Shown: positions 1-64,000 of the stretch, piece after piece
How the letters are laid out: every line of letters begins with the position of its first letter
How positions within the stretch are numbered: the stretch's first letter is position 1
DNA from: Gemmatimonas sp.
GTDB taxonomy: Bacteria; Gemmatimonadota; Gemmatimonadetes; Gemmatimonadales; Gemmatimonadaceae
Length of the DNA: 64,000 bases
Direction of reading: 5' to 3'
Assembly (NCBI GenBank): GCA_965279375.1
Contig: OZ257156.1
Location: 2,720,001 to 2,784,000 of the forward strand
The notes under the pieces: model-generated
What the model was told of the DNA's origin: nothing
What the model saw: the letters and a program-made list of their open reading frames with translations, nothing else
Databases searched by the model: none
Program-made: the position numbers and the translations under genes

Positions 1-3000
1 CGTACGCGACCCGCCGACACTGCTGATGCTCGCCGCAGGATCAAGGGTCGCCGTCGCCTGCGCCGCGCTGCCCCCCGCACGAAGTGCGGCGGTCATCTGC
101 TCTGCGGAGGCCAGCGGGGAGCGCACGTCCCGCACCCGAATCCGCGCCAGCGACTGCTCCAGCGTCGCGCTCCACGGCAGCACCACGGCGAACTGACGCT
201 CGTCGTGCGTGAGCTCATGGTCCACGCGGTCGGCCGTGATCGGCAGGTCGAGGAGCGTGCCGCCCTGCGCGTCGAGCAGTTCGACCCGGTGCGAGGCACG
301 TGCGGGCGTGGCCGACGCCGGCGCCTTCACGCGGAACGACGGCTCGAGGATGACGCGCCCGTCCACCACACGTCCCCACACCAGCAACCCTTCAGTGGCC
401 GCCTGCGTCCGCAGCGCGGCCGTCTGGAAGCCGTTGGCCTGACGGTATTCGAGGATCTTGGTCCAGGTCCAGTCGCTGATCCACTGGTTGTTGCAGTAGC
501 CCATGACGTCGGTCGCGCTCGTCGACACGAGCGTATTGGTCAGCGAGTTCCAGCCGTACATGCCGATGACGCCGCCCGGGTACGGATACGCCGGATCACC
601 GGAGACATCGCAGGGCGAATGCGGACGGGAGAAGTTGTGCCCCCACTCATGCACCGCGACCTCGTCGCCGCTCGGCAGGTAGTCCCACCCGATGGCCGCA
701 CGACCGGGCACGTAGCCATAGCCCGCAACTCCGCTGTTGTAGCTGACCTTCACCACGCCGTAGTAGTGCATCGTGGCCGGAGCGCCGTCGGTGGTGCGGA
801 GCGCGTTCATCTCGCTCAGCACCGTGAGCCAGGCACCGTTCCCATCACTGGCCTGCAGTGCCGCAGCACTGGAGCTGAACGGCGCGCGCACATCGGAGAC
901 CACATCGCGGATGGGCATGTAGCGCCGCGTGGAGGTCAGGAACCCTTCCTTGTTGGCCTCCGACACGTTGCCCGTGGCGCCGGCGATGGTGACCGGCACG
1001 AAGCGTACGTTGAAGGCCGGGACCGTGGCCACGGAAATGGTCTGCGGCGTTCCGCCACGCGGCCACACGTTGTCGGTGCGGTCGGTTTCGGTGATGGCTT
1101 GGTTCGGGTCCAACTCCACAAGCACCTTGAGCGTCGCGCGGACATTGGCCGCCGGGACGATCGTGTTCCACGTGGAAGCGAGGACGCCTTCGCTGCTGGT
1201 GGTGCGGATGCTGGCTTCCGGCGCCGTCAGCACGACCGTCTGCAGCAGCGTGGCGCCGTCGTAGATGCGCACGCGTACGTCGGGACGCTGCGTGTTGGCC
1301 TGACTCGCAGTCACGAAGACGCGGAGCAGGGCATCACGATTCGCCACCAGCGTTACGCCGCCGTCGGGGCGTTGCGTCGCCTGGGTGAGATAGACGTTCT
1401 CGACGGCCATGTTGAACACGCCGGTGTTTCCGCTTGAGTAACTGAGCGTGGCCGTTGAGGTCCCACCCGCCGTGATCACGATCGGGACGGACGTCGGGTT
1501 GGGCACGTACGTGGTGCCGCCTGAGGAGACGTTGTTGGCGTTCAGCGTATACGTACCCGCGACCACCGGATCGATCGTGGCGGTGCCGATGATGGTGGTG
1601 CTGCCGTTCGCGCCCGTGAGCGTGAACGACGGATTGGCATTCTGCGGCAACCCGGTCACACTGAAGGCGAGACGGCCCGTACTCGCGCCGCCGCTCGAGG
1701 TGTAGGTGAACGCCGCGAAGGTGGTGGCGTTGATGTTGACCGTGAGCGCGCGACTCGCCGGTGCCGGCGTGTACGATACGCCGTTCGCAGTCACGGTGGC
1801 GGCGGTCATCGTGTACGAGCCGGCCGGCACGGTGAGCACCGCGGTGCCGTTGACGGCGGTCGAGCCGTTGGGACCCGTGAGCACGAACGTCGGCATCACG
1901 CCCGCCGGCATGCCGGTGAGATTGAAGGCGATGCGCCCGCCCGGAACGGCGTACGCCACGGTGGCCGGCGCCGCCACAAGCGACGCGGACACGACTACCT
2001 GCTGCGAGGTGGGCGCTGCCGTGTACGGCAGGCCACCAATCGTGACACTGGCGGCGGTCACGGTGTACGTGCCGGGTACGAGCCCCGCGACGGTCTGCGT
2101 GGTCGTCACCACCGAGCGATAACTATTGGGACCGGTGATCGTGAGCGAGCCTTGCCCGCCCTGCGGCAGACCGGTGATCGCCACGGCGATCGCGCCGGTG
2201 GTCAACGTGTACTGCACGGGCAAGCGCAACGTGTCGCCGAGCGCGACGGTCGTATCCGCGCTGGCGGGGGAAGCGCGATAGATGTAGCCGGCGTAGTTGA
2301 CGGTACCGGCGGTCATGCGCCACCGACCCGACTCGGCCGGCGAGATGCGCGACGTGGTCGTCACGGAGACGTCCTGACCACTCGGCGATGTGAGCGTGAT
2401 GTTGGCGGGCGTACCGCTCGCCAATCCGGTGACGTTCACGTCCACGACAGCGGGAAGCGGCGCATAGGTGACAGTCGCCGTGACGACGGCGCCGCCCGCG
2501 ACGATGTCCACACCTTGCGATGCGGGCGTTGCCGCATAGGTGCCGCCGCTCGTGCGCACGTTGCGCGCGGAGACGGTGTAGCGACCCGGCGAAAGCGCCG
2601 TGAGCGTCAGGCCGGCGCTTGCAACGCGCGAGAAGCCGCCGGGGCCAGTGATGGTGATGTCAGCGTTGACGCCGTTTGGCAGCCCGGACGTGGCCAGCGT
2701 GAGTACACCGGTTGTGATCGCGTACGCAAAGCGCGCGTTTGCCGTCGTACGTGCGCCGACTGCCAGTGAGACGGTGGGCACCAACGGCGCGTATGCAAAG
2801 CCGCCCGCGGTGACAGACGCTCCGGTGACCGTGTAGTTGCCGGGCACCAGCGAATCGATCGTGGCATCACCGGTGATGGTGCGCGAGCCGTTGCTGCCGG
2901 TCAGCGTGTAGACAGGCACAGCGCCCGCCGGCACGCCGGTCGATGCGATGACGATGCTGCCAACCTGCGCGCTGTACTGCACGAGAGCCGGCGCGGCGAC

Positions 3001-3897
3001 GAGCGTGGCACTGACGGTGATCGTCTGCGTGGCCTGCGCCGGTGCGAAGCTGATGCCGCCGATAGTCAGCGCGGGCGCCGACACGACGTAGATGCCCGGC
3101 GCCAGATCGGTGAGCGTCTCGGTGCGGGTGAGCGTGCGATTGAAGGTGCCCGGGCCGGTCACGGTCACGGTGGTGGTGGCGCCGGCGGGAAGTCCGGTGA
3201 TTGCCACGGCGAGCGCGCCGGTGCTCAGGGAGTACGCCACTGGAAAGCGCAGCGTGTCGCCAGGCACGGCCTCGGCCTCGCCTCCAACCGGCGTGGGCGT
3301 GTACGTGTAGCCCCCGTTCGATACGGGCTGCGCGTTCATCAACCACTTACCTGCGGCGGCGGGGCTGATCAGCATCGATGTGGTGACGACCATGTCGCCC
3401 CCGGTCGGCGGCGTGAGACGCACCAACGAGGCGACACCCTGCGGCAGTCCCGTGACCGTCACGTCGATCGCGGCAGCGACTGCGGCGTAGGCGACGAGTG
3501 CGCTCGTCGGCGGGCCGGCGGAGACATCGATGTTCTGCGTGGCTGTCTGCGGCGCATACGTTCCTTTGTCGGCACCGCCCGAGACCTTCACGGTGCTCGC
3601 CGTGATCGTGTAGCGCCCCGGCGCGAGCTCGGCGAGCGTGCCCGACGTCGTCATTGGGCGACTGAAGCCCGACGGCCCTGTCACCGTGAGGTTGGCCGCC
3701 ACGCCAAACGGCAGGCCGGAGACGGTGATCGCGAGCGCGCCGTTCGTGACGGGCGCAGGTTGCACCACCCCACCGCCGCCATTGGATCCGCCCGACGGTG
3801 ACGTCGGCGCTTCGCTAGCGGAGCAGGCAGCGAACATGACAGCGCTGACGGCGAGAGCCGAGAGCGAACGTAGCGTGCGGCCGACGAGGAGTTGCAT
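1..3897 (-). CDS. Large lipoprotein zinc metalloprotease (peptidase M66-like metzincin) with 9 tandem Ig-like repeats; 3' end lies outside the window
   Basis: Not in the ORF track because it has no stop inside the window. Manual translation from ATG 3897 gives MQLLVGRTLRSLSALAVSAVMFAACSAS (lipobox FAAC). The same frame gives HEWGHNFSRPH at 651-619 followed by a DVMGY Met-turn, and is open at the window edge. The + strand ORFs here read as antisense shadows. Confidence 0.88.
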   Translation of the reverse strand, partial: MQLLVGRTLRSLSALAVSAVMFAACSASEAPTSPSGGSNGGGGVVQPAPVTNGALAITVSGLPFGVAANLTVTGPSGFSRPMTTSGTLAELAPGRYTITASTVKVSGGADKGTYAPQTATQNIDVSAGPPTSALVAYAAVAAAIDVTVTGLPQGVASLVRLTPPTGGDMVVTTSMLISPAAAGKWLMNAQPVSNGGYTYTPTPVGGEAEAVPGDTLRFPVAYSLSTGALAVAITGLPAGATTTVTVTGPGTFNRTLTRTETLTDLAPGIYVVSAPALTIGGISFAPAQATQTITVSATLVAAPALVQYSAQVGSIVIASTGVPAGAVPVYTLTGSNGSRTITGDATIDSLVPGNYTVTGASVTAGGFAYAPLVPTVSLAVGARTTANARFAYAITTGVLTLATSGLPNGVNADITITGPGGFSRVASAGLTLTALSPGRYTVSARNVRTSGGTYAATPASQGVDIVAGGAVVTATVTYAPLPAVVDVNVTGLASGTPANITLTSPSGQDVSVTTTSRISPAESGRWRMTAGTVNYAGYIYRASPASADTTVALGDTLRLPVQYTLTTGAIAVAITGLPQGGQGSLTITGPNSYRSVVTTTQTVAGLVPGTYTVTAASVTIGGLPYTAAPTSQQVVVSASLVAAPATVAYAVPGGRIAFNLTGMPAGVMPTFVLTGPNGSTAVNGTAVLTVPAGSYTMTAATVTANGVSYTPAPASRALTVNINATTFAAFTYTSSGGASTGRLAFSVTGLPQNANPSFTLTGANGSTTIIGTATIDPVVAGTYTLNANNVSSGGTTYVPNPTSVPIVITAGGTSTATLSYSSGNTGVFNMAVENVYLTQATQRPDGGVTLVANRDALLRVFVTASQANTQRPDVRVRIYDGATLLQTVVLTAPEASIRTTSSEGVLASTWNTIVPAANVRATLKVLVELDPNQAITETDRTDNVWPRGGTPQTISVATVPAFNVRFVPVTIAGATGNVSEANKEGFLTSTRRYMPIRDVVSDVRAPFSSSAAALQASDGNGAWLTVLSEMNALRTTDGAPATMHYYGVVKVSYNSGVAGYGYVPGRAAIGWDYLPSGDEVAVHEWGHNFSRPHSPCDVSGDPAYPYPGGVIGMYGWNSLTNTLVSTSATDVMGYCNNQWISDWTWTKILEYRQANGFQTAALRTQAATEGLLVWGRVVDGRVILEPSFRVKAPASATPARASHRVELLDAQGGTLLDLPITADRVDHELTHDERQFAVVLPWSATLEQSLARIRVRDVRSPLASAEQMTAALRAGGSAAQATATLDPAASISSVGGSRT
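1440..3745 (-). repeat. Nine ~85-aa protein-level tandem repeats (GxLxVxxTGLPxG...VTxTGPxG...PGxYTV)
   Basis: Units begin near 3745 (GALAITVSGLP), 3480, 3225, 2965, 2715, 2450, 2200, 1940 and 1680 (GRLAFSVTGLP), a period of roughly 255-265 nt. Confidence 0.8.
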
Positions 3898-4099
3898 TGC
3901 AGGGCAGTCGTGGAGAGCGACAATGACAGCGCATCTGCCGCGTTGCGCGGTAGAGCATCTCTCCGGGGACGACCCTGCTTGGCGAATGGTTCGCCGTGTG
4001 CCAGCGGTGTGACGGTTCGGCTGGCAGTGAAACGAAACGTGCGGTGACTCGAGCCGAAGCCCGAATCACCGCACGTTGTCTGCCTGCGTTTGCTGTTGT

Positions 4100-5395
4100 T
4101 TAGAACAGCATCATCATCGGCGATTCGAGCAGCTGCCGCACGGTCTGCAGGAACTTGGCGCCCACCGCACCGTCGATGACGCGGTGATCGCAGCTGAGCG
4201 TGACACGCATGCGCTGCCGCGGTACGAACGCGCCGTTTACCCACACCGGCTTCGTTTCCATGCCGCCGATCGCAAGAATCGCCGCTTCGGGCGGGTTGAT
4301 GATCGCCGTGAACTGATCGATCCCGAACATGCCAAGGTTGGAGACGGAGAACGTGCTGCCGGAGTATTCGGCCGGCGACAGCTTCCGTTCGCGTGCGCGC
4401 TTGGCCAACTCACGCGCCTCGCGGCCGATCTGTCCAAGCCCCTTGGTGTGCGCGTCGGTGATGACCGGAACGATCAGGCCATCATCGGTGGCGACGGCCA
4501 TGCCGAGATGCACGCGTGCGAAGTAGCGGATATGGTCGCCGTTCCAGTGCGCATTCACTTCAGGATGACGCGAGAGCGCGATCGCGACCGACTTCATCAC
4601 GATATCGTTGACCGACACCTTGAACTGATCGCCAGCGGCCACCATCTGCTCGCGCAGCTCGGTGACCTTGGTCATGTCGATTTCCGATGTGAGATAGAAC
4701 GTCGGAATCGGGCCGATCGACTCGCTGAGACGACGCGCGATGGTTTTGCGCATCTGCGTCAGCGGTACGTCCTTGAAGTCGCCATCGATCACCATGGCCG
4801 GCGCGCTTGGTGCGGTCGGCTTGGAGGAAGACGACGGCGCGGCAGCGGCAGCGGGTGCCGCGCTCTTCGCGCTGGCGCTTCCGGTGACCACGGCGCTCTC
4901 GATGTCGCGACGGATCACGCGACCGTTAGGTCCCGTGCCCTGCACCTGGTCGAGTGCGACGCCTCGTTCGGCCGCGATGCGCCGCGCGAGCGGAGAAGAG
5001 CGTACCGGTCCGCTTGGCGCCACGGGTTCCGCGACGGCCGTTGCAGCAGCGACAGTCGCTGCTGCTGCAGGCGCTGCTGCCGCCGCAGCCGGTGCAGCAG
5101 CTGGTGCCGCAGCGGCCGCAGGCGCAGCTCCGCCGGTCAATGCCGCGATGTCTTCATCGGCACCGGCGATGATACCGATCGTCTGACCGATCGGGGCCAC
5201 CGCGCCCTCCTCGACGAGACGCGCGCGCAGCACACCGTCGCCGCGTGCGACCAGTTCCATGATGGCCTTGTCAGTCTCGACTTCGGCGAGGGTGTCACCG
5301 CTCTTCACGGCGTCACCGACGTTCTTGAGCCACTTCACCAGGCGCCCTTCTTCCATAGTCGGAGAGAGCGCCTCCATCATCACTTTGGTTGCCAT
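4100..5395 (-). CDS. pdhC: Pyruvate dehydrogenase E2, dihydrolipoamide acetyltransferase (single lipoyl domain)
   Basis: Lipoyl motif ETDKA, Ala/Pro linkers, E3-binding SSPLARRIA...GTGPNGRV, catalytic DHRVIDG. Confidence 0.96.
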   Translation of the reverse strand: MATKVMMEALSPTMEEGRLVKWLKNVGDAVKSGDTLAEVETDKAIMELVARGDGVLRARLVEEGAVAPIGQTIGIIAGADEDIAALTGGAAPAAAAAPAAAPAAAAAAPAAAATVAAATAVAEPVAPSGPVRSSPLARRIAAERGVALDQVQGTGPNGRVIRRDIESAVVTGSASAKSAAPAAAAAPSSSSKPTAPSAPAMVIDGDFKDVPLTQMRKTIARRLSESIGPIPTFYLTSEIDMTKVTELREQMVAAGDQFKVSVNDIVMKSVAIALSRHPEVNAHWNGDHIRYFARVHLGMAVATDDGLIVPVITDAHTKGLGQIGREARELAKRARERKLSPAEYSGSTFSVSNLGMFGIDQFTAIINPPEAAILAIGGMETKPVWVNGAFVPRQRMRVTLSCDHRVIDGAVGAKFLQTVRQLLESPMMMLF

Positions 5396-5398
5396 GGC

Positions 5399-6379
5399 TC
5401 AGTCGAGGTAGAGGACCTGCTTGATCGCCGCGATCGTCTTCGGCAAATCGGGCTTGGCGGCCTTTTCGAGACTCTTCGTGTACGGCATCGGTGCATCGGC
5501 CTGATGCACGCGCAGCACCGGCGCATCGAGATAATCGAAGCAGTAACGCTGCACGTAGTCCACCACCTGCGCGCCTACGCCGCACACTTCCCACCCTTCT
5601 TCCACCACGACACAACGCGTCGTCTTGCGCACCGATTCGGCGATCGTGTCGACATCCATCGGACGGATCGTGCGCAGGTCGACGACCTCGCAGCTGATGC
5701 CTTCCTTGGCCATCGCTTCTGCGGCCTGCAACGCGACCAGCACCATCTTGCCGTGCGAAACGAGCGTCACCTGATCGCCGACACGCTTCACTTCCGCCTT
5801 GCCGAGCGGGATGATGTAGTCGGTGTCGGGCACTTCGCCCTTCGTGTTGTACAGCATTTCGCCTTCGAGGAAGCACACCGGATTGTCATCGCGGATGGCT
5901 GCCTTGAGCAAACCCTTGGCGTCGTACGGCGTGGCCGGCGCGACGACCTTGAGTCCGGGAATATGCGCGAGCCACGATTCCCATGCTTGGGAGTGCTGCG
6001 CGCCGAGCTGCAACGCGGCGCCGTTGGGGCCGCGGAACACCATCGGCATCGGGAATTGTCCTCCCGACATATACAGCATTTTCGCCGCCGCATTGACCAC
6101 TTGGTCGAGTGCGAGCAGCGCGAAGTTCCACGTCATGAATTCGATGATCGGACGCAGTCCCGCCATCGCGGCGCCGACACCGACGCCGGCGAAGCCGAGT
6201 TCGGTGATCGGAGTATCGACGACACGCATCTCGCCGAATTCCTGGAGCAGTCCCTTGGAGACCTTGTACGCGCCCTGATAGACGGCGACTTCTTCGCCCA
6301 TGAGGAAGACGCGATCGTCGCGTTGCATTTCTTCGCGGAGCGCCATGTTGAGCGCATCGCGGTACGTGATGACGGCCAT
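5399..6379 (-). CDS. pdhB: Pyruvate dehydrogenase E1 beta subunit
   Basis: GEEVAVYQGAYKV, VDTPITE, EFMTWNF, AQHSQ motifs; operon position. Confidence 0.97.
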   Translation of the reverse strand: MAVITYRDALNMALREEMQRDDRVFLMGEEVAVYQGAYKVSKGLLQEFGEMRVVDTPITELGFAGVGVGAAMAGLRPIIEFMTWNFALLALDQVVNAAAKMLYMSGGQFPMPMVFRGPNGAALQLGAQHSQAWESWLAHIPGLKVVAPATPYDAKGLLKAAIRDDNPVCFLEGEMLYNTKGEVPDTDYIIPLGKAEVKRVGDQVTLVSHGKMVLVALQAAEAMAKEGISCEVVDLRTIRPMDVDTIAESVRKTTRCVVVEEGWEVCGVGAQVVDYVQRYCFDYLDAPVLRVHQADAPMPYTKSLEKAAKPDLPKTIAAIKQVLYLD

Positions 6380-6393
6380 GTTCGTGTGCGCTC

Positions 6394-7458
6394 TCAGCTC
6401 GTGGTTTCGACCAGGATGTCTTCCATGAGCGCTTCGAGCGGAAGCTCAGGGCTCTGTTCAGCGAAGTCGATCGATTCCTGCACGATCTTCTTGATCTCCT
6501 CGTCCATCGCCGCCACATCAGCGGCCGTGATTTCACCGGCTTCTTCCATGCGCTCACGATGGAGCGCGATGGGATCGCGCTTGAGGTACTGCTCGAGCTC
6601 TTCCTTGGTGCGATAGGTACCGCTGACCGCGTCGCTCATCGAATGGCCCATGAAGCGATAGGTGCGGATTTCGAGCAGCGTGGGCGTGCTCGACTTGCGC
6701 GCGCGCTCGATCGCTTCAGCCGCCGCGGTGCGCACGGCGTGCACGTCCTGTCCGTCCACCACGTCGCGCGGCATGTCGTACGACGCGCCACGCTTGTAGA
6801 TGTCGTGAATCGCCGAGGCGCGCTCGACGGCGGTGCCCATGCCGTAGCGGTTGTTCTCGATGACGAAGATGCACGGCAACTTCCAGAGCGCGGCCATGTT
6901 CAGCGCTTCGTGGAAGGCGCCGTTGTTCACCGCCGCTTCGCCCATGAAGCAGACGATGACCTGATCGCCGCCGCGATACTTGATGGCGAATCCAACACCG
7001 GCGGCAATCGGAATGTGACCGCCGACGATGCCGTGTCCGCCGAGGAAGCCTAGCTGCTTGTCGAACATGTGCATGGAGCCGCCCTTGCCGCGCGCGCATC
7101 CATCCTGTCGTCCGAACAACTCAGCCATCACCGCCTTGGGGGTCATGCCACGCGCGAGCGCCTGTCCGTGATCACGGTACGTCGTGATCATGTAGTCGTC
7201 GGGGCGCAGCACGGCGCAGAAGCCTGTGGAGATGGCCTCCTGTCCGATGTACAAATGGCAAAACCCGCCGATGCGGCCGATGGCATACATCTCGGCGCAC
7301 CGCTCTTCGAAGCGGCGCTGCATCAGCATGGAGTAGAGCAGGTCGCGATTGAGCGACGCGCTGTCAGCGCCCGCTTCGGTCGCTACGGCAGGGGCCGCAT
7401 CCGCACCATTCGCGGCACGGCGTCCCTCGCTCGTCTTGCGTGATTTTGTTGTGCTCAT
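6394..7458 (-). CDS. pdhA: Pyruvate dehydrogenase E1 alpha subunit
   Basis: GFCHLYIGQEA, GKGGSMH, GEAA...ENNRY (TPP-binding), YRFMGHSMSD. Start set to ATG 7458 (MSTTK). Confidence 0.96.
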   Translation of the reverse strand: MSTTKSRKTSEGRRAANGADAAPAVATEAGADSASLNRDLLYSMLMQRRFEERCAEMYAIGRIGGFCHLYIGQEAISTGFCAVLRPDDYMITTYRDHGQALARGMTPKAVMAELFGRQDGCARGKGGSMHMFDKQLGFLGGHGIVGGHIPIAAGVGFAIKYRGGDQVIVCFMGEAAVNNGAFHEALNMAALWKLPCIFVIENNRYGMGTAVERASAIHDIYKRGASYDMPRDVVDGQDVHAVRTAAAEAIERARKSSTPTLLEIRTYRFMGHSMSDAVSGTYRTKEELEQYLKRDPIALHRERMEEAGEITAADVAAMDEEIKKIVQESIDFAEQSPELPLEALMEDILVETTS

Positions 7459-7485
7459 TCGTGGTGTTTGGACGGAGGACCGGCT

Positions 7486-7559
7486 GTTCACTGCGAAGTT
7501 CAACGCGAAGTTCACTGCGAGTTGAGCGCGTCGACTGACGCGTCAGAAAACGCGTCAGA
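7486..7559. repeat. 12-nt tandem repeats plus a palindrome between lipA and pdhA
   Basis: GTTCACTGCGAA / GTTCAACGCGAA / GTTCACTGCGAG at 7486-7521; perfect palindrome CTGACGCGTCAG at 7535-7546; ACGCGTCAGA at 7538 and again at 7550. Confidence 0.7.
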
Positions 7560-8463
7560 CGCCTGCGGCTTGCACCTGCTCCCACGCGTGATAGCTCGAG
7601 CGCACGAGCGGACCGCTTTCGACGTGACGGAAGCCGAGGCTCATGCCCACGTCGTAGAGCTCCTTGAACTCCGCCGGGGTGACGTAGCGATCGAGTGCGA
7701 TGTGCCCGTCGGAAGGACGCAGGTACTGGCCAAGCGTCAGGATGTCCACGTCAACGCTGCGGAGATCCTTCATGACTTCGATGACTTCCTGATTCGTCTC
7801 GCCGAGTCCGAGAATGATCCCCGTCTTGGTGGGGACGTCTGGCGCGATCCGCTTGGCGATACGGAAGATTTCGAGCAGCCGCTCATAGCGACCACCCGGG
7901 CGCGCCTTCTTGTAGAGGCGCGGCACGGTTTCCGTGTTGTGGTTGTAGATGTCCGGTCGCGCCTCGAGGACGGCGCGGATGGAGTCTTCGTTGCCTTGAA
8001 AGTCCGGGACCAGCACCTCGATGGAGCAGCTGGGAAGCTTGGCGCGGATCTGCCGGATTGTTTCGGCAAAGATGTACGCACCGAAGTCCGGGAGGTCGTC
8101 GCGATCCACGGACGTGATGACCGCGTGACGCAGGTTGAGCTCGGCGATCGCCTGGGCGACGCGCGACGGCTCTTCGATGTCGTAGGCCGGCGGCCGACCG
8201 TGCGACACGGCACAGTAGGCGCAGTTTCGGGTGCAGACATCGCCCAAAATCATGAAGGTGGCAGTGCCGTGCTCCCAGCACTCGCCGATGTTCGGGCAAT
8301 GCGCTTCCTGACAGACCGTGTGCAGGTTGAGATCCTGCATCATCTGTTTGAGGCGGATGTAGTTGCTGCCGCCCGGCGCCTTCACCTTGAGCCATTGGGG
8401 CTTCCGCTCAGGGAGCGGGTCCCGCCGATGGCGCCCCATGATCTGATGCAGCTGCTCGGCCAT
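7555..8463 (-). CDS. lipA: Lipoyl synthase
   Basis: CQEAHCPNIGEC auxiliary-cluster motif, CTRNCAYC radical-SAM motif, C-terminal RSSY. Start ATG 8463. Confidence 0.97.
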   Translation of the reverse strand: MAEQLHQIMGRHRRDPLPERKPQWLKVKAPGGSNYIRLKQMMQDLNLHTVCQEAHCPNIGECWEHGTATFMILGDVCTRNCAYCAVSHGRPPAYDIEEPSRVAQAIAELNLRHAVITSVDRDDLPDFGAYIFAETIRQIRAKLPSCSIEVLVPDFQGNEDSIRAVLEARPDIYNHNTETVPRLYKKARPGGRYERLLEIFRIAKRIAPDVPTKTGIILGLGETNQEVIEVMKDLRSVDVDILTLGQYLRPSDGHIALDRYVTPAEFKELYDVGMSLGFRHVESGPLVRSSYHAWEQVQAAGV

Positions 8464-8663
8464 ATCGCGCAGTTTCAGAGAAAACGGGCGGCGGCGAATA
8501 CCGGAGCCCGAGCCGGAAGGTAGTTCGGTGTACCACGTCTGGCCACAAGATGCTAACCGTCTTTGACGGTTTAGCCGGAACTCCGTAACTGTGCCAGTGG
8601 CGAAACTCACCGATGAGACTATCGTAGGGGCGTCAGAACTCATCACCGCCCGAGGATTTTCCC

Positions 8664-8879
8664 ATGCTTCGCAACCTGTTCACCATCGGCATCATCGCCT
8701 TGATCGGGCTCATCGCGCTCAAGGTCGTGTTCGGGCTGCTGGGCCCGCTTGTCGCACTGCTGCTCTGGCTGGCCGGACTGGCCGTGAAGGTCGCGCTCGT
8801 GGGCGCGATCGGCTACGTCGCCCTGCGAATCGTCAGTCCGTCGACCGCCGAACGCCTGACTTCAGGCTTCCGCAAGTAG
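8664..8879 (+). CDS. Small two-TM membrane protein (71 aa)
   Basis: Hydrophobic ORF, GAGG RBS upstream, terminator downstream. Confidence 0.75.
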   Translation: MLRNLFTIGIIALIGLIALKVVFGLLGPLVALLLWLAGLAVKVALVGAIGYVALRIVSPSTAERLTSGFRK

Positions 8880-8948
8880 CCACTCTGCGCCGGCGCGCGC
8901 GTAGGCGCCGAGGTAGAGCTCGGCCGAGAGAGTGCGTCGCGACAAGAG

Positions 8949-8979
8949 AAAGCGGGGCGGCATGTTGCCGCCCCGCTTT
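8949..8979. terminator. Bidirectional intrinsic terminator
   Basis: Perfect 14-bp inverted repeat AAAGCGGGGCGGCA-tgt-TGCCGCCCCGCTTT between convergent genes. Confidence 0.85.
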
Positions 8980-8980
8980 G

Positions 8981-11014
8981 CTATTCCTGCCAGTCGCCGC
9001 CCGAGCCTTCACTGGCGGTCGAGCCGCCGCCCGAGCCTGCATCGCCGCCACCGCCCTCGTCTCCAGCCTCGCCTCCCTCCGCCGTGCGTCCGCGATTGCG
9101 GGAACGACGGGCGCCTCCGCGCCGACCGCGCCGGCCGCGGCGCTTCGTGCGCGCCTGTCCCGCGGATTCGCCGTCGCCTGCCTCGGAGTCGTCGGATCCG
9201 CCATCGTCGGATTGGTCGGCGCCCATGTCGTCGGAACCGGCCTCATCGCCCTCAGCGCCGCGCCCGATCTGGCTCGCGTCTGCTTCCGACCTCTCAGGAC
9301 GTGGACGGTTCGCTCTGGGGCGGTTGGAGGCGGAGCGGGATTGCTCGTCGTCGCTCGAGCCCGCCGCGTCGCTCGAGACTCGGCCTTCCGAGTGTTCGCT
9401 GGATTCCTCGCCTGAATTCTCGCCTGAATTCTCGACGGATGACTCCGCGGAGCCGTCCGCATTGGCTTCGCGCTGCTTGGACTTCCGGCGACGCGAGCGC
9501 CGATTGCGGCGACGCTTCCGCTCGCGGGCGGCGGAATCGGTGCCCTCGCCTACCTCGATGCTCTCGGCGTCCTCGCCGTCGGTCTCCTCATCCGCGTCAG
9601 AATCCGCACCGGACTCCTTGGTCGAATTCGGCGTCAGCTGGTCGCCGGTGGGGCGAGGGCGCTGCGGCGACGCCGGGCGAGCCGCGGCGTTCTCGGTCGA
9701 CGCATCGGAGGCGTTGACGCTCTCCTCTGGCTCGGGGGCATACGGTGACGCCGCGGCGTCGCGGCGCGCCGTCGGTGCGGCAAACGGATCGTCGAGCGCC
9801 TGATCGAGGTCGGCGCTGTTCTGCGTCGCCGCATCGCGTCCACGTCTTGGCTCGTTCGTGCGCGCGCGGTCCCGCTCGCGACGCGGGCGCTCTTCCTTGG
9901 TGCGTTCTTCCTTCGCACGCTCTGCGCGTGGCGGGCGCGCGTCGCGCGGTGGTCGCGTCTCCTCGGCCTCCGGCCGCGGACGAGATGCGGCGGGACGTGC
10001 ACCCGGGTCGCGCGGCGCCGCGGTCTCCGTCGCCTCATTCGTCGGGCGCGTGTCCTTGTCGGCGCGGGCCTCACGCCGATCGCGGCGACCGCGTTCGCGG
10101 CGCGCGTCCTCGGCGGCATCTTCCAGTCCGGAGTCGCTGCGCGGACGTTCGCGGTCGCGCTTGCGTTCGCGAAGCCGCTCCGCGGTCATCTCCGGTTCGT
10201 CGCGCCGCTTGGGTGCGGGTAGCTGCTGTCCACGTGGCGGTCTCGCTGCGGCTTCCGCCGCTTCCGGAACCGTGGTGGGGGTGGCTTTGCGTCCGCGAGC
10301 ACGCCAGCCCCAGCGGAGCGTCGCGAGTGCGTCGCGCAGCGTGATGCGGCGACTGTCGCGCATGCGCACGCCGTAGGTGGGCTCGAGCGGCACCGTCTCT
10401 ACGCGGCGCGCGTGCGGCACCAGGCGAAGCAGCAGGTCGGCGTTGGCCGTCCACGAATCGCCGTCGCATACCGGAGCATCGCCGCTGGTGCGCAGCGCAT
10501 CACGCAGCACGGAAATGCGTGCGAGTCGCATGGAGCCGGTCAGGTCCTTGATGCCATCCACGCGCACGAAGGGGCGAAGTGCCCAACTCGCCGCCGTGAA
10601 CAGTCGTTTGACCGGCACCGGTGCATCGACAACCGCCGTGCGCTCACCGATGACGAGATCAGCACCGCCTTCGAACCGACGCGCGAACTCCGGGACGATG
10701 CCCGGCGGATCGGTGAAGTCCGCCTGCAGCAGGAGCATCGCGTCGCGTCGCGGGTAGCGCGTATGACCGGAGACGTAGCGCACGAGCGCGTCGACGGCGC
10801 CGGCGTATCCGACCGGCTTCGTCCCGCGCAGTACCGTGACCGGCATGGCGTGCGCGTACTGCTCCGCGACATCGGCCGTCTCGTCACTGCTGGCGTCGTC
10901 GTACACCACGACTTCGTACTCACGTGGAAACTCGGCAAGCACCGTACGGAGCCGCCAAAGCAGCACGCCAATGGTGGCGACCTCGTTCTGTGCTGGGATT
11001 GCGAGGTAAAGCAC
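8981..11014 (-). CDS. GT2 (Dol-P-Man synthase-like) glycosyltransferase fused to a ~430-aa low-complexity Arg/acidic tail
   Basis: From GTG 11014: VLYLAIPAQNE, EVVVYDDASSDET, LLQADFTDPP, GADLVIGER, IKDLTGSMR. The remainder is rich in R/E/D/S/G/A/P. Confidence 0.82.
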   Translation of the reverse strand: MLYLAIPAQNEVATIGVLLWRLRTVLAEFPREYEVVVYDDASSDETADVAEQYAHAMPVTVLRGTKPVGYAGAVDALVRYVSGHTRYPRRDAMLLLQADFTDPPGIVPEFARRFEGGADLVIGERTAVVDAPVPVKRLFTAASWALRPFVRVDGIKDLTGSMRLARISVLRDALRTSGDAPVCDGDSWTANADLLLRLVPHARRVETVPLEPTYGVRMRDSRRITLRDALATLRWGWRARGRKATPTTVPEAAEAAARPPRGQQLPAPKRRDEPEMTAERLRERKRDRERPRSDSGLEDAAEDARRERGRRDRREARADKDTRPTNEATETAAPRDPGARPAASRPRPEAEETRPPRDARPPRAERAKEERTKEERPRRERDRARTNEPRRGRDAATQNSADLDQALDDPFAAPTARRDAAASPYAPEPEESVNASDASTENAAARPASPQRPRPTGDQLTPNSTKESGADSDADEETDGEDAESIEVGEGTDSAARERKRRRNRRSRRRKSKQREANADGSAESSVENSGENSGEESSEHSEGRVSSDAAGSSDDEQSRSASNRPRANRPRPERSEADASQIGRGAEGDEAGSDDMGADQSDDGGSDDSEAGDGESAGQARTKRRGRRGRRGGARRSRNRGRTAEGGEAGDEGGGGDAGSGGGSTASEGSGGDWQE

Positions 11015-11142
11015 GTAGTCGGGCGATGGGTCGGGAAAAGAGCGCACTGGCGCACACGTCTGCGTCCGATAATAACAGAGAAGGGGCTCAGGCGGGTGCG
11101 GTGCCCGCAAGCCAGCTGGCGACAGTATCAGGGGGAGACTCC

Positions 11143-11889
11143 ATGATTCTCGCAAATGTGCGGTCCCGACTGACCCGGGAAGATGCGCAATTGGTGCTCC
11201 GACTCGTGGCCCGAGGCTCGGGGCGCGCGCTGGACGACGCGGAAGGCACCCTGACCGATCAGGGGCTCGATCCGCTGCTGGATGACCCGCGGCTGCACGA
11301 CGGGCTGATGGACTCGCGCCAGGGGGCGCACGCGTCGCTGCCGCTCTTCGCCTATGTCGTGGTGCGGCGAGCGCTGCTGGCCGCCGGCGAGTCCGACCGG
11401 CAGCTCGCCGACTATCTCGCCTCGCTGGTGCTGCATTTCGGTCTGCGGCAGCGCGCGAACCGGATTTCGGCGCACGACGATGACAGCTACGACACACTGG
11501 CTGCGATCGGGGAAGCCATCGACACGGCGGATGCGAGGCGCAGCTATCTCGCGCGGGCCCATCTGGGCAACTACGCGCTCTGGATGAGCGGCATCTTTCC
11601 CGACGCGATCGAGCGTCGGCGGTGGCGACGCGGCGGCCCCGATCTGGGGTACTTCGAAACGATGGGATCGCGCGGCTATCGTCTGGCGGCCGATCATCGG
11701 CTCGCTGCAGAGCAGGGGATGGCCCCACTGTTCGAGACCGCGGCGGAGAAGTTTCCGCGACTGCGGATGGCCCTCAATCGAGTCAGCGATCGTCTCTTCT
11801 TTCCCAACGTGCACACGCCGGAGCGCCTGATGCGCCAGGTGACCGACGAGGCGCGTTGGGTGCCTCCCGGAGGGAGTACACTCAGTTAG
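11143..11889 (+). CDS. Conserved-looking hypothetical protein (248 aa)
   Basis: GGAG RBS before ATG 11143; globular composition; LGNYALWMSGIFP and YFETMGSRGY blocks. Confidence 0.8.
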   Translation: MILANVRSRLTREDAQLVLRLVARGSGRALDDAEGTLTDQGLDPLLDDPRLHDGLMDSRQGAHASLPLFAYVVVRRALLAAGESDRQLADYLASLVLHFGLRQRANRISAHDDDSYDTLAAIGEAIDTADARRSYLARAHLGNYALWMSGIFPDAIERRRWRRGGPDLGYFETMGSRGYRLAADHRLAAEQGMAPLFETAAEKFPRLRMALNRVSDRLFFPNVHTPERLMRQVTDEARWVPPGGSTLS

Positions 11890-12032
11890 CATTCCGCGAC
11901 GGCGGTGGGCGCACTGGCGCCCGCCGTGACGCGGCGCGTATCGTGCGAGGGATGAGAAGGATGGTCCTTCTCGCAGCCCTCCAGCCGGCCGTGTGGTCTC
12001 TCCGGTCGCCCCCGTCGCACCTCGCCTCCCGC

Positions 12033-12629
12033 ATGTTCGATCAGCTTCGCGAATCCATCCGAGCCCTGTCCGACCGTCTGGCTCCCGAAGAGCGCCGCCG
12101 CGTAGTCTCCGCAATGCGGGATGCGATGGTGCACGCCAAACTGGGGTTGCAGGATCTGCGTGAGAGCATCGCAACGACCGAGGCTCGGCTCCAGACCGAG
12201 CGCACGGAGCTCGAGACGGTGCGCCGACGGCAGGGGCTGGCCGCCCAGATCGGCGACAACGAGACGGTCGCGATCGCTGAGCGATTTGCTGCGCAGCACG
12301 CCGAACGCGTGGCGGTCCTCGAGTCCAAGCTGATGGTTCAGCAGCAGGAGCTTTCGCTCGCCGACCGCGAGCTGGACGAGATGGCCAGTCAGCTGCGCCT
12401 GGCGGCATCGGGCGTGGCGCCCGGCGGCATCTCTGCCGACACGGCGGCCCAGCAGGAAGTCGATGACTTTCTCAGCGGTGCCGAAGATGCCGCCGCGTCG
12501 GGCGCATCCGATGGACTGTCCGACGTCGACACTGGTGAGCGCGCCGCCCCTGCGCGACGTACTCGTGCGCAACGAGAGGCAGAGGCGGAGGAGCGCCTGG
12601 CGGATTTGAAGCGTCGCATGGGGAAATGA
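12033..12629 (+). CDS. Coiled-coil protein, PspA/IM30-like
   Basis: From MFDQLRES: heptad-rich helices, a central 'LAAQIGDNETVAIA' turn and C-terminal 'EERLADLKRRMGK', resembling PspA. Confidence 0.6.
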   Translation: MFDQLRESIRALSDRLAPEERRRVVSAMRDAMVHAKLGLQDLRESIATTEARLQTERTELETVRRRQGLAAQIGDNETVAIAERFAAQHAERVAVLESKLMVQQQELSLADRELDEMASQLRLAASGVAPGGISADTAAQQEVDDFLSGAEDAAASGASDGLSDVDTGERAAPARRTRAQREAEAEERLADLKRRMGK

Positions 12630-14398
12630 GCAGCGAGCGTCGGATGCGGTGCGCGGTGGCGCAGTGCGCCATGGCGGCACTGGCGGGCCCCTTGTGCGGA
12701 CTCGGTGCGCAGAACGCGACGCGACCAGCGCCGGTGAGCAGCAAGGGACGGTTACCCATCACGGGATGCGCGGGACAGACGATCAGCAACATCGTCGTCG
12801 TGACGCAGCCACCGTTGACCGAGCGACTGCCGCGACGGCTCGAATTCGTGCGGCGCGCGGCGCGTGCCTTGCACACCACGACGCGTGACGAGATCGTGCG
12901 GCGTTATCTGCTGCTGGACGTGGGGCAGCCGTGCAACCAGATCCGTCGCGCCGAATCGGAGCGCATTCTGCGCGCGCAGCCGTATCTGGTGGACGCGCGC
13001 ATTCAGGTGTACGACGACGAAGAAGGCGGTGTACGTCTCGAGGTCGAAACGCGAGACGAATTCAGCATGCTGGTGGGTGCGCAGGCGTCACCGCCGGTGC
13101 CGTATCTGCGTGGGCTGCGTCTCGGCGACAACAACCTTGGCGGCTCGGCGATTCTGGCCGCGCTCGAGTGGCGCGATGGCCGTGCGTTCAACGACGTGAT
13201 GGCGGCCGAGTTCACGGACTACCAGTTCGCCGGCGGCCGTCAGATCATGCGGCTGTCGGGAACGCGTTTCGAACGCGGCCAGGAGCTGCGCGCCGAATTG
13301 GTGCGGCCATACTTCACCGACCTGCAGCGCTTTGGCTGGATTGCGACGGTGGGTGGGACGCGGAACTACACGTCGATCATGCGTCCGCAAGAAGGACCGA
13401 ACGCGCTGAACGTCGCGCGCACGTTCGCGAACGTGGGCGGACTGATTCGAGTGGGTCCGGTCGGACGACTCAGACTCATCGGGCTTGGCCTCACGCGCGA
13501 AGTGCAGCGCGTGGATTCCGTACCGGTGCGGATTACGCGTGAAGGTTTCCTGCCGGACTCCGGATCGCCGCTCACGGCGCGCTTCCGCACGCAGAACGTG
13601 GTGCGCGCGAATGCGCTGCTGGGCTTCCGTCGGTTGTCGTTCCAACGCGTACAGGGCTTCGATGCGCTCACGGGCGCGCAGGACGTGCGCGTGGGCCTCG
13701 AGACGGGGGTGAGCTTCGGGCAGTCGCTGCCGATCGGGAATGCGCGCGACAAGGATCGTTTCGTGGCAGGCACGTTGTACGCCGGATGGGGCGGCCCGAA
13801 GTCGTTTGGCGGTTTGCAGGCCAACACGGAAGCGCGCTACGATCGACGTACGGGCAGGTGGGACAACATGGTTGCCAGCGGTCGCATGGCCTGGTACTTC
13901 AAGCCCGCTGTGAAGCAGCTCACGTTGCTCTCCACCGAATGGAGCGCGGTGCGCAACACGTCAGTGCCCGTACAGCTGTCGATGAGCGATTTTCTGGGTG
14001 GGCTGCGCGGCCATGATCGGTCGAGGGATCCGGGCGCCAAGCGACTCGTGTTGCGTGGCGAGCAGCGGCTGATCATTCCGACGCGCTACAACCTTGCCGA
14101 CGTCGGGTTGGCGGCGTTCGCCGAAGGCGGACGGCTGTGGCGCGATCCATCGGTGCCGTATTCGGTGGATACGCCGTGGCGGGGCGCCGTCGGTGTCTCC
14201 ATTCTTGCGGCGGTGCCGCCGCGTTCACGCCGCATGTGGCGCGTCGACTTTGCGTTTCCCGTCAGCAGCGATCGCGACCGAAAATTCGAAGTGCGCTTCA
14301 TCGGCGACGATCTGACGCGTCTGTTCTGGCGCGAGCCCAACGATGTGGAGCCGGCGCGCGAACGCACCGTGCCCAAGTCGTTGTTCAAGTGGCCATAG
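12626..14398 (+). CDS. Outer-membrane beta-barrel protein with N-terminal POTRA-like domain (Omp85/TamA/ShlB-like)
   Basis: Signal peptide; 'TTRDEIVRRYLLLDVGQPC...ESERILR' POTRA pattern; amphipathic strands; LRGH in the position of the (V/L)RGY motif; RVDFAFP near the C-terminus. Confidence 0.7.
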   Translation: MSSERRMRCAVAQCAMAALAGPLCGLGAQNATRPAPVSSKGRLPITGCAGQTISNIVVVTQPPLTERLPRRLEFVRRAARALHTTTRDEIVRRYLLLDVGQPCNQIRRAESERILRAQPYLVDARIQVYDDEEGGVRLEVETRDEFSMLVGAQASPPVPYLRGLRLGDNNLGGSAILAALEWRDGRAFNDVMAAEFTDYQFAGGRQIMRLSGTRFERGQELRAELVRPYFTDLQRFGWIATVGGTRNYTSIMRPQEGPNALNVARTFANVGGLIRVGPVGRLRLIGLGLTREVQRVDSVPVRITREGFLPDSGSPLTARFRTQNVVRANALLGFRRLSFQRVQGFDALTGAQDVRVGLETGVSFGQSLPIGNARDKDRFVAGTLYAGWGGPKSFGGLQANTEARYDRRTGRWDNMVASGRMAWYFKPAVKQLTLLSTEWSAVRNTSVPVQLSMSDFLGGLRGHDRSRDPGAKRLVLRGEQRLIIPTRYNLADVGLAAFAEGGRLWRDPSVPYSVDTPWRGAVGVSILAAVPPRSRRMWRVDFAFPVSSDRDRKFEVRFIGDDLTRLFWREPNDVEPARERTVPKSLFKWP

Positions 14399-14441
14399 TC
14401 GCCGCCTTTCGCGGCGAAAAAGCGGGCACAGCGATCCGCGG

Positions 14442-15989
14442 TTAGGCCTGCGCCGAGCGCGTGAGGCGCTTGAGCAGCGGCACGCAGACGAACATCAGCG
14501 CAGCGGCTACGAGCGACGACACCACGAAGATGGTGAAGAAGCCCTTGTTGGTGGCGCTCAACTGCTGGATGTATCCGCCGAGGCCTGACTGCACGGCTGC
14601 GGGCGCTTCACCGGGGAGCGGCGTGTAGCCTGCCACGAAGCCGGCCACCTTGTTGGCCGCGGCGTTGGCGAGGAACCAGACGCCCATCAACAGCGACGCG
14701 AACTTGAGCGGCGCGACGCGGGTGACGTACGAGAGGCCGAGCGGCGAGAGACACAGTTCGCCGATGGAGTGCAGGAAGAAGGCACCGAAGAGCCAGTTGG
14801 GGCTCACGAGCATTCCGGTGTCGGCGCGTCCACCACCAATGGCGAGCAGCGCGAAGCCGGCGCCAACGAACGCGAGGCCGATCGACATTTTGAGCGGCGT
14901 ACCCGGCTCGAGCTTTCGCTTGCCGAGCGCGCTCCAGAGTGCGGCCATGAGCGGCGCGCAGGTGATGATGAAGAACGAGTTGACCGACTGGAACCAGCTC
15001 GACGGCATGGTGAAATCGCCGTACTTGCGGTCGGTGAACTTGTCGGCGAAGAGACTCATGCTGGAGCCGGCCTGTTCGAACGCCGCCCAGAAGAAGACGA
15101 CGAAGAACGACACGATGAACAGCGCGATGACGCGATTGCGCTCTTCTCCCTGGGTGCCGAGCACGGACATGAAGATGGACGCGCCGATGACGGCGCCGAC
15201 GCCGATGCCGAGCAAGCCACCCGAGAGCACGGCCGCGAGCGCGCCGCCGACCGCGAGGCCGATGCCGCCGTAGAGCATCGACTTGTCGTTGCTGACAACG
15301 CCGCCGACGTCGATGGACTTGGCGCGACCGGTGGGTTCGCTGCCGAGGTCACCGATGAAGTTGCGCTTGAGCGTGGCGTAGCCGATCAGACCGAGCACCA
15401 TGCCGACGCCGGCGGCGGCGAACCCATAGTGCCAGCCGAAGCGATCGCTTTGCGCGAGGTAGCCACAGACGAGCGGTCCGAGGAAGCCGCCCGTGTTGAT
15501 GCCCATGTAGAAGATCGTGAAGCCGGCATCGCGACGCTCGTCGCCCTTGCTGTAGAGCTGTCCGGCGAGCGTGGAGACGTTGGCTTTGAAGAAGCCCGTG
15601 CCGATGACGACGAGTCCAAGACCTGCGTAGAACGCCGACATGCCCGGAAGCGCGAGGACAAAGTGGCCGGCGGAAATGATGGCGCCGCCGATCAGCAGGG
15701 CGCGATGCGTGCCGATGTAGCGGTCGGCGATGTAGCCACCGATCATCGGCGTGAGGTACACGAGCATCGTGTACGTGCCGTACAGACTGGCCGCGCGCGC
15801 GGTGTCCCACTTGAGCTCATTGACGAGATAGAGCACGAGGAGCGCGCGCATGCCGTAGTACGAGAAGCGCTCCCACATCTCGGTCATGAACATCAGGCCG
15901 AGTCCGCGAGGATGGCCGAAGAAGGCACGATCCTCCTGCACCGCCGCAGCAGTGGCGGCGGTCGTGGAGGTGCTGGTTGCGGAGGTCAC
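14442..15989 (-). CDS. POT/PTR-family proton-coupled di/tripeptide MFS transporter
   Basis: [46 protein letters not shown] start overlaps the oppF stop (GTGA). Confidence 0.93.
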
Positions 15990-17023
15990 GGCGTGATGTG
16001 CTGAGGGAGGATGGGCTGCTTGATGCAGGCGACGAAATGGCCGGGCGCCTTTGCTTCGAGCGTGGGGACGATGCGCGTGCAGGCTTCGTCCTTGGCGGGA
16101 TGCGGGCAGCGCGGATGAAAGACGCACCCACTCGGCGGATTGGCGGGGCTTGGCGGTTCGCCGGGGAGCAGGATGCGCTTGCGCGTGGACGTGGGGTCGG
16201 GGACCGGCACGGCGGAGAGCAGCGCCTGCGTGTACGGCATCATCGGATTGGCGAACAGCGCTCGACGCGGCGCGAGTTCGACGATCTTGCCCAAATACAT
16301 CACCGCCACGCGATCGGCCATGTGCGAGACGACGGCAAGATCGTGGGCGATGAAGAGGTAGGCGAGACCGCGATCACGCTGCAGATCGCGTAGCAGGTTG
16401 ACGACTTGTGCCTGCACGCTGACGTCGAGCGCAGAGACGGGCTCGTCGCACACGATGAACGACGGCTCGACGGCGAGCGCGCGCGCGATGCCCACGCGTT
16501 GGCGTTGACCGCCCGAGAACTCGTGCGGAAAGCGCGCGGCGTACTCGGGGCGCAGGCCAACTTCATCGAGGAGCTTGGCGACGCGCACGTCGGCCGCAGC
16601 TCCTTCGGCGAGTTGATGCACGATCAAGCCTTCCTTGATGGCGGCGCCGATCGTCATGCGCGGATTGAGCGAGCCGTACGGGTCCTGAAAGACGATCTGC
16701 ATGCGACGGCGCATGCGGCGAAGGGATTCTCCCTTGAGGGCGCGGACATCGGTGCCGTCGAATGCAATCGTTCCGTCCGTCGGCTCGACGAGTCGGAGAA
16801 TCGCGCGTCCGGTCGTCGTCTTGCCGCAGCCGGATTCGCCGACGAGTGCGAGCGTTTCACCGGGCGCAACGTCGAACGAGACGCCATCGACGGCCTTCAC
16901 CGCGCCCGTCACGCGTTGTAAGAGTCCGCTGCGAATGGGGAAGTGCTTGGTCAGGTTGCGCACCTGCACGAGCGGCGCAACGTTCGCGCCGTCAGCGCGA
17001 TCCGCGTGGGCGAGACTGCTCAT
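15986..17023 (-). CDS. oppF: Oligopeptide/dipeptide ABC transporter ATPase
   Basis: [47 protein letters not shown]. Confidence 0.93.
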
Positions 17024-18072
17024 GCGGATCGATCCCGTCGATGGCGACGTTCCGGTTCCTGTACGAGATGACAGCGCGCCCGATGCGCCGAGCTGATTTG
17101 CAGCAATGCGGGTTCTTCCATGGCACAGCGTTCGTAGGCGTAGGCGCAGCGATCACGGAAGCGGCAGCCGGTGGGCCAGTCGGTCGGCGGCGGGACCGTG
17201 CCGGGAATCGTCGTCAGGCGATCCTGATCGTCATCGAGGCGCGGAATCGCGGCGAGGAGTCCTTCGGTGTACGGGTGCGACGCGTCGGCGAAGAGTGCCG
17301 CCACCGGCGCTTCTTCCACAACACGCCCCGCGTACATCACGATGACACGCGAGGCCATCTCGGCGACGACACCCAGATCGTGCGTGATGAGCAACAGTGC
17401 CATGCCCGTGCGGCTCTTCATGTCCCGCAGCAACTCGAGAATTTGCGCCTGGATGGTGACGTCGAGTGCCGTGGTGGGCTCGTCGGCGATGACGAGCTGC
17501 GGATCGAGCACGAGCGCCATCGCAATCATCACGCGCTGCCGCATACCGCCGGAGAGCTCGTGCGGATACTGCTTGGCGCGCGTGGCCGGATCGGCGATGC
17601 CCACCTGCGCGAGCATGGCGACGGCGCGTTCCCAAGCCTGCGAGCGCGACGCGTCGGTGTGCACGCGCACCACTTCCGCCACTTGATCGCCCACGGTGAG
17701 GACCGGATTGAGCGCGGTCATCGGCTCCTGGAAGATCATCGCCATGCGATTGCCGCGAATCTGGCGCAGCGCTTCGTCCGGGAGGGTGAGGATGTCCTTG
17801 CCGTCGAAGCGGATGGCGCTCCCCGGCTCGATGCGGGCACTCGGCGGCACGAGGCGCAGGAGCGACAGCGCCGTGACCGACTTGCCGCAGCCGGACTCAC
17901 CGACGACGCAGACGGTCTCGCCGTGCGCGATCGTGAAGCTCACCCCATCCACGGCGCGGGCGATGGCGCCACCGGCGGCGGGGAAGGAGACATGGAGCGC
18001 ACTGACGCTGAGGAGCGGGCCGCCCCCGACGACGGGCACCGGCTGCGAATGGCGGAGTTGAGGCGAAGTCAC
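17020..18072 (-). CDS. oppD: Oligopeptide/dipeptide ABC transporter ATPase
   Basis: [42 protein letters not shown]. Confidence 0.93.
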
Positions 18073-18944
18073 GCGGGAACCTGTGCCGGTGCGAAGAGGT
18101 CGCGCAAGGCGTCACCGAGCCAGTTGCAGGTGGTGACGGCGAAGAGGGTCGCCAGACCGGGAAAGAGTACGAGCCACCAGTGGAGGGCCACCGCGTGCAT
18201 CCCCTCGCGCATGATGCTGCCCCAGCTGACGTTTGGATCCTGCACGCCCAAGCCGAGAAAGCTGAGCCCCGCCTCGAGACTGATGGTTTGCGCCACGGCG
18301 ATCGTGGCGTACACGACCAGCGATGGAATGAGGTGCGGCAGCAGATGTTGGCGGAGCAGGCGCACTCGCCGCACACCGGTGGCTTCCGCGGCCAGCACAT
18401 ATTCGCGCCCAAGTTGTGCCTGAATTTCGCTGCGCACGATACGGGCCAGGTCGTACCACCCCGTGGCGCCCAGCAGCAGCACGAGCTGCGGCACCGTGAG
18501 TGTGTCGGCGAACGCGCTGATCGCGAGCAAGAGCAACAGGCGCGGTAGCGCGAGCGCGACATCCAACGCGCGCATCAGCAGGCGATCGATCATGCCGCCC
18601 GCCATCGCCGCCGTGGCGCCGTATCCCACGCCGATGAGCAACGCGACGAACACGGCGCCCACTGCAACCTGGAGCGAGACGCGAGCGCCCATGAGCACGC
18701 CACTCAGGATATCGCGCGACGCCCCGTCGGTGCCGAAGGGGTGCGCCCACGACGGCGCGCGATTGGAGAGTGCGACGATGTCGGGCTGCACGCGCCATTC
18801 GTACGGCGCCAGTAGGGGCGCGGCCGCGGCAACCAACACCAGCACTGTGAGAAGCACTGCGGGACCACGCAGCGCGCGCCAGGCGTCGCGCTGTTTGAAT
18901 CGCTCTGCTACGCGCCGTGGCGGCACCGCCATTGCTGCACTCAC
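18069..18944 (-). CDS. oppC: Peptide ABC transporter permease
   Basis: HPFGTDGASRDILS, EYVLAAEATG (EAA loop), EAGLSFLGLG. GTG start overlaps the oppB stop; the upstream part of the 508-aa track ORF is spurious. Confidence 0.9.
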   Translation of the reverse strand: MSAAMAVPPRRVAERFKQRDAWRALRGPAVLLTVLVLVAAAAPLLAPYEWRVQPDIVALSNRAPSWAHPFGTDGASRDILSGVLMGARVSLQVAVGAVFVALLIGVGYGATAAMAGGMIDRLLMRALDVALALPRLLLLLAISAFADTLTVPQLVLLLGATGWYDLARIVRSEIQAQLGREYVLAAEATGVRRVRLLRQHLLPHLIPSLVVYATIAVAQTISLEAGLSFLGLGVQDPNVSWGSIMREGMHAVALHWWLVLFPGLATLFAVTTCNWLGDALRDLFAPAQVPA

Positions 18945-19888
18945 GCTGACCGCGTCCGTGTGCGCGGGTCGAGCCGCTCGCGCAGGAGATCGGCGGCGAC
19001 GGTGGACGCCGTCGTGAGCGCGCTGATCAGCACCACACCCGCCGTGACGAGATCGTAGTCGCGCCCTTCGATGGCGCTGAGCAGCGTTTGCCCCATGCCG
19101 GGCCAGGAGAAGACGCTTTCGACAAAGACCGCACCAGAAATCAGCGACGGCAGCAGCAGCGCGGCGAGTGTGATGACCGGAAGCAACGACGCGCGAACGG
19201 CATGCCAGCGCACGGCGGATTCCGGCAATCCCTTGGCCCGCGCCGTGCGGACGAACGGCAGCGCCACGATGTCGCGCACCGCGGCGCGCTCGAAACGCGC
19301 GATGTAGGCGATCCCCACCAAACCCAGTGCAAGCACCGGGAGCACGACGTGTCGTGCACGATCGTAGAGCGCTTCGCCCCAGCCGCTCGCGATGCTGGCA
19401 TCGGTGGTCATCCCCGACGACGGAAATGGCCACGGCGACAAGAGCAACGCCAACAGCAAGGCAAGGACGAACTGCGGTGTGGAGAAGAGTACCAGAGACA
19501 GTGCAGACCACGCCCGGTCCCGATGCGTGCCAGCGTGCGTCCCCTGCCATGCGCCGAGCAGCACACCACCCACGAGGCTGATCAGGAATGCACACGACAT
19601 CAGCGCGAGCGTGCGTGGCAGCGTGTTGGCGAGCACCTCACCCACGCGACGCTCCTGCGAGGTGGACCATCCGAGATCGCCGCGTGCCGTGCGCTGCACC
19701 CACCGTCCGTACTGTTCGACAAGAGGTCGGTCGAGTCCCAGCTGTGCGCGCGCCGTCGCGCGTACGTTCGGGTCGCGCAGGCCACCGTCGATGTTGCTGA
19801 AAGGATCACCCGGGGCCGCGTGCAGCAGGAGGAATGCCGCACTCGCCGCGAGGACGATGACGAGCAGTCCCTGCGCGGCGCGCGACAC
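18941..19888 (-). CDS. oppB: Peptide ABC transporter permease
   Basis: APGDP, LGLDRPLVEQY, GDLGWS, VRTARAKGL, VESVFSWPGMG. Confidence 0.93.
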   Translation of the reverse strand: MSRAAQGLLVIVLAASAAFLLLHAAPGDPFSNIDGGLRDPNVRATARAQLGLDRPLVEQYGRWVQRTARGDLGWSTSQERRVGEVLANTLPRTLALMSCAFLISLVGGVLLGAWQGTHAGTHRDRAWSALSLVLFSTPQFVLALLLALLLSPWPFPSSGMTTDASIASGWGEALYDRARHVVLPVLALGLVGIAYIARFERAAVRDIVALPFVRTARAKGLPESAVRWHAVRASLLPVITLAALLLPSLISGAVFVESVFSWPGMGQTLLSAIEGRDYDLVTAGVVLISALTTASTVAADLLRERLDPRTRTRSA

Positions 19889-19908
19889 GATCCGGGTGAA
19901 CAGCCCCG

Positions 19909-21585
19909 TCAGGGTTTGCTCCCCGCGGCGCGCTTCAAGGTATCCGAGCGCTGCTCCGTCGAAATCGTCCAGTCGGCAAGGTTGGCATACCAGGCGTCGG
20001 CGCGCAGCGGTGCGTTCTTGAAGCGCTTGTTGATCGCAACGGGCGTCCGCTCTTCGTACAGCCAGAGACCGGGCTGATCATCGATCATGCGTTGCAGCAC
20101 GCGCGTCCACACTTGCGCGCTCGCCACAGGATTGAACGTGGTGAGGGCGGTGTCGAGCAGCGCGTCGAACTCAGGCGAGTTGTAGTGCCCGTAGTTCATG
20201 GATCCACGGCTGCCCCAGACCTGTCCCATTCCGAGTCGGCCCGGAGTCACGCCGAACGCGCTGACGAAGCTGTCGAACCGGGACGAGTCCGCGCGCTGGC
20301 CGATCACAGCGCCGGGCAACACACGCACGCGCACCTCGACGCCGAGAGGCCGGAGTTGCTCCTGCATCAACACGGCGTAGCGCTGGCCGGCCATGCTCGA
20401 CTGCATGGCGAGCATTTCGAATGAGAGTGGCTTGCCGTTCCGTCGGCGCACGCTGTCGCCTGCGGCCAGCGTCCACCCCGCGGAGTCGAGGAGCGCGCGC
20501 GCCGCGGCGGGGTCGAACGGCAACTGCTTCAGCGCGGCGGTGTCGGGGATCAGCACGCGCGGTGTGGGCGCGAGCGCCGGAGCGCCGAGTGTGTCGAACA
20601 CGTTGCGGGCCATGCGCGCACGATCGACCGCCATCGCCAGCGCGCGCCGCACGCGTACGTCGCCAAAGATCGGGTGTGGCTCGGACGTGGCGCCCGCGCG
20701 CAGGTTGAGCGCGAGGTAGCCGTACTTGAGCGGATGCGCCGATTCGAGGCGCAGAGCGGGTGCCCGCGCGACATCGGCAAGATTTTCAGCGCGGATGGCC
20801 TCGTAAAAATCGGCCTCGCCATTGAACAGGCGGAGTGTGGCGGCCGCATGCTCCGTGGTGAAGGAAAAGATCACGTGATCAAGCTTGGCACGAGTGCGAT
20901 AGTTGGCGCTGTCGGCGTCGAGCTGCAGACGAACTGCCGGCTCCCACGACGCGAAGCGAAAGCGCCCGGTGCCGATGGGGTGCCGCGAGAATGCCGACTT
21001 CGCAAGCGTTGCCTTGCTGACCGTGTCGAGCAGATGCGATGGCAGGATGTACATGTGGTACGTCGCATCGAAAAACTGGTGCGGAAGGCGACGCTTGAAC
21101 CAGAAGACGGCGGTGAGCGAGTCCCGCACGGACACCGAGTCGATGTTGCCGAGCAGCGAACGTGTGTCGGAGTTGACGCTGTCGGAGGTGTAGGCCTCGA
21201 AGGTGAAGCGAACGTCCTTTGCACGCACCGGCGCCCCGTCGTGCCAGCGCGCGAGCGAGTCGAGGGTGAACGCGATCGAGAGCGAATCGGCCGCCCAGGC
21301 CCAGCGCGCGGCGAGGCGCGGTGTGTAGCCGTGGTCACCCGTGACCGAGAGCGAATCGCCGATGTTGGCGAGTCGATCGAAGACCGCGTCGACGATCGGA
21401 GCGCCCGCGGTGCTGCTCAGCGACGGCGGAAACAGCGTGTTCGGCTCGGCGGGCTGCACGACAACCATCGTGCCGCCGACGTCGCTCGCGGAGGGCGTCG
21501 GCCTTTTTTCGCGGCAGGCGATGGCCAGCAGCAGCACGGTAGCCAGTGCGGTTCGCGCGGCCGCGCGCGAGGCGGTGCGGGTCAT
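19909..21585 (-). CDS. oppA: Peptide ABC transporter substrate-binding lipoprotein (SBP family 5)
   Basis: Lipobox LAIAC, RWHDGAPVRAKDVRFT, PIGTGRF, DVRVRRALAMAVDR. Start estimated at ATG 21585. Confidence 0.9.
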   Translation of the reverse strand: MTRTASRAAARTALATVLLLAIACREKRPTPSASDVGGTMVVVQPAEPNTLFPPSLSSTAGAPIVDAVFDRLANIGDSLSVTGDHGYTPRLAARWAWAADSLSIAFTLDSLARWHDGAPVRAKDVRFTFEAYTSDSVNSDTRSLLGNIDSVSVRDSLTAVFWFKRRLPHQFFDATYHMYILPSHLLDTVSKATLAKSAFSRHPIGTGRFRFASWEPAVRLQLDADSANYRTRAKLDHVIFSFTTEHAAATLRLFNGEADFYEAIRAENLADVARAPALRLESAHPLKYGYLALNLRAGATSEPHPIFGDVRVRRALAMAVDRARMARNVFDTLGAPALAPTPRVLIPDTAALKQLPFDPAAARALLDSAGWTLAAGDSVRRRNGKPLSFEMLAMQSSMAGQRYAVLMQEQLRPLGVEVRVRVLPGAVIGQRADSSRFDSFVSAFGVTPGRLGMGQVWGSRGSMNYGHYNSPEFDALLDTALTTFNPVASAQVWTRVLQRMIDDQPGLWLYEERTPVAINKRFKNAPLRADAWYANLADWTISTEQRSDTLKRAAGSKP

Positions 21586-21659
21586 AGCGGTCGGAAAGAG
21601 GTCGTCGAACGGTCTGTTGCGCATGGACGGCACCGGCGGGGTACGATGCGGAGTGTGGG

Positions 21660-22616
21660 TCATCGGCGCCAGAGCCATTCAGGGCTCTCGACGTCACGTT
21701 CGGCGTGCGATACTCGGGCGAGGAAGGAGGGTGCTGTCGGGTCGAACAGCGCGAGGCTGCCGTGCGACGGCACTTTCGCGATCAGTGTACGCTCCAGCGT
21801 TCGCTCCAGCGCCTGCTCCAGAGCCAGAACAACGGTGCCCCACGTGGGCGTGTCCCGCGCGGCCCGAGCACTCCATTCGCTGAGGCTCGCGGCAGGCGGC
21901 AGCGCGTCGGCCGATGCTCTGGCGGGCTGACACATCGCGCTCAGCAGCCGCGGTTGATCGTCGTGCAGCAGGATGCTGCCGTGCTGCAGGTAGGCGCCCC
22001 CTTCGCGCCAGACCGAGCTGCCGACCAGCTTCGCGCCGTGAAGCATGATTTCCCCCGCCGAGGGCAGGGCAAAGCAGAGAGGCCCGTCTGGACGCGTCGC
22101 CGCCGTGCTGTCGTCGGCAACGAGTGTGGCGGGCACGCCCAGCTGGCGCAGCGCATCGAGCAGGATGCGATTGACCGCGTCGTAGGCGTGTCGCCAAGGC
22201 ACATTCGTGGGGAGCGGCATGGTGACGCTGTACGTGACCTCCCTCGCGTGCAGCAGGGCGCGACCGCCGGTGGGGCGGCGCACGACGTCGAGTCCTGCCG
22301 CAGCGACGGAGGCCGCGTCGAAGCGGCCGCGCACCGACTCGTTGCGGCCGAAGGAGATCGAGGGGCGCTCCCACGCATAGCACCGCCACACCCCCTCCTG
22401 CTCGCCCTGCGCGCGGGCCAGCAGCGCGAGATCGATGGCCATGTTCTTGGCTGCGCTCGCGGGCTCCGACCGCCACGTCCGCCAATGCCGCGGCAGCGCG
22501 TCGATGTCGCTCTGCTCGACGCCCGTGGCAACGCGCGGTCCGGACTGGGCGGCGTTGGCCGGCGCCCGGTGATCTGGTGGCGCGGGAGGATCGATCGGTC
22601 GAAGGTTGGTAGGCAC
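21660..22616 (-). CDS. Lipoate-protein ligase family enzyme, LipM-like octanoyltransferase
   Basis: C-terminal ~320 aa of the 1084-aa track ORF: NMAIDLALL, VVRRPTGGRALLH, LCFALPS, KLVGS, LQHGSI. No LplA C-terminal domain. Start uncertain. Confidence 0.82.
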   Translation of the reverse strand: MPTNLRPIDPPAPPDHRAPANAAQSGPRVATGVEQSDIDALPRHWRTWRSEPASAAKNMAIDLALLARAQGEQEGVWRCYAWERPSISFGRNESVRGRFDAASVAAAGLDVVRRPTGGRALLHAREVTYSVTMPLPTNVPWRHAYDAVNRILLDALRQLGVPATLVADDSTAATRPDGPLCFALPSAGEIMLHGAKLVGSSVWREGGAYLQHGSILLHDDQPRLLSAMCQPARASADALPPAASLSEWSARAARDTPTWGTVVLALEQALERTLERTLIAKVPSHGSLALFDPTAPSFLARVSHAERDVESPEWLWRR

Positions 22617-22766
22617 GGCGGTTAAGTTTACTGCCGGGTCACGATCAAGGTCGTGGCCGACGTCGCAGCGCGCACCGGTTCGATATCCACGAGCGGACCG
22701 TGTGCGCACCTCGTTCCGATACCCGACGCAATTGACCGGGCGGCAGCCCGATCTTCGAGGATGGTC

Positions 22767-25655
<2,889 letters not shown>

Positions 25656-25671
25656 TCTCGGCGGAAACGCA

Positions 25672-25706
25672 AACGGGGCGACGGAGATCTTCTCCGTCGC
25701 CCCGTT
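25672..25706. terminator. Bidirectional intrinsic terminator between gcvP and gcvH
   Basis: Perfect 16-bp stem AACGGGGCGACGGAGA-tct-TCTCCGTCGCCCCGTT. Confidence 0.88.
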
Positions 25707-25722
25707 GTTCTTTCCGTCCCCC

Positions 25723-26109
25723 TTACTCGCCGAGCTGCGCCTTGTATTCGTCGGCGGTCATGAGGCCGGCGTCGCCGTTGGGTGCCAGCTTCACCTTGAT
25801 CATCCACCCGCCTTCGTACGGCTCGGTGTTGATGAGCGCGGGCTCGCCATCGAGACGCGCGTTCACTTCCACCACTTCGCCCACGACGGGCATGAACAGT
25901 TCGGAGACGGCCTTTACCGCTTCTACGGTGCCGAAGACGTCGTGCGCGCCGTAGCTGCTGCCGACCTTGGGCAGCTCGACAAACACGATGTCACCGAGCT
26001 CGCCCTGTGCGAAGTCCGTGATGCCGATTGCCACGACGCCCGCGTCTGCGGTTGTCTTGACGTATTCGTGGTCCTTCGTATAGCGCAGGTCGCCGGGGAT
26101 ATTCGACAC
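25723..26109 (-). CDS. gcvH: Glycine cleavage system H protein
   Basis: YTKDHEY, GITDFAQGELGDIVFVELP, lipoyl site EAVKA, PYEGGW. Confidence 0.97.
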   Translation of the reverse strand: MSNIPGDLRYTKDHEYVKTTADAGVVAIGITDFAQGELGDIVFVELPKVGSSYGAHDVFGTVEAVKAVSELFMPVVGEVVEVNARLDGEPALINTEPYEGGWMIKVKLAPNGDAGLMTADEYKAQLGE

Positions 26110-26112
26110 GAT

Positions 26113-26739
26113 TTACTCCGATGGTGTTGGAGGAACGGAGACGGGTAGTGACTGCATGGCATGCCAGACATCGGCGACACGCACCGCAAGCTGCTCACGT
26201 GAGCCGTCGTTGTCGATGACCCAGGTGGAAGCGGCGCGCTTTTGAGCGGACGGCCACTGGGCGTCGATCATCGCCTGCGCCTCCGCTTGCGGAAGATGGC
26301 GGTCGTGCATCAGCCGGGCGAGCCGGAGGGGCACGGGCGCATCGACGAGGACGATGCCGTCGAAGGCGTGCTCCAGCCCGACTTCGAAGAGCAGCGGGAT
26401 GTCCGAGATCACGACGGCGTCGCCGCGGGCGCGGGCGGCGGCCAGCCGTTCGTCACGCAGACGGCCTACCGCCGGATGGACGATGCCATTGACCACATCG
26501 CGTGCAGCGGCGTCGGCAAAGACTCGGCGCCGAAGGGCGGCGCGGTCGATCGTCCCGTCCGGCAACAGTACGCCGGTACCAAAGTGCTCGACGACGCGCT
26601 CGTGGCCGGATGTGCCGAGCGCCACGACCTCGCGTGCCAGTACGTCGGCATCGATGATCGTGGCGCCCATGGCCGCCAGCAGGGTCGAGACGGCGCTCTT
26701 TCCGCTGGCGATGTTGCCTGTGAGGCCGAAGTGACGCAT
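26113..26739 (-). CDS. coaE: Dephospho-CoA kinase
   Basis: GLTGNIASGKS, IIDAD, IDRAALR, IVHPAV, DIPLLFE. Confidence 0.96.
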   Translation of the reverse strand: MRHFGLTGNIASGKSAVSTLLAAMGATIIDADVLAREVVALGTSGHERVVEHFGTGVLLPDGTIDRAALRRRVFADAAARDVVNGIVHPAVGRLRDERLAAARARGDAVVISDIPLLFEVGLEHAFDGIVLVDAPVPLRLARLMHDRHLPQAEAQAMIDAQWPSAQKRAASTWVIDNDGSREQLAVRVADVWHAMQSLPVSVPPTPSE

Positions 26740-26792
26740 CGCCGAAAGCTAGGGCGAGGCGTTTGGGGGCACTACCCCGCGTGGTGCCGTGC

Positions 26793-27608
26793 TTAGGCGG
26801 CCACGCTCTCCGTCAGGTCGTCTTCGTGGCTATCGATCTGACGGCGCTTCTCGCGATTGACGAGCAGCTCGGAGATCACCCAGCTCGCTCCACCCTTGAC
26901 GCGAATCTGGTGTGGCGTGCACCCCAGGTAGCGCTGGCAGGTGTTGCGGAAGGCGCTGCCCGACGGGAAGTCGAGCGCACTGGCCACACCATCAGCAGAC
27001 CGCGAGCCGTCCTCGAGCATGCTGGCGGCGACGATCAGTCGTCCCCACGTGAGCAGCTGATGCGGCGGCGGCAGCTGCGCGCCTTCGAGTCGCTTCGAGA
27101 GCAGGCGACGGGAGACCGCGATCAGACGGGCGAGGCTGTCCGGCGTGAGGCGCTCGTGCGCCCTCGTGACCGACAGCATGACGGCGTCTCGCACCACACT
27201 GCGCAGTCCGGCCAGATGCGGCTTGAGCAGACTGGAGACGCTGCGCGCTTCGGCCTGATCGAGCAGTGCGGCGAGCATCGTCGGTGTGTCGGTTTCTTCC
27301 GCAACCACCAGTACATCGATGCCGCAACGACCGGCGTCGAACATGTCCTTGGCGCGTTCGCGTGTCACATCGACGTATGCGACCAGCGCCGCGCGCGGCA
27401 CACGCACACGCAGCTGTCGCACGCGTTCGAAATCGGCACGACCGTCCACGTACAGATCGAAGACAACCACATTGATCGGGCCCCGTTCACAGGCACGCGT
27501 CAAGGAAGTCCAGTCTTCGCACGGCACGAAGCGATACCGATCACGCGCGGCGCTACGCAGCCGGGCGAGTCGGGGTTCGTGCGCCAAAAGCGTCGCGATT
27601 ACGCCCAT
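26793..27608 (-). CDS. AraC-type HTH regulator with receiver-like N-terminal domain
   Basis: From MGVIATLL: alpha/beta N-domain (VVVFDL); C-terminal 'VASALDFPSGSAFRNTCQRYLGCTP' AraC signature. Confidence 0.75.
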   Translation of the reverse strand: MGVIATLLAHEPRLARLRSAARDRYRFVPCEDWTSLTRACERGPINVVVFDLYVDGRADFERVRQLRVRVPRAALVAYVDVTRERAKDMFDAGRCGIDVLVVAEETDTPTMLAALLDQAEARSVSSLLKPHLAGLRSVVRDAVMLSVTRAHERLTPDSLARLIAVSRRLLSKRLEGAQLPPPHQLLTWGRLIVAASMLEDGSRSADGVASALDFPSGSAFRNTCQRYLGCTPHQIRVKGGASWVISELLVNREKRRQIDSHEDDLTESVAA

Positions 27609-27745
27609 GCGACAGTCACTGTTGGAGAGAGGGTTGACAACGAAAAAACCAGTTCGTGGAAAAGACGCACCCACTCGGAATGCGTCACAGCGTGTCACAA
27701 CGGGCGTGGTTTCCAGCGGGGCGTGATGCAGGCGCGGGCGTGCAC

Positions 27746-30700
27746 GTGACCCCACCGCGCGATACCTTGCAGCAAGATCATCGTCCTTTCTACGTGACGG
27801 ATTCAGCCCGCCTAGTGACTGCTCCACGTACCGCAGAGCAGAGTGCTCTCCTTGAGGTCGCCTTCGAGACGACGGACAGCGTGAAAGCGTTGCTCGCGCT
27901 CGATGGCACGTTGCTCGAGGCGAACGTGCGCGCACAGCAACTCGCTGCTGAGCCACTCGATGCACTGGTGGGTCGTCCGCTCTGGGAAGCGCGCGGCGTT
28001 CGTGTACTTGAAGGGCTGTCGGCGTGGCTGCAGGAGTCGTGCGGTCATGCGGCGGCGGGCGAAACCTCAACCCGCGTGTCGCAGCCATTTCATCAGGCGG
28101 ACAGCGAGCGGTACATGGATCTCTCCATGCGACTGGTAGAGGCCACGCCGAGGACAGCGGCCTTCGTGCTCCTGGAAGGGCGCGACGTGACAGCGCGCGT
28201 GCAGTCGCAGCATGCACTCGAAATGCGCGAGCGCAACGTGCGCCTGCTGACCGATCACATGCACGAGCTGCTGTATCTCGTGCGCATCGAAGCGGCGGGG
28301 GTGTATCGATGCGAATCGGTCAACCCGGCGTATCTCGCGGTCACGGGAATGCGCGAAGATCAGGTCGTCGGTCGCACGCCCGAGGATGTGTTGCCGCCCG
28401 ACGCCGCAGCGTTCGCGATTGAGCGGTACGAGGCGGCGATCGCGGCCGGCGAGCCGATCACGTACCGCGAGGACGTCACGCTGCCGACAGGCCGCGTTGT
28501 GGTGGAGACCTGTTTAACCCCGGTGCGCGATGTCACCGGCACGATTACGCACCTGCTGGGCCTCGCGCGCGACGTGACGGCCGAATCGGCCGCAGAGACG
28601 GTGGTGCAGGCGGCAGAGGCGCGCTTCCGCGCGGTGGCGGAGGCCGGGCTCGATGCCTTTGTGATGGTTCGCGCGGTGCGTGCAGCGGATGGGTCCGTGA
28701 GCGACTTCACCGTGGTGGATGCGAACACCCGTGCGGCGAAGATGGCCGCCGTGGAGACGTCGGCGTTGTCCGGCGCGTCGCTGCTGGAGGCGTTTCCGTA
28801 CAGTCGCGACACGGGGCTTTGGGAGGAGTGTTGCACGGTGCTGGTCACGCGCAATCCGCTCGAGAGTACGCGCTTCGCGCCATTGCCCGATCGCAGCGAT
28901 CGCTGGGTCCAGCGGCTCATTGTGCCGATCGAGAACGGCGTCGCCATCTCCTCTCGCGATGTCACGCGACAGCACACCGAGCAGCTTGCCCTCGAGGCGA
29001 GTGAAACGCGCCATCGCGAACTCTTCGAGTCGAACGGCGCCATTCAGTTGCTCGCGGACGCCGAAGACGCTCGCATCCTCGACGTCAATCCGGCGGCGGA
29101 ACAGTTCTATGGCTGGCCGCGCGAGACGATGCGCTCGATGCTTGCGACGGACCTCGAGGAGATCTCGCTGGAGGCGTGGCGGGCGCGGACGGGTTCGCTC
29201 GCCGTCGGCACCGGCGAGCGTCAGCTGCGCGAACATCGTGTGTCGAGCGGCGAGCATCGGCAGCTCGATACCTTCACCAGTCTGCTGCGCATCGCGGGCC
29301 GGCGGGCAGTGCACGTGATCGTGCAGGATGTGACCGATCGCGTGCGCGCCGAGGCGCAGCTGCGCGAATCGGAAACGCGGTTTCGAGCGGTCGTGTCGAG
29401 CATGCGCGAAGGCGTGGTGGTGCACGACGCAACGGGAGCGATTCGTCTCTGCAATCCGAGCGCCGAACGTATTCTCGGATTGTCCGACGCACAGATGCGC
29501 GGCCTCGAGCCGATCGACGGGCCGTGGCTCACCACTCGCGGTGACGGGTCGCCGTGGCCCACCGACACTCATCCGGCGATGCTCGCGCTGCAATCGGGCG
29601 AAGTGCAGCCGCGAACGGTCATGGGCGTGCAGGTGGGCGAGTTGCCGCCGCGATGGCTGTCGGTGAGCGCCGCGCCGCTTGCCCGTGCGGGCGATGCCAA
29701 GCCGTACGGCTCAGTCGCGGTCTTCTCCGACGTGACGGACGAACGCGAGGCACAGGAACGACTGCAGCAGGCGCAGAAGCTTGAAGCTGTCGGCCAGCTT
29801 GCCGGCGGTATCGCCCACGACTTCAACAACCTCCTCACGGTCATTCGCGGTGCAGCGGGATTCCTCGGCGAGTCGCTGACAGCCGATTCTCCGCTCCTGG
29901 GCGACGTGCGGTCCATCGAACGCGCGACGGAACGCGCGGAAGAGTTGACGCGGCGTCTGCTCGCCGTCGGGCGGCGTCAGTTGCTGCAACGGGTGCGCGT
30001 CGACCTCAACGACCTGTTGCATGAGCGCGCGGATGCGCTGCGTTCGAAAGAACTCCCCGGCTTGTCGGTGCAGCTCGAACTCGCGGCAACGCCGGTGATT
30101 GCGCTGCTCGATCGCACAAAGCTCGTGGACGCGCTCAACATGGTCGTCGAGAACTCGATCGCCGCGATGCCTGACGGCGGCACGTTGACGTTCGGGACCG
30201 CTATCGAAATGCGTGAGCGGCAAAGCGCGGGTAGCGTGAAGAACGTCGCGGAGCCTTTCGTCGTGCTGCGCGTAACCGATACCGGCGTGGGCATGCCCGA
30301 GGAGGTACGCCAGCGTCTCTTCGAGCCGTTCTTCTCCACGCAGCCCTTTGGCACGGGACGCGGTATCGATCTCGCGTCGGTGCACGGGCTGGTGTCGCAA
30401 TCGAAGGGATTCATCGAGTGCGAATCGGAGCCGGGCATCGGCACCACGCTGCGTCTGTACTTCCCGCAGGGAGCGCCATTGCGCGAGGCACGCGTCGACC
30501 CGCCTCGCAGCGGTGTCGTCAAACCGTCGCGCTGTGTCCTGGTGGTGGATGATGACGCGCTGATTCGCGACTTCGCGAAGCGGTCGCTGCAGAAGCTGGG
30601 CTATCCCGTGCTCACCGCCGAATCCGGCGCCGACGCGTTGGCGATGCTTGCCGCGAGCGGCAGCGTGATCGCGACGCTCGTCACTGACCTCACGATGCCG

Positions 30701-30895
30701 GAGATGAGCGGCATGGAGCTGATCGATCAGGTGCAGCGGCAGTGGCCCACGCTCCCGATCGTCGCCATCAGCGGATTTGCGGTCAACGCGAGTGTGCGAG
30801 ATGAACTCACCGCACGTCAGTTGATGTTCGTTGCCAAGCCCTTCACCAGCAGCATGCTCGGCGATGCCGTCGCCCGCGCCGTACAGGCGAGATAA
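27746..30895 (+). CDS. Hybrid sensor histidine kinase (about five PAS domains, HisKA, HATPase, REC), soluble
   Basis: Repeated PAS/PAC ends (RDVT, QDVT, SDVT), GGIAHDFNNLL H-box, DTGVGM, FEPFFST, REC motifs VVDDD/TDLTMP/KPF. Start estimated. Confidence 0.92.
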   Translation: MTPPRDTLQQDHRPFYVTDSARLVTAPRTAEQSALLEVAFETTDSVKALLALDGTLLEANVRAQQLAAEPLDALVGRPLWEARGVRVLEGLSAWLQESCGHAAAGETSTRVSQPFHQADSERYMDLSMRLVEATPRTAAFVLLEGRDVTARVQSQHALEMRERNVRLLTDHMHELLYLVRIEAAGVYRCESVNPAYLAVTGMREDQVVGRTPEDVLPPDAAAFAIERYEAAIAAGEPITYREDVTLPTGRVVVETCLTPVRDVTGTITHLLGLARDVTAESAAETVVQAAEARFRAVAEAGLDAFVMVRAVRAADGSVSDFTVVDANTRAAKMAAVETSALSGASLLEAFPYSRDTGLWEECCTVLVTRNPLESTRFAPLPDRSDRWVQRLIVPIENGVAISSRDVTRQHTEQLALEASETRHRELFESNGAIQLLADAEDARILDVNPAAEQFYGWPRETMRSMLATDLEEISLEAWRARTGSLAVGTGERQLREHRVSSGEHRQLDTFTSLLRIAGRRAVHVIVQDVTDRVRAEAQLRESETRFRAVVSSMREGVVVHDATGAIRLCNPSAERILGLSDAQMRGLEPIDGPWLTTRGDGSPWPTDTHPAMLALQSGEVQPRTVMGVQVGELPPRWLSVSAAPLARAGDAKPYGSVAVFSDVTDEREAQERLQQAQKLEAVGQLAGGIAHDFNNLLTVIRGAAGFLGESLTADSPLLGDVRSIERATERAEELTRRLLAVGRRQLLQRVRVDLNDLLHERADALRSKELPGLSVQLELAATPVIALLDRTKLVDALNMVVENSIAAMPDGGTLTFGTAIEMRERQSAGSVKNVAEPFVVLRVTDTGVGMPEEVRQRLFEPFFSTQPFGTGRGIDLASVHGLVSQSKGFIECESEPGIGTTLRLYFPQGAPLREARVDPPRSGVVKPSRCVLVVDDDALIRDFAKRSLQKLGYPVLTAESGADALAMLAASGSVIATLVTDLTMPEMSGMELIDQVQRQWPTLPIVAISGFAVNASVRDELTARQLMFVAKPFTSSMLGDAVARAVQAR

Positions 30896-30952
30896 CCGAC
30901 GCGCGCCGCAGCGCTGTCGCTGCGGCGTTGTACAGGTCGGGGTGGCGCTGGC

Positions 30953-31564
30953 CTAGAGCAGCTGTTGCTGCGCGGCGTCGCGGCGCGGTACGACGTGGCA
31001 TGCACGGCAGCGCGCTTCGTACGCGTCGGCCGCGCCCACCATGATGGTGGGCGAATCGTACGGCGCGGGCTTCCCGCCAATCAGGCGCTGATTGCGGCTC
31101 GCAGGTGAGCCGCACATGACGCAGATCGCGTGCAGCTTGTCCACGACTTCGGCCACCGCCATGAGCTGCGGCATCGCGCCGAACGGCTCGCCGCGGAAAT
31201 CCGAATCGATGCCGGCGAGAATCACGCGCCGGCCGCGATCCGCCAGCGTGGTGGCCACGCCGACGATGCCCGCGTCGAGAAACTGCGCCTCGTCGATGGC
31301 GATCACCTGCGCCATCGGATCGAGACGCAGCATGATCTGCGCGGCGGTGTCGACCGGAACGGCATCGTACGCGCGCCGGTCGTGGCTCGAGACCGCCCAC
31401 GCACCAGCGTAGCGGTCATCGAGATGCGACTTGAATACCTGCACCTTCTTGCGGGCGATGGTGGCCCGGCGAATGCGACGCAGCAACTCTTCCGTCTTGC
31501 CGCTGAACATCGACCCCGCAATGACCTCCATCCACCCGCCTGACGTCTGGAAGGCGCCGCTCAT
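30953..31564 (-). CDS. tdk: Thymidine kinase
   Basis: [25 protein letters not shown], Zn cysteines CVMC...CRAC. Confidence 0.97.
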
Positions 31565-31567
31565 GCG

Positions 31568-33487
31568 TTACCCCTCGGCGTCGGTTTCCGGGGCGATCAC
31601 GCGCGGCGGACGCTTGGCGTGCTGCATGCGCTCGGCGCGTTCCGACCACTCCGCCTTTCCTTCGGCGCGCTCACGCACCGGGCGGTCGCCAAAGGCGAGA
31701 CGCGCCTCATCCGCACGCACGGGGCCACGTCCGGCGCCGCCACGCGGCGGTCCCGAACGCGGACCACGATCTCCACCGCGCTCGCCGCCGCGGTCAGGGC
31801 CACGGCTGGCACCGCGTTCGCCGCGATCGTCGCGTCCACCTTCGCGGGGTGTCCACTCACGCGGGCCGCTGCTGCGCGGCGCACGCTCACCACGCTCCCC
31901 ACGGTCGCTGCGATCGAAGCTGCGCACCGGACGATCGCCACCACGCGCACTGCCAGACCGATCGCCGCGATCGCCACGATCCGCGCGCGGCGGACCGAAC
32001 GTGCGCTCCTTGCGCGGGGCACGCTCGCCACCGCGTTCGTCGATGCGCGCGCTCAGACGGCGGCCGCGCAACGTGGAATCGGAAAGCGCCGCCACAACCT
32101 TCGCCGCGTCTTCTGCGGCGAGTTCGACGATGCTGTGCGACTCGAACAGCTCCACCGTTCCGATCCGTTCGCCGGGGATGCCGGCTTCGTTGGCAACCGC
32201 GCCGACGATGTCACCGACGCGCACCATGTCGCGCTTGCCGACGGCGAGAAATACGCGCGCCTGACCGGGACTGCCGACGTTACCCGACACCACCGCCAGT
32301 CCACCGCGCGACGGTGCGGCCGGCGCGACGCGCGCCGATGCGTTGGCGACCTTGGCGCGGAGCGTTACCGCGTCGCGGCGGGCGCCTTCAAACAGACGCA
32401 GCGCGGCGGCCGCGATCTCGAGAGCATCGTGCGTGTCGAGGAGCGGCGCGAGCAGCGCCATCTCGCTCGCCGAGGCACCGCCGGCGTTGGCCAGCGTCGC
32501 ACGCAATGCGGTGCGCAACGCGCGCGTGCGGCTTTCGGCGGCTTCTTTGCGGACCGGCGGCGTCCAGACTTCGGCGAGGCCGTTGGTCAGGCGACGGAAT
32601 GCCGGCAACTCGTCGGGGAGGAGCAGCGCGACCGCGTCCACCGGACGCGTGGCGATCGCTTCGGCGAGCGCTTCGGCCGTCGCTGGCGTCTCCCACAGTA
32701 CGACGAGCGAGACGTGCTGCGACGTCGGCTGCTTGACCACCTGCACCGCGTGTCCATCGACCGTGAGGCCAAGGCGCTCGAGCGACTGCTGGGCATCGCG
32801 CATGCCGTGGTCCGTTGCGGCCACGACCACGAGCGACGGCGGGTCGGTGGCATCGAGCACAGCGCGCAGCGTGTCGGCGCGGCCGGCTGCGGTGGTGATG
32901 GCGTAGCTCGGCGTCATTGCGAGCGGCGTGTCGCTGGCCAGCGAGAGCGAGAGACGGCGGGCGCGGCGGAGATACGCTTCGAGAAACGCCTCGGTTTCCG
33001 GCGTGTCTTCTTCGATGGTGACGACGCGCTGCAGTTCGTCCGGCGCATCGCCGAGCAGGGCGCGAATGGATTCTTCGCCGCCGTCGCGCAGGATGTCATC
33101 GAGGCCGATGACGATGGCAGCGCGGAGCGATTCGAGACTGAACGCGGATGCGCGGCGCAGCTCGAGGAGGTCGGAGGCGGTGCCGACGATCACGGCGACC
33201 GGGCCCGAGGCGATCACGCGCTTGGCGCGGGCCACGGCGCTGACGGGCACGACACGCAGGGTGTCGTTGGCCAGGAGCAGGCGGGCCTGCTCGGCGGCGC
33301 TGAGCGCCTGTTCGATGGAGGGGGTGACGACGATGCACGCTGGCGCGGTGCCGTCCTGTTCACGACTGCGCTCCAACCCCGAGCGCATGGCGGCGGACAT
33401 CGTCCGCACATCGGCTGGACCTTGCAGCACCACATGCTGGCTGCGCGTTGCCCCGGCCCCCGGGGTCTCCCGTTCTTGCTCGCCCAC
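31568..33487 (-). CDS. DbpA-type RNA-binding-domain protein with a degenerate DEAD-box-like core (pseudo-helicase)
   Basis: C-terminal FLAVGKRDMVRVGDIVGAVANEAGIPGERIGTVELFESHSIVE plus an RG-rich tail. N-terminal remnants VVTPSIEQA, VIVGTASDL, SLESLRAAIVIGLDDIL. Confidence 0.8.
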   Translation of the reverse strand: MGEQERETPGAGATRSQHVVLQGPADVRTMSAAMRSGLERSREQDGTAPACIVVTPSIEQALSAAEQARLLLANDTLRVVPVSAVARAKRVIASGPVAVIVGTASDLLELRRASAFSLESLRAAIVIGLDDILRDGGEESIRALLGDAPDELQRVVTIEEDTPETEAFLEAYLRRARRLSLSLASDTPLAMTPSYAITTAAGRADTLRAVLDATDPPSLVVVAATDHGMRDAQQSLERLGLTVDGHAVQVVKQPTSQHVSLVVLWETPATAEALAEAIATRPVDAVALLLPDELPAFRRLTNGLAEVWTPPVRKEAAESRTRALRTALRATLANAGGASASEMALLAPLLDTHDALEIAAAALRLFEGARRDAVTLRAKVANASARVAPAAPSRGGLAVVSGNVGSPGQARVFLAVGKRDMVRVGDIVGAVANEAGIPGERIGTVELFESHSIVELAAEDAAKVVAALSDSTLRGRRLSARIDERGGERAPRKERTFGPPRADRGDRGDRSGSARGGDRPVRSFDRSDRGERGERAPRSSGPREWTPREGGRDDRGERGASRGPDRGGERGGDRGPRSGPPRGGAGRGPVRADEARLAFGDRPVRERAEGKAEWSERAERMQHAKRPPRVIAPETDAEG

Positions 33488-33663
33488 GTCCCGCTCCCTT
33501 TCAATTGTCTGTCAGCCTGACCGCCCAACGGCCAGTTCTCTGTCGCACCAGTGCGGTGCGTGGCGCACGCCTTTCGGCGCCGCTTATGTTGCGGGTGCCC
33601 AACACCCGCTGAGACAACCTAGTCGAGCCGGGCGCCGATCTCTACCTCACACCGAACGTGACC

Positions 33664-34863
33664 ATGCCGCTCGTCTTCCAGCCGTCGGACAACATCGCCC
33701 GCATGAAGGAGTCCGCGACGCTTGCCGTCGCGGCCAAGGCACGGGCGCTCAAGGCCGCGGGGAAGCCGATCATCGATCTGGGCGCGGGCGAGCCGGACTT
33801 CGACACGCCGCTGTTCATTCGCGAGGCGGCGGTGAAGGCGCTGGCCGAGGGTGCGACGCGCTATACGGCCACGGAAGGAATCCTGCCGCTGCGTGAGGCC
33901 ATCGCCGCCGACGCCAACCGCTCGCTGCACGCCGGGATGCCGGTCACGGCCGCCGAAGTGGTGGTGAGCAACGGCTCCAAGCAGTCGCTCTACAACGCCT
34001 GCGTGTGCTGCTTTGGCCCCGGTGACGAAGTGCTGGTGCCGACGCCGGCGTGGACGAGCTACTACGAGATGATCGAACTGGCGCGCGCGGTCTCGGTGCC
34101 GGTGTTTGGCGACGAAGCGAACTCGCTCAAGGTGACCGTGGCGCAGCTCGAGGCGGCCGCCACGCCGCGTACGCGCGGACTCATGATCTGCTCGCCCAGC
34201 AATCCCACCGGTGCCGTTTACACGAAGGATGAACTGACGGCGATTCTCGAACTCGCCGCCGAACACAACTGGTGGGTGATCTCCGACGAGATCTACCTGC
34301 GTATTGCCTACGATGCACCGGCGCATTCGGCGCTGTCGCTCGCTCCCTCGCGCGACAACCTCATCGTGATCAACGGCGTCGCCAAGGCGTATGCGATGAC
34401 CGGCTGGCGTATTGGCTGGACGATCGCACCTGTGGCCGTGAGCAAGGCGATGACGGCGTTCCAGTCGCATGCGACGTCGAATGCGGCGGCGGTATCGCAG
34501 TACGCGGCGCTCGCCGCGATCTCGCGCCGCGAAGAGGCGGATGCGGCGGTCAATCACATGGTCAGCGAATTCCATCGCCGCCGTGATGCGGTGCTCGATG
34601 CACTCAAGGCATTCCCGACGGTGCGCTACGTGCATCCGGCGGGCGCGTTCTACCTGTACGTGAACGTCGAGGGCTTCGAGGGTGCCGCCGACCCGGGTGC
34701 CGCGTTTGCGGCAGCGGTGCTCGAGCGCGAGAACGTGGCCGTGGTGCCGGGCGGCGCGTTCCTCACGCCCAACTGGATTCGCATGAGCTACGCCACCACG
34801 CAGGAGATCGCCGTCGAAGGGATCACGCGCATCGCGCGCTGTCTCACCGGCACTCGCGCCTGA
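33664..34863 (+). CDS. Class I/II PLP aminotransferase (aspartate aminotransferase-like)
   Basis: GAGEPDFDTP, GSKQSL, SPSNPTG, SDEIY, NGVAKAYAMTGWRIG. Confidence 0.94.
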   Translation: MPLVFQPSDNIARMKESATLAVAAKARALKAAGKPIIDLGAGEPDFDTPLFIREAAVKALAEGATRYTATEGILPLREAIAADANRSLHAGMPVTAAEVVVSNGSKQSLYNACVCCFGPGDEVLVPTPAWTSYYEMIELARAVSVPVFGDEANSLKVTVAQLEAAATPRTRGLMICSPSNPTGAVYTKDELTAILELAAEHNWWVISDEIYLRIAYDAPAHSALSLAPSRDNLIVINGVAKAYAMTGWRIGWTIAPVAVSKAMTAFQSHATSNAAAVSQYAALAAISRREEADAAVNHMVSEFHRRRDAVLDALKAFPTVRYVHPAGAFYLYVNVEGFEGAADPGAAFAAAVLERENVAVVPGGAFLTPNWIRMSYATTQEIAVEGITRIARCLTGTRA

Positions 34864-34924
34864 CGATCGTTAGCGTCTTGTCTTACTTCCCCTCACTCGA
34901 TCGCACGCGCGACGAGGAGTATCG

Positions 34925-35203
34925 ATGATCACGACGATCGTTCTCGTCGAAGTGCATCCCAAGCACATTCCCGCCTGCGCGACGGCGCTGGCCAGCATTC
35001 CGGGCGTCGCCGAGGTCTACTCGGTGTCCGGGAAGTGGGACCTGGTGGTCATCCTGCGGGTGCGCGATCTCGAGAGCATCGCCACGGTGGTGACGCAGGA
35101 GTTCGCGCATGTGCCGGGCATCGAGCGGACGGAGACGCTCACGGCGTTCCGCGCCTACGGCAAGCACGACCTCGAGCAGGCGTGGGACATCGGCATCGAG
35201 TGA
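34925..35203 (+). CDS. Stand-alone Lrp/AsnC ligand-binding (RAM) domain protein
   Basis: IPGVAEVYSVSGKWDLV...GIERTETL; no HTH; GAGGAG RBS. Confidence 0.88.
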   Translation: MITTIVLVEVHPKHIPACATALASIPGVAEVYSVSGKWDLVVILRVRDLESIATVVTQEFAHVPGIERTETLTAFRAYGKHDLEQAWDIGIE

Positions 35204-35213
35204 GGCGGTCGCG

Positions 35214-36194
35214 CTAGCCTTGGCAGCGCGTCCGGTTGTAGCGCGTCGTTTCCAGCCACACCTCGCCGTCGTACTTGAGCACCATCGTCAGCAACGGTGC
35301 GACCTTGCCGCGCGCGCCAAAAAGAATCTCGGGGCGCCCGTCACCGTCCACGTCCACGTGATCCAGGTAGGCGAGACGCGGCGTGGTCTTGGCGTTGCCC
35401 ACCGTCGCGTAGATCCAGGTGGTCCGATAGCCGAACATGGCATAATCGAGCACCATCGCCACGTTACGCGGGCGCTGACCGTCCAGCAGCGTGGTGTCGG
35501 GCAGCACCTCGGGGTCTTCGTAGACCACCACCAGCGTGGGGTGCTTGCCGAGTCCGTTGTTGACCTGCCGGACGGTGCGTGTGTAGTGCGAGAGTGCGGA
35601 GATGGGAATGCCGGCGCGCGGCGTGACCAGCGTGGAGAGATTCGCCAGTGCCGCGGACATCTGCGCCTCGTTGAAGAACTGCAACGGGGCTATGGCCGGG
35701 CGGGCGCTGGTCGTCAGGATGCGCACGCCCTCCGGCAGCTTTGCCAGTCCGCTCGGCACAATCACCTGACAGTTGGGAATCGAGTCGAGCGGCGGGCCGG
35801 ACTCGCCCCACATGCCGCGCGTCATCGTCACCGGCGGCAGGCTGCGCCCGTCCTTGACGGGGACCAGCGTGTTGGGATTGTGGAGGGCGAGCAAATCCAA
35901 TGCCTTCCAACCGCGATCGCCGAGTCGCAGCGGCGTGAAGCCCTTCGGCCCGATCGTTGCGAGCGGTACGATCTCGGCCCCCTTGTCCGTATCGATCACC
36001 CGGTAGAGCACTTGCGGGTCGCTGAAAATCTTGGCGCTGTCTGACCGCCAAACCGGATCGAACTCCTCCGTCTCGCCCAGCATGCGCTTCAGGCGCTGCT
36101 TCACCTTTCCGCACGACGTCGCGAATGGCAGTACTGCGACGAGGAGCAACGTGAGGGCACGCGCCGGACGGGGGACGAGGACAGCGAAACGCAT
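35214..36194 (-). CDS. Hypothetical lipoprotein with a C-terminal FG-GAP-like DxDGDG loop
   Basis: MRFAVLV...LPFATSC lipobox; DHVDVDGDGRPEILF. Confidence 0.72.
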   Translation of the reverse strand: MRFAVLVPRPARALTLLLVAVLPFATSCGKVKQRLKRMLGETEEFDPVWRSDSAKIFSDPQVLYRVIDTDKGAEIVPLATIGPKGFTPLRLGDRGWKALDLLALHNPNTLVPVKDGRSLPPVTMTRGMWGESGPPLDSIPNCQVIVPSGLAKLPEGVRILTTSARPAIAPLQFFNEAQMSAALANLSTLVTPRAGIPISALSHYTRTVRQVNNGLGKHPTLVVVYEDPEVLPDTTLLDGQRPRNVAMVLDYAMFGYRTTWIYATVGNAKTTPRLAYLDHVDVDGDGRPEILFGARGKVAPLLTMVLKYDGEVWLETTRYNRTRCQG

Positions 36195-36330
36195 TGAGGG
36201 GAAATCGGATTGAGACGGTGAACAGGAAGTCGTATGGCGAAGTCTAGCGACCACCGAGCGATCGTGCGTCCGTCGAGCGTGACGTGACGGCGACACGTGA
36301 CCGAGAGAGCACGCATTGTGAGCACGACGT

Positions 36331-37428
36331 GTGGTCGCTACCCTCCCGTTCGTGTTAGACGAGCGAGACGGTCCATTGGGTCACGAACGCGCCGACGCGA
36401 GCGCCGATAGCGCGCTGGCGCTGCCAGCGGTCCTGCGCGCGCTGCGGCCGATCGTTGGCGACGGGGCGGTGATGGCCGCGGGGAGCGCGCCGGCCCTCGA
36501 GCGGCTGTCTGTCTCCGCCGATCCGCCCAGTGTCTCCCGCTGCGACCCGCTGGAGCGGGATGGCGCGCGGGCTGTCTCGATGCAAGCGCCGACTGCCGTG
36601 CGGGCGTTTCTGGACGGCATCCAGCGCAGCCGCCTGGTTGGGCATGTGGGCGGCGCGCCGCTTGTCTTTGGCACAGTCGCCGCGGTGGTGCGCCAGCGCG
36701 AGAATCGTCGGCTCGTCACATGGCAGACCCCGCGTATCCGGCGCGCACTCTTCGCCTCGCGCGTGCAGCTGGGAGAAGCGGTCTGGTCGCGGCTCCGCCA
36801 GACCGCCATTCCGCTCGTGGACGTGACGGAGTCGACACCCGAGGACGCGGTGTCCCCGCATCCGATGGCGATTCGGGCGCGGGCGCTCGAACTGGTGGCG
36901 CTCGAACGCGAACAGGCCGAACGACAGCTCGCGGCGGCATGGTGTGCGTCCGAGCGCGACTGGCTGTGGGTGGACGGCGGCATCGCCGGCAATCTGGCCA
37001 TCGACGAGAACGCGACCGCGTTTGGCGTGGTGAAGTCGCACAACACGCTCTACGGTGATACGGCATCGGTGCGCGCCGTGCTTGCCCTGCGCACGGGGGA
37101 ACGCTCGCCGGCCTTTCTCGCGGGACATCGACCGCGTCGCGCCGTCGCCAGCTGGTACGTCCGGTTGCGCGATGCCTCCAACGGCGATCCGTTACACGGA
37201 CTCGTACGCGTGGAAGTGGCTCCGCCGGTCGCGTTGCTCGACAGTGTCGAGGGTAGCATCGCACGCCAACGGGCACTCGAGGAATTCTCGGCGCACGTTG
37301 ATCAACTCTCGTCGTGGATTCTCGCGGAGCGCGCGCCGCTTGCACTCCCCGATCCCCGCTGGGACACGCTCACCTACGGCGTGTATGCCTGCGAGCAGTA
37401 CCTCAAGTCCATCATCGGTTCCTCGTGA
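36331..37428 (+). CDS. nurA: NurA-family 5'-3' nuclease (bacterial type)
   Basis: Two acidic motifs FLDGIQR and WVDGGI, plus GVVKSH, GERSPAF, SWYVRL, GLVRVE, DPRW...EQYL; directly upstream of herA. Start uncertain. Confidence 0.8.
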   Translation: MVATLPFVLDERDGPLGHERADASADSALALPAVLRALRPIVGDGAVMAAGSAPALERLSVSADPPSVSRCDPLERDGARAVSMQAPTAVRAFLDGIQRSRLVGHVGGAPLVFGTVAAVVRQRENRRLVTWQTPRIRRALFASRVQLGEAVWSRLRQTAIPLVDVTESTPEDAVSPHPMAIRARALELVALEREQAERQLAAAWCASERDWLWVDGGIAGNLAIDENATAFGVVKSHNTLYGDTASVRAVLALRTGERSPAFLAGHRPRRAVASWYVRLRDASNGDPLHGLVRVEVAPPVALLDSVEGSIARQRALEEFSAHVDQLSSWILAERAPLALPDPRWDTLTYGVYACEQYLKSIIGSS

Positions 37429-37461
37429 TGTTTTCAAGTTGTTCCTGACCAGCTGCCCGCC

Positions 37462-39453
37462 GTGAACACGCCCACACCACCAGACGTCACCAACGCCACG
37501 CGCCTTCCACTCGGCCGCGTCGTCGCGACCGAGCGCAAGCCGAACACGCCGCACGAGTTCCACTTCTGGACCGCGATCGATGCGCCGGTTGGCATCGGCA
37601 CGATCGTGTGCGTGGAGGGGCCAGTGCCGGTGGGCGCGGTGATTCCGCGCGTCTACGGCGTGGTGATGGAAGGCTTCAGCTACTCGGATCTGCAGTCGCC
37701 GCTGCACGACGTACTGGGACACGATGGGCAGCCGAGCGGAAGCGCGTTTGCCGCGACGGACCGAACGGAGATTCGGCTGTACACCGCGCAGGTCCTGCGG
37801 CATGTGCCTGAGGAACCGCTGCAGCCGGTTCCACTAGGCGCTGTGTATCTCGCGGATGATGCCGACGTGGCCGTGGCGCTGCGCATGGACAGCTACATCA
37901 CCAACGAGCCAACGACTGGCATCCCCATCGGAGTGTATCGCGCGGGCGGCATGCGCTCACCGATTTTCGTCGACGCGGATTTTCTCGTTGGGCCCGAGGC
38001 CGCGCATCTGAACATCTCCGGTGTGTCGGGGCTCGCCACGAAGACGAGCGCAATCGAGTGGATCCTGCAGAGCATCTTTGCGCACTTCCCCGCGCATCGT
38101 GGCACCGTTGCCGCACTCTGCTTCAACGTGAAGGGTCCGGACCTCTGCTTTCTCGACCAGCCGGGACAGCTGCAGGACGCCGATCGCGAGCTGTACGAAC
38201 TGCTCGACGTGCCCGCGATACCGTTTCAGGATGTGCAGTACTTCGCCCCGTACACGGCGCGTGGCCTCGCGCTCAACACGCTGCGCACGCACCCGGATCT
38301 CGTGGACAGCGTGTCGCCACTGACGTGGGGGCTGAACGAAGTGCTGCAGTTCGCGGAAGTGCTGCTCAACAAGGACGACGTGGACGCCAAGGCCGACGCC
38401 TTGATCGACTTCATTCGCGAACGTGTGGTCGGCAAGGACCTCGAAGAAGCGGGCTTCGCGCGTGTGCATCGCGTGCAGTCGTTCGCCGATCTCGACGCAT
38501 GGTTCCGCGAAGTGCTGCGCAAAGTGGAAGACTCCAACGGCGACACGTGGCGTACGCATCACGCGGCGACGATTCGCAAGGTCCGCAATCGCCTCAGCAA
38601 TCTCTCCACGCGCTGCGCCGGTCTCGTCACCGACGACGGCGTGGTGTCGGATCTGCCGTTCGGCGCGTTCACCGATCGTACGGTGTATGTGGTGGACGTC
38701 GCGAACGTCGAGGAGAGCGCGCAGGATCTCGTCTTCGCGCGCACCGTCTCCAAGCTGCGCGAACATCTCGAGCGACGAGATCTTGGCGTCGATCATGTGA
38801 TCGTCTTCGTGGATGAGCTCAACAAGTACGCGCCGGGCGACGGACCCGACACGTACGTGCGCAAGATGCTGCTCGACATCGCCGAACGCGGTCGGTATCT
38901 GGGGCTCGTCCTTTTTGGCGCACAGCAGTTCCGTTCGCAGGTGCATCGTCGCGTGGTGGGCAATGCGGGCACCACGCTCTATGGCCGCATGGACGGTGAC
39001 GAACTGGCGTCCCCCGGGTATCAGGTGCTGAGTCCTGCCGTGAAGGCACGACTCGCCACGCTCGAGAAGGGACAACTGATGGTGCGTCATCCGCATTTCG
39101 CGCAGCCGGTGTTCGTGCGATTCCCTCGTCCCGCTGTGATGAGTGGTCGCGAAGGTGTGGAGCGATTCCCGCAGGCACCTGAGCCATCTGTGGCACATGC
39201 GGTCACGCGGGACCTTCGGCGACTCGATGGTGGTATCGAACTGGGTTGGGTGCAGCAAACCATTCTGCTGTACGAAGAGAGCGAGGTGTTGGCCGCGCGG
39301 AACGCCGTCATGCGGCGACGTCCCGAGGACGTGAAGGCGACGTTCGCTCGTGAACTGCAGCGGCGTGCGAGACCAGGTGCGGTAGACGCGGAAGCCATCG
39401 CGCCCCGACCGAGGACGCTGCGCGCATTCTCCCCGGAGGAGTACGGTGGCTAG
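37462..39453 (+). CDS. herA: HerA-family ATPase/DNA translocase
   Basis: N-terminal HAS-barrel-like region, deviant Walker A HLNISGVSGLATKTS, FNVKG, Walker B VFVDELNKYAP, ERGRYLGLVLFGAQQ. Confidence 0.9.
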   Translation: MNTPTPPDVTNATRLPLGRVVATERKPNTPHEFHFWTAIDAPVGIGTIVCVEGPVPVGAVIPRVYGVVMEGFSYSDLQSPLHDVLGHDGQPSGSAFAATDRTEIRLYTAQVLRHVPEEPLQPVPLGAVYLADDADVAVALRMDSYITNEPTTGIPIGVYRAGGMRSPIFVDADFLVGPEAAHLNISGVSGLATKTSAIEWILQSIFAHFPAHRGTVAALCFNVKGPDLCFLDQPGQLQDADRELYELLDVPAIPFQDVQYFAPYTARGLALNTLRTHPDLVDSVSPLTWGLNEVLQFAEVLLNKDDVDAKADALIDFIRERVVGKDLEEAGFARVHRVQSFADLDAWFREVLRKVEDSNGDTWRTHHAATIRKVRNRLSNLSTRCAGLVTDDGVVSDLPFGAFTDRTVYVVDVANVEESAQDLVFARTVSKLREHLERRDLGVDHVIVFVDELNKYAPGDGPDTYVRKMLLDIAERGRYLGLVLFGAQQFRSQVHRRVVGNAGTTLYGRMDGDELASPGYQVLSPAVKARLATLEKGQLMVRHPHFAQPVFVRFPRPAVMSGREGVERFPQAPEPSVAHAVTRDLRRLDGGIELGWVQQTILLYEESEVLAARNAVMRRRPEDVKATFARELQRRARPGAVDAEAIAPRPRTLRAFSPEEYGG

Positions 39454-39471
39454 GGGTCAGGTAGTCGAGCG

Positions 39472-40362
39472 GTGAATACAGCAGGCAAGCGGGCCCTCGT
39501 CCTCGCGGCGATGCTTGGCATGCAAGGCATGCCGGTGGCAGCGCTCGATGCCCAGAGTGCGCGTGGCGCCGAGTCGGTGCAGTTGGTCGTGCGTCCACAC
39601 GTTGGTGATACGCTCTGGCTGCTGATGGAGCAGAGCATCGAAGTGCGCGCGAGTGCCGCCGTGGCGGGCCCGAGGCGCACACGCCCGTTCGAGCGGCCAG
39701 CGCGGATGCAACTGTTTGCACATACCACGGTGGAATCGGGCGACCTTGCCGCGACCACGATGATCGCGACGACCGACTCGATGCTGCTCACCTCCGCAAC
39801 GAGTTCGGCGGTGAGTGCGCCGACGGGCGCATCCGCGAACGACGAACCGACTGCACGACGCATGTTCTCTGCGGCCGATGGTCGGCAACTGCGTGTGCGC
39901 GTCGCGCCGGACGGTGCCATGCGCATCAACGATCCGCCGCCGTCGGCGATCGACCTTGGTTCCACGCTGTCGGCGATGCCGGGCATGCTCCCCGATCGTC
40001 CCGTGCGCGTCGGCGATCAGTGGGACCGTGATATCCCGCTCCCTTCGGTCCCCATCAACGGTTTCCGCGCCGACGGCGTGCTACGCACCCGTTTCAGATT
40101 GGACTCGCTTACTCGGCGAGGCCGACAGGCGTGGATCTCAATGGAGGGCACGCTGCAGCGCAGCGGCGGTACTCGCGAACTTCCGGTGGGCACGCGTGCG
40201 GTCTCGGAAGGATCGGTGCGCGGCACGCTCGTCGTCGATCGCGATCGGGGGTGGATCGTGGATGCGCGCACCGTCATCGATGTGCAGGTGGAGCCGACGA
40301 TCGGTGCGGCCGGCGCCACGCCGTTCGATTTGCGGATTCTCCAGCGCGTCCGCGCGCGCTAG
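39472..40362 (+). CDS. Exported beta-rich hypothetical protein
   Basis: Sec-type signal peptide ending ALDA/QS; LPDRPVRVGDQW; alternating strands. Fills the herA-mre11 gap on the same strand. Confidence 0.72.
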   Translation: MNTAGKRALVLAAMLGMQGMPVAALDAQSARGAESVQLVVRPHVGDTLWLLMEQSIEVRASAAVAGPRRTRPFERPARMQLFAHTTVESGDLAATTMIATTDSMLLTSATSSAVSAPTGASANDEPTARRMFSAADGRQLRVRVAPDGAMRINDPPPSAIDLGSTLSAMPGMLPDRPVRVGDQWDRDIPLPSVPINGFRADGVLRTRFRLDSLTRRGRQAWISMEGTLQRSGGTRELPVGTRAVSEGSVRGTLVVDRDRGWIVDARTVIDVQVEPTIGAAGATPFDLRILQRVRAR

Positions 40363-40436
40363 CACGCATCCCGCGCGACGAAGACGCGCGCTCCTCCGCG
40401 CTCCCGGGGGCATGGACGAGGGCGCTAGCTTGAGGG

Positions 40437-41639
40437 ATGCGACTCGTCCACCTCTCCGACCTGCACCTGGGCTTCCGGCAGTATCAGCGGCTGACGCCGG
40501 GTGGCATCAATCAGCGTGAGGCAGATGTGGGCGACACGTTCCAGCGTGCGATCAAGCAGATCGCCGAGCTGGCGCCCGACGTGATCGTTGTAGGCGGTGA
40601 CGTCTTTCACACGGTACGTCCCTCCAATCCGGCCATCCTGCGCGCGTTTCGCGTCTTCGCGGCGCTACGCGACCAGCTTCCCGACACGCCGGTCATCATG
40701 GTCGCCGGCAATCACGACGCCCCACGCACCACGGAAACCGGCTGTATCCTGCGTCTCTTCCGCGAGCTGGGTGTGTACGTGGCCGATGCCAAGGCCGAGC
40801 TGTTCACCTTTCCCTCGCGCTCGCTGGCCATCCTCGCTGTGCCCGACGTGCCGGGGATGGATCGGCCGCCGCTGCTCCCGCCCGAGGGGTTCGAGCACCG
40901 CGTGTTGCTGCTGCACGGCGAGGTCGCCGGCATGCTCCCCGCGCACGCCGCGCCCGCCGATCGTGCGGCCATCGAAATCCGCACCGAGGAGCTGCACGCC
41001 GAACAGTGGAGCTACATCGCACTGGGCCACTACCACGTCTATCGCGAAGTGGCGACGCGCGCGTACTACAGCGGGTCGCTCGACTACACGAGTTCCAACC
41101 CGTGGGGCGAGCTTCGAGAAGAGCGTGAGAATCGCGTCCCGGGCAAAGGGTTCATCGAGCACGATCTGCGCACGGGCGCGCATCGGTTTCATCCCGTTGC
41201 TCCATCTCGACCGCTGCTCGACCTCGAACCGATCGACGCCGACGGCATGGGCGCCGCAGAGGTGGATGCGGCACTCAGCGCGCGCATCGAGAGTGTCGCC
41301 GGCGGCATCGACGATCACGTGGTGCGAGCCGTGGTGCGCAACATTCCGCGCCACATCGTGCGCGATCTCGACCACGTCGCGCTGCGCGAGTATCGCAAGC
41401 GCGCGATGCACTTCCACCTCGACACGCGCCGCCCCGAACCCGTGCGCCGCAAAGGGGGCGGGGAAGGAGCACCGGGACGCAGGGCAACGCTACCGGAACT
41501 CGTTGCTGATCGACTGCAGGAGCGCGTGCTGCCACCAGAAGTCGATCGCGACACGCTGGTGACGCTGGGGCTCCGCTACTTGCAGCAAGCCGAGGAAGCC
41601 GCCGTGGCTGCGCTCCCCGTGACGGACGGCGTGCAATGA
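40437..41639 (+). CDS. sbcD: Mre11/SbcD metallophosphoesterase nuclease
   Basis: SDLHLG, GGDVFH, AGNHD, LLHG, ALGHYH, YSGS, KGF. Confidence 0.93.
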   Translation: MRLVHLSDLHLGFRQYQRLTPGGINQREADVGDTFQRAIKQIAELAPDVIVVGGDVFHTVRPSNPAILRAFRVFAALRDQLPDTPVIMVAGNHDAPRTTETGCILRLFRELGVYVADAKAELFTFPSRSLAILAVPDVPGMDRPPLLPPEGFEHRVLLLHGEVAGMLPAHAAPADRAAIEIRTEELHAEQWSYIALGHYHVYREVATRAYYSGSLDYTSSNPWGELREERENRVPGKGFIEHDLRTGAHRFHPVAPSRPLLDLEPIDADGMGAAEVDAALSARIESVAGGIDDHVVRAVVRNIPRHIVRDLDHVALREYRKRAMHFHLDTRRPEPVRRKGGGEGAPGRRATLPELVADRLQERVLPPEVDRDTLVTLGLRYLQQAEEAAVAALPVTDGVQ

Positions 41640-41676
41640 GTCGCGCTCGTACCGGTGGGCTGCGTGCGAAGCGGGA

Positions 41677-44097
41677 GTGCGCGTGCGACTGATCTCGCTC
41701 CGCCTACAGAACTTCCGTCAGCATGCTGATACGCGTCTGACGTTCGATCGCGGTCTGACGGGCATCATCGGCCCCAATGGATCCGGCAAGTCCACTCTTC
41801 TCGAAGCGATCGCGTGGGCGCTCTACGGCAACGCGGCTGCGCGCGGCACCCGCGATTCGATTCGCTTCTCGCGCGCCGCTGCACGCGCTTCTGTGCGCGT
41901 GGAACTGGAGTTCGAGCTGGCGGGACATCGCTATCGCGTCGTGCGCGGACTCACCAGCGCCGAGTGCTTCCTCGACGGTGGCGAGACGCCGATCGCGAAT
42001 ACGATCTCGGGTGTCAGCGAACTGTTGCAACGCCGGCTCGGCATGTCGCGCGCCGAGTTCTTTCACACCTACTTCACTGGCCAGAAAGAACTCGATGTCA
42101 TGGCCGCGCTTGGGCCCGCCGAGCGCGCGCGCTTTCTCTCGCGCGTACTGGGCTACGATCGCATTACAACCGCGCAGGAGCTCGTGCGCGAACGGCGGCG
42201 TGCGCTCACCGCCGAGCTGAATGGACTCAAGCAGGCGATGCCGGACCGCGAGACGGTGCATCGCAACGTCGCCGACGCCGAGACGCGCCTACGCGCCGCA
42301 CAAGCGCGTTTGCGCGATGCGCAGTTGCAGTACACGGCTGCCACGCAGTCGCTCGCAGCTGTCTCTCCACGTTGGACGGTGGCGCAGTCGGAGCGGGAAC
42401 GCGCGCAGCAGCTCTTGGCCGAGCGGCGCCTCGCCGAGAACGACGTCAGTTCGTTCACGCGCGATCTGGAGCGGTTGGCGCAGGAGACATCGGCGATAGA
42501 GTCGGCGCAGCAGGAGCTGGCGCCGTTGCTCGTGACGCTGGCGCCGTTGGCGACGATGCAGGCGGAGCTGCTCGAGTTCGATCGGCTGGCCGCTGCAGAC
42601 TCCACTCGGCAAACGCTCGTGGAACGCGCGCGCGCACTCAACGAGGAAGACGCGCGCTACGCGGAGCGCATGACCAAGCTGGAAACGGCCCCGGCACTCG
42701 AAGTCGAGACGCAGAAGCAGCTGACCACCGCGCGGGCGCAGCTTGTCGCGGTGGAGCAATCGCTGGAGACGGAGCGGACTGCGTGGGTGCGCGACAAGCA
42801 GGAGGCCGAGACTCGGTTGGAGTCGTTGCGCACGCAGTACACCGAGCTGACCGAGCAGCGCGACACGCTCGAGGGGTTGGGGGAGGAGAGTCCGTGCCCC
42901 ACCTGCGGGCGTCCACTCGGTGCCTCGTATCGCAGCGTGCTTGAACTGCTCACGGAGCAGGTCGAAGTGGTCCGCACCGATGGCAACTACTATCGGCAGC
43001 GCGTGGAGCAGCTGAGGCGCACACCAGAGGTTGTGGAAACGCTCGACGAGCAGCGCAAGGCGGCGCAGCAGGACGTGTCCAGCAGCGAGCGACGGTTAGG
43101 GAAGATTCAGGACGCGGTCAAGGAGCTCGCCGAACTGGGCAAGCAGCGAGCGGATCGCGCCAAGCTCCTCGAAGAAGCGCGCGCGACCGTGGCAGCCTTG
43201 CCGACCGGGTACGATGCCGCACGCCACGCGACGCATCGGGTGGATGTGGCGCGCCTGAGCGAAGTCAGCACGCGCGCCGCCCGTCTCTCGGGACTGGTGG
43301 AGCGAGCGGGCACCACGCAGATCGAGCGTGAGCGCGTGCGCGCGCTACGCGACAGCGCGATGACCAAGGTGCAGACGCTCGAAGAGCAGGCCGGATCCCT
43401 GCCGCAGGGCGACACCGACTACCTCGCGATTCGTGATGCGTTCGAGCAGGCCGAGCTTCAGGCGCGGCGCGCGGAGCTGGAGTCGGTGAGCGCGACGGCG
43501 GAAGTCACGCGCACAAGCAGCGAAGTCGAGAACGCCCAACGGGTGCGTGTGGAGCTGATGCGATTGGAAGAGTCGCAACAGCGACTCGAGTCGGAACGCC
43601 GGCTACACGATGAGCTCGATCGCGCGTTCACCGACCTGCGCACCGACCTCAACTTCCAGCTGCGTCCGGAGCTGGCCGAAATCGCCAGTGGGTTCCTCGA
43701 CTCCCTGACTGACGGGCGATACAACGCCCTCGAGTTCGATGAGGACTACAACCTGCTGGTGCTGGAGGAGGGCGTGCCCAAGCCCGTCATCTCCGGTGGT
43801 GAAGAAGATCTGTGCAATCTCGTGTTGCGTCTGGCCATTTCCCAGATGATCGCCGAGCGCGCGGGACAGGCCTTCTCGCTGCTGATTCTGGATGAAGTCT
43901 TCGGTTCGCTGGATGATACTCGGCGCGGCAACGTGATCGACCTGCTGCGTCGCCTGAACGATCGCTTCGAACAGGTGATCGTGATTACACATATCGAGCA
44001 GGTGCGGGAGGGACTGGATCGGGTGCTCGTGGTGCGCTTCGACGAGGAACGCGGCACGAGCGTCGTGACCGCGGGGACGGAGGCGCTGGTCGAGTAG
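41677..44097 (+). CDS. sbcC: Rad50/SbcC SMC-family ATPase
   Basis: Walker A GPNGSGKST, Q-loop FTGQ, long coiled coils, central Zn hook CPTC (42895-42906), signature ISGGE, Walker B/D-loop LILDEVFGSLD, VITH. Confidence 0.95.
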   Translation: MRVRLISLRLQNFRQHADTRLTFDRGLTGIIGPNGSGKSTLLEAIAWALYGNAAARGTRDSIRFSRAAARASVRVELEFELAGHRYRVVRGLTSAECFLDGGETPIANTISGVSELLQRRLGMSRAEFFHTYFTGQKELDVMAALGPAERARFLSRVLGYDRITTAQELVRERRRALTAELNGLKQAMPDRETVHRNVADAETRLRAAQARLRDAQLQYTAATQSLAAVSPRWTVAQSERERAQQLLAERRLAENDVSSFTRDLERLAQETSAIESAQQELAPLLVTLAPLATMQAELLEFDRLAAADSTRQTLVERARALNEEDARYAERMTKLETAPALEVETQKQLTTARAQLVAVEQSLETERTAWVRDKQEAETRLESLRTQYTELTEQRDTLEGLGEESPCPTCGRPLGASYRSVLELLTEQVEVVRTDGNYYRQRVEQLRRTPEVVETLDEQRKAAQQDVSSSERRLGKIQDAVKELAELGKQRADRAKLLEEARATVAALPTGYDAARHATHRVDVARLSEVSTRAARLSGLVERAGTTQIERERVRALRDSAMTKVQTLEEQAGSLPQGDTDYLAIRDAFEQAELQARRAELESVSATAEVTRTSSEVENAQRVRVELMRLEESQQRLESERRLHDELDRAFTDLRTDLNFQLRPELAEIASGFLDSLTDGRYNALEFDEDYNLLVLEEGVPKPVISGGEEDLCNLVLRLAISQMIAERAGQAFSLLILDEVFGSLDDTRRGNVIDLLRRLNDRFEQVIVITHIEQVREGLDRVLVVRFDEERGTSVVTAGTEALVE

Positions 44098-44167
44098 TCG
44101 CTTCTCCAGCACGTCAATACGTCTACTCGTTCATCACGCGGAAGCGCCGCCGCAGCACGGTAGTACG

Positions 44168-45055
44168 CTACGATTGCTTCCCGGTCTCGCTGGTCGGCGC
44201 TTCGTAGCGCGCGACGCCAAGACGCCCCTGTTTGGCGACGTACATCGCGGAATCGGCGAGCTTGCACAACGTTTCGGCCGTGGTGCCGTCGTCAGGGAAG
44301 ACGGCGACGCCTACGCTCGCGCCAACGGACACGCGGAGTTCGTCGATCTCGCACGGCTGGGCGACGTGATCCACGAGCGCGGTGGCGAACTGGATCGCGG
44401 CCGCATCATGCTGCAGCTCGAGCATGAGAATCAGGAACTCGTCGCCACCCCGTCGCCCGACGCTGTCGCCGCCACGCACAAAGCTGCTCAGCCGCTGCGC
44501 GACTACTTGCAGTACGCGATCACCGATGTCGTGGCCATGCGTATCGTTGATCAGCTTGAACCCGTCCAGGTCGAGAAAGAGGACGGCTAGCCGCCATTCA
44601 TGACGTCGCGCCTGCTCCAGCGCCGTTTCCAGACGATCGGCAAACAGCGTGGCGTTTGGGAGCTCCGTGACGGCGTCGTGCAGCGCGCGATGTCGCGCCG
44701 CCTCCTCGGAGGCTCTGCTTTCCAGCAGCGCCGAATCGCTCTCTGATACGCGGAGCTCGAGGGCGTCGCGCTCGGCGACTTCCTCCACCAGCGCTTCCTT
44801 GACCGCGACGAGTTCCTGCGCCGCTTGCTGCACCTTGGTCTCGACAACGACACTCTGCAGGAGCGCCTGCTCCACCTCGATCGATGGCGGATTGGCCGCA
44901 ACGTCGTTGGAGAGAGCAGCGTTCACACGCGCGAGATCCTGCGCCGCTTCCTCGACCTTTTCTTTGACTTGCTCGCTCCGGTCGATGGCGCGATGCAGCG
45001 GCGGCGTGTGAGGGGGCAGCGGCGTGGGAGGGGGCGTACGGTGGCTTCGTGACAT
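44168..45055 (-). CDS. Diguanylate cyclase with N-terminal coiled coil
   Basis: HDAVTELPN, DLDGFKLINDTHGHDIGD, I-site RGGD five residues before GGDEF. Start estimated. Confidence 0.92.
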   Translation of the reverse strand: MSRSHRTPPPTPLPPHTPPLHRAIDRSEQVKEKVEEAAQDLARVNAALSNDVAANPPSIEVEQALLQSVVVETKVQQAAQELVAVKEALVEEVAERDALELRVSESDSALLESRASEEAARHRALHDAVTELPNATLFADRLETALEQARRHEWRLAVLFLDLDGFKLINDTHGHDIGDRVLQVVAQRLSSFVRGGDSVGRRGGDEFLILMLELQHDAAAIQFATALVDHVAQPCEIDELRVSVGASVGVAVFPDDGTTAETLCKLADSAMYVAKQGRLGVARYEAPTSETGKQS

Positions 45056-45332
45056 CGCGCCTGCGCTCCTGCAGAGGTCGTCCAGCGATCGTTCAAAGCG
45101 GTCAAGAGGTCGTCGGTCGATCATCGGCCACGAAGACCCCGAGTCGGACCGTCTCGCCGCCCGTTTCCTGCGGCGGCTCCTGCACGACACCTCAGGGAAG
45201 GTAGCCTCGCGCGCATGCGGACATCGCATGCTGACATCGCATGCGGACACGCTGGCAGGCGATATTTCCGACTCGAGCGGGCTCGCGGCAAACTGGTGCG
45301 TGAGTCTTGCGAATACCGTCGCCTCGTTTGCC

Positions 45333-46274
45333 ATGACGCCAACTCGCCTTCAACGATCGCTTCGCGCGTGCGCCGCGATGTCCGCGCTGCTTGCGGTGAC
45401 AGGCACTGCCCAATCCGCAGGAGCGCAGCCCAACGTCATTCCGCATCGTGTGTGGGAGGCAACGCCACCGCTCGGCTATGCGGCCGACGCCACACGACGA
45501 AACAAGCGTGCAGGCGACTCGCTTGCCTTTCGTGAATTGATCGTGTCGGTGCTCGCCACGCGAGTGGATTCGAGCGGGCCCAAGCCGGTCGATGTGGCAC
45601 AACTGCGTCTCACACTGGGCAACGCATCCGAGACGCGGAATGCACGCGAAGGATCGGCGTTCAATTGGCGCGGATACCACGTGGCCGTCGTGGCAGTGTA
45701 CGGCCCTGGTGAACTCGGCGCGGGGCTCGCGGCTCTGGAGGTCGCGACGATCGCCTCGCTGCCACCAGCGATTGCCTCGTCGGACAGTGCCGGGGGCGCC
45801 GCCATGCGACTGCGCATTCCGCATCGCATCTCGTACGTCACGCTGCATCACACCGGCGATGCGCGGCCGCTTCTGCCCACCGACGACCCCGCGGCGAAGT
45901 TGCGCGCGTTGCAGACGTGGGGCGCTCGCGATCGAAACTGGTGGGATGTGCCGTATCACTTTCTGCTCGACCTCGATGGCCGCGCGTTCGAAGGCCGTGA
46001 CTGGCATTTCATGGGCGAGACCAATACCGCGTACGATCCAGGCGGCCACTTTCTCATCAGCGTTATTGGCAACTACGACCTGCAGGAACCCACAGCGGCA
46101 CAGCTCAACGCGATTGCCGATCTGATGGCGTGGGCCGTTCGAGAGTTCGACGTGCCATTGGGGCGCATTGGCGGCCACTACAACTACGCCGACTCCGGAT
46201 GCCCGGGGAAGGCGCTGCGGCGCTATCTCGAGGACGGCACCTTCCGGCGCATGGTCGCGGATCGGCTGCGCTAG
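45333..46274 (+). CDS. Exported N-acetylmuramoyl-L-alanine amidase (Amidase_2/PGRP-like)
   Basis: Signal peptide; TLHHTG, WDVPYHFL...FEGR, IGNYD, GHYNYADSGCPG (His/His/Cys Zn ligands). Confidence 0.88.
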   Translation: MTPTRLQRSLRACAAMSALLAVTGTAQSAGAQPNVIPHRVWEATPPLGYAADATRRNKRAGDSLAFRELIVSVLATRVDSSGPKPVDVAQLRLTLGNASETRNAREGSAFNWRGYHVAVVAVYGPGELGAGLAALEVATIASLPPAIASSDSAGGAAMRLRIPHRISYVTLHHTGDARPLLPTDDPAAKLRALQTWGARDRNWWDVPYHFLLDLDGRAFEGRDWHFMGETNTAYDPGGHFLISVIGNYDLQEPTAAQLNAIADLMAWAVREFDVPLGRIGGHYNYADSGCPGKALRRYLEDGTFRRMVADRLR

Positions 46275-46457
46275 CCGAGGTGGGGCCGCCACAGCGGAAT
46301 CGCAACAGCGCCCTCGGGGAATCGCGGGTGTTCCGCCGAAGTGGCATCGGGTTCCTCGACGCCCCACGCGACTTGCGCTACAATGACTTCAGTTGGCCAC
46401 GCGGCATTGCCCATCGACGCACGGTGCCGCACGAACGAGCGCTCCGAACCGGTTCAC

Positions 46458-47435
46458 GTGACAGCCACTCCACGCAGCTGGCGCAGTACCCGTCCCGTCG
46501 AGGGGCCCTTCGTTGCCTCCGTGCAGGACATCGACGGACTCAACGATGTCTTCTCCGACGCGTTCACCGAGCGCTACCGGCGCGACGGACTCACTGGCGT
46601 GCGCGTTCCGCCGCTCAATCCGTCCATCTGGCGCTACGCCATTGAAGATGCGGGCGATGGCGCGCTCTGCTGGCGCGACGAGCGCGGACGGATTGCGGCC
46701 TTCAACATCGTGCACCATTCAGGAACCGAAGGCTGGATGGGTCCGCTCTGTGTGCGTCCGGATCAGCAGGGCGCCGGACTCGGCAAGATCATCGTGCAGA
46801 GCGGCATGAACTGGCTGCGGAAGAACGAGGCCAAGGTCATTGGGTTGGAAACGATGCCGCGGACGATGGACAACATCGGCTTCTACTCGAATCTTGGCTT
46901 CGTCCCCGGCTATCTGACCGTCACGCTGACGCTCGATGCGGTTGCCGGTGATCGCGCGCCCACGTTGCTCTCGCGCTTCAACGCGGCGGACAAGAGTCTC
47001 GTGTTCGAGCGCTGTCGCGAGCTGACGCAGAGCGTGATGCCGGGCTACGACTTCACGCGCGAGCTCGAACTTACCGATCGTCTTGAACTCGGCGACACGC
47101 TGCTGCTGGGGACGCCGGACGCGTTGCGCGGATTTGCACTCTGTCACACCGCACCGCTGGTGGAAGGTCGCGCCCGTGACGAACTGCGTGTGCTCAAGCT
47201 CGTGCTCTCCAAGCGCACCGATTTGCCGCAGATGCTGGGCGCGCTCACCGATCTGGCGCGGCGCAGCGGTGCGCGACGGCTCGCGGTGCGACTACAGGGA
47301 GACTATCCCGACGCGTATCGCACCTTCGTGGCGCTCGGCGCGCGGGTGCGCTGGACCGATCTGCGCATGAGTGCCACCGGGTGGAGCGAAGTTGCGCCGA
47401 CCGACGGGATGGTGCTGTCGAACTGGGAGATTTGA
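46458..47435 (+). CDS. GNAT-family N-acetyltransferase (tandem GNAT-like)
   Basis: MGPLCVRPDQQGAGLGK acetyl-CoA motif A; NIGFYSNLGF. Start estimated. Confidence 0.88.
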   Translation: MTATPRSWRSTRPVEGPFVASVQDIDGLNDVFSDAFTERYRRDGLTGVRVPPLNPSIWRYAIEDAGDGALCWRDERGRIAAFNIVHHSGTEGWMGPLCVRPDQQGAGLGKIIVQSGMNWLRKNEAKVIGLETMPRTMDNIGFYSNLGFVPGYLTVTLTLDAVAGDRAPTLLSRFNAADKSLVFERCRELTQSVMPGYDFTRELELTDRLELGDTLLLGTPDALRGFALCHTAPLVEGRARDELRVLKLVLSKRTDLPQMLGALTDLARRSGARRLAVRLQGDYPDAYRTFVALGARVRWTDLRMSATGWSEVAPTDGMVLSNWEI

Positions 47436-47476
47436 CGCGCGATCCGGCACGAGTCGGAGAGCGCGCGACGAGTCGA

Positions 47477-47668
47477 TCAGCGCTTCGGCGACGTCTGGCT
47501 GCCCGACGCGGTGGACTGTGCACGTGTCCCGCGGATCACGATGCGCCAGATCAGCAGAAACACGCCGGCAGTGAGTAGCAAATGCACGAAGCCGGGCGCC
47601 TCTGTGGTCATCGTGATTCCAGCCCAGGCTGCAAGCATCACAACCGCAACAATTGTTAACGGATCCAT
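47477..47668 (-). CDS. Small membrane protein, lmo0937-family-like
   Basis: Two hydrophobic segments with a central GFVHLLL and terminal RIVIRG pattern. Confidence 0.65.
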   Translation of the reverse strand: MDPLTIVAVVMLAAWAGITMTTEAPGFVHLLLTAGVFLLIWRIVIRGTRAQSTASGSQTSPKR

Positions 47669-47800
47669 AGGTCTTGGTCGGATTGCGCGCCGCGCGGCGC
47701 AGGTGATACCTTCGTGGAAGCTCGGGTACGGAGAGATTTACTTCTTGAGCCGATAAGTCCATAGAGAAGGCGCGACAAACTGTGTAAACGTCACGCCCCA

Positions 47801-47912
47801 GTGCGGGGAAGGCGGAAGCGTGGTGAGTGCCTTATTTGTATTCTTTGGGCTTCAAGATCACCTCTCCCTGCCCGTATTTTTCCGAAAACCCCGCTCTGGC
47901 GGGGTTTTCGCG
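47801..47912 (+). ncRNA. Candidate small structured RNA or attenuated leader
   Basis: AT-richer island with a nested hairpin (47802-47876) directly followed by a terminator, in a divergent intergenic region. Matches no family I recognise; strand uncertain. Confidence 0.35.
47883..47910. terminator. Intrinsic terminator-like hairpin
   Basis: CGAAAACCCCGC-tctg-GCGGGGTTTTCG, perfect 12-bp stem with A and T tracts. Confidence 0.8.
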
Positions 47913-48049
47913 TTCGTGGCGACGCCTCGCAATCGTGGGAACGTGCCCGTTGAACGAGGGGTTTAGATCGGACGGGTGTTGCCGGCAGCCCGTGTAGTAC
48001 GCGACTCGAGTGGTCGCCATCCTTCCTGATGTCCCGGCTGAGGAGTCTC

Positions 48050-48463
48050 ATGGCTATCGTGACGGTCACGCGTCTGTTGCGCTTCAATGCAGCGCATCGC
48101 GTGCACAACCCCGCCCTCTCCGATGAGGAGAACACCCGCCTGTTCGGCAAGTGCAACAACCCGAACTGGCACGGGCACAATTACACGCTCGAAGTCTCTG
48201 TGCGTGGTCCGGTGGATGAACGCACGGGATACGTCATCGATCTGGGCGCGCTGCGCGACATCGTCGAGCGCGACGTCATCGAGCAGACGGATCATCGCAA
48301 CTTCAACATCGATGTCGGCTACATGCACGGGATCATTCCGACGACCGAGAACGTTGTTGTAGCCATGTGGCGCGTTTTGGCGCCCGTCGTCGCGCCCGGC
48401 CAGCTCGTTCGACTGCGCCTGTGGGAAACGGAAAACAACTACGTGGACTATGAAGGGGAATAG
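48050..48463 (+). CDS. 6-pyruvoyl-tetrahydropterin synthase, PTPS-II type (C-X5-HGH)
   Basis: [44 protein letters not shown] before ATG 48050. Confidence 0.9.
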
Positions 48464-49103
48464 GATCGTGCTGCGTGCACCGACCGCACCCATGGTCGGA
48501 GAGGATTCCGACGATATGATCGCCAATGGCGATCGCATGGTGGACTTCGAAAACGTCATCCGTCGCCAGTTGGAATTGCTTGGCGAGGATCCGGAGCGCG
48601 AGGGACTGCTCAAGACGCCGAGCCGCGTGGCCAAGGCGCTGTCCTGGCTCACGCGCGGCTATGAGCTGGACCCCAAGGAAGTCATCGGGGACGCGCTCTT
48701 CGCCGAGGCGCACGAAAACATGGTGATGGTCCGCGACATCGAGATGTACTCGATGTGCGAGCATCACATGTTGCCGTTCTTCGGGAAGGTGCACATCGCC
48801 TACATCCCCAACGGCAAGATCGTCGGCCTCTCCAAGCTGCCGCGCGTCGTGGAAGTCTTCGCGCGTCGCCTGCAGGTGCAGGAGCGACTCGGCGAACAGA
48901 TTGCCAACGCGCTCGACGAAGTGCTGCAGCCCAAGGGTGTCGGTGTGGTCATCGAAGCCGTACACTTGTGCATGATGATGCGCGGCGTGGAGAAGCAGAG
49001 TTCGCGCACCATCACGTCGTCGCTGCGCGGTCAGTTCCGCGACGACGCCAAGACGCGCAGTGAGTTCCTGCGTCTCGCACATGGGCGGGGCGATCAGTAC
49101 TGA
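48450..49103 (+). CDS. folE: GTP cyclohydrolase I
   Basis: [47 protein letters not shown]. Confidence 0.97.
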
Positions 49104-49125
49104 GTAACCGCATAGCGAGGGTGCG

Positions 49126-49842
49126 ATGAATCTGGTGGGCCGCAGCGCTGTCATTTCCGGCGCCTCCCGTGGCATTGGCCGGGCCATCGCACAATCTCTC
49201 GCCTCAGACGGCGCCCGCGTTTATCTGCTCGCGCGCGGCGTGCCCGATCTGCGTGAAGCAGCGGCCGCGATTGGTCCGCTCGCCGTGCCCATCGTCTGCG
49301 ACGTAGCCGACACCGTCTCCGTGGGCGCCGCCGTCGCCGCGATCGCCGACAGCACGTTGCACGGCGCTCCGGACATCCTCGTCAACAACGCGGGGATGTT
49401 TCCGCTCGCTCCGCTCGATGTGCTCGACGCCGAGACCTTCGCTCGCACGGTGGACGTGAATCTGGTCGCGCCGTTTCGACTGCTGCGCGCACTGATCCCG
49501 GCGATGCGCGCGCGCGGCAGCGGTCACATCGTCACCATCGGCTCCGTCGCTGATCGCAGCATCTTCCCCGGCAACGGTGCCTACTCGGCGAGCAAATTCG
49601 GGCAGCGTGCGATGCACGAAGTGCTGCGCACCGAACTGCAGGGCTCAGGCATCCGCAGCACGATCATATCGCCGGCCGCGACTGACACGCCCATCTGGGA
49701 TCCCATCGATCCCGACAACCAGCCAGGATTTCCGTCGCGCGCCAGCATGCTGCGCCCCGCGGATGTCGCCGACGCCGTACGCTGGGCCGTCACCAGACCC
49801 GCGCACGTCAACATCGACGAGCTGCGTCTCTCCAGCAGCTGA
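49126..49842 (+). CDS. SDR oxidoreductase, possibly sepiapterin reductase
   Basis: GASRGIG, NNAG, YSASK; YSASKFGQR...SPAATDTPIW; directly follows PTPS and folE. Confidence 0.85.
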   Translation: MNLVGRSAVISGASRGIGRAIAQSLASDGARVYLLARGVPDLREAAAAIGPLAVPIVCDVADTVSVGAAVAAIADSTLHGAPDILVNNAGMFPLAPLDVLDAETFARTVDVNLVAPFRLLRALIPAMRARGSGHIVTIGSVADRSIFPGNGAYSASKFGQRAMHEVLRTELQGSGIRSTIISPAATDTPIWDPIDPDNQPGFPSRASMLRPADVADAVRWAVTRPAHVNIDELRLSSS

Positions 49843-49846
49843 TCGC

Positions 49847-50518
49847 GTGCGCGTAGACGTCATCGAACTGCTGCGCTGCCCGCGTCCCCATGCGCAGTCG
49901 CCACTGATCACCGTCGCTGATCGGCGCGATGGCGACAACCTGCTCGATGGCACACTCGGCTGCGTCGTGTGCGGCGCTGAGTACGCGCTCAGGGACGGCG
50001 TGGCGCATCTGGGTGGCGAGGTCTCACCCGAGGTCTTGGTTGACGCTGATATGGCCGCGTCGGTGTCACCGCCCGATCCACTGCGCGTTGCCGCGCTGCT
50101 CGGCCTCAGCGATGTCACCACGCGTGGTGTGCTCTGTGGTGCGCTGGCGAGCGCGTGCGGGCCGATCGAGGAGCTGACAGGCGCGCGGTGCCTGGCGGTC
50201 AACCCTCTCGTCGCATCGAACCAATCGCCGGACGCATTGGCTGCGAACGGTGTGCCCGCGACCGATACGATCCTGCTCGACGGGTATGGCCTGCTCCCAC
50301 TGCCCAACGGATCGCTGCAGGGGCTGGCGGTCGATGTCGTGCATCATGCGCTTCTCGCGGACGCGACGCGAGCGGTACGGCGCGGCGGGCGCGTCGTTGG
50401 GCCGGTCTCGGTAGCCGTGCCCGCAGGCTGCCGCGAGTTGGCCCGGGACGACGCGGAGTGGGTCGCCGAGGTTGAGACGACGTCAAGCGAGCCCGTGCGA
50501 ATTTCTCGCGCGCGCTGA
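49847..50518 (+). CDS. Trm112-like N-terminal domain plus degenerate class I methyltransferase-like domain
   Basis: GTG 49847: IELLRCP...GTLGCVVCGAEYALRDGV; later LPLPNGSLQG...RAVRRGGRV. Confidence 0.6.
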   Translation: MRVDVIELLRCPRPHAQSPLITVADRRDGDNLLDGTLGCVVCGAEYALRDGVAHLGGEVSPEVLVDADMAASVSPPDPLRVAALLGLSDVTTRGVLCGALASACGPIEELTGARCLAVNPLVASNQSPDALAANGVPATDTILLDGYGLLPLPNGSLQGLAVDVVHHALLADATRAVRRGGRVVGPVSVAVPAGCRELARDDAEWVAEVETTSSEPVRISRAR

Positions 50519-50660
50519 ACGCGCTCGCTGGGACGCATCGTTTGGCGGTTACGCCGTGGTCGATTGGCGTGCATTGTGGTGGTGCGTTCAGTATTGCCCT
50601 CCCGGCGCCAGCGCGTGGGCTGGTGCGCACTCCTTTCCCGCAAGCGAGTCTCGGAAAACC

Positions 50661-51371
50661 ATGACACACACGAACTCCCGTACGACGACACCGTCGGCGA
50701 CGCACGCGACGCGTCCTCGATTCTCCTCGTGGCGCATCGCTGCGGGTGCCGTTGCGCTGATCGTCTCCGTCGGAGGCGAAGCGCAAGCGCAGTCGCGGCC
50801 TATGAGCTTCTTCATCACGAGCGTCGGTCTCGGCGACGGCGCCAATCTTGGCGGACTCGCTGGCGCGGACAAGCACTGTCAGTCGCTCGCGGCGGCGGCT
50901 GGCAGCACCGGCAAGACGTGGCACGCTTACCTGAGTCAGACGGCGAGCGGCGGTCAGAAGGCGGTGAACGCGCGCGATCGCATCGGACCGGGGCCGTGGG
51001 CCAACGCGAAGGGCGTCGTGGTGGCTACGAGCGTGGACGACCTGCACAGCGACAACAACAAGCTCGGCAAGGAGGGAAGCCTGACCGAGAAGGGCGCGAT
51101 GGTGAACGGGCGCGGCGATACGCCCAACACGCACGACATTCTCACTGGCGCGCAGCTCGACGGTAGAGTTTCGTCGGACACGACGGACACCACGTGCAAG
51201 AACTGGACGAGCAACGCCGTCGGCGCAGCATCGGTGGGTCATCATGACCGCCAAGGCGGCGGCACCAACCCGACGTCGTGGAACAACGCGCATCCATCGC
51301 GCGGCTGCAGCCAGGAGAATCTGCGCGGCTCCGGCGGCGCAGGGCTGTTCTACTGCTTCGCGATCAACTGA
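50661..51371 (+). CDS. Secreted endostatin/C-type-lectin-like domain protein
   Basis: Signal peptide; MSFFITS, NLGGLAGADKHCQ, NARDRIG, HDILTG, TCKNWTS, C-terminal FYCFA. Confidence 0.78.
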   Translation: MTHTNSRTTTPSATHATRPRFSSWRIAAGAVALIVSVGGEAQAQSRPMSFFITSVGLGDGANLGGLAGADKHCQSLAAAAGSTGKTWHAYLSQTASGGQKAVNARDRIGPGPWANAKGVVVATSVDDLHSDNNKLGKEGSLTEKGAMVNGRGDTPNTHDILTGAQLDGRVSSDTTDTTCKNWTSNAVGAASVGHHDRQGGGTNPTSWNNAHPSRGCSQENLRGSGGAGLFYCFAIN

Positions 51372-51379
51372 GAAGCGAA

Positions 51380-51404
51380 AGGGCGCCCGAACCTCGGGAG
51401 CCCT
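51380..51404. terminator. Possible terminator between convergent genes
   Basis: AGGGC-g-CCCGA-acc-TCGGG-a-GCCCT, imperfect hairpin. Confidence 0.5.
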
Positions 51405-51430
51405 AACCATCGCTGACTGTGAGCGGGGGG

Positions 51431-53323
51431 CTACTCGCCCCCCGACTCCACATACAGCGCATCAATCATCGGCTTGTACTGCGTGTCCACCACGCGCCGC
51501 TTCACCTTGAGCGTAGGCGTCAGCTCGCCGCGCTCCACCGTAAAGTCGTGCTCCAGCAGCGCGACCTTCTTGGGCGTCTCGAAGTGCGCCAGCCCCGTGA
51601 GTTGCTTGGCCACTTCCTTCTCCATCTTCGCGTGAATCGTCGGCATCTTGAGTAACTCGGCGCGCGACGTCCACACGATCCCCTGGCGACCGGCCCACGC
51701 CTCGAGCTGATCCCAGTTCGGCACGACGAGCACCACCGGGAACTTGCGCTTGTCGCCGATCATCACCGCCTGCGAGACGTACTTGTTCGTCTTGAGCAGA
51801 TTCTCGATTGGCTGCGGTGCGATGTTCTTGCCGCCGGCGGTGACGATGATGTCCTTCTTGCGATCGGTGATCGCGAGGAATCCGTCACGCAACTCACCGA
51901 TGTCGCCTGTGTGGAACCATCCGTCCTGATCGATGGCGTCCTTGGTGGCGTCAGGGTTGTTGTAGTAGCCCTTCATGATGTGCGGCCCGCGTGACAGGAT
52001 CTCTCCGTCTGCCGCGATCATCACTTCCACACCCGCGATCGGCTTGCCGACGGTGCCGATGCGGAAGTGTACCTGATTGTTGGCCGCAATCACCGGCGAT
52101 GTTTCCGTCAGGCCGTAGCCTTCGAGAATGACGAGCCCCGCCGCATAGAAGAACTTCGCAATGTCCTGCGACAGCGGCGCGCCGCCGGAGACGAAGAAGC
52201 GCAGGTTGCCACCTACACGTGCCTGCAGCTTGGAGAAGACGAGCTTGTTGGCGAGGCTGTACTGCATCGCCAGCAAGCCGCCGGGTTCGCGTCCCGCAAA
52301 TTTCTCTTCAGCCCAGCGTTCGCCAACGTTCTTGGCCCAGAAGAAGATCTGCTTCTTGACCGCGCCGCTGCTGACGGCGTTCTCCACCACGCGGGCATAG
52401 ATCTTTTCGTACAGTCGCGGCACCGACATCATCAGCGACGGCTTCACCTCCGACATGTTCATCGGCACCGTGTCGATCGACTCGGCGTACGAGATCTTCA
52501 CGCCATTGGCGAACAGGTAGTAGTCACCGGTGCGCTCGAAGATGTGGCTCAGCGGCAGGAAGCTGAGCGCGCTGTCTTTCGACGTCACTGGCATCGATGC
52601 GACGGTCGCAACCACGTTCGAGTGCAGGTTGTCCTGCGTGAGCATCACGCCCTTGGGATTGCCTGTGGTGCCCGACGTGTAGATCAGCGTGATCAACTGG
52701 TCCGGGCTCACGGCAAGCGCGTCGCGCTTGAACTGTTCGGCGCGCGACGGCGAATCATCCTGCGCGCCCATCGCTTCCAGTTCCGCGAGAGTCAGATCGC
52801 AGCCGTCGCCCTTGGTCGCGGCGAGCCCGATGATCCACTGCAGCCCCGGCGCTTCCGCGCGGACCGACGCGATCTTCTTCGCCTGATCGGCGGTGGACAC
52901 GAAAATCGCGCGCGCGCCGCAGTCGTTGAGGAGATACGGAATCTGCGCTGCGGGCAGCGTCGGATAGACGGGGACGTCCGTGACGGAGGAGCAGAGGCAC
53001 GCATAGTCGGCAATCACCCACTCGGGGCGATTCTCCGACAGAATCGCGACGCGATCGTGCGCGACGATGCCGAGCCGAGCGAGTCCGAGCGCCGTGCGAC
53101 GCACGCGCTCCAGCACGGTGCGGTGCGAGATCGGCTCCCAGACGCCGCGCACCTTGGAGACCAGTGCATCGGGCCGGTCGTAGCGCTCGATCGCGTCGAA
53201 GAAGAGCCGGTTGATCGTGCCAGGCGCAGGGCGAGGACCGCCGCTGACGTAGCGTGCAGGAGAGGGAACGGCGCCCATGGTCAGGTTGAGCGGGGGAATG
53301 GCGGGAACCGCGACCGAAGTCAT
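51431..53323 (-). CDS. fadD: Long-chain fatty acid-CoA ligase (AMP-forming)
   Basis: YTSGTTGNPKGV, LPLSHIFE, EGYGLTE, FHTGDIG, DRKKD, GELTPTLK. GGAGG RBS before ATG 53323. Confidence 0.92.
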   Translation of the reverse strand: MTSVAVPAIPPLNLTMGAVPSPARYVSGGPRPAPGTINRLFFDAIERYDRPDALVSKVRGVWEPISHRTVLERVRRTALGLARLGIVAHDRVAILSENRPEWVIADYACLCSSVTDVPVYPTLPAAQIPYLLNDCGARAIFVSTADQAKKIASVRAEAPGLQWIIGLAATKGDGCDLTLAELEAMGAQDDSPSRAEQFKRDALAVSPDQLITLIYTSGTTGNPKGVMLTQDNLHSNVVATVASMPVTSKDSALSFLPLSHIFERTGDYYLFANGVKISYAESIDTVPMNMSEVKPSLMMSVPRLYEKIYARVVENAVSSGAVKKQIFFWAKNVGERWAEEKFAGREPGGLLAMQYSLANKLVFSKLQARVGGNLRFFVSGGAPLSQDIAKFFYAAGLVILEGYGLTETSPVIAANNQVHFRIGTVGKPIAGVEVMIAADGEILSRGPHIMKGYYNNPDATKDAIDQDGWFHTGDIGELRDGFLAITDRKKDIIVTAGGKNIAPQPIENLLKTNKYVSQAVMIGDKRKFPVVLVVPNWDQLEAWAGRQGIVWTSRAELLKMPTIHAKMEKEVAKQLTGLAHFETPKKVALLEHDFTVERGELTPTLKVKRRVVDTQYKPMIDALYVESGGE

Positions 53324-53483
53324 CGCTGCCTCCGAGGAGGGCGGAAGGACACACTGGCGGGGCAGAGGGCTCATCGGCGACAATAGGTCGTACGCGGCCC
53401 GGGAGGGATACCGGAAACTGCTGCCACGAGCGGCCGGGCGGGAGTGCCAGCCCCGGCACGCGCGCGAGGAGGCGGCTGGGGGC

Positions 53484-54344
53484 CTAGCTGCCGCGACGCA
53501 CGGGGAGCGCCAGGCGGATCGGTGACCCCTTGAGCGGGACCCCTTTGTACGACACGATCGCGCGAACCACCACGGTATCCGTCGTGATCCCTGCCGACGG
53601 GAATCGCTGTGCCCGCACCCGCACTTTTCGACCAGCGGTACCGCTCGCGTCCGTGGTGTCGAACACCGACGCGCGCCCCTGATCGTCCACGAGGTACGCG
53701 GCGAACGAGGTGTCGTTGGTGGGGTTGGCCGGTGAGATGATCTCGAAGCGGACCGGCCACGCGTTGACGCCCTCGTACGCCGTCGTCACGCTGTCGCGAT
53801 GGCGCACCGTGACGTTGAGCAGCGGCGACGCATTCGAATTCGCCTGAATACGACCGGTATCCGGCAACGTGGTCGTGAAGAGGGAGATGGTGCCCTGTCC
53901 ACTGCGGTCCACCGAGTCGGGCCGCGTCGTCACCGCGAGGGTGCGCAGCACCTGCAGCGACGCGCCGACGCGCGCTGCGAGTCGGCCGTCGGTGGTGGCC
54001 GCGCGAACGGCCCGCACGATTCCAGTCATCGTGTCCACCACCAGCGCACTGTCTCGGCGGAAGTCCGCAGAGAGGTAGCGAATCGGTGCATCGGGAATGA
54101 TGTCGCCTCGACCGTTGCGCACGATCGCGCGGATCGGGGTGACGACGCCGGCCACGTTGCGCAGCGTGTCGCCGAGCACCACCGAAGGCGAGGGATAGGG
54201 CGACAGCTCGATCGCTGCAGCCTCATCCGGTCCGGTGCTCACGTCGGCACAGGCGGCGATTACGGTCGTCACGGCGACGCCTGCCAGCAGGAGCACGCGC
54301 ACACCGCGGGGCGTCACCCGTCTCGTCGTCCGTCCCGTCATCAT
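53484..54344 (-). CDS. Hypothetical beta-rich lipoprotein
   Basis: Basic N-terminus, hydrophobic stretch, lipobox IAAC; Thr/Val-rich strands. Confidence 0.72.
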   Translation of the reverse strand: MMTGRTTRRVTPRGVRVLLLAGVAVTTVIAACADVSTGPDEAAAIELSPYPSPSVVLGDTLRNVAGVVTPIRAIVRNGRGDIIPDAPIRYLSADFRRDSALVVDTMTGIVRAVRAATTDGRLAARVGASLQVLRTLAVTTRPDSVDRSGQGTISLFTTTLPDTGRIQANSNASPLLNVTVRHRDSVTTAYEGVNAWPVRFEIISPANPTNDTSFAAYLVDDQGRASVFDTTDASGTAGRKVRVRAQRFPSAGITTDTVVVRAIVSYKGVPLKGSPIRLALPVRRGS

Positions 54345-54434
54345 CGCAGCGTCCGTAGCATCCGCGTAACCCCGAGCGTCGTCACGGCGTGCACTACCCC
54401 GCGCACGATGCGTCGATCCCCGGCGACGGCTCGA

Positions 54435-55202
54435 TCACGCGAACCGCTCGGCCAGACGCATCGCCAGGTTCACGTACGCTTGGCTCGCGGGGTCGGCCGG
54501 GTTGCGCAGGACGACAGGCTGTCCGGCGGCGAACGCGTCGGCAGTGGCAGGCGTACGCGGCACCGGCACATCGAAGACGAGATGCTTGGGGAGATGCTCG
54601 CGCACGTAGTGCACCACGCGCTCCGTGGCCGGGTTGCCTGCCTCGTACATCGTCAGCAGGATCCCTTCGAGCGTCAGCTCCTCGTTCTCGGCGATCATGT
54701 CCTGAATCGCGCGCAGAATCTGCGGCGTGGTCTGCAGCGCCAGCGGCTCGCACTGCAGTGGCACCACGACGTGCTGGCTGGCCGCGAGAACACGGCGCGT
54801 GATCGCGCCGAGCCCGGGGGGCGTGTCGACGACCACAACGTGGCAGCGTTCGCGTGCGGTCTGCAGCAGGTCATGCAGCACCGTGCTTTCGCCGATGCGG
54901 CGCTGAAAGCCCGAGTGGTCGGCCTGTTCGCTGACACTGCCCGCGAGGATGACGCGAAGCCACGGCAACGCCGTCGGGAGGATGACTTCGCGCAGTGTAC
55001 GCTCACCGCGCAGATAGTCGTCGAATCCGACCGTCGGATGGCCGCGACGCAGCCCCACGCCGTAGCGCACCGCACCCTGCGGATCGGCGTCCACCAGCAG
55101 CGTCTTTAGGCCGCGTCGCGCAAAGGCGGCCGCCAGGTTCACTGCCGTCGTGGTCTTGCCGACTCCGCCCTTCTGACTGACGATAGAAAGCACGCGTCCC
55201 AC
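54435..55202 (-). CDS. ParA/Soj-family ATPase (no adjacent parB)
   Basis: [34 protein letters not shown] start 55202 lies just after the TPR stop. Confidence 0.92.
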
Positions 55203-55203
55203 G

Positions 55204-55707
55204 TCAGCCCTCAGCGTCATTCGAACCGTGATCCGCCGCGCCGTCCGAGCCATCGTCGTGCGCGGCGGAATCCGCCGACTCGTGCGACATGCCGCGCAAG
55301 CGATCGAGCGTGCGTTCCGCGTGTGCGCGGAATCGCTGCGATGCCTCGTCCGAACCAGTGCTGTTGCGCAGAAATGCCTCGAGGTGCATGCCGGCATGCG
55401 CCGTGTCGCTGCGCTTGAGCAGCAGGAACGCCAGTCCGTAATGCGCACCGGCGAGATCGGGATCGATCTGCAATGCGCGACGATACGCGCGAATCGCTTC
55501 CTCGGGTTGCCCCGTCTTCGAGAACGCGATCGCGATGTTCTGCAGCACGCGCAAATCGTCGGGGTGCTCTCTGAGCGCGAGACGATAACTCGTCAACGCG
55601 TTCGGAAAGTCTCCGCGCGACTCGAGGTCGAGAGCTTCAGCGAGGAAGTCCGTAGGGCGCGAACCGCGCCCGGACGTACCGCCCACAAGGCGGCGCCACC
55701 AAGTCAT
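55204..55707 (-). CDS. Tetratricopeptide repeat protein
   Basis: [38 protein letters not shown]. Confidence 0.88.
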
Positions 55708-55919
55708 GCGCTCGCGGTGGATCGGAGAGGGAGAAAGTGTACGACAAGCGGATCGCGCTAACCTATCGGTCCGTCACGTTCACAACAAGTCGGAATCGAC
55801 ACCCCAACGTGGCGCAGCTGACACATGCGGCACGCATCATCGGTCTGCACGCCGCGAATGCGCGCTGGTCTCCGCAGTGGCTTCGCGCTACACTGCCAGT
55901 ACCCTCACTGGAGCTGACC

Positions 55920-56450
55920 ATGGCATCGCGACTGCCCTACGCACCCGATCTCTCCAAAGGCGTCCTCGTCGTCGACTGGCCGCTCTTCGGCGAGCTATCC
56001 CGCGCGTTGGCCCTCAAGGTCGCGCGCGCCTGGACTCCGGAAGTCGTGGTCGGAATTGCCACGGCAGGCGTCGTTCCCGGTGCAGCGGTCGCCGCCATTC
56101 TCGATCTGCCATTCCACTCCATCCTCGTCTCGCGCCGCTATAGCGCCGAGCGGGTCCGTGCGACGCCGGCCGTCTTTGGGGCCGCGCCGACGGAGGTCAG
56201 AGGCAAGCGCGCGCTCATCGTCGATGAGACTTGTGGCTCAGGCGATACGCTGCGTCTCGCGGTCGGCGCGCTGATCAACGCGGGCGCCAAGGAAGTGCTG
56301 ACGGCGGTGTCCTTCAAGACGGGGACGTTCGAGCCGGACTTTCATGCCCTCGCCACCGAAGCCAACATCGTCCTGCCGTGGGACCGCGAGATCCTCGTCG
56401 GTGACGAGCTCCGCCCCAATCCCAAATACGCCGGGATGCTGGCCGACTAG
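55920..56450 (+). CDS. Type I phosphoribosyltransferase-family protein
   Basis: VVGIATAG, PRPP loop LIVDETCGSGDT, IVLPWD. GGAG RBS before ATG 55920. Confidence 0.88.
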   Translation: MASRLPYAPDLSKGVLVVDWPLFGELSRALALKVARAWTPEVVVGIATAGVVPGAAVAAILDLPFHSILVSRRYSAERVRATPAVFGAAPTEVRGKRALIVDETCGSGDTLRLAVGALINAGAKEVLTAVSFKTGTFEPDFHALATEANIVLPWDREILVGDELRPNPKYAGMLAD

Positions 56451-56459
56451 CGAGCGCGC

Positions 56460-57005
56460 TCAGGCGCTCGCGGCGGCGGCTTCGTAGGAGATACCGCGGC
56501 CCATCGCTTCGTGCACGTACCCCAGCACGTCGCCCGACCCCAGCAGGAACCGGCAGCGCGACTCGCCCTGCGCCCGGCACTCCACTTCCAGCACGGCGAT
56601 CGGCGCTTCGGCCAGACGCCCAAAGAAGCCCGAGAAGAGACCGGTGGAGACCAGGCAGCCCACGCTGCCGCCGTCCGCCTCGCTCCACTGGTCCGCGTCG
56701 ATCGCGATCACGGCGTCGCTGAGCTGCGTGAGGTAGATCTCCCCCCACCCCGAGACGGCGAAGAATTCCCGGACCAGCGCGGAGAATCGCGAGTCTTCCA
56801 GCGACTCCGGACCGTACTCGCCGCGGAACGACAGCCATGTGGCAAAGCTGTCGTACAGCGCCGAGCCGGCGTGGTAGCCCGCGTCGCGGATCGCTTCGGC
56901 ACCAGCGGGCGCAGACGGGTCCACGGCCATGCCATGCAGGGCCGTCAGGAACTCGACCGGCATCGCAACCGTGCGCGTCGTCAGGAAAGGCAGCATTGAG
57001 CTCAT
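56460..57005 (-). CDS. Stand-alone V4R-domain protein
   Basis: DAGYHAG, SGWG, GCLVSTGLFSG, EVECRAQGESRCRF. Confidence 0.85.
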   Translation of the reverse strand: MSSMLPFLTTRTVAMPVEFLTALHGMAVDPSAPAGAEAIRDAGYHAGSALYDSFATWLSFRGEYGPESLEDSRFSALVREFFAVSGWGEIYLTQLSDAVIAIDADQWSEADGGSVGCLVSTGLFSGFFGRLAEAPIAVLEVECRAQGESRCRFLLGSGDVLGYVHEAMGRGISYEAAAASA

Positions 57006-57041
57006 GTGTGATTCAGACGCTCGCCTAGTGGGCGCGTCACG

Positions 57042-59416
<2,375 letters not shown>

Positions 59417-59565
59417 CTGACCACGAGTGCTCGCAACACGCGCCACTGCGTGCGCGTGTTGCGATGAACTCTCTGCACTGAACGAGAAGCGCGTCGAAAC
59501 GCGTAAGTTGCAGCCGTTGTGTTCGCCAAGCGAAGCAACTTCGCGCGTGGTATGTTGGCTGCACT

Positions 59566-60897
59566 ATGCTGGCACGCACTCTGATTGAACGAAAGCGCGA
59601 CAACGGGCGCATCACTGCGTCCGAATGGCGCACGCTGATGAAGCAATACGCCGCCGACGAGGTGCCGGACTATCAGATGTCCGCGCTCGCGATGGCGATC
59701 TATTTCAACGGACTCGATCGCGACGAGATCGGCGCGCTCACCGACGCCATGCTGCACAGTGGTGCGGCGCTCGATCTGTCGCACATGCGCATGGCGCGCG
59801 TGGACAAGCACTCCACCGGCGGTGTCGGCGACAAGGTGTCGCTCGTTCTTGCACCGCTCGTCGCTTCGCTTGGCGTGGCCGTCCCCATGATGTCTGGCCG
59901 CGGGCTCGGCCACACCGGTGGCACGCTCGACAAGCTCGAGTCCATTCCGGGCTTTCGTACCAAGCTCACACTCGCCGCGGCCACCAAGCTGCTCGACACG
60001 ATCGGCTGCGCGCTCATCGGGCAGTCGCAGGAGATCGCGCCCGCCGATCGACGCCTCTATGCGCTCCGTGATGCGACTGCCACCGTTGAGAGCATTCCGC
60101 TCATCAGCGCGAGCATCATGTCCAAGAAGCTCGCCGAGGGTCTCACAGGCCTCGTGCTCGATGTGAAGCGCGGCTCCGGCGCCTTTCTCCCCGAGCTCGA
60201 CCGCGACCTCGAGCTCGCGCGCACCATGATCGACATTGGCGCCGACCACGGCTGCCCGGTGATCGCGCTGATCACAGCGATGGATCGGCCGCTCGGCCGC
60301 GCCTGCGGCAATGCGCTCGAGGTGGAAGAGTCCATCATGGCGCTCCGCGGTGAGGGCCCGCCCGACCTGATGGCGGTCACCTACGCGCTGGGCGCGGAGA
60401 TGCTGGTGCTCGGCGGGGCCGCGCACGATCGCGACGATGCACGGCGACGCATGGAAGTCGCCATCTCGAGCGGCAAGGCGGCCCGCAAGTTCCAGGAGGT
60501 CATCAAGGCGCAGGGGGGAAACCCTGCCGTTGTGGACGATCCGTCGCTGCTGCCACAGGCCGACGAGTGCGAGCTGTTCTTCGCGCCCAAGGATGGCGTC
60601 ATCGCCCAAGTCGAGCCGCGCGCCATCGGACGCGGCATCACCGCGCTCGGCGGCGGGCGCACCAAAGTCTCGGACACCATCGATCCAACAGTGGGCTTCG
60701 TGATCACCGCTCGCCCCGGGGACATCGTCCGCGCCGGCGAGCCGCTGGCCACCGTCTTTGCCAACGACCGGCGGGGTGTCGACCAGGGGCTGGCAGTGCT
60801 GCGAGCCGCCATTCGTATCGCTGAGGAGGCCGAGCCGCCGCTGCCATTGATCTCGCACCGCGTGACCGAGGCCGGCGTCGAGTTGTACGAGCTCTAG
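59566..60897 (+). CDS. pdp: Thymidine/pyrimidine-nucleoside phosphorylase
   Basis: DYQMSA, DKHSTGGVGDK, SGRGLGHTGGTLDKLE, ASIMSKK. Confidence 0.95.
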   Translation: MLARTLIERKRDNGRITASEWRTLMKQYAADEVPDYQMSALAMAIYFNGLDRDEIGALTDAMLHSGAALDLSHMRMARVDKHSTGGVGDKVSLVLAPLVASLGVAVPMMSGRGLGHTGGTLDKLESIPGFRTKLTLAAATKLLDTIGCALIGQSQEIAPADRRLYALRDATATVESIPLISASIMSKKLAEGLTGLVLDVKRGSGAFLPELDRDLELARTMIDIGADHGCPVIALITAMDRPLGRACGNALEVEESIMALRGEGPPDLMAVTYALGAEMLVLGGAAHDRDDARRRMEVAISSGKAARKFQEVIKAQGGNPAVVDDPSLLPQADECELFFAPKDGVIAQVEPRAIGRGITALGGGRTKVSDTIDPTVGFVITARPGDIVRAGEPLATVFANDRRGVDQGLAVLRAAIRIAEEAEPPLPLISHRVTEAGVELYEL

Positions 60898-61085
60898 ACC
60901 GGACGTCGCGCGTCGGCGAGGCTACTGGGCGACGGCGGCGCGCGGGGGGTAGCTCGGCCTCGGGAACTCTGGGTCGGGCACTCCCCGTTGGCTTGCCAGT
61001 GGGATATTTTGCCTCTCGTCTCGTGGGCCAGTCAGTACCGGTCCCGCACTTCCACCGCGTCCAGCGCCTCCCGGTCGACCGCCCG

Positions 61086-61331
61086 ATGATCTCTCCCGGA
61101 ATGAATCGCCTGCTCAGCCTCGTCTTTGCCGCTGCGGTCCTGCCGCTGCTCGGACTCTACGGCATCCTGATCAAGGCCGCGCTCCCGACGCCGACTGGCG
61201 GCATGGAAACCACCGTTGCGACCGTCTGCGTCATTGCCTTCACTGTGATCTTCGCGGCGCTCATCACGGTCTCGCTCAACTTCTCTCGCCAGCTGTCGCG
61301 CCAGGCGAAGGGCGATCTGACGACTCCGTAG
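61086..61331 (+). CDS. Small two-TM membrane protein
   Basis: Two hydrophobic helices flanking PTPTGG. Start estimated at ATG 61086. Confidence 0.65.
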   Translation: MISPGMNRLLSLVFAAAVLPLLGLYGILIKAALPTPTGGMETTVATVCVIAFTVIFAALITVSLNFSRQLSRQAKGDLTTP

Positions 61332-61556
61332 TTCGCGGTGGTCGCGCGTCCACCGGGCGCTGCGATGAAGCGTTACGCCAGCGCGGTGACCTCACGGTCA
61401 CCGCGCTTTTTTCTTCAGCCAACGAACAATTGCAGTCGTCTTGGGACGGATGGGGTTCGCGTCAACTCGTGTGTAGTTGAAGCAGGTGCAAAACCAACCT
61501 GTCTGGGTCCGACTACTCGCGACGCCGACGCCCGACCCGCAAAAGGAATGGCCGAC

Positions 61557-63338
61557 ATGAGTACGAACTCACGAATAGAGCATGCCGGTCGCGCACGGAT
61601 GTGCGCGCGCACTGCGGCGGTCCTCGCGCTCGTCGTCCTCGCGCTCTCGGCGTGTTCGTCCACCGACTCCTCGAGCACCTCGGACTTGGTGGTCGACCCG
61701 AACCCGCCGGTCTCCGAGCCGGTGTCGGTTGTCGTGCCCAACGGCGGACAGCAAGCCACTGTGGGTGTTCCGTTCAGCTACGATGCCACGCAGAATGGCG
61801 CGGCGTTCAAGGACCCGCGCGGCGGTGGTCTCGTGTACGCAGTCAGCTTCGCGCCCACAGCCAACGGGCTCAATGCCACTGCCGGGCGAATCAGCGGTGT
61901 GCCGAATGCTGCGGGCGTCGTCACCGCCACGATCGCAGCCACCGACATTCTCGGACGCACGGCGACCAACAGCTTTGCCATCACAGTAGCCGCTGCGCCC
62001 GTTGCGGCGCCGGTGGCGCTGGTCTCCGCGAATGCGCCGCAGGGCGCCACGGTGGGCGCGTCGTTCAGCTACGACGCCACCAAAGCAGGTGCAGCGTTCA
62101 ACGGCACGGGGCTCAGCTACGCGGTCGCATTCACGCCGAGTGCCAACGGGCTGTCGGCAGCGAATGGACGCATTGTCGGCGCACCAACGGCCGCCGGCAC
62201 GATCACGGTGACAATCGTTGCGACTGATGCGGCGGGCAACGTCGCGACGAACGCATTTCCCATCGTGGCGTTCAGCAACGATCTCGTGGCACCGGTGCTA
62301 CCCGCCGCGCTCTTGGCCTACTCCGACGCACGCGCGCCGTTGCCGCGGCACTACACACAGGCCGCACCCAACGCCGGAAGTCCGGCGGGCGCCGACAATA
62401 CGCCGGCGAACAACATCACTTCCGATGCGGGTGCGACGCTCGGGCGCGTGCTGTTCTACGATCGTCGCTTGTCGGTGAACGATCGTGTTTCGTGCGCGTC
62501 GTGCCATCAGCAGCAGTTTGCATTCTCCGACACCGCGCGACTGAGCCGCGGTTTTGCCGGCGCGTCCACGGGGCGGCACAGCATGGGGCTCGCGAACGCG
62601 CGCTTCTACAATCGCGGACGCTTCTTCTGGGATGAGCGCGCGGCCAGCCTCGAGGCGCAGGTGCTGCTGCCAATTCAGGACGCCGCCGAGATGGGTATGA
62701 CGCTCGACCTCGCGCGCACCAAGCTCTCGCTCACGTCATACTACGGCCCGCTCTTCACGGCGGCCTTCGGCACACCCGAGGTCACCGCTGACCGCGTGTC
62801 ACTCGCACTGGCGCAGTTCGTCCGATCGATGGTGTCCACCACCTCAAAATTCGATCAGGCCTTCGGCCCCAACGGCGTTCCCGACTTCGCGGGCACCTTC
62901 ACGGCGCAGGAGCTGGCGGGGCAGACGCTCTACAACGGTCGTGCCGGTTGCGCACGCTGCCACGGCACCAACGCGCACATCAGCGACGACATTCACAACA
63001 CCGGGCTCGACGCCACCATCACCGATGTCGGCGCAGGCGGCGGTCGCTTCAAGGCGCCGTCGCTGCGCAACGTGGCGGTGCGTGCGCCGTACATGCACGA
63101 CGGCCGCTTCAGCACACTGGCGCAGGTGATCGAGTTCTACAACTCCGGCGTGCAGCCCAACCCCAATCTTGACGGTCGTCTGCAGGCGGGCGGTGGTGGT
63201 CGCGGCGGCGGAGCGCCGGCGCCGCTGCGTCTCAACCTGACGCAGGCAGAGAAGGACGCGCTCGTGGCGTTCCTGGGCACCTTCACCGATCAGCAGTTTC
63301 TCACCGATCCTCGATTGGCGAACCCGTTTCTTCGCTGA
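61557..63338 (+). CDS. Lipoprotein di-heme cytochrome c peroxidase (CcpA/MauG family) with two Ig-like repeats
   Basis: Lipobox LSAC; LGRVLFYDRRLS, CASCH, FFWDER, CARCH, FKAPSLRNV...APYMHDG. Confidence 0.9.
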   Translation: MSTNSRIEHAGRARMCARTAAVLALVVLALSACSSTDSSSTSDLVVDPNPPVSEPVSVVVPNGGQQATVGVPFSYDATQNGAAFKDPRGGGLVYAVSFAPTANGLNATAGRISGVPNAAGVVTATIAATDILGRTATNSFAITVAAAPVAAPVALVSANAPQGATVGASFSYDATKAGAAFNGTGLSYAVAFTPSANGLSAANGRIVGAPTAAGTITVTIVATDAAGNVATNAFPIVAFSNDLVAPVLPAALLAYSDARAPLPRHYTQAAPNAGSPAGADNTPANNITSDAGATLGRVLFYDRRLSVNDRVSCASCHQQQFAFSDTARLSRGFAGASTGRHSMGLANARFYNRGRFFWDERAASLEAQVLLPIQDAAEMGMTLDLARTKLSLTSYYGPLFTAAFGTPEVTADRVSLALAQFVRSMVSTTSKFDQAFGPNGVPDFAGTFTAQELAGQTLYNGRAGCARCHGTNAHISDDIHNTGLDATITDVGAGGGRFKAPSLRNVAVRAPYMHDGRFSTLAQVIEFYNSGVQPNPNLDGRLQAGGGGRGGGAPAPLRLNLTQAEKDALVAFLGTFTDQQFLTDPRLANPFLR

Positions 63339-63490
63339 TCGCTCGGCGCTGATCGCCCGGCGCTGCGCGCGCGTCATGGCGAGGGGGAGGTTTCTGCGGC
63401 ATACTCTGCAACTGTTCGTCGTGCCGCATCGGAGGACATCCGAGCGCCCACAACGACGAGTGTGTTCGATCCCTTCCCGCGCGCGCCTGT

Positions 63491-64000
63491 ATGGACCGTC
63501 GTCACTTCATCGCTGCGTCGCTCGCGTTGGCCGCAATGCCGCGCGTGCTTCGTGCCAGCACACCGAACATCGGCTGCGCCGCCATCACCTGGGGCGGGAA
63601 CGATCGCGTCGCCATCGACGACATTGCCGCCGCGGGGTACCGCGGAATTCAGCTGCGCGCTTCTGCGGTGACCACGTGGGGCAATCGTCCCGCCGAGCTC
63701 AGGGCACTACTGGCCGAACGCCACCTGAGCTTCGTCGCACTCTCGAGCGGCGTACTCGATCTGGATCCTGCAACGCACACCGGGAATCTGGCGCTCCATC
63801 TTCGCAACGCCGCGTTCGCGCGTGATGCTGGCTGCCTCTACCTGCAGGTGGTCGACCAGCGTCCGCGTGATCGCAGTGCGACCCTTGCCGACTATCGCCG
63901 TATGGGTGGATTGCTCACGGAACTCGGCAAGCGCACTGCGGACATGGGAGTCGCGCTTGGCTATCACAACCACATGGGCAACCTCGGGCAGGCGCCCGAC
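63491..64000 (+). CDS. Tat-exported sugar phosphate isomerase/epimerase TIM barrel (IolE-like), 3' partial
   Basis: Not in the track. Manual translation: MDRRHFIAASLALAA (twin-Arg), AAITWGG, GYRGIQL, GYHNHMG; open to the window end. Confidence 0.85.
   Translation, partial: MDRRHFIAASLALAAMPRVLRASTPNIGCAAITWGGNDRVAIDDIAAAGYRGIQLRASAVTTWGNRPAELRALLAERHLSFVALSSGVLDLDPATHTGNLALHLRNAAFARDAGCLYLQVVDQRPRDRSATLADYRRMGGLLTELGKRTADMGVALGYHNHMGNLGQAPD

Follow-up and report, generated by a model that had tools for sequence, protein, structure and literature searches.

Linked NurA-HerA and Mre11-Rad50 gene pairs at a conserved locus of Gemmatimonadales, an order in which RecBCD and AddAB are rare

The locus described here lies in a window of 64,000 nt, the whole stretch of DNA that was analysed, which corresponds to positions 2,720,001-2,784,000 of contig OZ257156.1 (GCA_965279375.1) from Gemmatimonas sp. 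It holds five intact open reading frames, all on the + strand, at 36331-37428, 37462-39453, 39472-40362, 40437-41639 and 41677-44097, in the order nurA-herA-X-mre11-rad50, where X is a gene for an exported protein; when recomputed, the co-oriented genes and spacers of 33, 18, 74 and 37 nt given in the initial annotation were identical. The absence of a strong internal hairpin is likewise borne out by the three spacers that were folded, which resemble shuffled sequences (z -0.16, -1.89 and 0.20); shuffled sequences fold as well as the hairpin of the 74-nt spacer, and terminator-like sites occur at chance frequency (5 versus 4.9). GC content is even over the locus, which occupies a fixed chromosomal site amid housekeeping genes and is bounded upstream by a conserved divergent ORF (35214..36296, - strand) found at the equivalent position in family-level relatives, whether or not these carry nurA-herA. 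The four gene identities first proposed hold, that of NurA by fold and those of HerA, Mre11 and Rad50 by sequence, and to judge from these the locus is made up of two intact predicted DNA-end-processing pairs, NurA-HerA and Mre11-Rad50.

The nurA gene (36352..37428, +, in a frame open from 36331) likely encodes an RNase H-like nuclease of 358 aa, an identity that rests on the fold of a predicted structure and on PDB matches. No Pfam or NCBIfam family was matched (E 0.1 and 0.01), and since four distant NurA-like proteins have no Pfam match either, this branch of NurA apparently lies outside their reach; a single-sequence search of the PDB returned only 1zup (E 0.2), and a profile search gave E 0.002 and 0.005 amid unrelated matches. 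The structure model (pLDDT 89.1) matches Deinococcus NurA in Foldseek (7f6d_G, E 3.2e-12) and has that protein as its best structural match (Z 19.1, rmsd 3.9, 273 aligned), with 1zup at Z 18.8, whereas Argonaute and EndoV structures match it far less (Z ≤9.6). The lack of a NurA or RNase H-like fold in 36331-37428 had been named as something that would undo the identification; the top structural matches are NurA. The TdpAB entries 8wfd and 8wet, which presumably have a role in defence, match the fold at Z 13. Conserved residues, numbered from 36331 and not from 36352, are D95 (90/94), E197 (94/94), D215 (93/94), K235 (91/94) and R343 (94/94), with DG motifs at 93 (FLDG) and 214 (VDGG); the catalytic Asp is retained in this genome and changed in 4 of the 94 sequences. 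The correspondence to Deinococcus D53/K201/R309 was drawn from the motifs and not from superposed residues.

The adjacent herA (37462..39453, +) encodes a HerA/FtsK-family ATPase of 663 aa for which phmmer finds a single PDB sequence match, Deinococcus HerA (7f6d, E 1.7e-46), and which reaches no Pfam or NCBIfam model. The alignment covers residues 16-293 and 338-567. The protein has the HAS-barrel and a RecA-like domain with Walker A, Walker B and catalytic acid, and the ATPase residues K194, T195, D227, D451 and E452 are invariant (47/47). This HerA had been likened to the Deinococcus/Thermus clade, and the motifs cited for it are present (SGVSGLATKTS at 186, FVDELNKY at 449, GAQQ at 486), but it does not fall in a Deinococcus-like subgroup: it forms a separate clade and lacks two pore arginines. 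In Deinococcus HerA, R495 and R552 are each essential for translocation and their loss abolishes resection; here G459 and S517 occupy the two positions, which are basic in 0/47 sequences, so that HerA of Gemmatimonadota constitutes a distinct subfamily. The Gemmatimonadales protein reads GAQQFRSQVHRR where Deinococcus and a distant four-gene version discussed below read GAQQTASEVERR, the distant HerA keeping R495 in 4/4 among the matches listed. R491, after the GAQQ motif, is invariant, and basic residues are found at 467/468. Over the order HerA is 60-86% identical, and its tree, a quick version without archaeal or Deinococcus rows, tracks host families.

The second pair consists of mre11/sbcD (40437..41639, +), encoding a metallophosphoesterase nuclease of 400 aa (Pfam Metallophos, E 2.9e-12), and rad50/sbcC (41677..44097, +), encoding an ABC ATPase of 806 aa that may start instead at the second GTG, 41683. 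Both proteins score better on Rad50- and Mre11-named models and structures than on SbcCD ones: the best PDB match of Mre11 is the Mre11 entry 3auz (E 1.8e-17), with SbcD entries weaker, and in NCBIfam Rad50 matches PRK03918 (Rad50) at E 7e-50 versus TIGR00618 (sbcC) at E 7e-29, both below the curated cut-off. Mre11 carries phosphoesterase motifs I-IV (SDLH, GGDVFH, GNHD, LHG, GHYH) and metal ligands that are invariant or nearly so (D8, H10, D55, H93, H160 and H200 in 47/47). In Rad50, Walker A (32), the signature (705), Walker B (735) and the H-loop (769) flank a coiled coil whose Zn hook, CPTC at 407 of 806, is indeed at the protein midpoint as first described; a CPxC hook is present in 98/99 Rad50 sequences.

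Predicted -10 boxes of the TANNNT type, a motif whose leaderless meaning is taken from PMC12340547 and which is enriched genome-wide at gaps of 5-7, suggest how these genes are transcribed. The first, TACCCT (36339..36344, +), stands 7 nt before GTG 36352, an arrangement conserved in 22/23 genus-level loci versus 0/23 in a shifted control, which is why 36352, giving a leaderless transcript, is a likelier nurA start than 36331. The second, TAGCTT (40426..40431, +), stands 5 nt before the ATG at 40437 and would give a leaderless mre11-rad50 transcript; it recurs in 37/38 genus-level loci and in 50/108 of all loci (1/108 shifted), and no equivalent box precedes rad50 in any of 98 loci. A sigma-70 scan found no promoter, but it requires a -35 box and misses -10-only sites. 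The separate boxes make it probable that nurA-herA and mre11-rad50 are two transcription units, each with its own predicted promoter, with read-through possible. Of the single cluster claimed in the initial annotation, the single locus stands and the single operon is doubtful, given the predicted box of mre11; separate transcription of nurA-herA and sbcDC, which the annotation had counted as evidence against its own reading, is what the predicted promoters make likely.

Of 80 relatives with herA, 77 have it on the contig and strand of mre11 and upstream of that gene (within 1.3 kb in 66), and in testable loci herA is linked to nurA in 64/64 and to mre11 in 61/61, so that the proposed synteny survey shows a conserved linkage and not unlinked pairs; rad50 adjoins mre11 in the mapped loci, and inserts between herA and mre11 reach 16 kb. 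The unrelated neighbours aspC, GNAT, queD and folE are conserved as well as the herA-mre11 link, and the linkage within the order may thus be inertia. The GNAT acetyltransferase gene (46341..47435, +, by Pfam) is usually directly 3' of rad50, at ≤300 nt in 46/46 and 37/43 testable related loci; here it is shifted 2.2 kb, with a GGDEF gene (44168-45334, -) and an amidase ORF (45024-46274, +) between. A herA ortholog is found in 137/152 genomes inside Gemmatimonadales versus 2/68 outside, and the layout is kept across the order by inheritance at one chromosomal site. The set can be dispensed with in several lineages: at least three separate losses of nurA-herA are seen in Gemmatimonas, and the loss is clean, with mre11-rad50 retained in 41/41 relatives. 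Mre11 and Rad50 change no faster after this loss, and relaxed evolution of the pair was not seen, the Rad50 ratio of 1.09 being the same as that of the GNAT control.

A match to the AddB-type nuclease was found in 32/152 genomes inside the order versus 65/68 outside, and RecC in 10/152. Neither RecBCD nor AddAB is detected in 109 of the 137 herA-positive genomes of the order (103 if every match is counted), and no AddA-like helicase was seen among the larger UvrD matches checked in five contiguous genomes of this kind. A reading in which many Gemmatimonas lack any resection enzyme is wrong: their weak matches are RecB beside RecC, and a separate search shows RecC in 7/7 Gemmatimonas genomes where absence of nurA-herA from the locus was confirmed. 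A strict either-or relation inside the order is unsupported (Fisher p 0.10 for herA versus RecBCD/AddAB, in genomes that are non-independent), and of the order's 15 genomes without herA, 9 show no RecBCD or AddAB either; what is seen at the level of the order amounts to a single evolutionary event. Five genomes examined all contain RecJ and FtsK and all lack an RQC-type RecQ, which leaves the classic RecJ-RecQ route incomplete; the presence of FtsK led us to reject HerA as its substitute. The proposal of a complete Mre11-Rad50-HerA-NurA resection machine finds support at the level of the order, where most herA-positive genomes have no detected RecBCD or AddAB, and is weakened by the repeated loss of nurA-herA and by an AddAB-like pair in the genome studied.

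The initial annotation warned that such linkage might be known already, and so it is: in Oceanithermus profundus, sbcD and sbcC are downstream of herA in the order nurA-hepA(herA)-sbcD-sbcC, likened to the archaeal system (PMC5448004), and the layout is therefore not unique. That paper mentions one species in passing and without testing it, whereas the locus here is fixed across an order and, compared by layout and not by sequence, differs in the exported gene and the separate predicted promoters. The archaeal herA-mre11-rad50-nurA operon of Sulfolobus, Pyrococcus and Thermococcus shares the four gene families (PMC13748450, PMC2288612, PMC3326311) but has another gene order; here NurA and HerA belong to the bacterial type, two promoters are likely, FtsK and RecJ are present, and the system is dispensable, whereas it is described as essential in Sulfolobus islandicus. 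Catalytic residues are shared with NurA-HerA of Deinococcus radiodurans (7F6D, 7WRW, 7WRX; PMC9960219), which differs from the present pair in its lack of linkage to mre11-rad50. Clusters with nurA, herA, sbcD and sbcC adjacent on one strand, often in other order, also occur in family f7 (loci L077-L082 and L086) and in records of Cyanobacteriota, Chloroflexota and Actinomycetota (Sphaerospermopsis AP018315, Chlorohelix NZ_CP128402, Streptomyces NZ_CP134205, Nonomuraea NZ_LT559118). Their HerA, 27-35% identical, forms a separate clade and their SbcCD is weakly similar; they are patchy, at varying sites and in part on plasmids, where they adjoin IrrE-like, TIR, HEPN and DUF2397 genes, and in f7 they coexist with AddAB-type genes. 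This recurrence of the clustering with distant HerA and SbcCD argues for function.

We favour, with a probability of about 0.52, a single break-repair pathway served by both pairs, each probably under a promoter of its own. In it, a DNA end that is broken or blocked would be bound and opened by Mre11-Rad50, the predicted HerA ring would thread this end into the predicted NurA dimer, and the dimer would trim the end, enabling RecA loading; a 6:2 ring, ATP-driven translocation, resection of the 5' strand and hand-over from Mre11-Rad50 are inferred from work on Deinococcus and archaea. In favour we counted the intact motifs, linkage and recurrence, the rarity of RecBCD/AddAB in the order, and the co-precipitation of archaeal Rad50, Mre11 and HerA reported in PMC2288612. 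Against it we counted the separate predicted promoters, inserts, equally conserved unrelated neighbours, repeated loss, herA-negative genomes that also show no RecBCD/AddAB, the unchanged rate of Mre11 and Rad50, missing arginines, the AddAB-like pair, the one-event pattern, the cutting of both strands by Thermococcus HerA-NurA, and knockouts in Deinococcus and Thermus that add no damage sensitivity (PMC9960219, PMC12977600) and show little or inverse phenotypes. As most relatives searched show no RecBCD/AddAB, the four-gene set likely does much of the break trimming there; in the majority of the Gemmatimonadales genomes searched, it and RecJ together likely form the principal route of end processing, and in the genome studied it likely works beside the AddAB-like enzyme. 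A bolder version is doubtful: that the whole order gave up AddAB and repairs breaks with archaeal-style Mre11-Rad50 plus HerA-NurA, the Mre11-Rad50 pair being archaeal-like and the DNA pore of HerA rewired, and that lineages regaining RecBCD/AddAB tend to drop nurA-herA.

The two pairs might instead be neighbours that act apart in a slowly rearranging block, Mre11-Rad50 doing the work of SbcCD on hairpins and blocked ends, RecJ resecting with UvrD, and NurA-HerA modulating recombination, perhaps via RecJ, with which Deinococcus HerA interacts (PMC4663267). The two -10 boxes, the loss of nurA-herA from 41 relatives that keep mre11-rad50, the equally tight linkage of GNAT, the unchanged rate of Mre11-Rad50, RecJ in 5/5 genomes and herA-negative genomes without a canonical machine all fit such an arrangement; we nevertheless find it rather unlikely, because clustering recurs with different paralogues and order in four other lineages and Oceanithermus, and because the RecJ-RecQ route lacks its RecQ. 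Quite improbable is a set that chiefly destroys incoming linear DNA, of phage or plasmid, taking over from RecBCD as a degradative enzyme instead of readying ends for recombination. The TdpAB matches of the NurA fold, the plasmid-borne company of the distant version, the repeated loss and a Thermococcus HerA-NurA that cuts both strands and is proposed to be antiviral (PMC12977600) would suit it; the fixed site amid housekeeping genes, the even GC, the HerA tree and the 137 genomes with herA do not, and in PADLOC NurA matched no model and HerA gave only a weak mad8 match (E 3e-6), short of what defines an anti-phage HerA system. That HerA has become an ATP-gated scaffold switching NurA on for short trimming or nicking, no longer a processive dsDNA translocase, is very unlikely despite the two pore positions and the R495 kept by the distant version, as R491 and the basic 467/468 could substitute, the ATPase residues are invariant and identity over the order is 60-86%.

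The existence of the cluster is in itself no surprise; what is added here is the rarity of RecBCD/AddAB in the order, the AddAB-like pair of the genome studied, the two predicted units, the distinct HerA subfamily, the passenger gene and the repeated loss. A search of the literature for Gemmatimonadota with NurA/HerA or RecBCD/AddAB found nothing on the locus, though Iyer 2004, Constantinesco 2004, Cheng 2015 or a RecBCD/AddAB survey may already show that the four genes neighbour each other in bacteria or that this order lacks AddAB. What NurA-HerA does in bacteria is unsettled, and cooperation with SbcCD was left open in PMC4663267; Gemmatimonadales offer natural test cases, mesophilic genomes with NurA-HerA-Mre11-Rad50 in which RecBCD, AddAB and RQC-type RecQ went undetected and whose close kin hold every other combination. 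If true as proposed, the pathway would be a fourth bacterial resection route.

The gene between the pairs (39472..40362, +) encodes a DUF6263-like protein of 296 aa (Pfam E 2.7e-5, under the cut-off), predicted to be exported; folded without an alignment it gave a model of pLDDT 36, which was discarded. The gene is a passenger, staying when nurA-herA is lost and missing from some genomes with all four genes. Its product has a single N-terminal hydrophobic stretch and matches Atlas DUF6263 clusters at 0.95-0.96.

Clusters of this kind are already known in bacteria: the Oceanithermus profundus report places sbcD and sbcC downstream of hepA (PMC5448004), behind a herA-type gene as at the Gemmatimonadales locus, so the layout is not unique. 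The weight of our results lies not in the cluster itself but in the order-wide scarcity of RecBCD/AddAB and in testable natural combinations of genes. Neither was found in 109 of the 137 herA-positive genomes of the order (103 if every match counts), a figure in which 'not found' differs from 'absent' because many genomes are metagenome assemblies; it takes as AddB-like only matches in long frames, sets aside eight in short or unrelated frames (one in a genome with RecC), and has the unpublished genome G181 within both the 109 and the 137. Across the phylum draw of 221 genomes, 152 in the order (host excluded) and 68 outside it, RecC was found in 10 of the 152, and the PD-(D/E)XK match at E 1e-11 used to count AddB-type proteins in 32/152 inside versus 65/68 outside. 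The initial annotation had set the locus against the RecBCD and AddAB usual in bacteria; in the host genome (G000; 5.31 Mb, one contig, the window lying at C1:2720001-2784000) a search for RecC, RQC-type RecQ and Ku found none, but it does carry an addB-addA-like pair (C1:4665219-4671520; best NCBIfam models AddB and AddA, under cut-off; UvrD and PD-(D/E)XK), as well as RecJ and FtsK. By analogy with homologues, from which each enzymatic step is drawn, we put at about 0.52 the probability that Mre11-Rad50 (MR) and HerA-NurA act in end processing with RecJ: MR would open or clear the DNA end, the HerA ring would then feed it into NurA, and RecJ would extend resection or share the work.

The five reading frames, their gaps of 33, 18, 74 and 37 nt and the motifs first quoted were each found in the window, and the GC level is even over the whole locus. 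ORF1, without a match in Pfam or NCBIfam, is NurA as judged from a structure model built from 58 sequences (pLDDT 89.1), which bears out the proposed NurA-like nuclease: NurA structures are the top matches, from Deinococcus (E 3.2e-12; Z 19.1, rmsd 3.9, 273 residues), Thermotoga (1zup; Z 18.8) and Sulfolobus (Z 13.5), with Argonaute and EndoV far lower. Among 94 NurA sequences, 10 of them from distant clusters, D95 is kept in 90, E197 in 94, D215 in 93, K235 in 91 and R343 in 94. The first-motif Asp is Asn (three) or Glu (one) in nurA of loci L049, L115, L129 and L177, two of which also have Arg for Lys235; L177 (genome G134) lacks herA too. ORF2 matches Deinococcus HerA at E 1.7e-46. ORF4 and ORF5 are, by their full motif sets, Mre11 and Rad50, scoring higher with Rad50/Mre11-named models and structures, which we take to be archaeal, than with SbcC/SbcD ones (a measure of similarity, with no tree). 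ORF3, a DUF6263-like protein with a likely signal peptide, has a homologue between herA and mre11 in 52/61 testable loci; its gene persists after nurA-herA loss and is missing from some genomes with all four genes, and is therefore a passenger.

The linkage anticipated in relatives held; as the initial annotation had warned, it is not unique, with Oceanithermus in print and examples in other phyla. HerA matches occur in 137/152 genomes of the order, with orthologs in 2/68 outside and a distant HerA in 22 more. The mre11 search covered 80 of 139 ortholog carriers (all of family f1 except G181, two outside the order, and 42 of f2 picked by contiguity; f1-f3 are the families of the order): in 77 the two genes share a contig and a strand with herA 5' of mre11, at <300 nt in 24, <1.3 kb in 42, <4 kb in 9 and further in 2, the remaining three having the genes on separate contigs. 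Where the 80 named loci left room, nurA was present in 64/64 and mre11 in 61/61. The flanking tdk-aspC-lrp ... GNAT-queD-folE block is conserved too (GNAT after rad50 in 46/46), and linkage inside the order alone is therefore no proof of function; a quick HerA tree matches the host families. It is conceivable, if rather unlikely, that NurA-HerA and MR are independent neighbours. The best argument for functional coupling is that clustering has recurred with different paralogues: a distant version, differing from nurA-herA-X-mre11-rad50 (X being the ORF3 gene) in gene order and in a HerA clade of its own (quick tree), is ordered herA-sbcD-sbcC-nurA in 6/7 family f7 loci inspected (the L080 sbcD frame is ambiguous), and HerA matched six plasmid-collection records, of which the four opened (Sphaerospermopsis, Chlorohelix, Streptomyces, Nonomuraea) all hold the four genes. 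These clusters contradict the statement of a 2026 review that bacteria lack stable synteny (PMC13748450). On two plasmids (L169, L170) the distant cluster adjoins an ImmA/IrrE metallopeptidase gene, and genes for TIR, HEPN and DUF2397/TIGR02678/TIGR02680 proteins lie nearby, surroundings that resemble a defence island. Three f7 loci (L206, L207, L208) have a remoter Mre11 paralogue (~33-35%) and, behind it, a gene whose match to Rad50 is confined to the hook region, and L040 (G015:C84) a second mre11-rad50 pair, 45-52% identical and without GNAT, which may be contamination of the G015 assembly.

The two gene pairs do come apart. In a set of 41 genomes, all had a rad50 match and 21 a nurA match; the locus has cleanly lost nurA-herA in G004, G005, G009, G011, G013, G095, G182, G083, G115, G118, G241, G067 and G120 and in family f3, G134 retaining nurA alone, and a four-gene Gemmatimonas tree requires at least three separate losses. 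All seven Gemmatimonas losers have RecC, which is common in that genus anyway, and f3 has AddAB-like genes in 3/7 tested genomes and fragments in 2. Two results speak against complementarity: neither RecBCD nor AddAB was found in 9/15 genomes of the order that are herA-negative (p 0.10, although related genomes are not independent), and MR evolves no faster once nurA-herA is lost.

Compared with the archaeal system, the locus is alike in its parts list, all four families being present as the initial annotation had it; status as a co-transcribed, coupled operon is unproven, and two predicted -10 boxes make a single transcript doubtful. TANNNT lies 5-7 nt 5' of the mre11 start in 37/38 genus-level, 7/37 family-level and 5/33 other loci (levels assigned by protein identity); counted over all loci, it does so in 50/108 versus 1/108 for a shifted control, 0/98 for rad50 and 0/46 for tdk. 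It also precedes the in-frame nurA GTG in 22/23 genus-level loci (control 0), in the host as TACCCT (36339-36344) before GTG 36352. Host-wide, TANNNT is enriched at gaps of 5-7 nt before ATG (39, 76 and 35 versus ~13), which suggests that leaderless mRNAs are numerous in Gemmatimonas, as they are in Deinococcus-Thermus and Actinomycetota; in Deinococcus, TANNNT 6-7 bp before an ORF serves as a leaderless promoter (PMC12340547). We infer two transcription units, nurA-herA-X and mre11-rad50(-GNAT), possibly with read-through, which would explain the clean nurA-herA deletions and tolerated inserts. No box precedes GNAT (0/90 loci), so its co-transcription with mre11-rad50 is likely. Spacers fold no better than shuffled sequence, in keeping with the reported lack of a strong internal hairpin, and sites resembling terminators are no more frequent than expected by chance.

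Degradation of foreign DNA by the locus, backed by work on Thermococcus HerA-NurA (PMC12977600), seems to us improbable beside end processing by MR, HerA-NurA and RecJ. Resection in Deinococcus needs each of HerA R495 and R552 (PMC9960219); these align with G459 and S517 of ORF2, positions that are basic in 0/47 HerAs compared, in which R491 is invariant and position 467 basic throughout, so that either the grip on DNA has shifted elsewhere or translocation is weak, while distant-version HerAs bear the Deinococcus-like motif. That HerA does not translocate at all is very improbable, its ATPase residues being invariant in 47/47.

Other candidate helicase-nucleases came to light. In five contiguous genomes in which no RecBCD/AddAB was found, no AddA was seen among the larger UvrD-family frames, which are UvrD-exonuclease fusions, IrrE-UvrD fusions and a methylase-linked helicase; four (L182-L185) encode a UvrD helicase of ~970-990 aa that is interrupted by a DEDDh (RNase_T) exonuclease domain, a possible further helicase-nuclease, and three of these have Ku genes. 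UvrD helicases with an N-terminal IrrE-like (Peptidase_M78) domain lie at L072:6135-9614 and L181:4092-7697, one with a C-terminal PD-(D/E)XK nuclease. The AddB-type match in G067 is false, arising from Cas3-like and Cas4-Cas1 fusion genes (L076:4883-10849). RecC occurs in 7/8 Gemmatimonas genomes of the draw and 1/104 of f2, with recC-recB pairs in many Gemmatimonas genomes (L067, L068, L069, L070, L073 and L074); the host has an AddAB-like pair in their place, which suggests that resection enzymes have been swapped within the genus.

Around the host locus, a GGDEF gene (-) and an Amidase_2 frame (+) at 44168-46274 separate rad50 from the GNAT acetyltransferase gene (46341-47435), which is linked to rad50 order-wide, including where nurA-herA is lost; the GGDEF and Amidase_2 genes are likely a recent insertion, as GNAT directly follows rad50 in most relatives. 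A conserved gene at 31568-33487 (-), with a DbpA RNA-binding domain, an Arg/Gly-rich tail and no helicase Pfam match, looks like a degenerate DEAD-box protein.
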